NCBI RefSeq assembly: GCF_033153115.1 | Contig: NW_026889761.1 | Span: 20,708,001 to 20,772,000 of the forward strand | DNA length: 64,000 nucleotides | Direction of reading: 5' to 3' | Source of the DNA: Saccostrea echinata | Lineage: Eukaryota | Shown: piece by piece, positions 1 to 64,000 of the stretch | How positions within the stretch are numbered: position 1 is the first letter of the stretch | Layout of the letters: each line of letters starts with the position of its first letter | The notes under the pieces: model-generated | The model's database searches: none | Told to the model about the DNA's origin: nothing | The model's input: only the letters and a program-made list of their open reading frames with translations | Translations under genes and position numbers: made by a program

Positions 1-12310: not shown

Positions 12311-12773
12311 TTTGATTGTCTTATCAGAAACGTTAATTCCAGTTATCTCTGTATTGTATTAAGACACCTTATCTAATTATTCATAGATATATAGTACGGT
12401 CATACATGCATATATGTACCTAACTTGTTCTCATTTGGAGAGGCTTTTGAATAAATTTATCATACTTTAGACAACTGAAAAGAGTTCATATATGTCTATA
12501 TTAAAGGATTGATGATAAAAAAACAGATTTAAACTGGCACTTGGGGACCAGTTTACTGAACTCTCATAGCTACCTGTATATTGTTTACATTTCAGCGACC
12601 AAAGAGAAAGTACTGATTTGATTTATATTCAGGTCAGTTTCACACAAATAGATAACATTTTGTAATATCCCTCCATTTTGAAAGTATTTTATTTGGCATA
12701 AATTTCAAACTTCAATTGGAACGTTCGTTTAGCAGTTAGATGAATAAGAGGCGTGTGGGTAATACAAAACAAA

Positions 12774-15024
12774 ATGGCTGCTAAAGACAGGGCACAACAT
12801 TTCATTATGTGTGAAAAGTGTCAAAGACCTGTAGAATTTACATGTGTTCCGTGTGAAATTAAACTCTGTGGAGAATGTTCTTTGAACCATATGCGCACGA
12901 AATCAAAACGAGGACATGAACTCCGGGAATATTCTCGGTCTTTGACACAGCAGTGTGACATACATCCTAGTTCTACATGTGACGTCTATTGTAAGTCCTG
13001 CTCTGTTCCAGTCTGCAGTGAATGTGTCGCTACAAATGAACATAAACTTCATGACCTTTCATCAATGTCTTTAATAACTACCTTTTTCGAAACATTGATA
13101 AAAGAAGAAAGTAATGAGTTACAAACAAAAGTTAAAGGCAACTTTGAGCAGTGTATTCAAGATATCAAGAGCAATCTTTCTACCGTATCTAAGCATTTTG
13201 CTGGTGTCAGACAAACACTCAAGCTATGGGGTAAAAAATGGCACCGTGAAATTACATCTCTTGAAGAATCTCTTGGAAAAGAACTAAAAGATGCAGAGGA
13301 CGAGGCTTTGAGGACTCTGAATGAGGAAAGGGCTCTTATGGAAAGCAAGATTCAGGACATTAATGAATCCATCAAGAAATACGAGGAACTACAAGCGTCA
13401 GAAAACCCTAAACTTCTCGTCAAATTTCAGTCTAAGTTAGACAAACTCAGTGAAATACCTACCCTGAGAAACTTCTGTGTTGTTAACTTTATTTCGACTG
13501 AACTACCAACTGATCTGAGGAAAGTCTTTGGAAATTTCAAGTCTTTTATTTGGCCTGTCGAATTTTCAAGTCTCTCAAAGATAAGGACATCAAAAGAAAG
13601 TAAGGCATAATTGACATTTTTTCAATGAAATATTGAGATAACGAACAGTATTCAAGCTCAAAATCCATTAAAACAATACAAATCGGGAGGAGAGCAAACA
13701 CGTACCTCCAAAAACAGAGGTGGGATCAGGTGCCATGGAGGAGTGAGCATCCCCTACCGACCGGTCTCACCAGCCGTGTGCTCCTTATCATGATCGAAAA
13801 ATCCGTCGACAATTCAGTGTGAAAATAGGTCTAACAATTAGTATGAAAAACGTCAGTCAGCATGAGACTTAATGGTAGATTGTATTTGCTGAAAAGGTCA
13901 TTGTATCGATCATAGAACTTACGAAATGATGACTTTAAACAAGACTGTTGATAATCTTGTTTCATCAACTTGTTTGTCAATAGAATTATTCATAAATTAA
14001 ATTCCTGTTCAATTGATTGAATTAAGTAATGTTAATTAAAATATATTTTAATCTAAGGAGATCAAAGAGTCTTCAAGAAAAAATAATTTTAAAAACATTT
14101 AAATATGTCTTAGAGATAAATAATACATAAAATGATGCATGGATTATATACTGATTTTGAATGTAAATCACACAAATAATAGATTTCTTAAATATAAAGA
14201 AATCGCTGGTTCTCCTTGGTGTGTAACTTTGTACCTTTTTCTATATAATTCAACAAAAGTTTTTGCACACTTTTTTATGACAATATTACAAAGTTATACA
14301 AAATTTCAAAATCTACACTGGCAAACGTATTCCGATTATTTATATGAAGATAATTCTCTTAGATGTAATGTCGCTTTCTGGAAAAAAAAAGTTCATTTGT
14401 GTTAGTATCCTTATTTGATGCACATTAAATCATTTATTTGCACAAATATAATAATACTTTAAACTATTTTTTAAAACAGTATTTTCAATTCTAAACAAGC
14501 AACATGGGAATTTATTCAACGTCCAAAAGGATTACGTATTGCACAAGGACGAGTATTTCCCTCCACAATTTACAAGATGTTCAGTTCAGCTACATTCAAA
14601 ACTTTTCTTTTGTCTTCGAAAGTCGAAACCTTTTCGTGAAAAGGTAGAGGCATTTCTAAAGGGAGTGGAAGCCAGACCACTTTGGTCAGAAAGCGAAGGT
14701 TGTGAAGAAGGAGCATATCTGAGTATAGAAAGTACAAACCCAGCTTCAAATTTGAGCGACGCATGGAAAAGAACTGTTTCCGATAAAGTACTAGAATTCC
14801 TTAAAAATTGGACGATAAATAGTATTTTTATACCTGAGTTTGTCTGGGATAGAGTGGTCGGAGAATTGAGAACTATTTCGATCCCTAATCCTGAAAACAC
14901 AGTTTGTTACACTGACAAAAAGCAGCGGAAAATATTTGTTATCGGCCAAGGAAGAGATTCATATACCTTGACTTTAACAATACAAGAAATTGTATGGAAA
15001 TTAACAGATCATAGACAATATTGA
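12774..15024 (+). CDS. RING-less TRIM-like protein A: B-box1, B-box2, coiled coil + C-terminal PARP14-like KH-type region (456 aa as modelled)
   Basis: Exon 12774-13599 (CEKC..C..C..LC.EC...H; CDIH...C..C...C.EC....H..H; heptad helix), donor A|GTAAG phase 1; exon 14480-15024 after ACAG, phase 1, in frame with ORF 14539-15024. The same structure recurs in the paralog. The PARP14 resemblance is from recall, not a search. Confidence 0.8.
13625..13985 (-). mobile_element. Penelope-like (Naiad-type) 3' fragment in TRIM-A intron
   Basis: Minus strand encodes LTNKLMKQDYQQSCLKSSFRKFY followed by the family 3' motif CTCACTCCTCCATGGCACCTGATCCCACC. Confidence 0.8.
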
Positions 15025-15479
15025 GTGAAAAGCGTCACGGTAACAAGAGTTTCTCAAGGAACGGATGTGTTATAGTATCATTAAAGCTTGAAATAAATCT
15101 GTGTCTTCTGGTATATAATTGCTACCATCATAATAGTAATGAAAAAATGCACAGGAGAGTAGCACGCTGGGTGAGGGACATTTTCTGAGAATATTTTTGA
15201 TAGATTTACTATATAAATTTTTATTTGGAAGCTGCTTGTCCTCCCCCTCCTCTCTTTTTTGTTGTATGGTCGAACACACGCAAACACCAGCATTTTGTAA
15301 AATATGCATTTATCATATAAAATTTGACACTCTAATAGAAAGAACATTTCCTTACCCTCAAAGCTAAAGGGAATAATGAAATTGAAATTATTAAAAATAA
15401 TAATTTGTCATTTTAAAAACAACTATCCTCCAAAAGATATCTCAGTCTTCCTTTAATACAATTGTCTGTCTTCAACGAA

Positions 15480-17180
15480 CCTTTTGGTATCGACATTTAG
15501 ATAAATGGAGGACATATTACCAATTAACAATGGTTACTTCCATCCATATATCGACTCGATACATCTTAGTAAAATTGAAATAAAAGATACCACATCTTTC
15601 TTATATTTCGATATTTTACTAGAAAAAGACATTAATGGTATTCTAACAACAAAACTTTATGAAAAACGTGATAATTTCAACTTTTTCATCGTCAGATTCC
15701 CTTACTTCTGTAGCAATATAACCTCATCACCTGCGATACGCAAAGAGCATGCTCTACGTACGAACAATTTCCAAAACAAGGCAAGCTATTGACAAATATT
15801 TACATTTCTAATTAAGGTCTTTCGTCTTCACGGAAGACCTTATAGTGATTCTACTGTTTCTTATTATTCTTTTTTTACCAAAATTCTGTGCACGCTATTT
15901 CTCAAAAACTATTTAGTAGTTTTCAATGAAACTTTCACAAAAAATGAGTCATTTTATGAACTTTGTTCATCACAAATAAAATTTGGAAAAATCGCTTCCG
16001 GTTCCAAACTATGGGTAAATTCCTGATTTTTAAATGGAATGTTGTCCGCGGCAAACCTAAAGAACGACTAAAGGTATGAACTAGAGACTTATTAGAGATT
16101 ATAGAACATGACTTCTAGATTACCAGAATTGCCTTTTCGTACGTCGTCACTACTTCCGGTCGCTACAGGAAGCGAATTTAAAAAGTGGAATTTTTCAATT
16201 TTTTTGTTTTTCAATATTTTTTGGTGAATTTAGTAGGGTTGATAGAGGCTCTTTTTAAAATGCATAATATGTTATTTGTTTGAAAATTGATAATAAATAT
16301 TTCAATCATTATTAATATTTTTAGACAAATATTATGCATGCCATATCTCGAGAACTATTCAGTGGTTTTTCGTCAAACTTTCAGGGATAATGCGTTTTAA
16401 AAAGCCAATGTTACATTTGAAAGAATTTTGGAAAATTCACTTCCGATTCCATGTTACGGGCAATTTCCTGATTTTTAAATGAATTTTTTTCCGCGGCAGA
16501 TCTAAAGAACGGCTAAAGATATAAGATATAAAGACTGGAGACTTATTGGAGATGATAGAACATGATTTCTAGATTTACGGAATCGCCTTTTTGTGCGTCG
16601 TTAATAGTTCCGGTCGCTACCGGAAGCGAATTAAGAAAGTCGAATTGTTCAACTTTTTTGTCTCTCAATATTTTTTAATGATTTTACTGGGGATGATAGA
16701 GATTCTTATAAGAAATGGTCACACTAGCATAATGGTTTGCGTGTTCAATTTTCATGCGTTCGACCTGGACTCAATCCCCAGAATGTCTGGATTTTTTGTA
16801 CCTTTTTTCCTCTGAAATATAATACTCTATCTATGAAATGATATTTGTATGAAGGAGTTAAAAGGAATGCACAACGTTATACTGTTATGATTGAGGAATC
16901 AACTTCTCTCATGACGGAAAAGGGAAGGAAGACCTTCCTGTTGCCATGGCAACAGGTTTCTAGTTGTTTTCTCTGTTTTGTCATATAAATGGAAAATATA
17001 AGGAATCACTGTCCAGTTGTGTGAATTATCCCACGTTTCCAACTATCGTTCCTCCTCCATGGCACCTGATCCCATCTCTTTTTTTTTTTTTTTAAGTTCG
17101 TGTTTGCTCTGCACCTGATTTGTATTGCTTGAATGGACTTTTGAGCATGAATTGTATTCGTTATCTTTTTATTTCATCTT
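15480..17180 (+). mobile_element. Penelope-like RT C-terminal fragment interrupted by a HINE
   Basis: ORF 15505-15792 (EIKDTT..YFDILLEKD..LTTKLYEKRDNFNF). The 3' motif CTCCTCCATGGCACCTGATCCC resumes at ~17050. Confidence 0.75.
15811..16965. mobile_element. Helentron-type HINE with two ~440 bp internal repeats
   Basis: 5' AAGGTCTTTCGTCTTCACGGAAGACCTT, short CTTATT tract, repeat units ~15895-16335 and ~16340-16720, 3' subTIR GGAAGACCTT, palindrome CCTGTTGCCATGGCAACAGG, end CTAGTT. Confidence 0.75.
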
Positions 17181-17939
17181 AAAAATGAAGACAATAATGA
17201 ATGAAATATTAAAATCGTGTCAGCCCTATAATATTTGATATCATGAATGGAAATGAATTTGTTGAGATTTTTTAGAAGTAGTTCTTCAGATGTGCTTCTT
17301 ACTGTAAAAGTCGTACTGTAAAAATTCTCTTATATTCTATGTATTTACACATATAATTTTATGCTGTGAAATATCTTTTCATGAAATTGAAAAAAAAAAG
17401 ATTTGTCATTTTCTTCAATTGTATAATGCACCACTAAGAGCGTCACAAAATTTTTAATGTATTTAAATTGTATTTAATGTCAACTTCATATTACTGTATG
17501 ATCCAAAGTCTGATATCCCAAACGAGTTGAACCAACGGTCGACTAGGAAATCCATCAAAGCAGTGGGTAGGTATCTATTCAACCGGGCATAAAACTGAAA
17601 GGAAAATGATTGATATGTGTTCTTAAAAATAGGTACTAAATCATTGCATTTCCTACTTATGAAATTATGGGGGTTTTTTCAATCTGCTTTACTAAATTCC
17701 GTTTGTGAAAGCATCAGGATATAAGTGAAAATTCTCTAGAGGGACGTTAAACAACAACAACAACAAAACAAACAAACAATTTTTTTTATGAAACAAATAA
17801 AACGCGAATCCCATGATCCCTTGTAGTAGCCATACCATACCCCCAGGTGTCATGATTTTAACAAATTCAGCATCTATAATTTGTTAGTCAAAACTGATAT
17901 AGAAATAAGACTTTACCTTTAAAAGCAATTTTAATTGAC

Positions 17940-18280
17940 TTCGCAAATGTGACATAATGGTGGCTTAATGAGGGTTTAATTAAAGGTTCATTTTTGTAGC
18001 TTAAAGGAGTTTGAACATTAGTCATCTAAAAGTCTGGCTTAATGGGGGATTTAAGGTCACTTAAAGATTGTCTAGAAGCCACCTATAAGCTATATTTAAG
18101 CAACCATTATACTAAATTTAATCAGCCATTAATGATATTTAGAAGGCTTAATGATACCCTAATGATAGTGTATACATTACTTAAAGATAGCTTTAAGATG
18201 CTTAATTAATGGTGGCTTAAGACGACCATTAATCTATCATTAAGCATCTATAAGCTGTCTTTAAGCGAAACTTTAAGGAA
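17940..18280. repeat. Degenerate TTAA-rich short-unit array (probable DNA transposon subterminal region)
   Basis: Recurrent GGCTTAATG / CTTAAAG / CATTAA units in both orientations. Confidence 0.4.
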
Positions 18281-18299
18281 ATGATTTATCTTGTTATTT

Positions 18300-18562
18300 T
18301 GAAAGATATTTCCTATATATTCTGATGTGTAACTTTGATACCCTGCTGTGGTACCACCCTATCTCCAGGGGTAATTATTTGAACAAATTTGAATCCACAC
18401 TATGTAATAAAGTTTTAACGTAAGTTTTAACTTTTCTGACTTTGTGGTTCTAGAGATTTTTTAAAGATGCCACCAAATTTTTTTCTTATTCTTAATAATT
18501 TCCCCTTGCTAGAAGGACTACCCTTTCATTTAACAGATTTTAATTCCCTTCACCCGATGATG
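18300..18562. repeat. HINE-associated satellite monomers
   Basis: TTCCTATAT...CCAGGGG...TTTGAACAAATTTGAATCCACACTA and TCCCCTT...CCCTTTCATTTAACA...TCCCTTCACCC; same family as 46670-47430. Confidence 0.6.
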
Positions 18563-18569
18563 CGTCAAA

Positions 18570-18835
18570 CCTGAGACGTAAACATAGATAGTGACTGTTC
18601 TTTCGCCAAACGCCCGGTATTAAAAATGAAAGTCATGAGTCTTTTAGATGAGACCTTAATAAACCTGGATCTCGTGTCACTGTACACGTGGGCTCGATAA
18701 AGAACCCTCACAGCTCAATCGCCCTGAACACGGAGTAAAGGTCTAAATTTGAAATACTTCATCTGTATATGGTGTTGTCTCTATTTGAGTGAAAAATTCT
18801 CAACTGGGACGTAAAACAACATAAAATCAATCAAT
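18570..18835 (+). mobile_element. 5'-truncated SINE of the same family as 1-231
   Basis: Reverse-complement match to the SINE body (GAGACCTTAA...GATAAAGAACCCTCAC...GGTCTAAATTTGAA) with tail GGGACGTAAAACAAC...(CAAT)n. Confidence 0.7.
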
Positions 18836-19469
18836 TACTGTGAGAAATTTAATTTAAATGCCAGCAAAAAGGAAGAAAACAAGACATAAACACCTACCTT
18901 GCAGACTAAACATACGCAGTAGTAATCAATGAGTCCCTAATCACCATCTACCAAGTATCTAATTTTCGGATTTTTAGCGTCACGGCGTCAACAAATGCGT
19001 CAATAACAGGATCAATGGTAGTATGGTGACTGTAATTTTCTGTGTTCCAGAAACACTATACAAATACCTCACAATGATAACAACAACCAGAAGAACCGCC
19101 TATATCTATAACAATAACGTGAGAAATACGAGAAATAGCACTTAAATGCACATCATGGATTCCAGTATGCAGTTCTTGTACAAAACAGCATCCTGGTGTA
19201 TGGACAACAGTTTTTTGTTTTTTTTTTACATATTATTAAATGTTTCTACCTGTTTATGGTGCTCTCTGTTGAATAATTCATAACAAAGATATGTATGTAT
19301 GTATGCTAAACTCTGATAGCACATTGTGGACCAACCCTACTCCGGGGCCAGGATTTTAACAAACTTAAATCTACATTACCCGAGGATGCTTCCATAACAA
19401 TATGGAGAAAAAGATTTATTTTACAGATTTTTTTTCCTACATATTCCTATGTAAAAGTATGATCGTCCA

Positions 19470-20960
19470 TTATTTTGTTTTGAACATATTCTATTGACAA
19501 TATGTCAAAGGTATTGGACACAATTTCTAAAAAATTCGATAGTCCTCTCCCACACATAAAATCTTAATAGCCATACAACATTTACAAAGATTTACAATTT
19601 TACAATAATATACATGAACATAGGAGAACAAAAACAACAGCTATTATTGCTAAGGAATATCATCTGACATAGGGATGAATATTATGACGACAATAACCAT
19701 GTTTAACATAGTTTCAAAAGAGGTAGTAAATACAAGTGAAACAACCAGTATCCTGGATTTTTTTTTTTTTAAATACCAAATATTTTTCATCTTCCTGCAA
19801 AGAAAATAATTAATCTCCCCATAGCTGTTTATGTACATTTAACATTTTTACATTATTAATTACAAGTAATGCATTCAATATTAAACGTCTAGCTTTTAGA
19901 TATTTTCTACACACAAAGAAATATTGATGACTAACCTCCTTATATCCACAAGAACAATTTGGATTCGTTTTAATATTACATCTATACAAGTCATGATTTA
20001 AAATACAAGTGTGCCTTATTCTTGTATGTAAAATGTTCAGATACCTTTTGCCGTATGATAGATACTTGGGAGGCTTGTCATTATTTTATTCAATTTTCTT
20101 TTGAAAATTCCTATTGAAGTTATTTCCCTTGTTTCATTACTCAATTAATTCCATTTGCGAATAGTATCGGGGCTAAATGACTTATTGAGTAATTCAAACC
20201 TACATTTTAATTTGGTAAGAAATAATTACTTGAATTACGAGTATTATAATTTGAAACAGTGTTTCTAACTACTGGTACAATATCTTTTAAATAATCAGGA
20301 GCTAGGTTATTGTGGATTTTAAACATTGTTAAAAGTTTAGCTTTGTCTCCCTTCTTATTTTACGAGATTTCCATCCTGTTTCAACAAACAACGAGTTTCT
20401 TGCCGCTAATACTGACAGACCTGTCACAATTCTTGCAGCGGTCAGTTGAACCCTAACAAGCTTTTCAATATCTGCAAACGAACAGCCTGACCAACCTTCA
20501 GATGCATACTCAGGTCGTGGTCGAATAAAGGAAATGTAAATTTTGGATAAAGTATCTCTAGACACTGAAAATTTTAGTTTCTTGAGAAGTCCAAGCTTTT
20601 TGTAGCCTTTACCGACAATACTATCAATGTATTCAGTCCAGCCTAATTACGATGAAAAAATAACACCAAGATGTATGTGTTGTGTTACATATTCTAGCTG
20701 ACAGTTCACAAAAAATAATGCAGATAATTGGTTTGTATTTTTAAGCTGAAAAATACTACTTTTGTTTGAATTAAATTTTAATAGCCATTTTTGACCATTC
20801 ATCCAGGATTTTAAATCATGGTTTAGATTATGTTCAATGAGGCGCACGTCACTTAGGCTTTCTTCTAAAGAGTACTCTTCTGCAAATAGTCTGCAAACAG
20901 ATATGATATTTTCGGCAACATTATTCACATATATCAGAAATTAAAGAGGACCTAGGACAG
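19470..20960 (-). mobile_element. 5'-truncated CR1/L2-group LINE, copy 1, embedded in HINE satellite
   Basis: Decayed RT end (IYVNNV..CRLFAEE, WLLKFN, FIRPRPEYASEGWSGCS...QLTAARIVTGL), 3' UTR ending in an AATAAA-like signal and CAAAA tail; same breakpoints as 44450-46655. Confidence 0.85.
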
Positions 20961-21578
20961 ATCGCCTCTTGTGGCCCAACCCTATCGCCGGGGGTCAAGA
21001 TTTGAACAATGTACACTACCTGAGGATGCTTCCATATCAATATGACACAACAAGGGAATATTCTTTCCAATACAAAAAAATAAAATAAGTGTCGTTTCAA
21101 GTATGAAGCTTATTTTTGTCTACCATTGTTGAATAATGAATGCACATAAATGAGGTAATGTGATACTGTACTGATTAAGTGTATATTGTGTGTGGAATAC
21201 ATTGCGATGGTTTTAATTTCACTATGTTCGCAATCAAAGAATTTTCCGCGAACATTAGGCTATCGCAAATATTGTCAACCAACATATCAATGTAGTGTTT
21301 ATGTATCAAATACAAGTACGTACCATACACCATAAAATATCATATTAGTAAAATTATTGACCATAGATAATCATTTGAAAAAGCCAGATAAATGAAACGG
21401 CTGTCTAATGTTAGATTCTTTAAATATTTTACATAGCTCACCATCACCTTCTTTGTTTCAAGGAATATTTTTGGTAATAACAAATATCTATTAATGAGAC
21501 ATTTTAAAGTATCCCCGAAATTAAAACTATCATGAAATGTACCAACATAGAATATAACACCAGCAGAGTTATACGCAC

Positions 21579-22659
21579 ATTGGGATTTACACATCCTAAA
21601 TGGTACATGTACTTAAAGTAAAAGCTATCATCAATTGTTTCTGTAACTTTGCACACCTACAATTTAATTATTCAAAACAACTGTAAATAAATGTAAAACA
21701 TTGCAATCAATTAGAAAAAAATAAAATAATTAACATTAAAAATAAAAATTTATGGGGAACTTTGATACAAATTTGTGATTGTTTTTGTAACCTTTGCAAA
21801 TAAAATAAAGAAAAGGAAGTAAATGTATGAATGAACTAAACAGGTGGAATAAAATAGAAAAGATAAAGAAAACAGGTCCATGTCTTTATTTTGTATGAAA
21901 AATTAATCTGAATATACCTAAATCATAAATTACTAGTCATAAATATAATACCTTTTGTAGTTAACATCGTGTAGTAATATTACTCTGAAGAGGGTTGTCC
22001 ACAAGAATGCAGTTATAGCAAATGATGGCCCAACCTAGAAATTGATTCATAATCTTCAGAAAGACGGAAAAAAAACGTTCGAGACAAAATAATTTAGATA
22101 CCTTTCTCTTTATTTCAAAATTTACTAGTATTTCAAAATTAGGATATAATTTTATAAAGGATTTTAGAGACAATGAGTAGAAGTCCATTCATTTGGAACA
22201 ATACTAATAACATGGACCTCTAAAAACTTCGGAGGTGGGATCAGGTACCATGGAGGAGTAAGCAACCCGTGTGTTCCTTGTTGTGATCGGGTAAACGGAA
22301 AGATCCGTAGACAATTCATTGTGAAATAATGGACCAACAATTTGGAAAAAAAAAACGTCAACCGTCTTGACGATAGATCGCATTTACTGACATTCATTAG
22401 CGAAATGTTGACTTTAAACGAGACTGATGTTATTCTCGTATCATCAACTTATTTTTCAATAGCTTACCTCGTTTTAGAAATTGTTTTCCACGTAGAATAT
22501 GCTGTTTCGTATCGAATCAACGGGAAGACATAAACTTCATATGCAGGTGATAATGGTATATTACTACATGAAGCAGGAAATTTGAAGATAGAAAAAGTGT
22601 TAAGGTTATTACGTTTATCATGAAGTTTATTTGTTAGTTTGACATTAATGTCTTTCTCT

Positions 22660-22710
<51 letters not shown>

Positions 22711-24016
22711 AATATGAAACAGATGAATCAGTCTCTGTGTTGTCTCTTACTCCGAGTTCAAAAGGATGTATCGAATTAACTAGAAATGAAAATGCGAATT
22801 GTTAATTGATAGACCTTCTTGTCCTGTAGAAGTTTTCGAATTAATTCTGCTTCATATGAATACAAAAAAGGTCTGTTAATAACAGGGCACAATTAGTACC
22901 TATGGTTTCCAACAGATTGTTGGAAGACCTGGTCTCAAAAAACTACATAGATATTGTCAATCACAAACTGAAGTTTCTTTTCAATTTTAGCTTCAGAATA
23001 CTTGTGTGAAGAATCGGAATGTTTTGGAACAAAATCATTTTGCTGATGACCAAAGAAGGTATGTACATTTACGAAAATGTTAGGATGTTAAATGTAGAGA
23101 TATTAATGAAGCGAGTTATTGGTCGATTATATTGGAGTAAAAAGTAAACAAAAACATACCTTTTGTCCAGGGGTTCATCAAAATAAAACACACTGAAATA
23201 AACATGACATTTAATAGGAACTTTTTAACAAAAATATAATTACTGGGCTGATTCATGTAGACTAAGTTTACATACTACTGATCAAGGAACAGTGAATAAG
23301 TATGCAGGAATACTGTGCTAAGTATAATCATAATACTGTTGTAGATACCTAAGCTAATAATTTCTAAAGTTCACGATTAAAACTACATGTATGAAGCATT
23401 TAATAATGAATTTGCAGCAATTAATGATTTTGATTGTATCATTTTCAGTTTTACAAGATAAAATTGTACTTAACATAATTTTGTTAATCATACTGATATA
23501 TAATTATGATATTTCCATTTTTTGAGGATGATTTATTTTAAGTGGTACACATTTTACCTGGTTATTGTTTTTAATCTTATTAATTAATTCCGGTTACCTA
23601 CCTTATATTGTTACCTTATATTGCAAACTTAGACTAATTTATAGTTACTATACTATCTTTAAAAATTTTTAACTTGCATTATTCTTTATTTGCCCAAATC
23701 CAAATATTGGTACGTAGGGTTCGATGTTAATAGCTTATATAATATAGATGTCTTTCCACGATAAACTGTATGTACTATAGTATTTTATCCCTCGTTGGTA
23801 TTACAAATTCATCATTGAAAAGTATGGTTATAATTTGCTTGATTCAAAAACAGCCTTCTCAAATGACTAGTTTTAACAAATCAAACTGATTCTGTAAAGC
23901 AAGAAATGTTAAGAGCACATGCCAGCAGGTAGTCTCGCTAGTCCCTATTTTAAAAACTGTTTGATCCCTTTCATAAGATATTATTAAAGCATTTTACTTA
24001 CAAAAAGGTCCCCAAT
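21579..24016 (-). pseudogene. Truncated pseudogene of the Ly6-lectin gene (exons 1-4 only)
   Basis: Exon 1 (~24002-24016) lost its ATG and 1 nt; exon 2 ~23160-23192 (LCFILMNPWTKG); exon 3 ~21952-22034 has Cys to Ser and in-frame TAA; exon 4 ~21579-21654 has a 6-bp insertion. No linker or CTLD exons follow. Confidence 0.88.
22175..23090 (-). mobile_element. Penelope-like (Naiad-type) RT fragment
   Basis: Decayed QQSVGNH/GTNCALLLTDLFLYSYEAELI, DKRNNL, SPAYEVYVFPLIRYE, plus the family 3' motif at 22231-22270; contains a long A-run at 22663-22707. Confidence 0.8.
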
Positions 24017-24564
24017 TTGATTGCCTTATCAGAGATGATTCCAGTTATCTTATAGTGTTTATACTTCTAAGAGAAATGTTTATCAAATATCTCCAAGTCA
24101 TAAATGATACGCACTCGCTCGGAGAAGCTTTTTATATTCATGTGAAACTTTTAAATACCTACAGCATATACAATGTATATAAAACTATTAGAATGAATAA
24201 AAGTTAACATTGTAAAGTGTATACTAAACCATACAGAAGGCATTAAGTGAAATTCGTATTGCAAGGTATTTTAGTCTGTTGTATTTAATTACCGGGTAAT
24301 GATAAAGAGAAACATTACATTTAAACTGGTACCGGGAACCAGTTAGGTACCTGTACATTGTTTACATTTCGTCGACCGAACAGAAAGCACTATTTTTAGG
24401 TTGTTGATTCAAGTTCTACATGTAGGTATTTTACTACAATTGTTCGTTTCATTTTGAAAGTATCCACAATTACCCACTTACAAGGTATGGATTTCAAACT
24501 GTAACTTTCGTTTCATAGCTAAATAAAGTTTAGGTAATTATCAATGTGACTGAAACAAAACAAG

Positions 24565-27100
24565 ATGGCTGCTAAAGACCGAGCACAACATTTCATAACG
24601 TGTGAAAAGTGCCAAAACCCTGTAGAATTTACTTGTGTTCCGTGTGAAATTAAACTCTGTGGAGAATGTTCTTTGAACCACATGCGCACGAAATCAAAAC
24701 AAGGACATGAACTCCGGGGATATTCTCGGTCTTTGACACAGCAGTGTGACATACACTTTAATTTTACATGTGATGTCTATTGTAAGTCATGCTCTACTCC
24801 AATCTGCAGTGAATGTGTCGCAACAAATGAACATAAACTTCACGACCTTTCATCAATGTCAATAATAACTAACTTCTTCGAAACATTGATTAAAGAAGAA
24901 AGTAATGAATTACAAACAAAAGTGAAACGCAACTTTGCGAAGTGTGTACAAGATATCGACAGAAATCTGTGTACGGTTTCTAAGCATTTTGCAGGTGTCA
25001 GACAAAAGCTTAAGCTTTGGGTTGAAAAATGGCATCATGAAATTACGTCTCTTGAAGAATCTCTTGGAAAAGAACTAAAAGATGCAGAGGACAAGACTTT
25101 GAGGACTTTGAGAGAGGAAAAAGCTCTCATGGAAAGTAAGATTGAAGAGATAAATGAGTCCATCAAGAAGTACGAGGACATGCATGCGTCAGAAAACCCT
25201 AAACTTCTCGTCAAATTTCAGTCTAAGCTAGACCAGCTCAGTGAATTACCTACACTGAAAAAACTTTATGTCTTCGACTTTATTTCTGCTGAATTTCCAT
25301 TTGATCTGAGAATCGTTTTTGGAAATTTCAAATCTTTTATTTGGCCTGTCGAATTTAGAAGTCTCTCAGAGATGAGAACATCAAAGGAAAGTAAGAAGTC
25401 GAACTTATGATTTCTTTAATAAAATAAAATTCATCTTTCTTTACGAGGGGTGATCAAAGCCTTCGCGAACTATTTCTATATTTACAAATCCACAATTCAA
25501 ATCAGAAAAAAATTTGGCACACAAAAAGTCATAAACATGTTCTATATATAGCATATGTCATGCAATTTTTGGTCCATGTTTATGACGCCACAATATGAAA
25601 ATGACGTCAATATGTAGGTGACTTGTGACGAAAAATGGGTTACTCAGTCTTACTCATGCACGGAACAGCTGTAAATTTTAACTTAAATCTTGGAAATTCC
25701 TTTGCAGTGGCATATAATAATATGTACAGGGTTTATGAAAACAAAGGACTTGCAAGAAGTTCAATCATTAACTGGATTGATTGTTTTAGTGAAAGAAGGG
25801 AGAGAGTTAAAAATGATGTTCGTTCTGGTGCCCAATGAAAGTCTGCTGGGAAAGAGATGTGACATTAGTTGAGCAATTTGTTTTAAAAGATCGCCACGTT
25901 ACAGTTTAAAAAATACTTGAATATCTTAACAATAAAATATCAATTAAATCCCTAAAATATCATTTACTACAGATTTTAAACCTATCAGATATGATAAACA
26001 GAACGCTTCCATACTTGATTCACAATTTAAAAACGACGCATCGAAGACAGAAGAGTCGGGTTGTGATGGTCACCATGCTCATTCTGGTAAAAGATATCCT
26101 TATCCATCCACCCTATGTCCGAGATTTGGCAATTTGTGACAAAAGAACTTTTCTTCTTATAAAAAATAACCTGCATAGTAAGAAATAGAAGACTCGGAAA
26201 AATCTTTTAGCTGCTGTGAACAGAACGCTACGGCGCATGTCACGTGAAAGCCTGAACCACGTGTTTCTCGCATGGGCAGAACGGTTGCCGATGTGCATTA
26301 AAACCGGAGGGGACTACTTTTAAAAAAAAATAATACACACTACTTTAATTTCTTTTATGGAAGTAATTCAATTAGTTTGCGAACTTTTTGATCACTCCTC
26401 GTAAATATGATTTCAATCCTTGAGGTTTCAATTATTTATTACAATATACTTTAAGGAGATCAAAGAGTCTTTAAGAAAAGGTAATTAACTTAAATATCAT
26501 TTTAAATGTATCTTGATGTTTATCGAATCATTTATTTGTTCCATATGAGTAATTATATTTTTTTTGTTAAATTCAGTATTGTCATTTGTTAACAAGCAAC
26601 ATGGAAACTTAATCAACATCCATGACGATTTGCACGACGAAAAGGGTACGTCTTCACAATTTAAAAGATGTTTGATCCAGCTACATCCTAAGCTTTTTCT
26701 TTGTCTTCGAAAGTCAAAGCTCTTCCGTGAAAAGTTAGATGCATTTCTTAAAGAAGTGGAAGCCAAACCAATTTGGTCAGAAAGCGAAGGTTTTGACGAG
26801 GAAGCACATTTGTGCATAGAAAGTACAAATGCAGCTTCACATATGAACGACGCGTGGAAAACGATTATTTCGGATTTACTGACAGGCTTTCTTAATAATT
26901 GGAAGATACGGCATATTACTGTACCTACTAGTCTCTGGGATAGAGTACTAGGAGAGTTAAGAACTATCTGGATCCCTAATCCTGAAAACATAGTTTGCTA
27001 CACTGAGAAAAAACAGCGGAAAATATTTGTTATAGGCCAAGAAAGAGACGCAGATACCTTGACATCAACTATTGAAAAACTTGTGCGTACGGGTATTTAG
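24565..27100 (+). CDS. RING-less TRIM-like protein B (paralog of 12774-15024), 449 aa as modelled
   Basis: Exon 24565-25390 (826 nt, same length as paralog A; A|GTAAG) and exon 26577-27100 after TTCAG, in frame, with no stops or frameshifts. A possible further donor G|GTATTT lies just before the stop. Confidence 0.8.
25444..26401 (+). mobile_element. Decayed mariner transposon in TRIM-B intron
   Basis: TA-CGAGGGGTGATCAAAG..TTCGCGAAC / GTTTGCGAACTTTTTGATCACTCCTCG-TA. Transposase remnants WIDCFSERRERVKNDVRSG (HTH) and HPPYVRDLAICD (HPPYSPDLAPCD motif); internally deleted. Confidence 0.9.
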
Positions 27101-28562
27101 TTATATAAATAGGAAAAAAAATCGTCACTGGGAACTCTTTATAGACCATCAATAAATGAACATCTAGTTACAGATCCTGTGAAATAAGGTTCATCTCATT
27201 CGTTTAACAATTGCCGCATTACATGCGATTGTTTTTGTATAATAGCTAGATGTACATGTATAACAACGCAACTTTCTGTAGAATAAAAGGAATTATAGAT
27301 AGTCCACTTAACCATCAGTTTATCTCATAATTAATAAATTAGTATTTAAGTCTAGTGTTTACATGTAATTATGTACTGACTATTGGCTTTGTTAATGACA
27401 TGACTATTCTACTATGGATGGAAGTTTAAATTCAAGCATTTTAAACAACATTTGCAAATTTAAAATGCTTCCATCATTCTGTAAAATTCGTACTTTAAAA
27501 GTTGCCTTATGAGACAGACTCATGTTTTCATTTTTATGCACATGTGCTTAGCAATGCACATTGCATGTACATTTATTCATTTAATTAATATTTTTATTTG
27601 CAGCACACTTCTACAGCTGAATCATATAATTATTCATTTAGCCTGTAGTTAGGTGTAGTGATTTTAAATTGTTATTTTCCAGAGAGGTCCAGAGTTAGTC
27701 TCAGGGCTCTAATTATATTCTGGCCATGGTCATTATGTATCTGTTAATTTCATTGGTTTTTAGTTTGTCTTATGCTTTTGGATTGGATTTTGTTTGTGGT
27801 TTTCTTTGTATTTTTGGTGAATTCTGATTTAGCAGTGAAAAGTTATGGTCATTTTTAAGTTCTGGTGACTAAGTTGGGCAGACATTATCATCATATAGGA
27901 ACTTTGACATAGAGACAATTCTTTCCGCTTGCATGATAAGTAATTCTGTAAAACTAAAGGTTAATAAATATGATTCTCATTCTATTAAATATGAAATCTG
28001 TAATTTTAATTTTAATTCCTTGAATCACTTTTGGAGTAAATGAATAGTGAGAGTGAGACCTTAAAATATAAGTTAGGTGTAAATAGTAATTCATGAATGT
28101 CTCAATGTTTAATAATTTAAAGTAAACTTTGTTTTATGCTTAGTAGTTGTTCATTGTTGATTTGTTAATATTATTCCTACAGCTGTCTACTGAATACAGC
28201 TTATATATGCTGTTATGGCCCATTCCCCTTGAATGGTATGGATAATATTGTTTTTATGCCAAAGAATAATTAATGATGCTAAATGTTAACAATTTGTTAT
28301 TTCATTATAGGGTCTCTTTACTGTTTCTGATTCTATCTTAATAAAGAGACCGCCTTGTCATAAACTCGAATCAACAGCCTTTGTTGTCATTGATTCCATA
28401 TTATGACCATCATACAAGTCTGTTACACTTATATATTCTTTAACAGTACACATATAATACTCCTCTTTTATCTTGCATTAAATAAAAAAATATATTAATT
28501 TGTTGTATCTATTTTCTACATAGCATCAAAACATCGCTGAAGGCACATTAATGACATTCTAA

Positions 28563-31500
28563 TCATGTTCCAAAATTTGATACTCCGAAAGAGTTAAACC
28601 ATCGATCGACTAGGAAATCCATCCAAGCGGTAGGTAGGTAGCTATTTAACCGGGCGTAAAACTGAAAATAGATATAAAGATTGAAAAAATAAGTACTACA
28701 CCAGGGCATTTACTACATATCAATCATCATATTTTTTTTTAATTTGCCTTTCTAAATTTTTAAAATTAAACAATTAAACACTTTTTTATATAAATGCTTG
28801 TACACGGCGGGTGTGACCGGTCGGCAGGGGATGCTCACTCCTCCATGGCACCTGATCCCACCTCTGATGTTTGGAGGTCCGTGTTTGCTCTGCTCCTATT
28901 TTGTATTGTATAATGGACTTTTGAGCTTGAATACTGTTCGTTATCTCCATATATTTCATTGTACAACTTAAACTATGCTTTAAAGGTTATATACCACATA
29001 CTCGTACCCTGTAATTTAGGAAGATATGTGACTGTGTTGCAGAATTATTTAAAGTACTTGTATTAAAAAACCTCAAAAGTGAAAGGCGTAGAAGGTTTTC
29101 CCTCCCATGAGTAATAAGTTAATTTCTTTAATGCAATGCAGGTCTCTTTCATTGTCTAAATCACTCTTTTAACTGCTGCGTTTAAGAAACCATATGCCAG
29201 CAAAGAAAAATAAAACAAAAATTAAACATCAACTGTAGAGATAAACTAAACTTACGCAATAGTAATCAATGAGCCCCTTGCCACCATCCACTAGGTATCT
29301 ACTTTTAGGATTTTCTAGCGTCACAGCGTCAACAAATGCGTCAATGACAGGATTGATCGTGGAATAGGAAGGGTCAGGTGATTTTTCTAGTCCAGAAAAC
29401 TGGGATTCCAGATACTTCCGGCCATAGGCTTGTCTCACTTCTGTGTCGGCATTGTTCCACATTTCATCTACGTCTTTTTTCAGGCGTTTTAACTTTAATT
29501 AAAGTGTAAATTTACTTGTAAGTCCAATCAAGGCACACGGCTCCAAATTAAAATAATAATACAGTTATTTTTAAAGTCTTTTTATTGAAGCTTTTTATCA
29601 AATCTCGGCTGCAGAAAAAAATATTTTCACATATTTTCACATGTTGAAAAGAAAAGCAAGACTGAGTTTGGTGAGGTGCCATCAAATTGTTGTCAGAAAG
29701 TAGCAAATAAAAAGCAGATTTACTATCATAGCATTTTGGTTGTCCTCAGAATCATTCAAATAATTAATTTCAAATTTTTACAAGAATATGGGGGGGGGGG
29801 GAGATATTTCAATGTTAGTCTTCTAAAATTAAGGATTATAGAGCATTTTCCAAGAACCGCCACATGTAAATAACAATCTTCAATGTAGAAAGCAGTTGTG
29901 CTGCAGAAAAAAATCTTGATTTTCTCCAAAAAATCTTAAGTAGGCAGAAGACGAACTGTTTCAATCGAACAAGCTTACACTGTATAGATTAAATCTTCAG
30001 GTTAAGTAAGAATTAATGATGGACATACATTGGGACCTTTGAGAATTCCGGTCACTCCTCCAAATTCTCCTGGTTCAACTATTACAACTTTTACTCCAAA
30101 CTTTCTCATTTCAAGTCTCAGGCAGTCAGAGAAGTTCTCCCCGCCATACTTAGTGATTCCATAGACCGATATTCTAGGAAGTGACACACGCCCTTTAACA
30201 CTTGTATTATTTACAATTCGACCTATTAGGAATTAAAATTATTATTGTATATTACTCATACATGCACATTCACTTGAAGAATTCTTATATTTTCAGAAAA
30301 TGCATGTTCTAAATACATATCATGGTTAAAACTCTTTAAGAAGAGAACAACCCATTTTATGGTAAGGAAGGTAAGATGCTGAGATTCCCTAAGTTGTTCT
30401 ATGTGTGATTTTGGATATGCTGCATAATACAATTTTTAAAAAAGCAAATGATTTCTATTTCTAACAAAGTCTTGAAAGAGAGAGAGAGGAGCGGTCATCA
30501 TTTTTATTAATATGATCATATTAATCATGATGTGGTCAATATATAGGAAGGAGAGTACACACTGAAAAATATTTTTTCATATGGTTATGCTCTGGTTAAA
30601 GGACTTTTGATTATTGTTAAGTTTTTTTTCATTTTCTTTCTACAAAAAATTGCATCTTATTCAAACTTCAACTACTCAAATACAGTTTGATAAATGTAAC
30701 AGTTTTAGACAGAAAAATATTCATGCAGACTCACAATGTATGATCCTGCTTAAGGCCTTTAATGTCTATTTTTGCATTTCTTCGTAAAGTACCGAAAATA
30801 TTTATAATCATAATTATCTTCCTATTTCTTAACTGTCTTCAAAATGTCTTAAAAATACATAAAGCAAATATTGCATATCAGCAATTCAAGATATTCAGTA
30901 GGTTGTATAGGAAATACCATCCTTTGCAATCTTGCACAAATGTCTGGTTTTGTGAGGAAATTCTTGAAGAAGCAACACTTAAATTGCAAATTCTTGGGAT
31001 AAATTATATATTTTTGAGGAATGCGTCTGACATGAATACCTTTTGATTTTCTAATCATTGGTAGAAATATTTTCGTGACGTTTATCATGCCGAAAAGATT
31101 CACTTCCGCTATACGTCTGTACATATCCATCGTACAAAATTCTATATCGCCCCAACAGTCAATACCAGCGTTATTAACAACAGCCCAGAGTCCTACAAAT
31201 TAATGTTGTACAGGTACATGATTAAGTTAAAATTAAAAATCATAAATTAAAAGGAAATATAGGCGATTTCGCAAAAATTATTTTTAATCGAGTAAAATAA
31301 ATTAAGGTAAAAAAGAAATTGTTAAACAAAAAGATTATAATTGATGACGGAAAAACAGTAACTGATAAAGTATGTTTCCATGCGAAAATTGATAAGATAA
31401 AAGTTACATCTAAAAGGTCAAATTGAATTTTAAAAGAATAATATAACAAGGTAACAAAGAGATAATAGTAAATTTCATGTATAATTTAAAAATTAAAATA

Positions 31501-32643
31501 TTTTATTTAAAATTCCAATGAAAATCTGCGTCTTCTTTATATGATATAGATATATAATTACCACATCCAGTTTGTTTGTGTATCGTCTCTACGTAACTTT
31601 TGGCACTTCTAATTTGGTCATCTTTGGTAACGTCTAGTTGGACAACGTGAAGACGTTTAGAACATGATCTCGCTAATTCTGCTGCTCCAGGTCCATCTCC
31701 CACCAGACACCCAGCAAACACATGAAACCCCATCTTATCCAGGCGCTTCGCCAGGTCGTGTCCTATACCTGAAAGGAGAGGAAATCCACTTGAAGTGATG
31801 CCAAGATGAAGATATTTAGGAATAGAAAGTATGCCGGTACTGATTGGCAATTGTTATCAGCTTCTTTATGATTAAGACTATGTATAGTGTGCAGTCAAGA
31901 TATTTATGAAGCATAGTGAAATAGGGTTTTTAACTTAGAACAAATCTCAAGTATATGTGCAACTTACTTGATCATATATTTACTTAACTTTGAATTATGA
32001 ACAAAAATTTTCAATCCTTTCTAAGTACTCCAGGAAGTTATAGTGTCACAATTTTTACAATATAGCATTTTCAGCCCATTTCACATACAACATTATAAGT
32101 TATAATGTTGAGCGGCTACAAGTAAAGGGACTGTTCATTATTCTCATAAATCTGTCGCAAGAAAACAAATCTGCATACGACAGTCCTTTAATACATGCTT
32201 CGTCCAACAACATTGGTACAAAATTATCGAAAGCTCAGCTTAAGGCATTTTCAAAAGCCGCTGTTACACGTACATGTGTAGCAGAAAAGTAATTCTATAA
32301 AGCTACTCAAGAAATCAAGCCTACGGTATTTCCAAACCAGCCATACAGGTTACAACTCTAAAATACATAGATTTATGTACTAATAACATTAACCTATCCA
32401 GCTACAAATAATTTACAGAACAATCCCAGTGTACATCTGTAAATGGAAATAAAATTTTCTGTGTTAAACGTTCAGCTCAATGGTTAGACGGTACAGGGCA
32501 TCTTAATTTGTATACCTACCGGTGTCACATCCGGTAATCAAAACACCTTGACCATTGACTGTAATTCTCTGTGTTTTGGAGATACGGGCATTATACAGAT
32601 ACCACACAATAATCAACACCACCAAAAGAACCACCTGCCACAT
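28563..32643 (-). CDS. Short-chain dehydrogenase/reductase A, BDH1/retinol dehydrogenase (SDR9C)-like, 337 aa
   Basis: Exons 32643-32520, 31768-31562, 31192-31040, 30222-30029, 29492-29256, 28661-28563 (1014 nt). N-terminal hydrophobic anchor, [24 protein letters not shown], catalytic YGITK, VEPG. Confidence 0.93.
28803..28958 (+). mobile_element. Solo 3' end (~155 bp) of Penelope-like element in SDR-A last intron
   Basis: Complete family 3' motif, flanked by a TTGTACA-like direct repeat. Confidence 0.75.
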
Positions 32644-33554
32644 ATCTAAAACACAAAAACGAGAAATAACAATTCATGAAATGCAAATTACAAATTGCGA
32701 TATGCAGTTCAGGCACAAGACAACATCCTGATGTATGGGTACAATCTATTTACATATTATCAACGTTTCCTACCTGTTTATGGCACTCTCTGTTGAACAA
32801 TTGATAACAAAGATTAGTAGAAATGTAGGACACTGGATTCCTAAATGCATACCTATAGAGTCTGAAAATCAAGGTCACGAGATCTTAATTTTGTACACAC
32901 GTATACACGTTTGAACGATTGTCATGTTTGAAGAAAATTGAAAATATGTATTTTGAACATTTTCATGGACACTTTCACAAAATACACAGCTAGCTTTTTC
33001 CTTTAAATATAGTGAAAGGAATAAAATGCAGTTCACACTAAATATATAGCAAAATATTTACTCACCATGACTTTCCTGATTATTGGGGAAGTTTTTTGTT
33101 AATATATCGTGAAAGGAAAAAGGGCTAAAAACAAGTTTTTCTTTAAAATAAAGTAATCGTGTAATATTCAGATGTCAAAGTTGTGGCCTACGTAATGGAA
33201 TTAGAATGTGCAGAACAGTCAATTAGCTAATAAACGAATAAACTAATGTACGAATTAGAATTACTCGAAACATCATTGAATGAATAAACTACTCTGAAGG
33301 GAAAGAGTGTACGTTTTCGGAAGTAAATGAAACTCTTGCGCACATAGAGAAATTCACCATGTAACTGTTACAAAATTTAGATCCCTAAAAATGCACTAAA
33401 ATGGTCCTTCAGTACTTAACAGGTTGCAAAAAATCACCTGAAGTTATCAAATCATAGTAACATAGAAGGCCATCGCGATATGTGTGCGCAAATTGTTACA
33501 TTTGCTGAATGCCTTACATGGAATTAACTGTGATCAGCCGAAGGCGATGACAAA

Positions 33555-36140
33555 AATTGTTCAGAAATTGTTAATGTGCGTGAAACCAAAGGTTCGCTTA
33601 ATAAATGAATATCGGGCATAGATTTCAAATTAACAATGCGGGCAAGCATCTTCTATCCAAGCACTTTGATTAACCTAGTCATTCTATTTTATCAATGAAA
33701 GTTAGAATTTTAGAAAAGATTCACCATCATACTTATAGCTCATCATTGAGTACAGCTTTCAGAGACAAAGAGAAGAATATTGGATTACAAAACTAAGCAC
33801 GGCCTTTCCATATCGATGCAATGACAATGTCGATAGTGATGGGAATCTTTCCAGTCCACAGTGTAGCAATATGAATGTGATGGGATTTTTAACAATACTC
33901 AGAGACGTATGCGTAGTCATGGACATCAGTCTTACAATAAACCTATTATACACGATGACTCCTTTGATTCACTACTGCCTTATGTAAATAAACAGTTAGG
34001 TCTTTATTACATTCAAACCAAACTTTACTCCGTCCCTTGAAATTTTTTAACAGCCTCTATGATTAAGTCGAGTGAAGTCCATATTTGGATTCTTCGACAC
34101 CAGAAAACAGACTCGGATCTGTGATTATGGATATTGCAAACCATATGTTTTTTAAATCGCCACGTTGTACGGAAGAAAATTCTGCTAAAATAACACGTTT
34201 TTCCCTTTAAACTTCAATATACCAACATAGGAATTGACGCCGTTAGCATACATGTAAGGAATATTCTGAGTCACAAAGGTTCCAGTCTTTTGAAGTTGAA
34301 GTCAGCACCTTGTATTTCTTACAATTATACATCGACAATTGCTTCAAGTCTTTTTAATTACAACTCGAAAGGGCCTAAATATCGAACATTTGAAACTTAA
34401 TCCTCCAACGTTTCATGTTCTTGTTCACCCTACATCTATAGTCCTGCTGGACACGTCATTACTGGTGAGGTAAATATAGTAAATAAAGAGGACCCTAAAT
34501 AACTTACTTAAAAAAGCCAAAATTTAGGGAACCTCAATTTTTCAACTGGCGTCATAATTCCATAAATATTATGCATTCTGTGGAAGATTACGCAAGGCGA
34601 TAGGCCAGACATAAAACACTTTGTCAGAATGGACTAAAGTATCAGATGAATGTTAAAATCTCTCATTCAGCAATTAAGGGGCAATATGAAAACCATCTCT
34701 CCTTCTCTGTTCAATAATTCAGAAGTGAAAAAATAATTAGATAGATTATACGACCAGTTTGTACTGAATTCAGCTGACAAAGTAGGTAACAACATTGTCT
34801 TTGTTTGTAAGGTTCATTATCTAAATTGTACATGTATTTAGGATGAACTTGGATTTAATTCTGCAAGTTTAGTCTAACTTATATCCAAAGCTCTCTTTCT
34901 TAGCAGGAAATTCTTCAAAATCATATGTCAGTTTTAAATATTTTTAACATTCCCAACAATCAAAATAAATTTGAATTACCATACCTATAATGGATTCCGA
35001 AACTTCAAAAAAGTCCTTACAAACAAAGATACATGGCGGATTCCAGTAAATGTTCCACAAAGTCTCTTCTTTACGTCTATCTAAAATTTCAAAAGCCGTG
35101 AAGGAGAGACTTCAGGAGTACAACAATATATTTGAGAAATGGTGTAAATCATACTTAAAAGTTCCAAGGAACTTTTAAAAAATTTGAAATCACAAGATTT
35201 TACCAAAATCATAAACATGAAAACGTACGACTTTTCAACACTTTATAAAACAATTCCTTACGATAAATTAAAGTTAAGACTTTTTGATATCATTGACAGC
35301 TGCTTTTTCAATAAAAATGAAATTTACTTACCTTGTCATTGTTCATTTGCAGCATAATTTTGTTAAAATACATTCTAATTGTACACACAAGTACTCTGAA
35401 GTTGATATTAAAAAGATGCTTGAGTTTCTGATTGACAATACCTATTTAGTTTTTTTAGATCAGGTCTTCCAACAATCTATCGGAATTCCCATGGGTACCA
35501 ATTGTTCCCCAATATTAGCCGACCTATTTTTGTATTCATATGAAGGAGAATTTATTCAAATATTTCTACATGACAAGAAGAAGACACTTGCTGTGGACTT
35601 CAACTCGACATTTAGATAAATTGATGTCGTAATATTGATAATATATAGTTACTCCCATTAATAAGTCGACTCGATATATCCAAGTGAGCTTGAAATAAAA
35701 GATATCGCAGAATCTCACACATCTGTTTCATATTTGGATATTTTACTACAAAAAGGTATTAATGGTCACCTAATAACCAAGCTTTATGATAAGCGTGATG
35801 ACTTCAACTTTTCAGTCGTGAACTTCCCTTCATTATGTAGCAAAATATCTTTATCACTTGCAGAAGGGGTTTACGTCTCCCAGTTGATTCGATACGCTAG
35901 AACATGCTCTACGTACGAACAATTTCTAACACAAGGCAAGCTATTGACAAACAAGTTGATGAAACAAAAATATCAACACTATCGTTTAAAGTCATCATTT
36001 TGCAAGTTCTATTGTTGATACAATGACCTTATCAGCAAATACAATCTATCAATAAGTCAAATGCTGACTGACGTTTTTCATACTAATTTTAGGCCATCAT
36101 TTACACACTGATTGTCTACGAATTTTTCCGATGTTCGGAT
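33555..36140 (+). mobile_element. Near full-length decayed Naiad-type Penelope-like retroelement (GIY-YIG endonuclease upstream of RT)
   Basis: EN remnants ETKGSLNK.ISGHR, KHF..PSHSILSMKVRILEKI, REEYWITKLSTAFPY.CND precede the RT motifs ADKVGNNIVFVCK, WIPKL, TYDFSTLY, GIPMGTNCSPILADLFLYSYE and KLYDKRDDFNF. Many stops and frameshifts. Confidence 0.88.
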
Positions 36141-36246
36141 CCTTTTTTCGGGGGTGGGGGCTTTCCGCTACATCGCTCTCTTTCTGATATATCTACTATT
36201 ACAATCATTGTACATGTAGAGAGAGATATTCGATCACGCTATAAAG

Positions 36247-36578
36247 GTTGATTGATAGATTGTATGTTGTTTTACGAGAATTTTTCACTCGAGACGTCAT
36301 CATATACCCCTAAGGGCTTCAAATTTAGACCTTTACTCGGCACTCAGGGCCATTGAGCAGAGAGGGGTCTTTATTGTGCCAACACCTACCGTGACACAGG
36401 GCCTCGGTTTTTAAGGTCTCATCCGAAGGACCCGCAATTTTCACTTCAAAGTGCCTAGCGTATGGCGAAGGAACAGTTGCTACCTTTTTCTATCGACTTG
36501 GTCAGTCGCGGCCGTGATTCGAACACACGACCTTCCGATCATGGAGCGAGCGCTCTACCGACTGAGCTACCGTGACGG
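36247..36578 (-). mobile_element. Full-length tRNA-derived SINE with 13-bp TSD
   Basis: Head GGTAGCTCAGTCGGTAGAGCG...GTTCGAATC, (CAAT)n-type tail, TSD TCACGCTATAAAG at 36234-36246 and 36579-36591. Confidence 0.92.
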
Positions 36579-37152
36579 TCACGCTATAAAGAAAACGAAC
36601 AGGATATTTCCGAATTCTGTACCTTTTTCATAAAATTCAAAACAGTTAAGAGAGTTAATTTTGTAATTAAACACTTTCAACGTTGCTTGTTTTAAAACCA
36701 GCATTACTTTCGATTCAAAGCATACATAGAGGTCACAATAAGGTGCTAAAGTAGGACATTTTATGGAATTTCTTCCATTTGCATGGAATTTCGTCAAATT
36801 TGATATTCTTTTCACTTCGGGAGAAGGGACATCACTAGTCATCTTTGAATAGAAAGACCTGATTCCCCCTTTCACAACAAACAGAAAAAGAATCGATATT
36901 CTTTGTTGTTGATTTTATTGTCTTCTTTTAAGAAAAAGGTTTATAATAGGGGTTTACTATAGCTAATTTAAAAATACATCTATAAGCGTAAACTATATTT
37001 GTGCTTATTAAGAAAACAGCATTATTTTCAATACCTCTTTCCTGGAGAAATTCTTTTCCTTTATTTTGAAAAAAATTAAATCATTCATTTTTTTTAATGC
37101 AGCATTAAAAATATCACCAGAAACTTAAAAAATGACTATATAATTCTCTTTG

Positions 37153-39759
37153 TCAGGTTCCGAAATTTGATACCCCGAAGGAGTTGAGCCATCGGTCAAC
37201 TATGAAATCCATCCAAACGGTCGGTATATAGTTTTTCAGCCGGGCCAAATACTGAAAATAAATAGATAATAAAATAATAATATGTGGAATTTCTTACTTC
37301 AGAACATTCAAGTACATAACAGTGTATTTTATATACTGTATGTGTACTTTAAAAAGCGGGCTTCTTTTTAGCGACTTTGGCGCAGTCAACGATGCACTAA
37401 TTTATGAATATCGCAAAGAAATCATTTATATATACAATGAACGGCACGTACATGTGTAGCGCTAATTCTTGATTACGCCAACTCCTCCTAACCCAGTGAT
37501 TGCGCTAAATTCAAAATACGCCAATTTGTTTACACGTACAGTATTATCAGTCAACATTAAAAAAGAGGGCTTCTTTTTAGCGACTTTGGCGCAGTCAACG
37601 ATGCACTAAATTATGAATATCGCAAAGAAATCATTTATATATACAATAAACGGCACGTACATGTGTAGCGCTAATTCTTGATTACGCCAACTCCTCCAAA
37701 CCCAGTGATTGCGCTAAATTCAAAATACGCCAATTTGTTTACACGTACAGTATTATCAGTCAAGATATTATTTTTCAGTTTTGTTGTGTCATCCAAGTAT
37801 TCATATCTTATGTTAATGCTTAATTGGACTATGCCTTATTTTCACATTTAACATATACTCTAGATTTTAAGCCAGATTGAATTTTTTTTTAATTAACTAT
37901 GTGAAATGGAGTCATCCATAATATATTTTACTTTTTTAGTGCATACAATTAAAAGTCAAAGCACTCTGCTCTCTCCCAGGAGAGAAAAGATATTTTATCA
38001 AATATCTTCTAGATGATGAAGCGCTCTTTAATAAACAGTATATCAGTCAAGTGTATGCATTTAACCTAAGCTTGCAATGAAACCCTAGCCCAAGACAAAC
38101 CCTCTTTGGAAGAACATAAGCTTAACGTACATTACAGAAATCAATCAGTCCTGATCCACCATCTACTAAATATCTACTTTTCGGATTTTCAAGCGTCAAA
38201 GCGTCAACAAACGCATCAATGACCGGATCAGTCGAGGGGAAGGAAGAGTCAAGTGCTTCTACTTGTCCAGAAAACTGGGATTCCAGATACTTCCGGCCAT
38301 AAACTTGTCTCACTTCTGCGTCAGCATTGCTCCACATTTCCTCTTTATCTCTTTTCAAACGTTCAAACTGTAATAAATTTGAATTAACTTGTTATAGTAC
38401 GTTGTATCGTATAACATATATCACTATAATAAATCATTTACTTACTAATAAACTCGTGTTTATCAAGGAAACATGCAACACCAAATAGTAATGGCTAAGG
38501 GAAATGTTTTTCTTATATACCAAATTTGAGTAAATTTACAATTTTCAAAGAATTTATAGCCTTTTAGCTCATGAAATGAAGACTTAAATGTGCTTTTTTA
38601 ATTATTATTATTTCTTGTTTTGTAAAGCATTTCAAATGCGCTACGACCATCAGGAAATTTAAGTAAGCCTTATTCAACGATCAAGCATGCAACAGACATA
38701 AAAAGAATTTGATATAGTTTCAGTCTGAAATATCTTAATAATATGATGGCTCTGAAATATACAACATTGGCTGCACATGGATTTTTTCCCTTTGGAATGC
38801 AGAGCTCCTTTGCAGATCTTTTAAAACGATCTTAATCAACACTGAGATGGTATAATACTTATTTCTTTAAATTAAAGTAATTTGACCATTAGAAGAATAC
38901 CTGCACAACTTTAAGTAATTCATATCATAACTTAAAGAGAAATAAGAAAAAAATGTCAAAATGACAAGGTTTAATTGTAAATTAGACAAACAGCATACAA
39001 ACAATTAATCAGATCAGTTTACTTGTGTAATGTTCTCCGTTAAGAAAAAAGAGAATAAAGAAACATACATTGCTACCTATACGAATTCCTGTTACCCCTC
39101 CAAAATTCCCTGGTTCAACAATAGAAACTTTTACTCCAAACTTCCTCATTTCAAGCCTCAGGCAGTCAGAAAAATTTTCACAGCCAAACTTAGTGATTCC
39201 ATAGACCGATATTCTTGGAAGAGATACAAGGCCTTTGACACTTGTATTGTTCACAATTCGACCTATTATGAAGGATAATGTTTATAACATCCACTAAACA
39301 GATCTTATCTTTAAAAACACACTTTACCTAAAAACTGAAGTTTTTTTTCTTTTGTGAGAAGAATTTTCATCTGCAGGTGTGATTACACTGTCAAAATTAA
39401 GATTACCATGTAGTTTCGTGCAGATGCTTCAAAATGTCACTCACAGTTTATGACCTTACCATTCCTTCCCTTTGATTGTTTTCTGGTGTTTGCTTTAATT
39501 TTTGTATAATCTAAGGGCTAAGAAAATTATGTACTAGTAGTTGACTATTTTATAATCCTACATAATTTAATCTTCTCTTACTCTTCTGAAACTTCCCTGA
39601 GTCAGCAAATCTATGCATGAATAAAGTAATTTCATGTATGAAATAATTTTTCTTTTTTAAGACGTTCTCCGAAAAGAAAATATCCTCTATGTTATGCATA
39701 CAAAATAGATATGACCAAGGAAACTATGACTCAATCAAACACACACACACACACACACT

Positions 39760-39795
<36 letters not shown>

Positions 39796-41470
39796 ATCAA
39801 CATTCTAAAGATTCGTGTGTGTGAAAAGTGAAAAAGTACTCTGCTAAGCGATTTTTGAAGATGGTGAAAATACCCAACTTCAGATATATTTTGCACTTTT
39901 TTTCTTTCTATCTTATTATAATTAAAACAAATGTAAGCATACATATTGTCTAAAAATATAAATGTCTTTGACAAAAAAGTAAATATACTCAGAATTTATG
40001 ATGTTGCTTTATACCTTTAGATTTTCTAATCATGGGTAGAAATGCTTTTGTGACGTTTATCATGCCAAAAAGATTCACTTCCGCCACACGTCTGTACATA
40101 TCTATTGTGCAAAATTCTATATCTCCATAGAAGTCAATTCCAGCGTTGTTGACAACAGCCCAGAGACCTAAAAAAAAAAAGTTAAAGGTACACTTGATAA
40201 TGTCAAAATTTGAAGTATAAAGTAATAATAAAAATTAACTTGATAAAGTAAAAAAGAATGAAACGAATTATATTTGATTAAAATTTATGCTGACAAGGTA
40301 AAAATTAAATCTCATGTAGTAAAAATCTATGGTTATAGGTAATTATAAGTAGATGTTTTTCATGATTTGTTAATATGCTTTAACCAAAGGAAAAATAACA
40401 AATTATACCCTTTTCATAAAATATCTTACTTACCACATCCGGTCAGTTCGTGTACTGACTCCACATAACTTTTGGCAGCTCTGATTTGATCATCTTTGGT
40501 GATGTCTAGTTGGACAACGTGAAGACGTTTAGAACATAATTTCGCTAATTCTTCTGGACCGGGCCCATCTTCCACCAAACATCCAGCAAACACATGAAAC
40601 CCCATCTTATCCAGACGCTTTGCCAGATCGTGTCCAAATCCTGGAAAAAAGTAAAATTACATCGTAATTAAACAGACTATCTAAGGTTTGGAACTTGTTT
40701 CATGTGTATCCTCCTGTTATCTCGATCAAAGTTGGGTGACATATTGTTAGTATTACTTCTAATTTTTTTCCGCAGTCCTGCATTCTTGCAGATGGCCTGA
40801 ACAATCTTAATGAATCCACAGTAATGATACAGACTAGAATCATGCATGCAGCATTTAAAACTTTCAAAATGGCTGTCGTTGCCGAAATAACAAAAATGGT
40901 AATTTTATTGAAATCAATTTTTAAAATTTAGTACTTCAATCCTAATATTGCACCATGTGGGGTCAGTGTGGGATGACATAATTATGCAATAGTAATGTTC
41001 ATAGTTTTAAGATTCTTTTTTCCTAAGTTTTCTGTTAAAATTCTATAATGTGTTATCATTTTTAACAAGCTATCAGCATTAGAAATAAGTGTGTGTCTAC
41101 AGTCTTTGTAGTTAAATACCACGTTAAACATTCAGACAAGTATAAAGGACATTATGGTAAAATTTTACTTGAAATCACTATGGTGGAGTAAAATCAGATT
41201 ACGAAGCACTTGAAACTAAAGTTTTATTTCAGGATAAATTGGATTAAAAAATTATTTTCTTCACTTAGAATTTAGATACATTTTTTCAATCCATAAAAAA
41301 GCATTTTATAACATGTTTACGTCAAGATAAATTACTAAATTGAACCTACCAGTATCACATCCAGTTATCAAAACTCCTTGACCATTGACTGTAATCTTCC
41401 GAGTTCTGAAGACACAAACATTATACCACAATACAACCGCTAACACTCCAAAAACAACTAGTTGTAGCAT
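37153..41470 (-). CDS. Short-chain dehydrogenase/reductase B, BDH1/RDH-like, 336 aa
   Basis: Exons 41470-41350, 40640-40434, 40167-40015, 39262-39069, 38367-38131, 37251-37153. Internal exon sizes are identical to SDR-A; TGCDTGFG, NNAG, YGITK. Confidence 0.93.
37350..37763. repeat. Near-perfect ~210 bp tandem duplication of a MITE plus flank in SDR-B last intron
   Basis: GGGCTTCTTTTTAGCGACTTTGGCGC...ACGTACAGTATTATCAGTCAA occurs twice (~37350-37553 and ~37560-37763). Confidence 0.9.
39738..39794. repeat. Compound (AC)n/(AG)n microsatellite
   Basis: Direct reading. Confidence 0.95.
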
Positions 41471-41719
41471 CTCTTAGGAAACGTCGCAAAGACAAAACTT
41501 GTCCCTTAGATGAACAGGACGAATTTACAATATGCAATTCAAAACCAAGATTAAAACCTTGCTGATAACAAATGCATTGATACAAATATAGGACAGTGGA
41601 TTTTCCCTTAGCGCTGTCAAAAGTCTTTGACTTTTAGGGCATGTATAAAAGTGTGAAAAAGTTAAAATAATAATCGCATTAATATTTTTTATCGGACTGT
41701 CAACAGTCTTTGACTTTAA

Positions 41720-42037
41720 GGTCTGACGACACGTTCCTCGATATCTGTTTTGAATCTCCTCGTATTATGCAACAATTTTATCATAATTATCATTCTCTTG
41801 TGATTTTCAAACTGTTTTCGAAATGTCTAAGTGGACAAAGACACCAAAAAATTGTGATATTGCAATGTTAGTGATTTTCAATAGGAATATATAGTAAATA
41901 ACATCCTTTGGTATCTTGCACAAATGCCTGGTAAGGTACCTTAATTTTTTGTGAGGAAATTTGTTTAAGAAGTAATGCTTCAATGATAAATTCTTGGAAA
42001 ATTTTATATATATTTTTTAGGAACGTGTCGTCTGACC
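41720..42037. mobile_element. TTAA-flanked MITE upstream of SDR-B
   Basis: TTAA-GGTCTGACGACACGTTCCT...AGGAACGTGTCGTCTGACC-TAAA; a related decayed half lies at ~30915-31032 in SDR-A intron 3. Confidence 0.75.
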
Positions 42038-44449
42038 TAAAGAACATGTATAAAAGTGGGCGAAAATAAAGTATTAATCCCTATAATACTTTTATCGGAA
42101 AGAAAAGTTGAATAGCCTTTGTGTCCGGAAAATTAGGTATAACCTTGATTAAAATCATCATCATTCATGAACCAAACGTTTATTTACTACATGTATATCG
42201 TATATGGATAGTTTTGTCAATCATTACTGATAAAGAATTAGTTGTGAGAAGCTAATTGGTCCAACAATGATAAAAAATGTACATGTTTTGTGTACAGTTA
42301 CAGATATAAACTAAACGCATTGATAAATGCCACATCGATAGTGGTTAATGCAGTCACTTTTTAAATATCCATGCGTATCTTTGCCATGTCCAAACTTTGA
42401 TATTTTTTTAATGTAATTATATTCTGCTTTTTATTCAGGGAACATCAGTAGTTTTTCCCCTAAATTCATTGAACTTAAGCAAAATTTGAATTTTATAATA
42501 AAACATGAACAAAGGAAAGAGTAATAAACAAAAACTTACAGTCTATTATGAGATCTTTTTGTTTATCGTTAAATAATATAAAATTATGTTTGAAAACCAT
42601 GTTATAGATTAATTTTCTCCTGCATTTTGAGAAAAAAAAAATAAAACAGACATGTACAGTAAAACTTTCTAGTAGGAACATTACTTGTTCCACAGAAGTT
42701 GGCCGGATTAGACATTTTGAACAATTGAATTTACTGAAAGTTTACATCGTATTAGGCAAATTTTTGGTAAACACAACATACTGATTATACAACTTTCAGT
42801 GCACATCCTTTTTTTCTGATTTGCATATTGATTATCATATTTCAAATTTCTTTCACTTTTACACTATATCAAAATTATTATTACACAGACGATTGACTTA
42901 AAGTGCGAATTTCTTTCTTGCGTATTAGTGGGTAACATATCTCATTCCCTTCAAAATGCTCAAAACTGAGAATTGAATTCACCCATGACTCTGATAAGGA
43001 TGATTTGACTAATTGCTGTAAAATCTGGCTAGATTTCAAATATGATTTAGCTGCCTACATTTTAACAACAGGTAAAGTGGATTAAAAGGAGATAGATACA
43101 GAATTACAATCGTGCAATTGAATCTGTGAAACTATTTAAATACAAGTTTCTGGTTGCTATGTGACGATTCAGTCTTATAGTTTATACAGAGACGTAGTCA
43201 TTTATTTAGGACAAGAGCAGTATTAGATATAAACGATGTGAGCTCTTTCAAATTCCTGCTTGAAATGTCTTCTTGCAATGAAATCACATCGTGAGTGTAT
43301 TCTGTGCTTTGTTGTTTTTGTTTCATGAGTATTTTGTGTCATCATTTCAGTTTCCAAATAAGATTCTTAATTTATTCATCAATAAGCCCTTTTATGATAA
43401 CTGCTACACTGTTTATTTTGCAGGGCAAATTGAAAAGGTTTAGCGATGATGTTTTAGTTGACAGACAATTAAACAATTGCTGTTACATGAAGGTCTTATT
43501 CACCAAACTATATCAATTTGCCCAACAAAAGGACAGACTGTAATTGTCGTGAAAAACTATTAATCACTAAAATTTTATAATAGACTTTAAATCCGTTAAA
43601 ATAATATTATGAGTTTAACAGTATGGTCTAAAGAAAACAATTATAAATACATTTAGTTTACTCCCATCAATAAATCAATATTTCTTTGTTACTAAGCTAT
43701 AGGCTTATTCTACATAATGCAGACATGACAATATTTTCATTAAAATAGAGAACGTTACCTCTTTTACATACACCAGACCTAGGAGTTCTAAGCCCAAGTA
43801 TTTTTAAATTTTTCTCGAACGCCTTCTGTAAGAAAATAATTACTACATTAATCTTTCTGGAAAGAAACTCAATCTGACTTAACTTTTACATGTAGGTGAG
43901 CTTAGATATTAAAAATATCAATAAGACAAAAGTAGTTATTTTAAATAAAAGTGTTCACCTAATTAAAGAAAACTTCACATTTGTTAGTGTATACATTTAT
44001 TGTGCGAACAAAAATAAATACCTAGTTGTAATATTAGCTTCCTGTGGTTTCTTCAAAGAAGCAAAATCGTATCTATAAAATAAAGCTCTTAAAGCATCGT
44101 TCCAACCGTTCAAAGACAGGATTCGTCCAGTAGAACACTTTAAGATTTTTTAACCATGTGCGATGAAACAAGGGCTGTGAAACGATGTATTGACCCACTT
44201 TCATACACACACCTATGAACCCGGTGATATTGAAAAAAAGAAAGATTTTAAAATATTTTTTTTCCTATCCTATTTATCCGTATGTTAAACTCTGATAGCA
44301 CATTGTGCCCCAACTCCACCCCAGGGGGGGATGATTTGAACAAACTTAAATCTACACTACCCGAGGATGCTCCATATCAATATGGAGAAAAATATTTTTT
44401 AAAGATTTTTTTTCCTATATGTTCCTATGTAAAACTATGATGGCCCATT

Positions 44450-46655
44450 GTTTTTCTTTTGAACATATTTTATTGACAATATGTCAAAGGGATTGGACAC
44501 AAGTTCCAAAAATTTAGATCGTCCTCTGTCATACATAAAATCTGAATAGCCATACAATATTTACAAAGATTTACAATTTTACAATAATATACATGAACAT
44601 AGAAGAACAAAAACAATAGTTATTATTGCTAAGGAATGATATAGTGATAAATATAATGACGACAATAACCATATGAAATATAGTTATAAAAGAGGTGGTA
44701 AATACAAATAAGTGTTAATTGAAACGACCAGTATCCTGAATAAATTTTTGAACAATACGGTGAATACCTTTTTTTTCATTTTTCCTGCAAAGATAATGAT
44801 TTATCTCCCAATAGCAGTTTATGCACATTTAATATTTTTACATTATTAATTACAAGTAATGCATTTAACATTAAACATTTAGCTTCTAGATATTTTCACA
44901 AGGAAATATTGATGACTATCCTCCTTATATCCACGAGAATGATTTAGATTCGTTATAATGTTACATTTATATAAGTCATGATTTAGAATACAAGTGTGCC
45001 TTATTTTTGTTTATTATACCTCTATTAAGAATACTCAAATTTGATTGGCTTGTTAGAAGGCTTTTAAACTCAATAATGACTCCAAAAAGTACCATTTACA
45101 GCAATAATTACCTAGGAATCATTGCACGTGGGGTAAAATGACCCTGTCATTATAAATTATGATGACTGCTAAAATGACCTGTTAATCTAAATTCCATTCA
45201 AATTTAAAATTTAATGCAAACAGTAATGACTGTTCATTACAAAAAATGCCGTTGTTAAAATATGTATAGTCTTTTTATGATACGGAATACGATTGTCCTT
45301 TAGATGCGCGTCATAAAATTTATTGTTTTCATTGAAACTTCCTTGAATTTATAAAAATGCAAGTTACTGACAATCACAGAGTGTTTTGATAAAACGGCGG
45401 TGCAAAAACTTACAAGACTTGCAGGCGAAAAGTAAACAACTTCACTAGCGAATCCCTATCCCGATGAAACACTGATAATAACAGTTCGTAGGTCTAATAC
45501 ACAATTGATTATTTTAGTAATTAAGTCTACAAAAATTGTCTTAATTTATATTGGTATAATAAAACAATTGATTACCCCTTATGAGTTCAACATGGTGAAA
45601 TAAGGACCCTCGACCTTGCCCACTCGCTGACCTGACCTGGTCAGGTCACCTCGTGGGCCAGGTCTCGGGTCCTTATTTCACCATGTTGACCTCATAAGGG
45701 GTAATTAATTGTATAATGTAAAAAGTTCAGATACCTTTTGCCATATGATAGATACTTGGGAGGCTTGTCATTATTATTATTCAATTTTCTTTTGAAAATT
45801 CCTATTGCAGCTATTTCTCTAGTTTCGTTACACAATGAATTCCATTTGCGAATAGCATCGGGAACAAATGACTTATTGAGTAATTTAAGCCTACATTTTG
45901 GTAAGAAATAATTACTTGAATTACGAGTACTATAATTTGAAACATTGCTTCTAACTACTGGTACAATATTTTTTAAATGATCAGGAGCTAGGTTATTGTG
46001 GATTTTAAACATTGTTAAAAGTTATGTTTTGTCCCTTATTATTATAAGAGGTTCCCATCCTGTTTCAACATACAACGAGTTTCTTGACGCTAATACTGAC
46101 AGACCTGTCACAATTCTTGCAGCGGTCAATTGAACCTTTTCAAGTTTTTCAATATCTGCAAATGAACAGCCCGACCAAACTTTCAGATGTATACTCAAGT
46201 TGAGGTCTTACAAAGGAAATGTAAATTTTGGATAAAGTATCTCTAGACACTGAAAATTTAAGTTTCTTGAGAAGTCCAAGCTTTTTGTAGCCTTTACTGA
46301 CAATACTATTAATCTATTCAGTCCAGTCTAATTTAGATGAAAAAATAACTTCAAGATGTTTATGTTGTGTTACATATTCTAGCTGACAGGTTCCCAAATA
46401 ATAATACAGGTAAGAGGTTTGTATTTTTTAAGCTGAAAAATACTACCTTTGTTTTACTTGGATTAAATTTGAATAGCCAATTTTTGGACCACTCATCCAT
46501 GATTTTTAAATCATGGTTAAGATTATGTTCAATGAGGCACATGTCACTTGAGCTTTCTTGTAAAGAGTTATCGTCTGCAAATAATCTGCAAACAGATGTC
46601 ATATTTTCGTCAACATCATTCACATATATTAGAAATAAAAGACGACGTAGGACAG
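44450..46655 (-). mobile_element. 5'-truncated CR1/L2-group LINE, copy 2
   Basis: LFLIYVNDVDENMTSVCRLFADDNSL, WLFKFNPSKTK, MFKIHNNLAP...SFVPDAIRKWNSL; paralogous to 19470-20960. Confidence 0.88.
45011..45716. mobile_element. Non-autonomous element with a ~150 bp terminal hairpin (Crypton-like architecture), nested in LINE copy 2
   Basis: Absent from LINE copy 1. Starts TTATTATACC, inverted GGTATAATAA at 45553-45562, long hairpin at 45564-45712, no clear TSD. Confidence 0.7.
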
Positions 46656-47435
46656 ATCGCCTATTGTGGCCCAACCCTATCGCCGGGGGTCAAAATTTGA
46701 ACAATGTACACTACCTGAGGATGCTTCCATATCAATATGCCTAAACGTGGCTTTACTTTTCCTCAGAAGAATATTTTTGAAGATGTTTTCCTATATATTC
46801 CTATGTAAAACTTTTATCCACATTGAGGTCCTACCCAACCTCCGGGGGTAATGTTTTGAACAAACTTTAATCTACACTACATGAGGATGATTAATATGAC
46901 TAAACATCGCTTTGCTGTTCTTGAATAGAAGATTTTTGATGATATTTTTCTATATATTCCTAGGTAAAAGTATGATCGCCTATTGTGCCCAAACCCTACT
47001 CAGTTGGGTCATGATTATAACAAATTTTAATCTACACCGCCTGAGGATGCTTCCATATCAATATGACTAATCACGGCTTTGCTTTTCTTAAGAAGATTTT
47101 TGAAGATTTTTTCCTATAAATTCCTATGTAAAAGTTTGATCCTCCATTGAGGCCCTACCTAACCTTCGGGGGTCATGACTTGAGGAAAGTTGAATTTACA
47201 CTATGTAAGGAAGATTTTACAGAAGTTTTGGCACAGTGCTGCTGGGGAAGACTATTAAAAGATACACAAAATTTTCACTATTTCTTAATTATTTCCCCTT
47301 GAAAGAGAGCCTGGCCCTTCATTTGAGCAAATATGAATCCCCTTCATCAAAGGATGCTTTTGGCAAGTTTGGTTGAAATTGGCTCTGAGGTTCCAGAGAA
47401 GTCGAAATTTTGAAAAGGTAATAGACGAACGAACT
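46656..47435. repeat. HINE-associated satellite array (~160-170 bp units)
   Basis: Repeated TTCCTATGTAAAA...CCCAACCCT...GGGGTCATGA...AATCTACACTACCTGAGGATGCTTCC, ending with an AAGTTTGGTTGAAATTGG...GACGAAC tract. Confidence 0.75.
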
Positions 47436-47449
47436 TATACAATGTGGCT

Positions 47450-48712
47450 CCCTTTCAAAGGAGGAAATTGTTCGAAATTATGTTAGTTTTAAATGCTTTT
47501 AATATTCCCAACAACCAGATTGAATTTGAATTATTTATACTGGATTCCGCAATTACATAAAAAATTCTTATAAAAAAAAAATAGTTGGTTCCAGTAAATG
47601 TTCTACCAACAACTACTTTCCTTACTACTCTCTAAAATATTAACAGCAGTGACGGAGAAACTTCAGGAGTACTGTACAACAACAGTTTATTTAAGAACTA
47701 GTGTAAATCAGATGTGGATACTTAAAAACTCCGAGGAACTTTTAGAAAATTTGAAATCACAAAATTTTACCAAAATCGATAAAATCAAAACGTGCGACTT
47801 TTCAATATTTTATACAACCATTTCCCATAATAAATTTAAAGTCCAGGTTTTTTGACATCATAGGCAGCTGCCTTTTCAATAAAAATGGAACTCATAAATT
47901 TACGTACCTTGTCATTGGTCATTTGCAAAATTATTTTGTTAAAAAATATTCTGATTGTGCACACAGGTACTCTGAAGTTGATATGGAAAGATGCTCGCGT
48001 TTCTGAATATTTTTGTAGTTTATGGTTATCAAGGCTTCAACAGTATTTCGGAATTCCCATATTAGCAGACCGGTTTAATATGTACTCATATAAAGCAGAA
48101 ATTATTCAAAAACTTCTACATGAAAAGAAGTCTCTTGCGGCGGCCTTCAAATAAACAATATTGACGACGTTTTATCAATTAATAATATTCACTTTCATTC
48201 CTACGTTAATTCGATATATCCCTTTGAACTCGAAATTAAAGATACCACAGAATCTGATACATCTGTTCATTAATGGATACCTTACTATAAAAAGACGTTT
48301 ATGGTAACCCATGGTAACAAAACTTAATGATAAAAGCTATTGACAAATACGTTGATAAAACAAGAACATCAACAGTCTCGTTTAAAGTCAACATTTCGCA
48401 AATTCTATGTTCGATACAACAACCTTGTCAGCAAAAAACTATCTTAAAGTCGAATGTTGACTGACGTTTTTCATACATATTGTTAGGCTATTATTTTTAC
48501 ACTTAATTGTCTACGGATTTTTCTGTTTTCCCGATCATGACAATGAGCATACGGTGGGTATGGTCATTCGACAGGGTAGGCTCACTCCTCCATGGCATCT
48601 GATCCTACCTCTGATGTTTTTAGAGGTCCGTATTTGCTCGGCTCAAAATTTGTATTATTTCAATGAACTTGAATTTGAGCTCGATTACTTTTCGTTATCT
48701 TCACATCTCATG
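47450..48712 (+). mobile_element. Penelope-like (Naiad-type) RT fragment
   Basis: SLLLSKILTAVTEKLQEYC..VNQMWILKNSEELL..KTCDFSIFYTTI, GIP, IDDVLSINN, ELEIKDTTESDTSVH, and the 3' motif at ~48551-48612. Confidence 0.85.
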
Positions 48713-49897
48713 AAAGAAATAATGATGCTTCGATATAAACTAGCATAATGAAAAATGACACTGAAAGATTTAAAACTTGGCTTTCAGATTAAGATGTATT
48801 TGAAATGAACAGAGAGCTTTGAGACTGCATAAATTTTTTTTTTCAAATGAGGTTTCGAACCCAGATGCCGAGCTGTCTAGACAATGAGGAAAACAGTACA
48901 TTAGCTACTGCGTGAAGAAGCAACCAACTCCAGAATGGTAGCAAAGGTACGTTGGATGGTCTTCAGAAACTTTAACATATAGTTAAGGTTTGTCATTTCT
49001 GGTTCAGTGGTTCATAAAAAAATTTTAATGACCACAACACAACATTTATTATTATTAAATAATTATTATACTAGTAATTATTGTGTACCATAGAAAACAT
49101 GCTTAATTTTAACAAATTTGTAATCACTCTTTCCAAAGAGTTTGATTCAAACTGGCGCCATGGATCTGTAGAAGAAGTAGAAAATGTACAAAATATAGCA
49201 AACAACAGACGGACGGAGGGAAAACGGAATAAAACTTTGATCATAGTAGCTGACTTAAACCTTTGGCTCAGCTAGAGGAGCTGAAAAGTAATCACAAAAG
49301 AGGGGAAGCCTGCATTACATTAAAAAATAACAAACATAAAACCAAAAAACAGAGGCATCCTCTATGCCCTAGGGTCCATGGTTGTAACAAACTGAAAACA
49401 CTCTGTGAAGATCTTGCAGCTTCTAGTCCTATAGTTCTCGAGAAGACTTTAAAAAATTGCTCTCCTATGTAGAACATTGAATCCCCCCGCCCCCCCCCCC
49501 CCCCGCCGTGGACACCTGGTTTCCCCTTAAATTCGCAACTAGGAATATAATTTTTATACCAATCTAAGTTTCCGCTAACCTTTGTGTTTCTGGCTCTCTT
49601 TTTTTTCGGGGGGGGGGGGGGGGGGAGTTGGATTATCTCTAAGAGGAAATGCAATATTCCGTGAATCGGCTTGCACATGCATTTAAATCCACAGATGCGA
49701 GAACTGGGTCCAAGATATTGCGGGTTGTGTTCGAGACGTGGGTTCTCATATCATATTTGCAAGTTTGTTCAATGAAACGCGTGGTTGGTCGTAAGATAAG
49801 TACCGTAATATTACGGATAGGAACATGTATGGTGAAAAATTGCGTTTGCTGTAATCTCAATAACTTTATTTATACTTTGCTGGGTGTTTTGACAGCT

Positions 49898-50059
49898 NNN
49901 NNNNNNNNNNNNNNNNNNNNNNNNNNNNNNNNNNNNNNNNNNNNNNNNNNNNNNNNNNNNNNNNNNNNNNNNNNNNNNNNNNNNNNNNNNNNNNNNNNNN
50001 NNNNNNNNNNNNNNNNNNNNNNNNNNNNNNNNNNNNNNNNNNNNNNNNNNNNNNNNNNN
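49898..50059. other. Assembly gap (162 N)
   Basis: Run of N. Confidence 1.
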
Positions 50060-50904
50060 ACAATCTAAGTTGGTAAAACTTGTGTTCAATCCAATTCATT
50101 ATGTTTCAATAAAATGTGCTTAATTAAATCAAATCAGAAAAAAGAAAGCATAAAATAAGTATGTGTATCAATTTTGAATACGTTTCATCTTCTAGTATAT
50201 CTGTATTATTAAGGACGTCACATACAGATTTACATTTCCTAACTCATTTTTCCCCTGTTACTCATGGTCGAGTTTAATGAAATCAGCCGTATTACAGTCA
50301 ATAACTTTTTGTCTTTTATGTATACAATGTATTGTGTATATAAAATATGTATTTAAACGTCCAGCCAGAAAAGTAAATATATACTACGAAACGGGGGAGA
50401 AATAATTGAACTAACAACAAAACCTAGGGCACCATTAATTAATAAATCAATACATATGACCTTTGTTGTTATAAGAATGGTTGAAAACTAACTATATTTA
50501 TTTAAGCTTAGTTTTTTTGGTTATTAATTTCAAGCCTCTATTTTGATTTGACAAAAAATTAGACAAAGTCACCTAGATACATGTATCAAAGGTTTCTTTC
50601 AAGCACTTTGTTTAACTTTGAAAAGACATATGTTACAATAATTGTGACAGCCCGATATAGGTCTACATTACATGTGCAAAGTTAGCAAAAATACTTTGTT
50701 GCCATTATTTATTTCTAAACAAAAGATTAATTCTAAACCTTTCATTAACAAATCATAACAATAGATTTAAAATGCTGGCAGTTTTCCTTACGGCGAAACC
50801 CGATATGCATAAAGTAACCCACGTTTCCAACTGTCCTTAATGTCCGTGGCATACCCAACAAACTAAACAGTGATCCCATTTTATTACATTTTCAACAATG
50901 AAAT

Positions 50905-51402
50905 ACTGTGATTTATTCAATGAATAAAAGTGATATTCTCCCACAGTGTGAAAGGATACCAAAGTGATATTCTCTCACAGTGTGAAAGGATATCAAAGTA
51001 AGTAAAATATAATTTCTGGCCTGTAATAAGATTGAGATGGTAACTAAACCATCTTGACATTGACTAAAACTGCCAATTTCTTCTCAAATTGTTGCTAAAA
51101 TCCATGTAACAATGTTTTCATCTCACAACTGCTAAGCCATGACGTCTCAATTGCTCAACTATGACGTCACAGCCTATTACATTGCGTTAAGAAAAGACAG
51201 AGGCAAAAGGAAAATCAAAGAAAATGTAATAAATAGAAAATTCAATGTTTTGTAGTTGGATATGAAATTTATTTCACTCGTGAGACAGGATTTTCTGATA
51301 TTTTCACTCGTGCTTCGCACTCGTGAAAATATCATATAATCCTGTCCCACTCGTGAAATAAATTCCATATCCAACTACATAACATTGAATATCCTCTGTA
51401 TA
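50905..51402. mobile_element. Second long-hairpin non-autonomous element (left boundary uncertain)
   Basis: Tandem repeat of ~34 bp at ~50925-50998 and a ~150 bp imperfect hairpin at 51240-51390. Confidence 0.6.
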
Positions 51403-51889
51403 TTCACATTCAAATGTGAAATAAAATGAAAGATAACATTTAAAGTATTATATAAGTACTATGTAGCACATTATTGCATCCAACCTGGCAAGGCATTTAT
51501 ATAGAACAACATTTTATAAGATCTCCAACATGGATTTAGGGAGCGATGTAGTTGTGAGACCCAACTGGTAATGCTAGTAGATGAACTTGCCAGGAACATC
51601 CAGCACGGTAAACAAACCGACTTGATCCTGCCAGAGCAAGTTTTCTGCAAAAATCCATGTTACACCCGGGGTTCAGTCCTTGGTCCTATTCTATTCCTTG
51701 CATATATTAATTAATGATTTGCCGGAGCATGTAAAGTTTTAAGTTAGGCTCTTCGCAGACGATACTGTCATCTACATCATTATAGAAATCAATGCTCCAA
51801 GAAGATCTCAAGCAACTAGAGATTAGGAGACCCTGTGGGATATGGAATTCAATTCACTTAAGTAAATTATATACGGAACCAATTTTGAT

Positions 51890-51933
51890 GCACCAGATGC
51901 GCATTTCGACAAATTATGTCTCTTCAGTGATGC
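51890..51933 (-). ncRNA. Type I minimal hammerhead ribozyme (intact core)
   Basis: Minus strand GCAUCA CUGAAGA GACA UAAUU UGUC GAAA UGCGCA UC UGGUGC: stem I, CUGANGA, stem II, GAAA, palindromic stem III, AUC cleavage triplet. Confidence 0.88.
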
Positions 51934-52235
51934 TCAAGCAGAAACGTTGGAAATCCAAAATACTTCAATAAAAAAGACTTGGAAGAGATGAAAAAAGGTG
52001 CCAAAGACTGGAGCCAAATACGTCGGATCAGAGCTTTTCATGAGGGAGATAAATCATAATTTTGAAATAAATTTCTGAATTTTACGACAGCAATTAAATA
52101 TATATCCCGTATTTTCAAGCTAGTATCGAAGTACTAGGTAACTGAGCTGTAGAGACCCTCGGGGACTAACAGTCCACCAGCAGAGGCCTCTACTCAGGAG
52201 TCATAATGTAAATCATATACGGTACCAATTTTGAT

Positions 52236-52279
52236 GCACCAGATGCGCATCTCGACAAATTATGTCTCTTCAGTGATGC
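52236..52279 (-). ncRNA. Type I hammerhead ribozyme copy with core variant GAAA to GAGA
   Basis: Identical to 51890-51933 except for one substitution in the GAAA box. Confidence 0.8.
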
Positions 52280-53424
52280 TCAAACCGAAACGTTGGAAAT
52301 TCAAAATATTTAAATAAAAAAGACATGGAAGAGCTGAAAAAAGGTAAGTGTCAGGTTATCCATGTATCAACATCCAGATCGACTAAATATTGCATGATAA
52401 GATATTAGAGACTACACATCAGCTCGGTATCTGGGTGTCGATATATCGGATAGCTTGAGTTGGAGTCAGCACATCAGCCGGGTTACAAGCAAAGCCAATA
52501 ATTATAGCTCATTTGGCTTACTACAAAGAAACATTCCAACTAGGAGCCGCCAGCTTCGATTAGCAGCATACAAGGCTGAGGTGCATCTACAGCTTTCAGC
52601 GTTTGAGACCCTACGTAGGTACATATACCAACCAATTTGAGGCAGTACAGGGCAGAACTGCAAGATCAGACTACAGTAGAATATCAAGTTTGCTACCTAG
52701 CTACCTTTGCATGGTTGGCGCAGTTTGCAATTAAAGAGGACTGGTGCCAGGCTTGTATTGAAGTACAAGAACGTACATGGTCTAGGAGCCATCCCTTCAG
52801 TTCAACTTATTTCCCCCAGCAGGACTACTCGGTCATTATATCATTTCCTCACCTTTCGTCAGATTCAAACCAAAATGTTTACATGTAATTTTTTTTCACT
52901 TACTATAGTTCAATGGAAGAGATCGCCAGACAGTGTTGTCTTACCTCCTGATATTGAACAATTCAAACTGGAGGTGGGCAAACTGAATCGTTACATAAGA
53001 GTCCTTTTACCTCTTTTAATTGTGAATACTGTTTTCCTAAACTTCCGTAATCACTAATATTAGAAAATTGTTTTCCTTTTTATTCTATTGAAATTTTCAA
53101 CTATCTCCTACTTTTATCTTTTAACCAGCTGTGCATCCTATTAAAGGTACTATATTCAGAGGACGAATAGTACCGAGAGATAGATAGATGGGTATAGAAT
53201 TGAATACACGACGCATTCCATTTTAATTTCCATAGTTCGGCCAACTACTTCAGACACAGTGATAACCAGAAATTGACAAGCATATTAGGCACTTGATCTT
53301 TCATTTTGTATGAAATCTACATTCAGTTGTAAATATCAAGAAATTAACGCATTCACTTTCAAAGAATTATCAAAGAGAGAAACAGTTGGAAATGTAAATA
53401 TTTGAATTTAAACGCTGAATCTGT

Positions 53425-53920
53425 CAAATAAACATTAAACGAGACTGTTGATTTTCTTGTTTCATCAACTTGTTTGTCAATAACTTACCACGTTTAAGAA
53501 GTTGTTCATACGTAGAGCATGCTCTTGCGTATCGAATCAATTGAGAGATATATACACCATATGCAGGTGATAAGGGTAGGTTGACGATTGAAATGTTAAA
53601 ATCATAACGTTTATCATAAAGCTTTGTTGTTAGATTACCATTAACGTCTTTTTCTAGTAAAATATCCCAATATGAAACAGATGTGTCAGACTCTGTGGTA
53701 TCTTTTATTTTAAGCTCACTGGGATATATAATATCGACATATGAATGGAAATAACTATTGTTACATGCAATTGATAATACGTCGTCGATATATCTAAATG
53801 TCGAGTTGAAGGCCACAGGAGATTTTTTAATCATGTATAAGATTTTGAATAAATTCTGCTTCATATGAATACAAAAATAGGTCTGCTTATAACGGGTCGC
53901 AATTGGTACCCATGGGAATT
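53425..53920 (-). mobile_element. Penelope-like RT fragment
   Basis: IPMGTNCDP, FRYIDDVLSI, ELKIKDTTESDTSVSYWDILL, SPAYGVYISQLIRYARACS. Confidence 0.88.
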
Positions 53921-54439
53921 TAAATACTAAATTCTACAAAAAAAAGAGAAAGAAATGAATATACTGGGTAGACAAATAGGCACTTGGTTTCAGGATGGTG
54001 TATTATGTGCATTATGCGTTTTTCTAGGTGTGTCTGAATACACTTATCAAAATAAAAATCAAAAATCGCTTAAATTAACACGTTTTAAAATATCATATTA
54101 CTGTATATAAAATGATTTAAGGTACGACAGCTGCTATCTTGGATTTCAGGGGCGTGCCTCAGTTCACACTTGATTTTTATCAATATCTACACTTTTCCTA
54201 CCGTTGTTTGGTGAGATCTAGCTTAAAAAAATGATTGAATGATGCTTTTCAATTGTCTGCCGATTTGAAGTTGCCGTATAAAACATGCAGTTAACTGAAA
54301 CATCCTCGATACCTAGCACTGAAACAGAAAGCAACGGAAGTGACGATTTTTTACTATGTAAAATGTAGAGGCATCCTGGAATTACACGGAAAGTCTAGAA
54401 AGAACACGGTTTCTGACCTCTCTAATTTTTCGTGTAATT

Positions 54440-55143
54440 CAAAAACTTTAACCTTGCCCATAACTTTCGACTAGTTGAAGCTATGGCTGTCGTATTTCAC
54501 ATGTGTATTCCTTGTGACAAGATCTTTATTTGGATACCATCATATTTGACTTTTTGACTTTGACTTTGGGGTTTGACCGACTTTTGCAAAAATGTTCTCA
54601 ACTTTAACCTTGGTCATAACTTTTGAAGACTTAATGCTAGGGCATTCTTATTTCACATGTGTATTTATCGGGACGAGACCTTTCCATGGGTATAAATATT
54701 TTTGACCTTTTGACCTTTACCTTTTCGTTTATTCCACTTTTAAAAAACGTTAACATTGGCTATAACCTTTGAACGGTTGGTGCTAGAGCTTTCATACTTC
54801 ACGTGTAATCCTTGTGACAAGACCTTCCTTCGGATACCAACAACTTTGACCTTGACTTTGGAGTTTGACCTTCTTCTGGAAAACTTCATCCTTGGCCATA
54901 ATTTCTGAACAGTTGGTACTAGGGCTTTCATGCTTCAGATGTGTATTCCTTGTGACAAGACCTTCCTTTGGATACCAACAATTATAGCCCAAAAACTTTG
55001 ACCATTGAGTTTAACAGGGTCTACGTTTTGAAAACTTTTACCTTGGCTATTACTTTTGAACAGTTGGTGCTAAGGAATTCATACTTCACATATGTAATCC
55101 TTGTGACAAGACCTTACTTTGGATACCAACAACTTTGACCCTT

Positions 55144-55174
<31 letters not shown>

Positions 55175-55503
55175 GAAAAACTTTAACCTTGGCCATAACT
55201 TTTGAACGGTTGTTGCTAGGGCTTTTCTATTTACATGTGTACTTCTTGTGAGAAAGCCTTTCCTTTGTCACCTTTAACTTTGACCATTTGACCTTGACCT
55301 TGATATTGACTTCCTTTTGAAAAACTAAAAGCTTTTTCCATATCTTTTCAATGGTTGCTTCAAGGGCTTTCATATTTCACGTGTATATTCCTCGAGACAA
55401 GACCTTACTTTGGGTACCAACATATTTGTTTTGAATTTGAGAAAGTTTGACCTTTGCTAAAAGTTGCCAAGCGGGGGCATCAGTGTTTCACAAACACATC
55501 TTG
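54440..55503. repeat. ~150-160 bp satellite array ending in a HINE-type 3' terminus
   Basis: About 6-7 units with AACTTTAACCTTGGCCATAACTTTTGAA...CCTTGTGACAAGACCTT...TTGACCTTGACCTT; end GCGGGGGCATCA-GTGTTTCACAAACAC-ATCTTG (hairpin). Confidence 0.85.
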
Positions 55504-56099
55504 ATTTTATTTTAATATATAAACCATTGCAACAATGTCCGTCGAATTTTATTCAAAGACTAATACACATGTATATAGAATTGATCCTGCCTGTTACATG
55601 ACAAGTTTTATTTAAATAGGACCAAAACTGATTAGGGAGTAGTATTTTGAAGAAGGGAAAAGGTTTACAGACACATAAACGAACACACGTACGAACACCA
55701 ACATCTTAACATTGCCTTAGCTTTTAACTGCATGGTCTCTGAAAACTTTCTGATGTTATAAGTATCAAAACTTCATATAACCAGGAGCATAAATTTGACA
55801 TACATTGAAACTATAATATTGCTTTTTCTGTTCTGCTCTTTCTGAACTTTTTGTCTACACTGCACTTTCCGTCGATATTCCTCCATTGTTTACTTCTCCA
55901 TGTGCTCCAGTGCTAAAAATAGCGCCACGCGACTTTTCATAAAAACGGGAGGTAACTCTAAAAAAGAATGATTGGCGTTCATGTCCTTTTTTTCATACAG
56001 ATTGTGTAATTAATATTAAAGAATTGAGCATGAGGAATTAATTAAATGCAGAGCAAGAGGAATTAATTAAATACAAAGGGATAGGAAATTTTGAAAAGG

Positions 56100-56147
<48 letters not shown>

Positions 56148-56479
56148 CACAGGAACTTGATTCGAATGCCTGTCGATTAAATTAGACATCGTTGCGTTAC
56201 TGATTGCTATGTCTTATCTTTTGTAAATCTGTTATTATATAATGAACACATTGGAGTTCTACGAAATTACATGTGTACAGGAAATTAAAATTAACTCTCA
56301 AGATATTGATCATCAGCTGATTGACTCTCAATCGCCACGCTTCACGGTATATTCGCTGATCAACGACCGTGTTTGTTTAGCACAGTCCGCTTTCTGTCGA
56401 TGTGCATGCCAGTCGTAAAAACACAATTAACTACTCAGGTCATTAAAAATTAAGTGTCAATACTGAAATGCAATAAAAA

Positions 56480-56590
56480 TTTAATCATGGCGGTCGGCGA
56501 TTTTAACCACGGCGCAGCTCGTTTAACCATGGCGCATATAAATTTAACCATGGCGGGCCGCCATGGTAAAACTCTTTGTGGAGAACCCTG
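56480..56590. mobile_element. One end of a probable hAT-like DNA transposon
   Basis: Repeated TTAACCATGGCG units ending ...GGAGAACCCTG (CAGGG on minus). The partner end was not found. Confidence 0.4.
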
Positions 56591-59500
56591 GAAACAAGAG
56601 GTTGTTCGAGTTCAAAATCGGTGAAAATTATAATATGAATACATAACATATATCATGCATGCCTATACTCAATCTCGTATTCTTACTTTTTAGCTCAGAT
56701 ACGTCATATATGACTTTAAATTTGGCCTAACAAAATAATGTTCGTTAAAATATTCCGACATAATATTTGACAATGCACTGCATTAATTCTACAGTATATA
56801 ATGAATTTCGTCAGCTATATGCCGAGATTTACAAAGTGTGGATAACGGTATACCCGACCATCTCCCAGCTCAACTGGTAGACGTAAATTTGAAGTTGGAC
56901 TTTCATAAATTTTGTAAAACTATTAAGTTTTAGGGGCAAAATACTTTTCATATTCAAAATTTGATTTTAAAAGTTTATACACAATACCTTTGAATGAACT
57001 ATTATTGCCAATATGCCAATGATAAATTTAAAAAAAAAAATAAAAAAATAAAAAACATTAATTCGTCCTGTTCATAACTTTAAAATTTTAACAAAACTGC
57101 TTATCATGTCTTTTGAGTTATCGTTCTTTGCTGAGCATTGCCTACGCATATGAGTATCTTGTTCATTTACCCTAAATTTAACTCAAATCAGTGTTTTATT
57201 TCTTTTTAGACAGAAAAACGGTTTATAGGGGATGTACATATTTTAAATTAAATTTTATAAGGAGGTCATTTTCTTTGTTATTTACACCTGTTCTATGATT
57301 TAAATATAATTACACCGGAAACCCTTACGGGTTTTCGGTATGTGTAATTGAATTTAACACCCACCCGACTTCCTGCTAGATCTGCTTTGACATGCATATA
57401 TATTTAAAAGAAAATAATAAATGCAGAGATAGCTTTACAGTTATTTCATGTGGCACAAGCATTGATTTTCCAGGTTTTCATGTCAAGAATATACATGTAT
57501 ATATGTATTGCAAAATAAATTGAACCACGCAGCTTCCCGAGTCTCTTTCTAATTAGCATAATTCATCAAAGATATATCACTCAAATTATTTTGAATAATA
57601 TCATAATTAGTGCATTGAAATTAATAAGTAGAGATCATGCTGAGAACATCTTGTATTGATTAATGTTTCATAATTCCTCTGCTTTGTAAGGTAAAATCTT
57701 ATAATGGCCGCTGGCTTCACTCATCCGTGACTCGCCGGTGTATGAACAAATCAATATGATATAGATCAAGGTATATCAGTCCTACCCGGATGTAACGATC
57801 TGGTCAGTATCTCTTTATATTTATTATTGTGAATTAACTCCATTTTAATGTCATATCAAGTAGATGTATGCAAAAAGACTAAGAATAATAGTAAAATGTA
57901 AAAATGTACTTAAGAGAATCTCCAAGTTGTCGCTTATATTTCTAGCGATTCTTCTCAAAATTTTGATATTGCAATCTGTCGCGGAACGTAGGGTAAAGGG
58001 AATAGGCGTGTAAGATGATCCTACGCTGCAACATTTTGCAGATTTCCCAGTGTTTTTTCTCTGTCAAGTAGAGTCACCGTTTTGTGAAAAAGTATTTATT
58101 GCAAATTGCAGATATTCCTTTGTAAAGACAATGTGTTTTTGTAAAGGCATTGAGCAGGAGAATGCTATAAATATGTATGACAATTTTAGATGTTTTTTTA
58201 ATTATTATCGTGAACAAAGGTATGAATAGAACTTCAGAATTTTTTATTGCACTTTGTTTAAGTTCAAATTCACGGTTCAGAACGTCCATTGAAACTATAT
58301 TGTTAGATTTAAAGGTATCGTGTAAATGTATAAGGTACATATGTGAGACATTGCCTTCACCACCGGTTCTTAAGTTTCTTCCATGTATAACGACCTTGGA
58401 CATAGTTACGTATTATTGCACAATGGTGGCCAAGTGTAATAAAATGTCAAATCTGTACTACCTAGTGGTTTCACGCCATAGTAAATTACATGTGTCACTG
58501 TGCTTGTAAATCATCAATTGATTAATAGAAATGTCGAAGTGGACAGTAAAATATTGTAAATTGAACAACTGTATCATGACCGAAGTATCGAAAGTGAACG
58601 CATTATTACATGCAAATTAAACTTCAGTATTGTTGAAATGCATATTGGAGTGGACACCTGTATTGAAACACTGGGAGATGATTTCACAGGCTGGACTAGT
58701 AGCAGAAACATAAGAAATGAGAGAGAAAATATGTTCATGGCTGCCTTGGTTTATAAAATCCCAGCACATGCCCCGCCCCCACTCCCACCCGACATGCTGG
58801 CATTTTTAACTCGCTAGTCAGGACGAATGCAAACGTGAATGGTCAGGAAAACTTAACAAGTGTCCATGATTTCTTAACTACGATTGTTTATATGCTAAGT
58901 GTCTCTATACCATAATCTTATAGCAATGAACATCATTATACTAATCAATCAATATACTAATCTTATAAATGCTTTGAATGAATGAGAATGGACAAAAAGA
59001 ACATGCAATTCTTTTTTTTATTCTGAGAAAAATCTAAATATTGGTTTTAAAAAGTACGGTTAAAGAAAACATGTTGTTCTAACAGGAAACACATGGAACA
59101 TAGCTAGGGAGTAAATCGGAACAGCCAAACTTCAATAACCGGTCCGGTATATAATGACTACGTACAATTTAAAGTGAAGGGATGTATTGCCGTGATAGTA
59201 GGTAATTTTCCTGTTTAACTCATAAACTATACGTGTATGGTTTGTTTTGTTTTGAACATATTTTATTGACATAAGCAAATGGATCGGAAACAAGTTCTTA
59301 CAACTTACTGGTTCCTCTCCTTAAATTTAACAATTGTGTATGGTTTGATAAGTCATATATATTCTAAACGTTTAAATTATATCATCATATAAACCAGACT
59401 TTTTTAATACCTGAAATGAAGCAGATTTACATGCAGTTATAATGAAGGATACCTGATAGTTTCCCCATACATTGAAACAAGACAATAAGGAGGCTTTAAC

Positions 59501-60394
59501 ACCGTACAGTAACACAGCTAGAAGTCTTATTTTTTTTCCGTTTGAACCTTCAATTTTTGGATAATATAAAGCCCAAGTGACTACATTTGCACAAGATCAC
59601 TGGGGGAAATAAAGATAAAATGATTTAAAGTAACTTCGAATTTAGTGCGTTTTGATAGTATAGAGATGAAATTTGGATTAGATGAGATTCGTACTGGAAT
59701 TTATTCGAATATCCTTTATTTCGTTTTGTTATTTTTACTGTTAAATGCTCTGATAATAGAATTTATATTTTTTTTCCTATTGGTTGTACTAAACTTAGCG
59801 TCAAACCACAAAAAATACTAGATCCTCATAACAATATTTACAAAGAGGTTTAATAGAGTACTAACATACAATGGAGTACGAACACGTAATATAGAAACCC
59901 TAAGCACCTACCCCTTAGACCTATTTTTTTCTGTTTGGAATTTTACCATTCCTATTTTGGAGGATGACCGAGTATATTAATTTAAGGAAATATATCTATA
60001 TCCAGTCAAGGTGAGGTTATGCATTTACATTAAGTTCTTTTAGCGTAATAAAAAAAACAAATATTATGTTATAATTATTTTTTTTCTCGGACCGTTAGCA
60101 ATACATGTACCTGTACCAAGGAGAGCCGAGAGTTTTCCCCACATCTAAAGCATCAATAACTCGTATATTTTAACCAAATTTCAACTCAAATATAGCATAT
60201 CACTACATGAATTGCTAATGCATTGTCTACATGTACCCTATTTATACTATGCATCTTTCCCCCATTTGAAGGGGAATTCCTGGATTAGAACCTTTAACAT
60301 TTTCTTAAAATCCTAAAATAGATGGGCGAACAAGGCATGAAAAATGCTTTTAGCTTCAAAAGTATAAAAATCATATTCAATTCATGAATTTAGT

Positions 60395-60555
60395 ACGATT
60401 GAACTTCGGTATCTCGAACACCAATATCTCGAATACCATGGATATGTCAAAGTGATTTGGAAGTCCCAACCACATAAACCTTTAGTATGTTACCCTTGAT
60501 ATCTCGAGGTTTTTTTTCGGTCCGATAGAGTATGAGATAACGAGGTTTGACTGTA
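60395..60555. mobile_element. Tc1/mariner-type (Tigger-like) MITE
   Basis: TACGATTGAACTTCGGTATCTCG...GAGATAACGAGGTTTGACTGTA with internal ATATCTCGA repeats. Confidence 0.7.
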
Positions 60556-63500
60556 TTTAAACTAAAGCTCTTGTTATTGAAAGTATGAAATTATAACAAA
60601 CAAACCTTTTCTGTGGAAAATTCTTGCGGCAAAAATCATTTTACGATTAAAACAATTGTGGTATTCTTAGGATTCGAACCCAATTGCAAGCAATAAAAAC
60701 CCTGAGTATCATATTTTTTCTTTGAGATTAACATGCTAGCGCTATATCGCTTATAACAAATAGCGGCATTTAAGGACAGATGATAAGACGAGTGTTAAAA
60801 AGTTGTGTAGATTTATAATGATGATTGCAGAAAAGTACTAGTATAATTTTAAACATCTGAAATAGAAAGTTTTCAATTCTTAATATTTTAGAAATTTTAT
60901 ATTTTCATTATTTTCAACCAAAATAGGTCCAAATTTAGACATCAGTCCATTCATCCTTTTTTTGTATCATCTATCCTTAAGTCATATTTGTGACATATGT
61001 CTCTGAAAGATACGCATGTAGTATTTCGAAGGTATAGTTGATCTTTGCTTCATGTTTCTTTTAACCGAAAAATGTGTATTTTTACTCATACTTAGAATAG
61101 AAAGTTTAGAAAAAAAAAATGGAGATCTAATCAAATGGGGAAAATGTGTAATAGTATGAAGAAAATATCATTTTTGCCCTCTTTAGTGTGTGTGTGCTAT
61201 TTCATATACAAATAATGTTAATCATTGGGAAACTGTTGCATATGACGGAGATTCTACATAAAGTGTACATAAATGTTAAATGAAATAACAAAACAATTGT
61301 TTTATAAACTTTTAAATGAAATTCAATTCTTCACAAATTTATGTTATAATTGAGATTCAAATTTTCACTTATTAGTCGCATCATAGGCGTTTTGCACGTC
61401 TTGCATGTTCGCCCATCTCCTTTCCCAGTTTTCCAGGTTGTTTTACAACTCGTACACATTTCCACTTAAAGATGTTCTCCTAAATTTGCGAATCATAAAT
61501 CATTTAAAGAAATCTTTATTTTACCAGTTATAAAGTTTTATGGGCAAGTGAAATAATAAATTTTTATGAGTACATGACAATTCACAATCAGTTTCGCGTT
61601 TACAAAACCGGTATGGTTTTCTAAACCGTACCTGTACGGTGTCACAAAATTAATAAATTTCAAATAAGATTCTAGACTTAATTTTATATAAGACATTTAT
61701 AATGCTAAAAGTTTTAAAGAAAATGGTTTATGGAAAACTAAATAAATATCAAGGGAAAATCTATAAATGGAAGAAAAAATAATTATATATCAGCTTATGC
61801 ATGCGATCTTGGAAAAAAAATCGGGATGGAGGAAGGATAAATGAAGAGAAAAAATATCATGAAGAGAGAGAGAGAAAGAACTTTTAAAGACTGCAGCTAA
61901 AAAAATGCGTGCAGTATTAGTAAAATCCTAAAAAAAAATAGTGCGTGCAAATGCAAACTTGAAGCCATGAAGAAGTTTGCAAAAATTGTCTACATAATTA
62001 AGATTCTGATATGTTCCCAGGTTATTTTTGTTACAATGAGCTCCTGGAAATCTGTCTTGTTTTTTCTAAAATCGACCAAAGACAGCTTACATTTACAACA
62101 AAGGATGGACGCATTACAATTTTTTTTTTGGTATCCATAGACGTAGTTACGGGAGGATAGAAGGTGTGCAAGAGTATTCTCGTACCTTTTTTTTTTTTTT
62201 TTTATAGTAAATACATCCTGAAATGTAGGAAATTTGCATAAAATGGCTTTTTAGCTTGGCTTTGCTTGTCAGAGGTCTTTGCCACTAAGCTGGAAGATAC
62301 TATTGTCAACTATCTGCCCCCCTTCCCCCGCCACTTTTTGGTCAAAGTTGTGATCTTTAGGATTGTTAAAAACCTTTTAACCATATATATATCTGGTTGA
62401 AAAATTTCGCTTTACCGCCAAACCGGAATGTGGGAGACCCATCTTCTTGGTTGACTCCCCTCTTTCAAGTTTGTGGCAACCCGCTGTTAACGACACACAT
62501 GTCAATGTAGTCAAGTTTATTCAGAATATAACTTTGGGTAATACAGCCCATCAGTTCACAAAAAAGCACATAAAAAAAACATATATTACAAAAATTAAGA
62601 CTCTAAATGAGCCTAAATTGGGGGGTGAAACCCCTGGTCAAGGGTTCCTGTGTAATACCGCTTCGACAAATAAGTGAAACTTGTTAGACGACTATGCTTT
62701 CATGTGGGGTGAAATCTTTCTTTAAATGATATTAAGTACCTGAATGAATTTCTGTAAGGGGTGTTGTCCTCTTATACTTAAACATTAAAGCTTCGGTTTA
62801 CGACTAGATCTTACAGGTTTGCCAAACTGCATATTTACTCTTTGTCTCGATGAGATCAGAGTTTTTTGGGGTTTTTTTTTTCTTTTCAATTTATATAATC
62901 ATACTAATATTTATTAGCTACGGTGGCAAAGTACATCTATCTGCCAGTTTTTGGGGGTTTTTTTAACGAAATATACGCTGTTACGCACCATATCACCCGA
63001 TTACAGAGTACTGTTGGTGACCTCCTTAAAATGTAGAAAAGATTATATCTTTATTGTTTTGACACGGTCTGATGAAATTGAAAGTATTTATACGCATACA
63101 AATATATTTACATTTAAAAGTGCATAGAGATCTTAAATCCAGTTGCCGTTTAAATTCTTTAAATAGATATACTAGTAATAGATTTCTCCTTTCAGAGTAA
63201 AAATGGCGCGTGCATACTTTGTAATTCCTCCTTATTAATTCACGATGACCCTCCTATAGCTATGTCCCGAGAATTAAATGTTACAATGGATTTATAAACA
63301 TGTAAACATTAAGGGGAAAGGGGGGGGGTTAGCCAAGTAAAATGTTTTTGTTGGACAGAAATATTGTACAGTTAAAGCACTTACTAGCATGTAAAAAAAA
63401 AAATGACATTATTACAGCCTCTTCATACGCCTTACTTCTATACCATCATTTTCTAGAGCCCAAAGGGATTATTCCAATTCAGAATAAAAAAAATTGTTAA

Positions 63501-63619
63501 AAATGGAAATACAAGCACACCTCGAACACAAGTTGAAACATGCGAGAAAGATCTAAATATTCGTAAATTTGCATCAAGTGACTTGACTACATGTATTTTT
63601 TTTTTCTTTCAGATTTAGA

Positions 63620-64000
63620 ATGAGGAGGCATTGGCGATCAAACACAATATGCCTTGTCTTGGCTTTTATTGGTTTAATCACATGGATTTTCACTAGCCAC
63701 GTTTTCAATTCGAACGTTTCAAAGAAGTCTGTTGTTGAATTTGAAGTGCCAAGAAAAGTGGCCAAACAGTTTTTGTTACATCCGCAAGGAGGGGTGGATA
63801 ATGTAGAAAACAAGGACAAACGCTACTCACAGGTTAAACAAGATGAAGTAGTTTACGAAATTCTTAAAAAAGAGGGAGGATTTTTCCTCGATATTGGTGC
63901 TCACGATGGAGAGTTTTTGTCGAACACTCTTTGGTTGGAGAGACGACATGACTGGACAGGACTTCTGATAGAGGCTAATCCTGAACTCTGTGAAAAAATA
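63620..64000 (+). CDS. Star-like FkbM-family (Methyltransf_21) type II membrane methyltransferase, 5' part
   Basis: Open to the window end, so missing from the ORF track: MRRHWRSNTICLVLAFIGLITWIF (basic N-terminus + TM)...YSQVKQD...GFFLDIGAHDGEFLSNTLWLERRHDWTGLLIEANP. Acceptor TTTCAG at 63612. Confidence 0.9.
   Translation, partial: MRRHWRSNTICLVLAFIGLITWIFTSHVFNSNVSKKSVVEFEVPRKVAKQFLLHPQGGVDNVENKDKRYSQVKQDEVVYEILKKEGGFFLDIGAHDGEFLSNTLWLERRHDWTGLLIEANPELCEKI

What the first reader, a model, noticed from the sequence alone, without database searches (positions are those of the whole stretch)
51864..52344. Retrozyme-like element: tandem hammerhead ribozymes 346 nt apart, retro-inserted with a TSD
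Seen: a non-coding 481-bp insert (1.4 monomers) splits a LINE at MEFN..|KCQV and is flanked by TAAGT repeats. Each repeat has a type I hammerhead on the minus strand (CUGAAGA, stem II GACA/UGUC, GAAA, AUC site). Known: metazoan non-LTR retrozymes are tandem few-hundred-nt repeats with minimal hammerheads that yield circular RNAs and are thought to be mobilised by Penelope-like RTs. Inference: a family producing ~346-nt circRNA, copied from a circular or multimeric template (the more-than-unit length fits), with the abundant local Penelope-like elements as candidate helpers.
Basis: partly seen in the sequence, partly recalled or inferred. Interest (0 to 1): 0.8.

Follow-up and report, generated by a model that had tools for sequence, protein, structure and literature searches.

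The report
Decayed hammerhead retrozyme insertion in LINE
This is one worn-out copy of a small non-coding jumping element (a "retrozyme") that carries a self-cutting hammerhead RNA motif. It has about two thousand sister copies in this mollusc genome and a visibly related, published counterpart in mussels, so it is real but an ordinary member of a known kind.

Summary
Window 51865-52344 is a 480-bp non-coding insert of 1.4 units with a 346-nt period. It splits a decayed LINE reverse transcriptase, and paralogous uninterrupted LINE copies confirm the 5-bp TAAGT duplication. Both repeats carry a minimal type I hammerhead on the minus strand (Rfam Hammerhead_1: 32.1 and 27.7 bits, gathering score 34). 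The upstream one has a core mutation (GAAA to GAGA at 52251) and is probably dead.

The family gave about 1,900-2,000 first-look candidates in this genome. Copies have a fixed 3' end 36-37 nt past the ribozyme cut, a variable 5' end, and lengths of 0.3 to 3.9 units. These are the insertion habits of Penelope-like elements (PLEs). By eye the unit is homologous to the published Mytilus galloprovincialis retrozyme, with compensatory changes in the ribozyme helices.

Units within one insertion share template-specific variants, so each insertion was copied from one repeated unit. That fits a circle or a homogeneous multimer and does not tell them apart.

RNA reads showed no molecule ends at the cut site, so circular RNA remains untested. 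The helper element was not found, and the local Penelope-like fragments are not specifically implicated. The scan has flagged this same family elsewhere in this genome.

The parts
51865..52344 (-). Retrozyme insertion of 1.4 units. In element sense it runs 52344 -> 51865. Its 5' end lies at unit position ~212 and its 3' end at the family's usual terminus (...CCGUAUAUAAUUU, plus AC shared with the target).
   Evidence: Empty-site paralogs.
51860..51864 (.). Target-site duplication, copy 1 (TAAGT).
   Evidence: paralogous LINE copies have this pentamer once.
52345..52349 (.). Target-site duplication, copy 2 (TAAGT).
51890..51933 (-). Canonical minimal type I hammerhead, the 3'-proximal one. The cut is predicted between 51896 and 51895.
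   Evidence: RF00163, 32.1 bits, E 3.5e-6; (the dimer folds as a double hammerhead).
52236..52279 (-). Second hammerhead, the 5'-proximal one, with the core GAAA changed to GAGA at 52251. Predicted inactive.
   Evidence: 27.7 bits.
51865..51895 (-). 3' tail between the ribozyme cut and the element's end (UGGUGCAUCAAAAUUGGUUCCGUAUAUAAUUU). It is the fixed 3' terminus of all family copies.
51480..51864 (+). Decayed LINE reverse-transcriptase fragment, upstream half (…QHGFRERCSCETQL…, …FADD…, …WDMEFNSLK).
   Evidence: Pfam did not score a 64-aa stop-free piece.
52345..52900 (+). The same LINE fragment, downstream half (KCQVIHV…), with several stops.

Best explanation
The insert is an old, inert copy of a non-autonomous, non-coding retrotransposon of the metazoan non-LTR retrozyme kind.

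Shown:
- The family unit is ~346 nt. It carries one minimal type I hammerhead whose stem III is a single A-U pair around the palindrome UGCGCA.
- Two such motifs are predicted to pair through the 8-nt palindrome AUGCGCAU into a double hammerhead.
- Every copy ends at the same place, 36-37 nt 3' of the ribozyme cut. 5' ends fall anywhere in the unit. Total length runs continuously from 0.3 to 3.9 units.
- The units of one insertion share the same template-specific variants.
- This copy landed in a LINE RT gene and made a 5-bp duplication.

Inferred:
- An enzyme of a Penelope-like element nicked the target.
- Reverse transcription started at an internal, sequence-defined site just downstream of the ribozyme. 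The template RNA was uncut or religated across the ribozyme site, that is, a monomer circle read round and round or a homogeneous multimer.
- Synthesis stopped after 1.4 turns.
- An insertion longer than about 1.2 units carries two ribozymes flanking a full unit, so it could release a unit-length RNA if transcribed.

In this copy the upstream ribozyme is mutated and the sequence is 6% from the family majority, so it is most likely dead.
For: - Repeat, hammerheads, TSD and empty sites.
- Family size and layout: 2006 and 1921 first-look candidates in the window's own genome. The score-ranked sample has the layout [X..347]+n x [1..347]. In the 3'-anchored sample of 27, all but one rearranged or interrupted copy (L068) end at unit position 1-10, with lengths of 97-634 nt.
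- TSDs: clear examples of 5 to at least 20 bp in L049, L008, L011, L010 and L016.
- Age: units are 94.6% identical to the family majority and 89% pairwise. The window copy is 93.7% identical to the majority.
- One template per insertion: 62% of common non-majority variants are shared by both units of one insertion, against 12% between insertions (Fisher 6e-43). A further 82 private variants are shared within insertions.
- Ribozyme state: the core is intact in 44 of 55 units and all helices in 39 of 55. 13 of 64 insertions keep two or more canonical ribozymes.
- Double hammerhead: cofold gives -30.3 kcal/mol against 2 x -10.0 for the monomers.
- Co-resident canonical PLEs: L086 and L087 have RVT_1 plus a C-terminal GIY-YIG, 100% identical pseudo-LTRs, minimal hammerheads with palindromic stem III (AAUU, AGCGCU), and a 42-nt tail after the cut in L086.
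- Literature: the published mussel retrozyme Mg353 has the same layout and visibly homologous blocks (PMC7229834). PLE insertion anatomy is described in PMC8557442. The retrozyme-PLE link is argued in bioRxiv 10.64898/2026.07.22.740005.
Against: - No autonomous element sharing the retrozyme's hammerhead and tail was found among the two full PLEs and five further 3' regions inspected.
- Those two PLE copies sit in (TA)n microsatellites. The retrozyme copies do not.
- Most insertions show no TSD above the null.
- The RNA run shows reads on both strands, and 82% of them run on into unrelated sequence. 336 reads leave the 3' end into varied flanks, 4 continue into a next unit, and no molecule ends pile up at the cut.
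- Predicted circular folds are no more stable than shuffles (z -1.1 to -1.6, one +0.95).
- Homology to the mussel element was judged by eye only.
Confidence: 0.85

Rival explanations
1. Same element and same helper, but no circular RNA is involved. The template is a linear, uncut multimeric or read-through transcript. Alternatively, the more-than-unit length arises from the template switching that gives autonomous PLEs their pseudo-LTRs. This rivals only the circle part of the first reader's inference. It is compatible with the best explanation, which leaves the template form open.
For: - Autonomous PLEs of 3.8 kb in this genome show the same partial-tandem layout with 100% identical pseudo-LTRs, and nobody invokes circles for them (PMC8557442).
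- The RNA reads give no sign of cut ends or of abundant unit-to-unit junctions.
- 38% of common variants differ between units of one insertion.
Against: - The related mussel family was shown by northern blot and RT-PCR to accumulate mainly as circles (PMC7229834).
- Units within insertions mostly share template variants.
- The 3' end lies 36-37 nt beyond a ribozyme cut site, so the template must be uncut or religated there.
Confidence: 0.4
2. It is a fragment (solo pseudo-LTR or internally deleted copy) of an autonomous Penelope-like element, not a separate non-autonomous family.
For: Hammerhead plus tail near the 3' end and the partial tandem layout are PLE features.
Against: - None of 64 distinct insertions adjoins an RT or GIY-YIG ORF.
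- The 346-nt unit repeats head to tail with nothing between the units.
- The unit gave no significant BLAST match (best E 0.014, an 18-nt stretch) to the two PLEs or five PLE 3' regions examined.
Confidence: 0.04
3. It is a Pol III-driven SINE-like element (tRNA-headed) that merely carries a hammerhead.
For: - A B-box-like GGGTCGAGGCC sits at unit positions ~15-25 in majority copies and is kept in the mussel element.
- Another scan note (s1-814368) speaks of a tRNA-headed 340-bp unit.
Against: - ARAGORN finds no tRNA in five loci.
- Rfam at E up to 10 finds only Hammerhead_1 in a near-majority dimer.
- There is no A-rich or T-run terminus.
Confidence: 0.05
4. It is a short satellite array spread by DNA-level processes, and the hammerhead match is incidental.
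For: Tandem units. Low-level bidirectional RNA, as for any repeat.
Against: - Empty-site paralogs with a TSD.
- A fixed 3' end with graded 5' truncation in 60+ dispersed copies.
- The Rfam covariance-model match.
- Compensatory changes against the mussel ribozyme (by eye).
Confidence: 0.01

Closest known systems
Mytilus galloprovincialis non-LTR retrozyme (clone Mg353, HHR families A/B; Cervera & de la Pena 2020, PMC7229834)
   Same: - Unit size: about 350 nt there, 346 nt here.
- One type I hammerhead per unit, with the stem III loop a 6-nt palindrome (CGCGCG there, UGCGCA here).
- The same order of blocks: ...UUUGGAUUUC...GAGCRUCACUGAWGAG...GAAA-palindrome-UC|UGGYG...AAAUUGGU...CUGGGUCGAKGCC.CUGCUGGUGGA...CCGAGGGU.
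- Thousands of copies, in a bivalve host.
- Differences in stem I (G-C vs A-U), stem II (U-A vs A-U) and the outer palindrome pair (C..G vs U..A) are compensatory.
   Different: - Most of the remaining sequence differs.
- Stem II has 4 bp with a 5-nt loop here, against 3 bp with a 7-nt loop there.
- Circles and self-cleavage were shown for the mussel element and not for this one.
- The comparison was made by eye from the supplement, not with an aligner.
Pseudo-LTR with minimal hammerhead of canonical EN+ Penelope-like elements (Cervera & de la Pena 2014; Craig et al. 2021, PMC8557442). Examples in this genome: L086 and L087.
   Same: - Minimal type I hammerhead with a palindromic stem III that needs a partner.
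- The ribozyme sits a few tens of nt from the 3' end (42 nt in L086, 36-37 nt here).
- Insertions are a full unit preceded by a 5'-truncated unit.
- TSDs are variable or absent.
- Adjacent inverted copies occur occasionally.
   Different: - No ORF, and a unit ten times shorter.
- No sequence similarity to the PLEs inspected.
- No (TA)n target preference.
Axolotl and newt satellite-2-type retrozymes with dimeric hammerheads
   Same: - Tandem units of about 330-350 nt.
- The ribozyme is efficient only as a dimer.
   Different: - Vertebrate host and unrelated sequence.
- Much longer arrays and up to 10^5 copies.
Plant LTR retrozymes
   Same: Non-autonomous, ribozyme-bounded unit thought to spread through circular RNA.
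   Different: Plant retrozymes have type III hammerheads, true LTRs, PBS and PPT, 4-bp TSDs and Gypsy helpers. None of these is present here.

Membership tests
Metazoan non-LTR retrozyme | A type I hammerhead ribozyme motif in each repeat unit | tested here: met
   RF00163 scores 32.1 and 27.7 bits in the window and 32.1 and 26.2 bits in L017. Manual helix assignment agrees. 44 of 55 family units keep the core. In this copy one of the two motifs has a core mutation.
Metazoan non-LTR retrozyme | Short (150-450 bp) non-coding unit present head to tail, in many copies, with low GC | tested here: met
   346-nt period. 1.4 units here and 0.3-3.9 units elsewhere. About 1,900-2,000 first-look candidates. 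No ORF longer than 59 aa. GC 37%.
Metazoan non-LTR retrozyme | No LTR, PBS or PPT; retro-insertion with TSDs when visible | tested here: met
   The 5-bp TSD is proven by empty paralogous sites. TSDs of 5 to at least 20 bp occur in some other copies, and most others are undetectable.
Metazoan non-LTR retrozyme | Expressed as unit-length linear and circular RNA | tested here: inconclusive
   RNA reads exist, but they lie on both strands, mostly run into flanks, and show no ends at the cut. The library is ordinary cDNA RNA-Seq and is not suited to small circles.
Metazoan non-LTR retrozyme | Self-cleavage of the transcript | not testable with these tools
   Only a fold prediction is available: the double hammerhead is favoured by about 10 kcal/mol over two monomers.
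Mytilus-type bivalve retrozyme lineage | Sequence homology to the published Mg353 unit | tested here: inconclusive
   Blocks match by eye, with compensatory helix changes. No alignment was run because outside sequence may not be typed into the tools.
Terminal repeat (pseudo-LTR) of an autonomous Penelope-like element | Adjoins an RT plus GIY-YIG ORF | tested here: not met
   64 distinct insertions lie in unrelated flanks. The unit gave no significant match (best E 0.014, 18 nt) to L086, L087 or L088-L092.
Plant LTR retrozyme | Type III hammerheads inside LTRs, plus PBS and PPT | tested here: not met
   Here the open helix is stem I, which makes it type I. No LTRs are present.
tRNA-derived SINE | tRNA-like head with A and B boxes | tested here: not met
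   ARAGORN finds none in five loci. Rfam finds no tRNA match at E up to 10. Only a B-box-like 11-mer is present.

The most novel reading that the evidence does not exclude
The family's genomic footprints would be direct evidence that a Penelope-type enzyme starts reverse transcription at a defined internal site of a circular ribozyme RNA and runs round it. The footprints are an invariant 3' end 36-37 nt downstream of the ribozyme cut, a continuum of lengths beyond one unit, and template-private variants repeated in every unit of an insertion. The model was proposed in 2020 but has not, to my knowledge, been documented from insertion anatomy. On this reading the palindromic stem III acts as a switch: multimers cut themselves and monomer circles stay intact.
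Probability: 0.35. Interest if true: 0.5.

Novelty: new member of a known kind. Interest (0 to 1): 0.25.

Why it matters
For this window it matters little. The copy is old, one ribozyme is broken, and it sits in a dead LINE.

For the family, the sampled insertions give a clean, quantifiable picture of how these elements integrate:
- a fixed start just past the ribozyme;
- graded 5' truncation;
- more than one turn of the same template.

Together with the young hammerhead-bearing PLEs in the same genome, that makes this mollusc a reasonable system in which to test the proposed dependence of retrozymes on Penelope-like elements and the role of circular RNA templates. It also warns annotators that Rfam's gathering threshold and speed filters miss these minimal hammerheads.

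Tried and rejected
- Rfam at the gathering threshold on the whole window, and at E up to 10 on an 800-nt stretch, found no hammerhead. A narrower scan did, so the earlier blanks were filter effects.
- Pfam on a 64-aa stop-free piece of the host LINE found nothing. I used paralogous DNA copies instead.
- A systematic TSD search with loose tolerances barely exceeded the null. Only some copies have clear TSDs.
- Intra- versus inter-insertion identity gave a weak signal (0.908 vs 0.89). The shared-variant test replaced it.
- Circular and linear folds of whole units are not unusually stable, so I dropped the rod-like structure argument.
- tRNA-likeness of the unit was rejected.
- The search for the autonomous partner failed:
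  - Two full PLEs (L086, L087) and five 600-nt regions downstream of other GIY-YIG hits show other hammerheads or none, and no significant similarity to the unit.
- The excess of 5' ends at unit positions 308-314 in the first sample did not recur in the 3'-anchored sample.
Those comparisons are by eye.
- No family consensus was printed or saved.

Full report
**What is there.** Window 51862-51999 and 52208-52345 are direct repeats, 93% identical, with a start-to-start spacing of 346 nt. Read on the minus strand, each carries the string GCAUCA-CUGAAGA-GACA-UAAUU-UGUC-GAAA-UGCGCA-UC|UGGUGC. This is a type I hammerhead: stem I is open (GCAUCA/UGGUGC, 6 bp including one G-U), stem II is 4 bp with a 5-nt loop, the CUGANGA and GAAA cores are present, and stem III is reduced to one A-U pair around the palindrome UGCGCA. 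The 32-nt core string occurs twice in the window, with none expected from shuffles.

Rfam's Hammerhead_1 model scores the two sites 32.1 bits (E 3.5e-6, 51890-51933) and 27.7 bits (E 1e-4, 52236-52279). Both are just below the gathering score of 34. Broader scans missed them because of the speed filters.

In the copy at 52236-52279 the GAAA core is GAGA (window 52251), so an invariant core base is changed and that ribozyme is probably dead.

**The insertion.** The flanks are a decayed LINE reverse transcriptase (…QHGFRERCSCETQL…, …WDMEFNSLK | KCQVIHV…). Seven paralogous copies of that LINE exist in the window's own genome. In four of them the sequence runs straight through as WDMEFNPSKCQVIHV with one TAAGT. 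The window has TAAGT on both sides of the insert (51860-51864 and 52345-52349). The insertion and its 5-bp target-site duplication are therefore proven by empty sites, not merely inferred. The insert is 480 bp, has 37% GC, and is overlapped by no ORF longer than 59 aa.

**The family.** The unit gave 2006 first-look candidates in the 923-Mb genome, and its last 82 nt gave 1921. These are lower bounds on a family of roughly two thousand copies.

I sampled 64 distinct insertions in two ways:
- The score-ranked sample always has the layout [unit position X to 347] followed by n full units.
- In the sample anchored only on the 3' region, insertions are 97 to 634 nt long, a continuum from 0.28 to 1.83 units. 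All but one rearranged or interrupted copy (L068, which stops at position 153) end at unit position 1-10, that is at …CCGTATATGATTTACAT(T).

This terminus lies 36-37 nt downstream of the ribozyme cut. The 5' ends fall anywhere in the unit. None of the insertions adjoins an RT or endonuclease ORF, and the flanks are unrelated to each other. TSDs are clear in some copies (at least 20 bp in L049, 8-9 bp in L008, 5-7 bp in L011, L010, L016 and the window). In most copies they cannot be told from the null.

Units are 94.6% identical to the family majority and 89% identical to each other, a star-like old burst. The window copy is 93.7% identical to the majority. The ribozyme core is intact in 44 of 55 units, and all helices and the palindrome in 39. 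13 of 64 insertions keep two or more canonical ribozymes about 345 nt apart.

**What the template looked like.** The 3' end lies beyond a cut site, and most insertions longer than a unit cross one or two further cut sites. The RNA copied must therefore have been uncut or religated there.

Units within one insertion carry the same template-specific variants. 62% of common non-majority variants are shared by both units, against 12% for units of different insertions (Fisher 6e-43). A further 82 variants private to one insertion are present in both of its units. Each insertion thus repeats one template unit. Rolling reverse transcription of a monomer circle would give this, and so would a homogeneous multimer. 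The data do not separate the two.

**The ribozyme.** Alone, the 49-nt motif folds into stem II plus an alternative hairpin that buries the cut site (-10.0 kcal/mol). Two motifs cofold into the classical double hammerhead, with an 8-bp AUGCGCAU duplex as stem III and stem I formed in trans (-30.3 kcal/mol). This is a prediction, not a test. It matches what is published for newt, axolotl and Penelope minimal hammerheads. It would mean that multimers cut themselves while a monomer circle does not.

**RNA.** One raw RNA-Seq run of the same organism label laid 2706 reads on a near-majority dimer (L017). They lay on both strands, and 82% ran on into unlike sequence. 336 reads left the 3' end into heterogeneous flanks, and only 4 continued into a next unit. 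No pile-up of molecule ends appeared at the cut. This looks like read-through of dispersed copies. The library is ordinary cDNA RNA-Seq, so it says little about small circles. The reads also reveal an expressed sub-variant in which a 66-nt segment upstream of the ribozyme is replaced by 34 other letters. Runs labelled 'mollusc metagenome' also hold parts of the sequence.

**Comparison with what is known.** Cervera and de la Pena (2020, PMC7229834) defined metazoan non-LTR retrozymes. They showed that a 350-390-nt family in Mytilus galloprovincialis, with about 5000 hammerheads, accumulates as circular RNA.

Their clone Mg353, printed in the supplement, has the same block order as this unit and visibly homologous stretches. 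These are the hammerhead, AAAUUGGU, CUGGGUCGAKGCC-CUGCUGGUGGA and CCGAGGGU. The differences in the helices are compensatory:
- third pair of stem I: G-C there, A-U here;
- second pair of stem II: U-A there, A-U here;
- outer pair of the palindrome: C..G there, U..A here.

I made this comparison by eye only, since outside sequence may not be typed into the tools.

The insertion anatomy matches that of Penelope-like elements as described by Craig et al. 2021 (PMC8557442). That anatomy is a full unit preceded by a 5'-truncated one, the ribozyme near the 3' end followed by a short tail, and variable TSDs. [quoted passage not shown]

**Helpers.** The genome gave at least 1175 first-look candidates for the GIY-YIG domain. 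[quoted passage not shown] Both have 100% identical pseudo-LTRs, sit in (TA)n, and carry minimal hammerheads with palindromic stem III (A-AU-U and A-GCGC-U). The L086 tail after the cut is 42 nt. HHR-bearing canonical PLEs that look young therefore co-reside with the retrozyme.

Neither these two nor five further PLE 3' regions share sequence with it, so the actual partner is unknown. The window's own PLE-like fragments (35284-35619 and 53424-53864) are decayed. The fragment at 53424-53864 was compared with both families: it is about 23% identical to L086 and has no significant match to L087. Nothing ties them to this insert.

**Verdict.** The element is a new, probably orthologous-lineage member of a published kind, and this particular copy is dead.

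Other notes of this scan had already flagged the same 347-nt family elsewhere in this genome (s1-807539) and call the organism an oyster. I did not verify the organism beyond the mollusc label on some runs.

Noticed in passing
L086 (G000:C9:45658300-45665600) and L087 (G000:C14:14774900-14782200): Two canonical Penelope-like elements: RVT_1 plus C-terminal GIY-YIG in ORFs of 951 and 778 aa. L087 also has a 416-aa upstream ORF. Both have 100% identical pseudo-LTRs and are inserted in (TA)n microsatellites. Each carries a minimal hammerhead with a palindromic stem III. L087 also has an adjacent inverted copy of at least 190 nt. They look very young.
   Followed up: partly
L024 (G000:C54 ~831 kb) and L043 (G000:C30 ~25.817 Mb): The same tail-to-tail inverted pair of retrozyme insertions (about 425 nt abutting about 700 nt on the other strand) occurs at two loci. 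This is either a segmental duplication or a recurrent two-armed insertion.
   Followed up: no
L057 (G000:C48:381 kb) and L058 (G000:C58:1.78 Mb): An identical 428-nt retrozyme insertion with identical flanks lies on two contigs. This is probably a haplotig or a recent segmental duplication.
   Followed up: no
L017:1718-1783 (reads of run X21): RNA reads reveal a family sub-variant in which a 66-nt segment upstream of the hammerhead is replaced by a different 34-nt segment. 424 reads share only the hammerhead and tail. This variant is better represented in the RNA run than the window's subfamily.
   Followed up: no
window 51229-51401: Near-perfect hairpin: two 85-nt arms, 85% complementary, 3 nt apart, just upstream of the LINE fragment. 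It contains repeated TCNCACTCGTGAAA motifs.
   Followed up: no
window 51480-51863 vs paralogs L033, L034 and others: The host LINE copy lacks about 135 nt that its paralogs have between query positions 156 and 157. It also carries many stops, so it is an old, internally deleted copy.
   Followed up: no
window 36504-36576 (-): A tRNA gene (Rfam RF00005, 36 bits, above the gathering score).
   Followed up: no
window 12753-13610 (+) and 24565-25410 (+): Two paralogous ORFs of 285 and 281 aa, with cysteine-rich B-box-like starts and coiled-coil-like tails. They are also noted by another reader of this window.
   Followed up: no
window 49898-50059: A run of 162 N (assembly gap or mask). Left untouched.
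   Followed up: no
unit positions ~15-25 of majority copies (e.g. L017:1513-1530): GGGTCGAGGCC resembles a Pol III B box and is kept in the published mussel retrozyme (GGGTCGATGCC). No tRNA-like fold was detected.
   Followed up: partly
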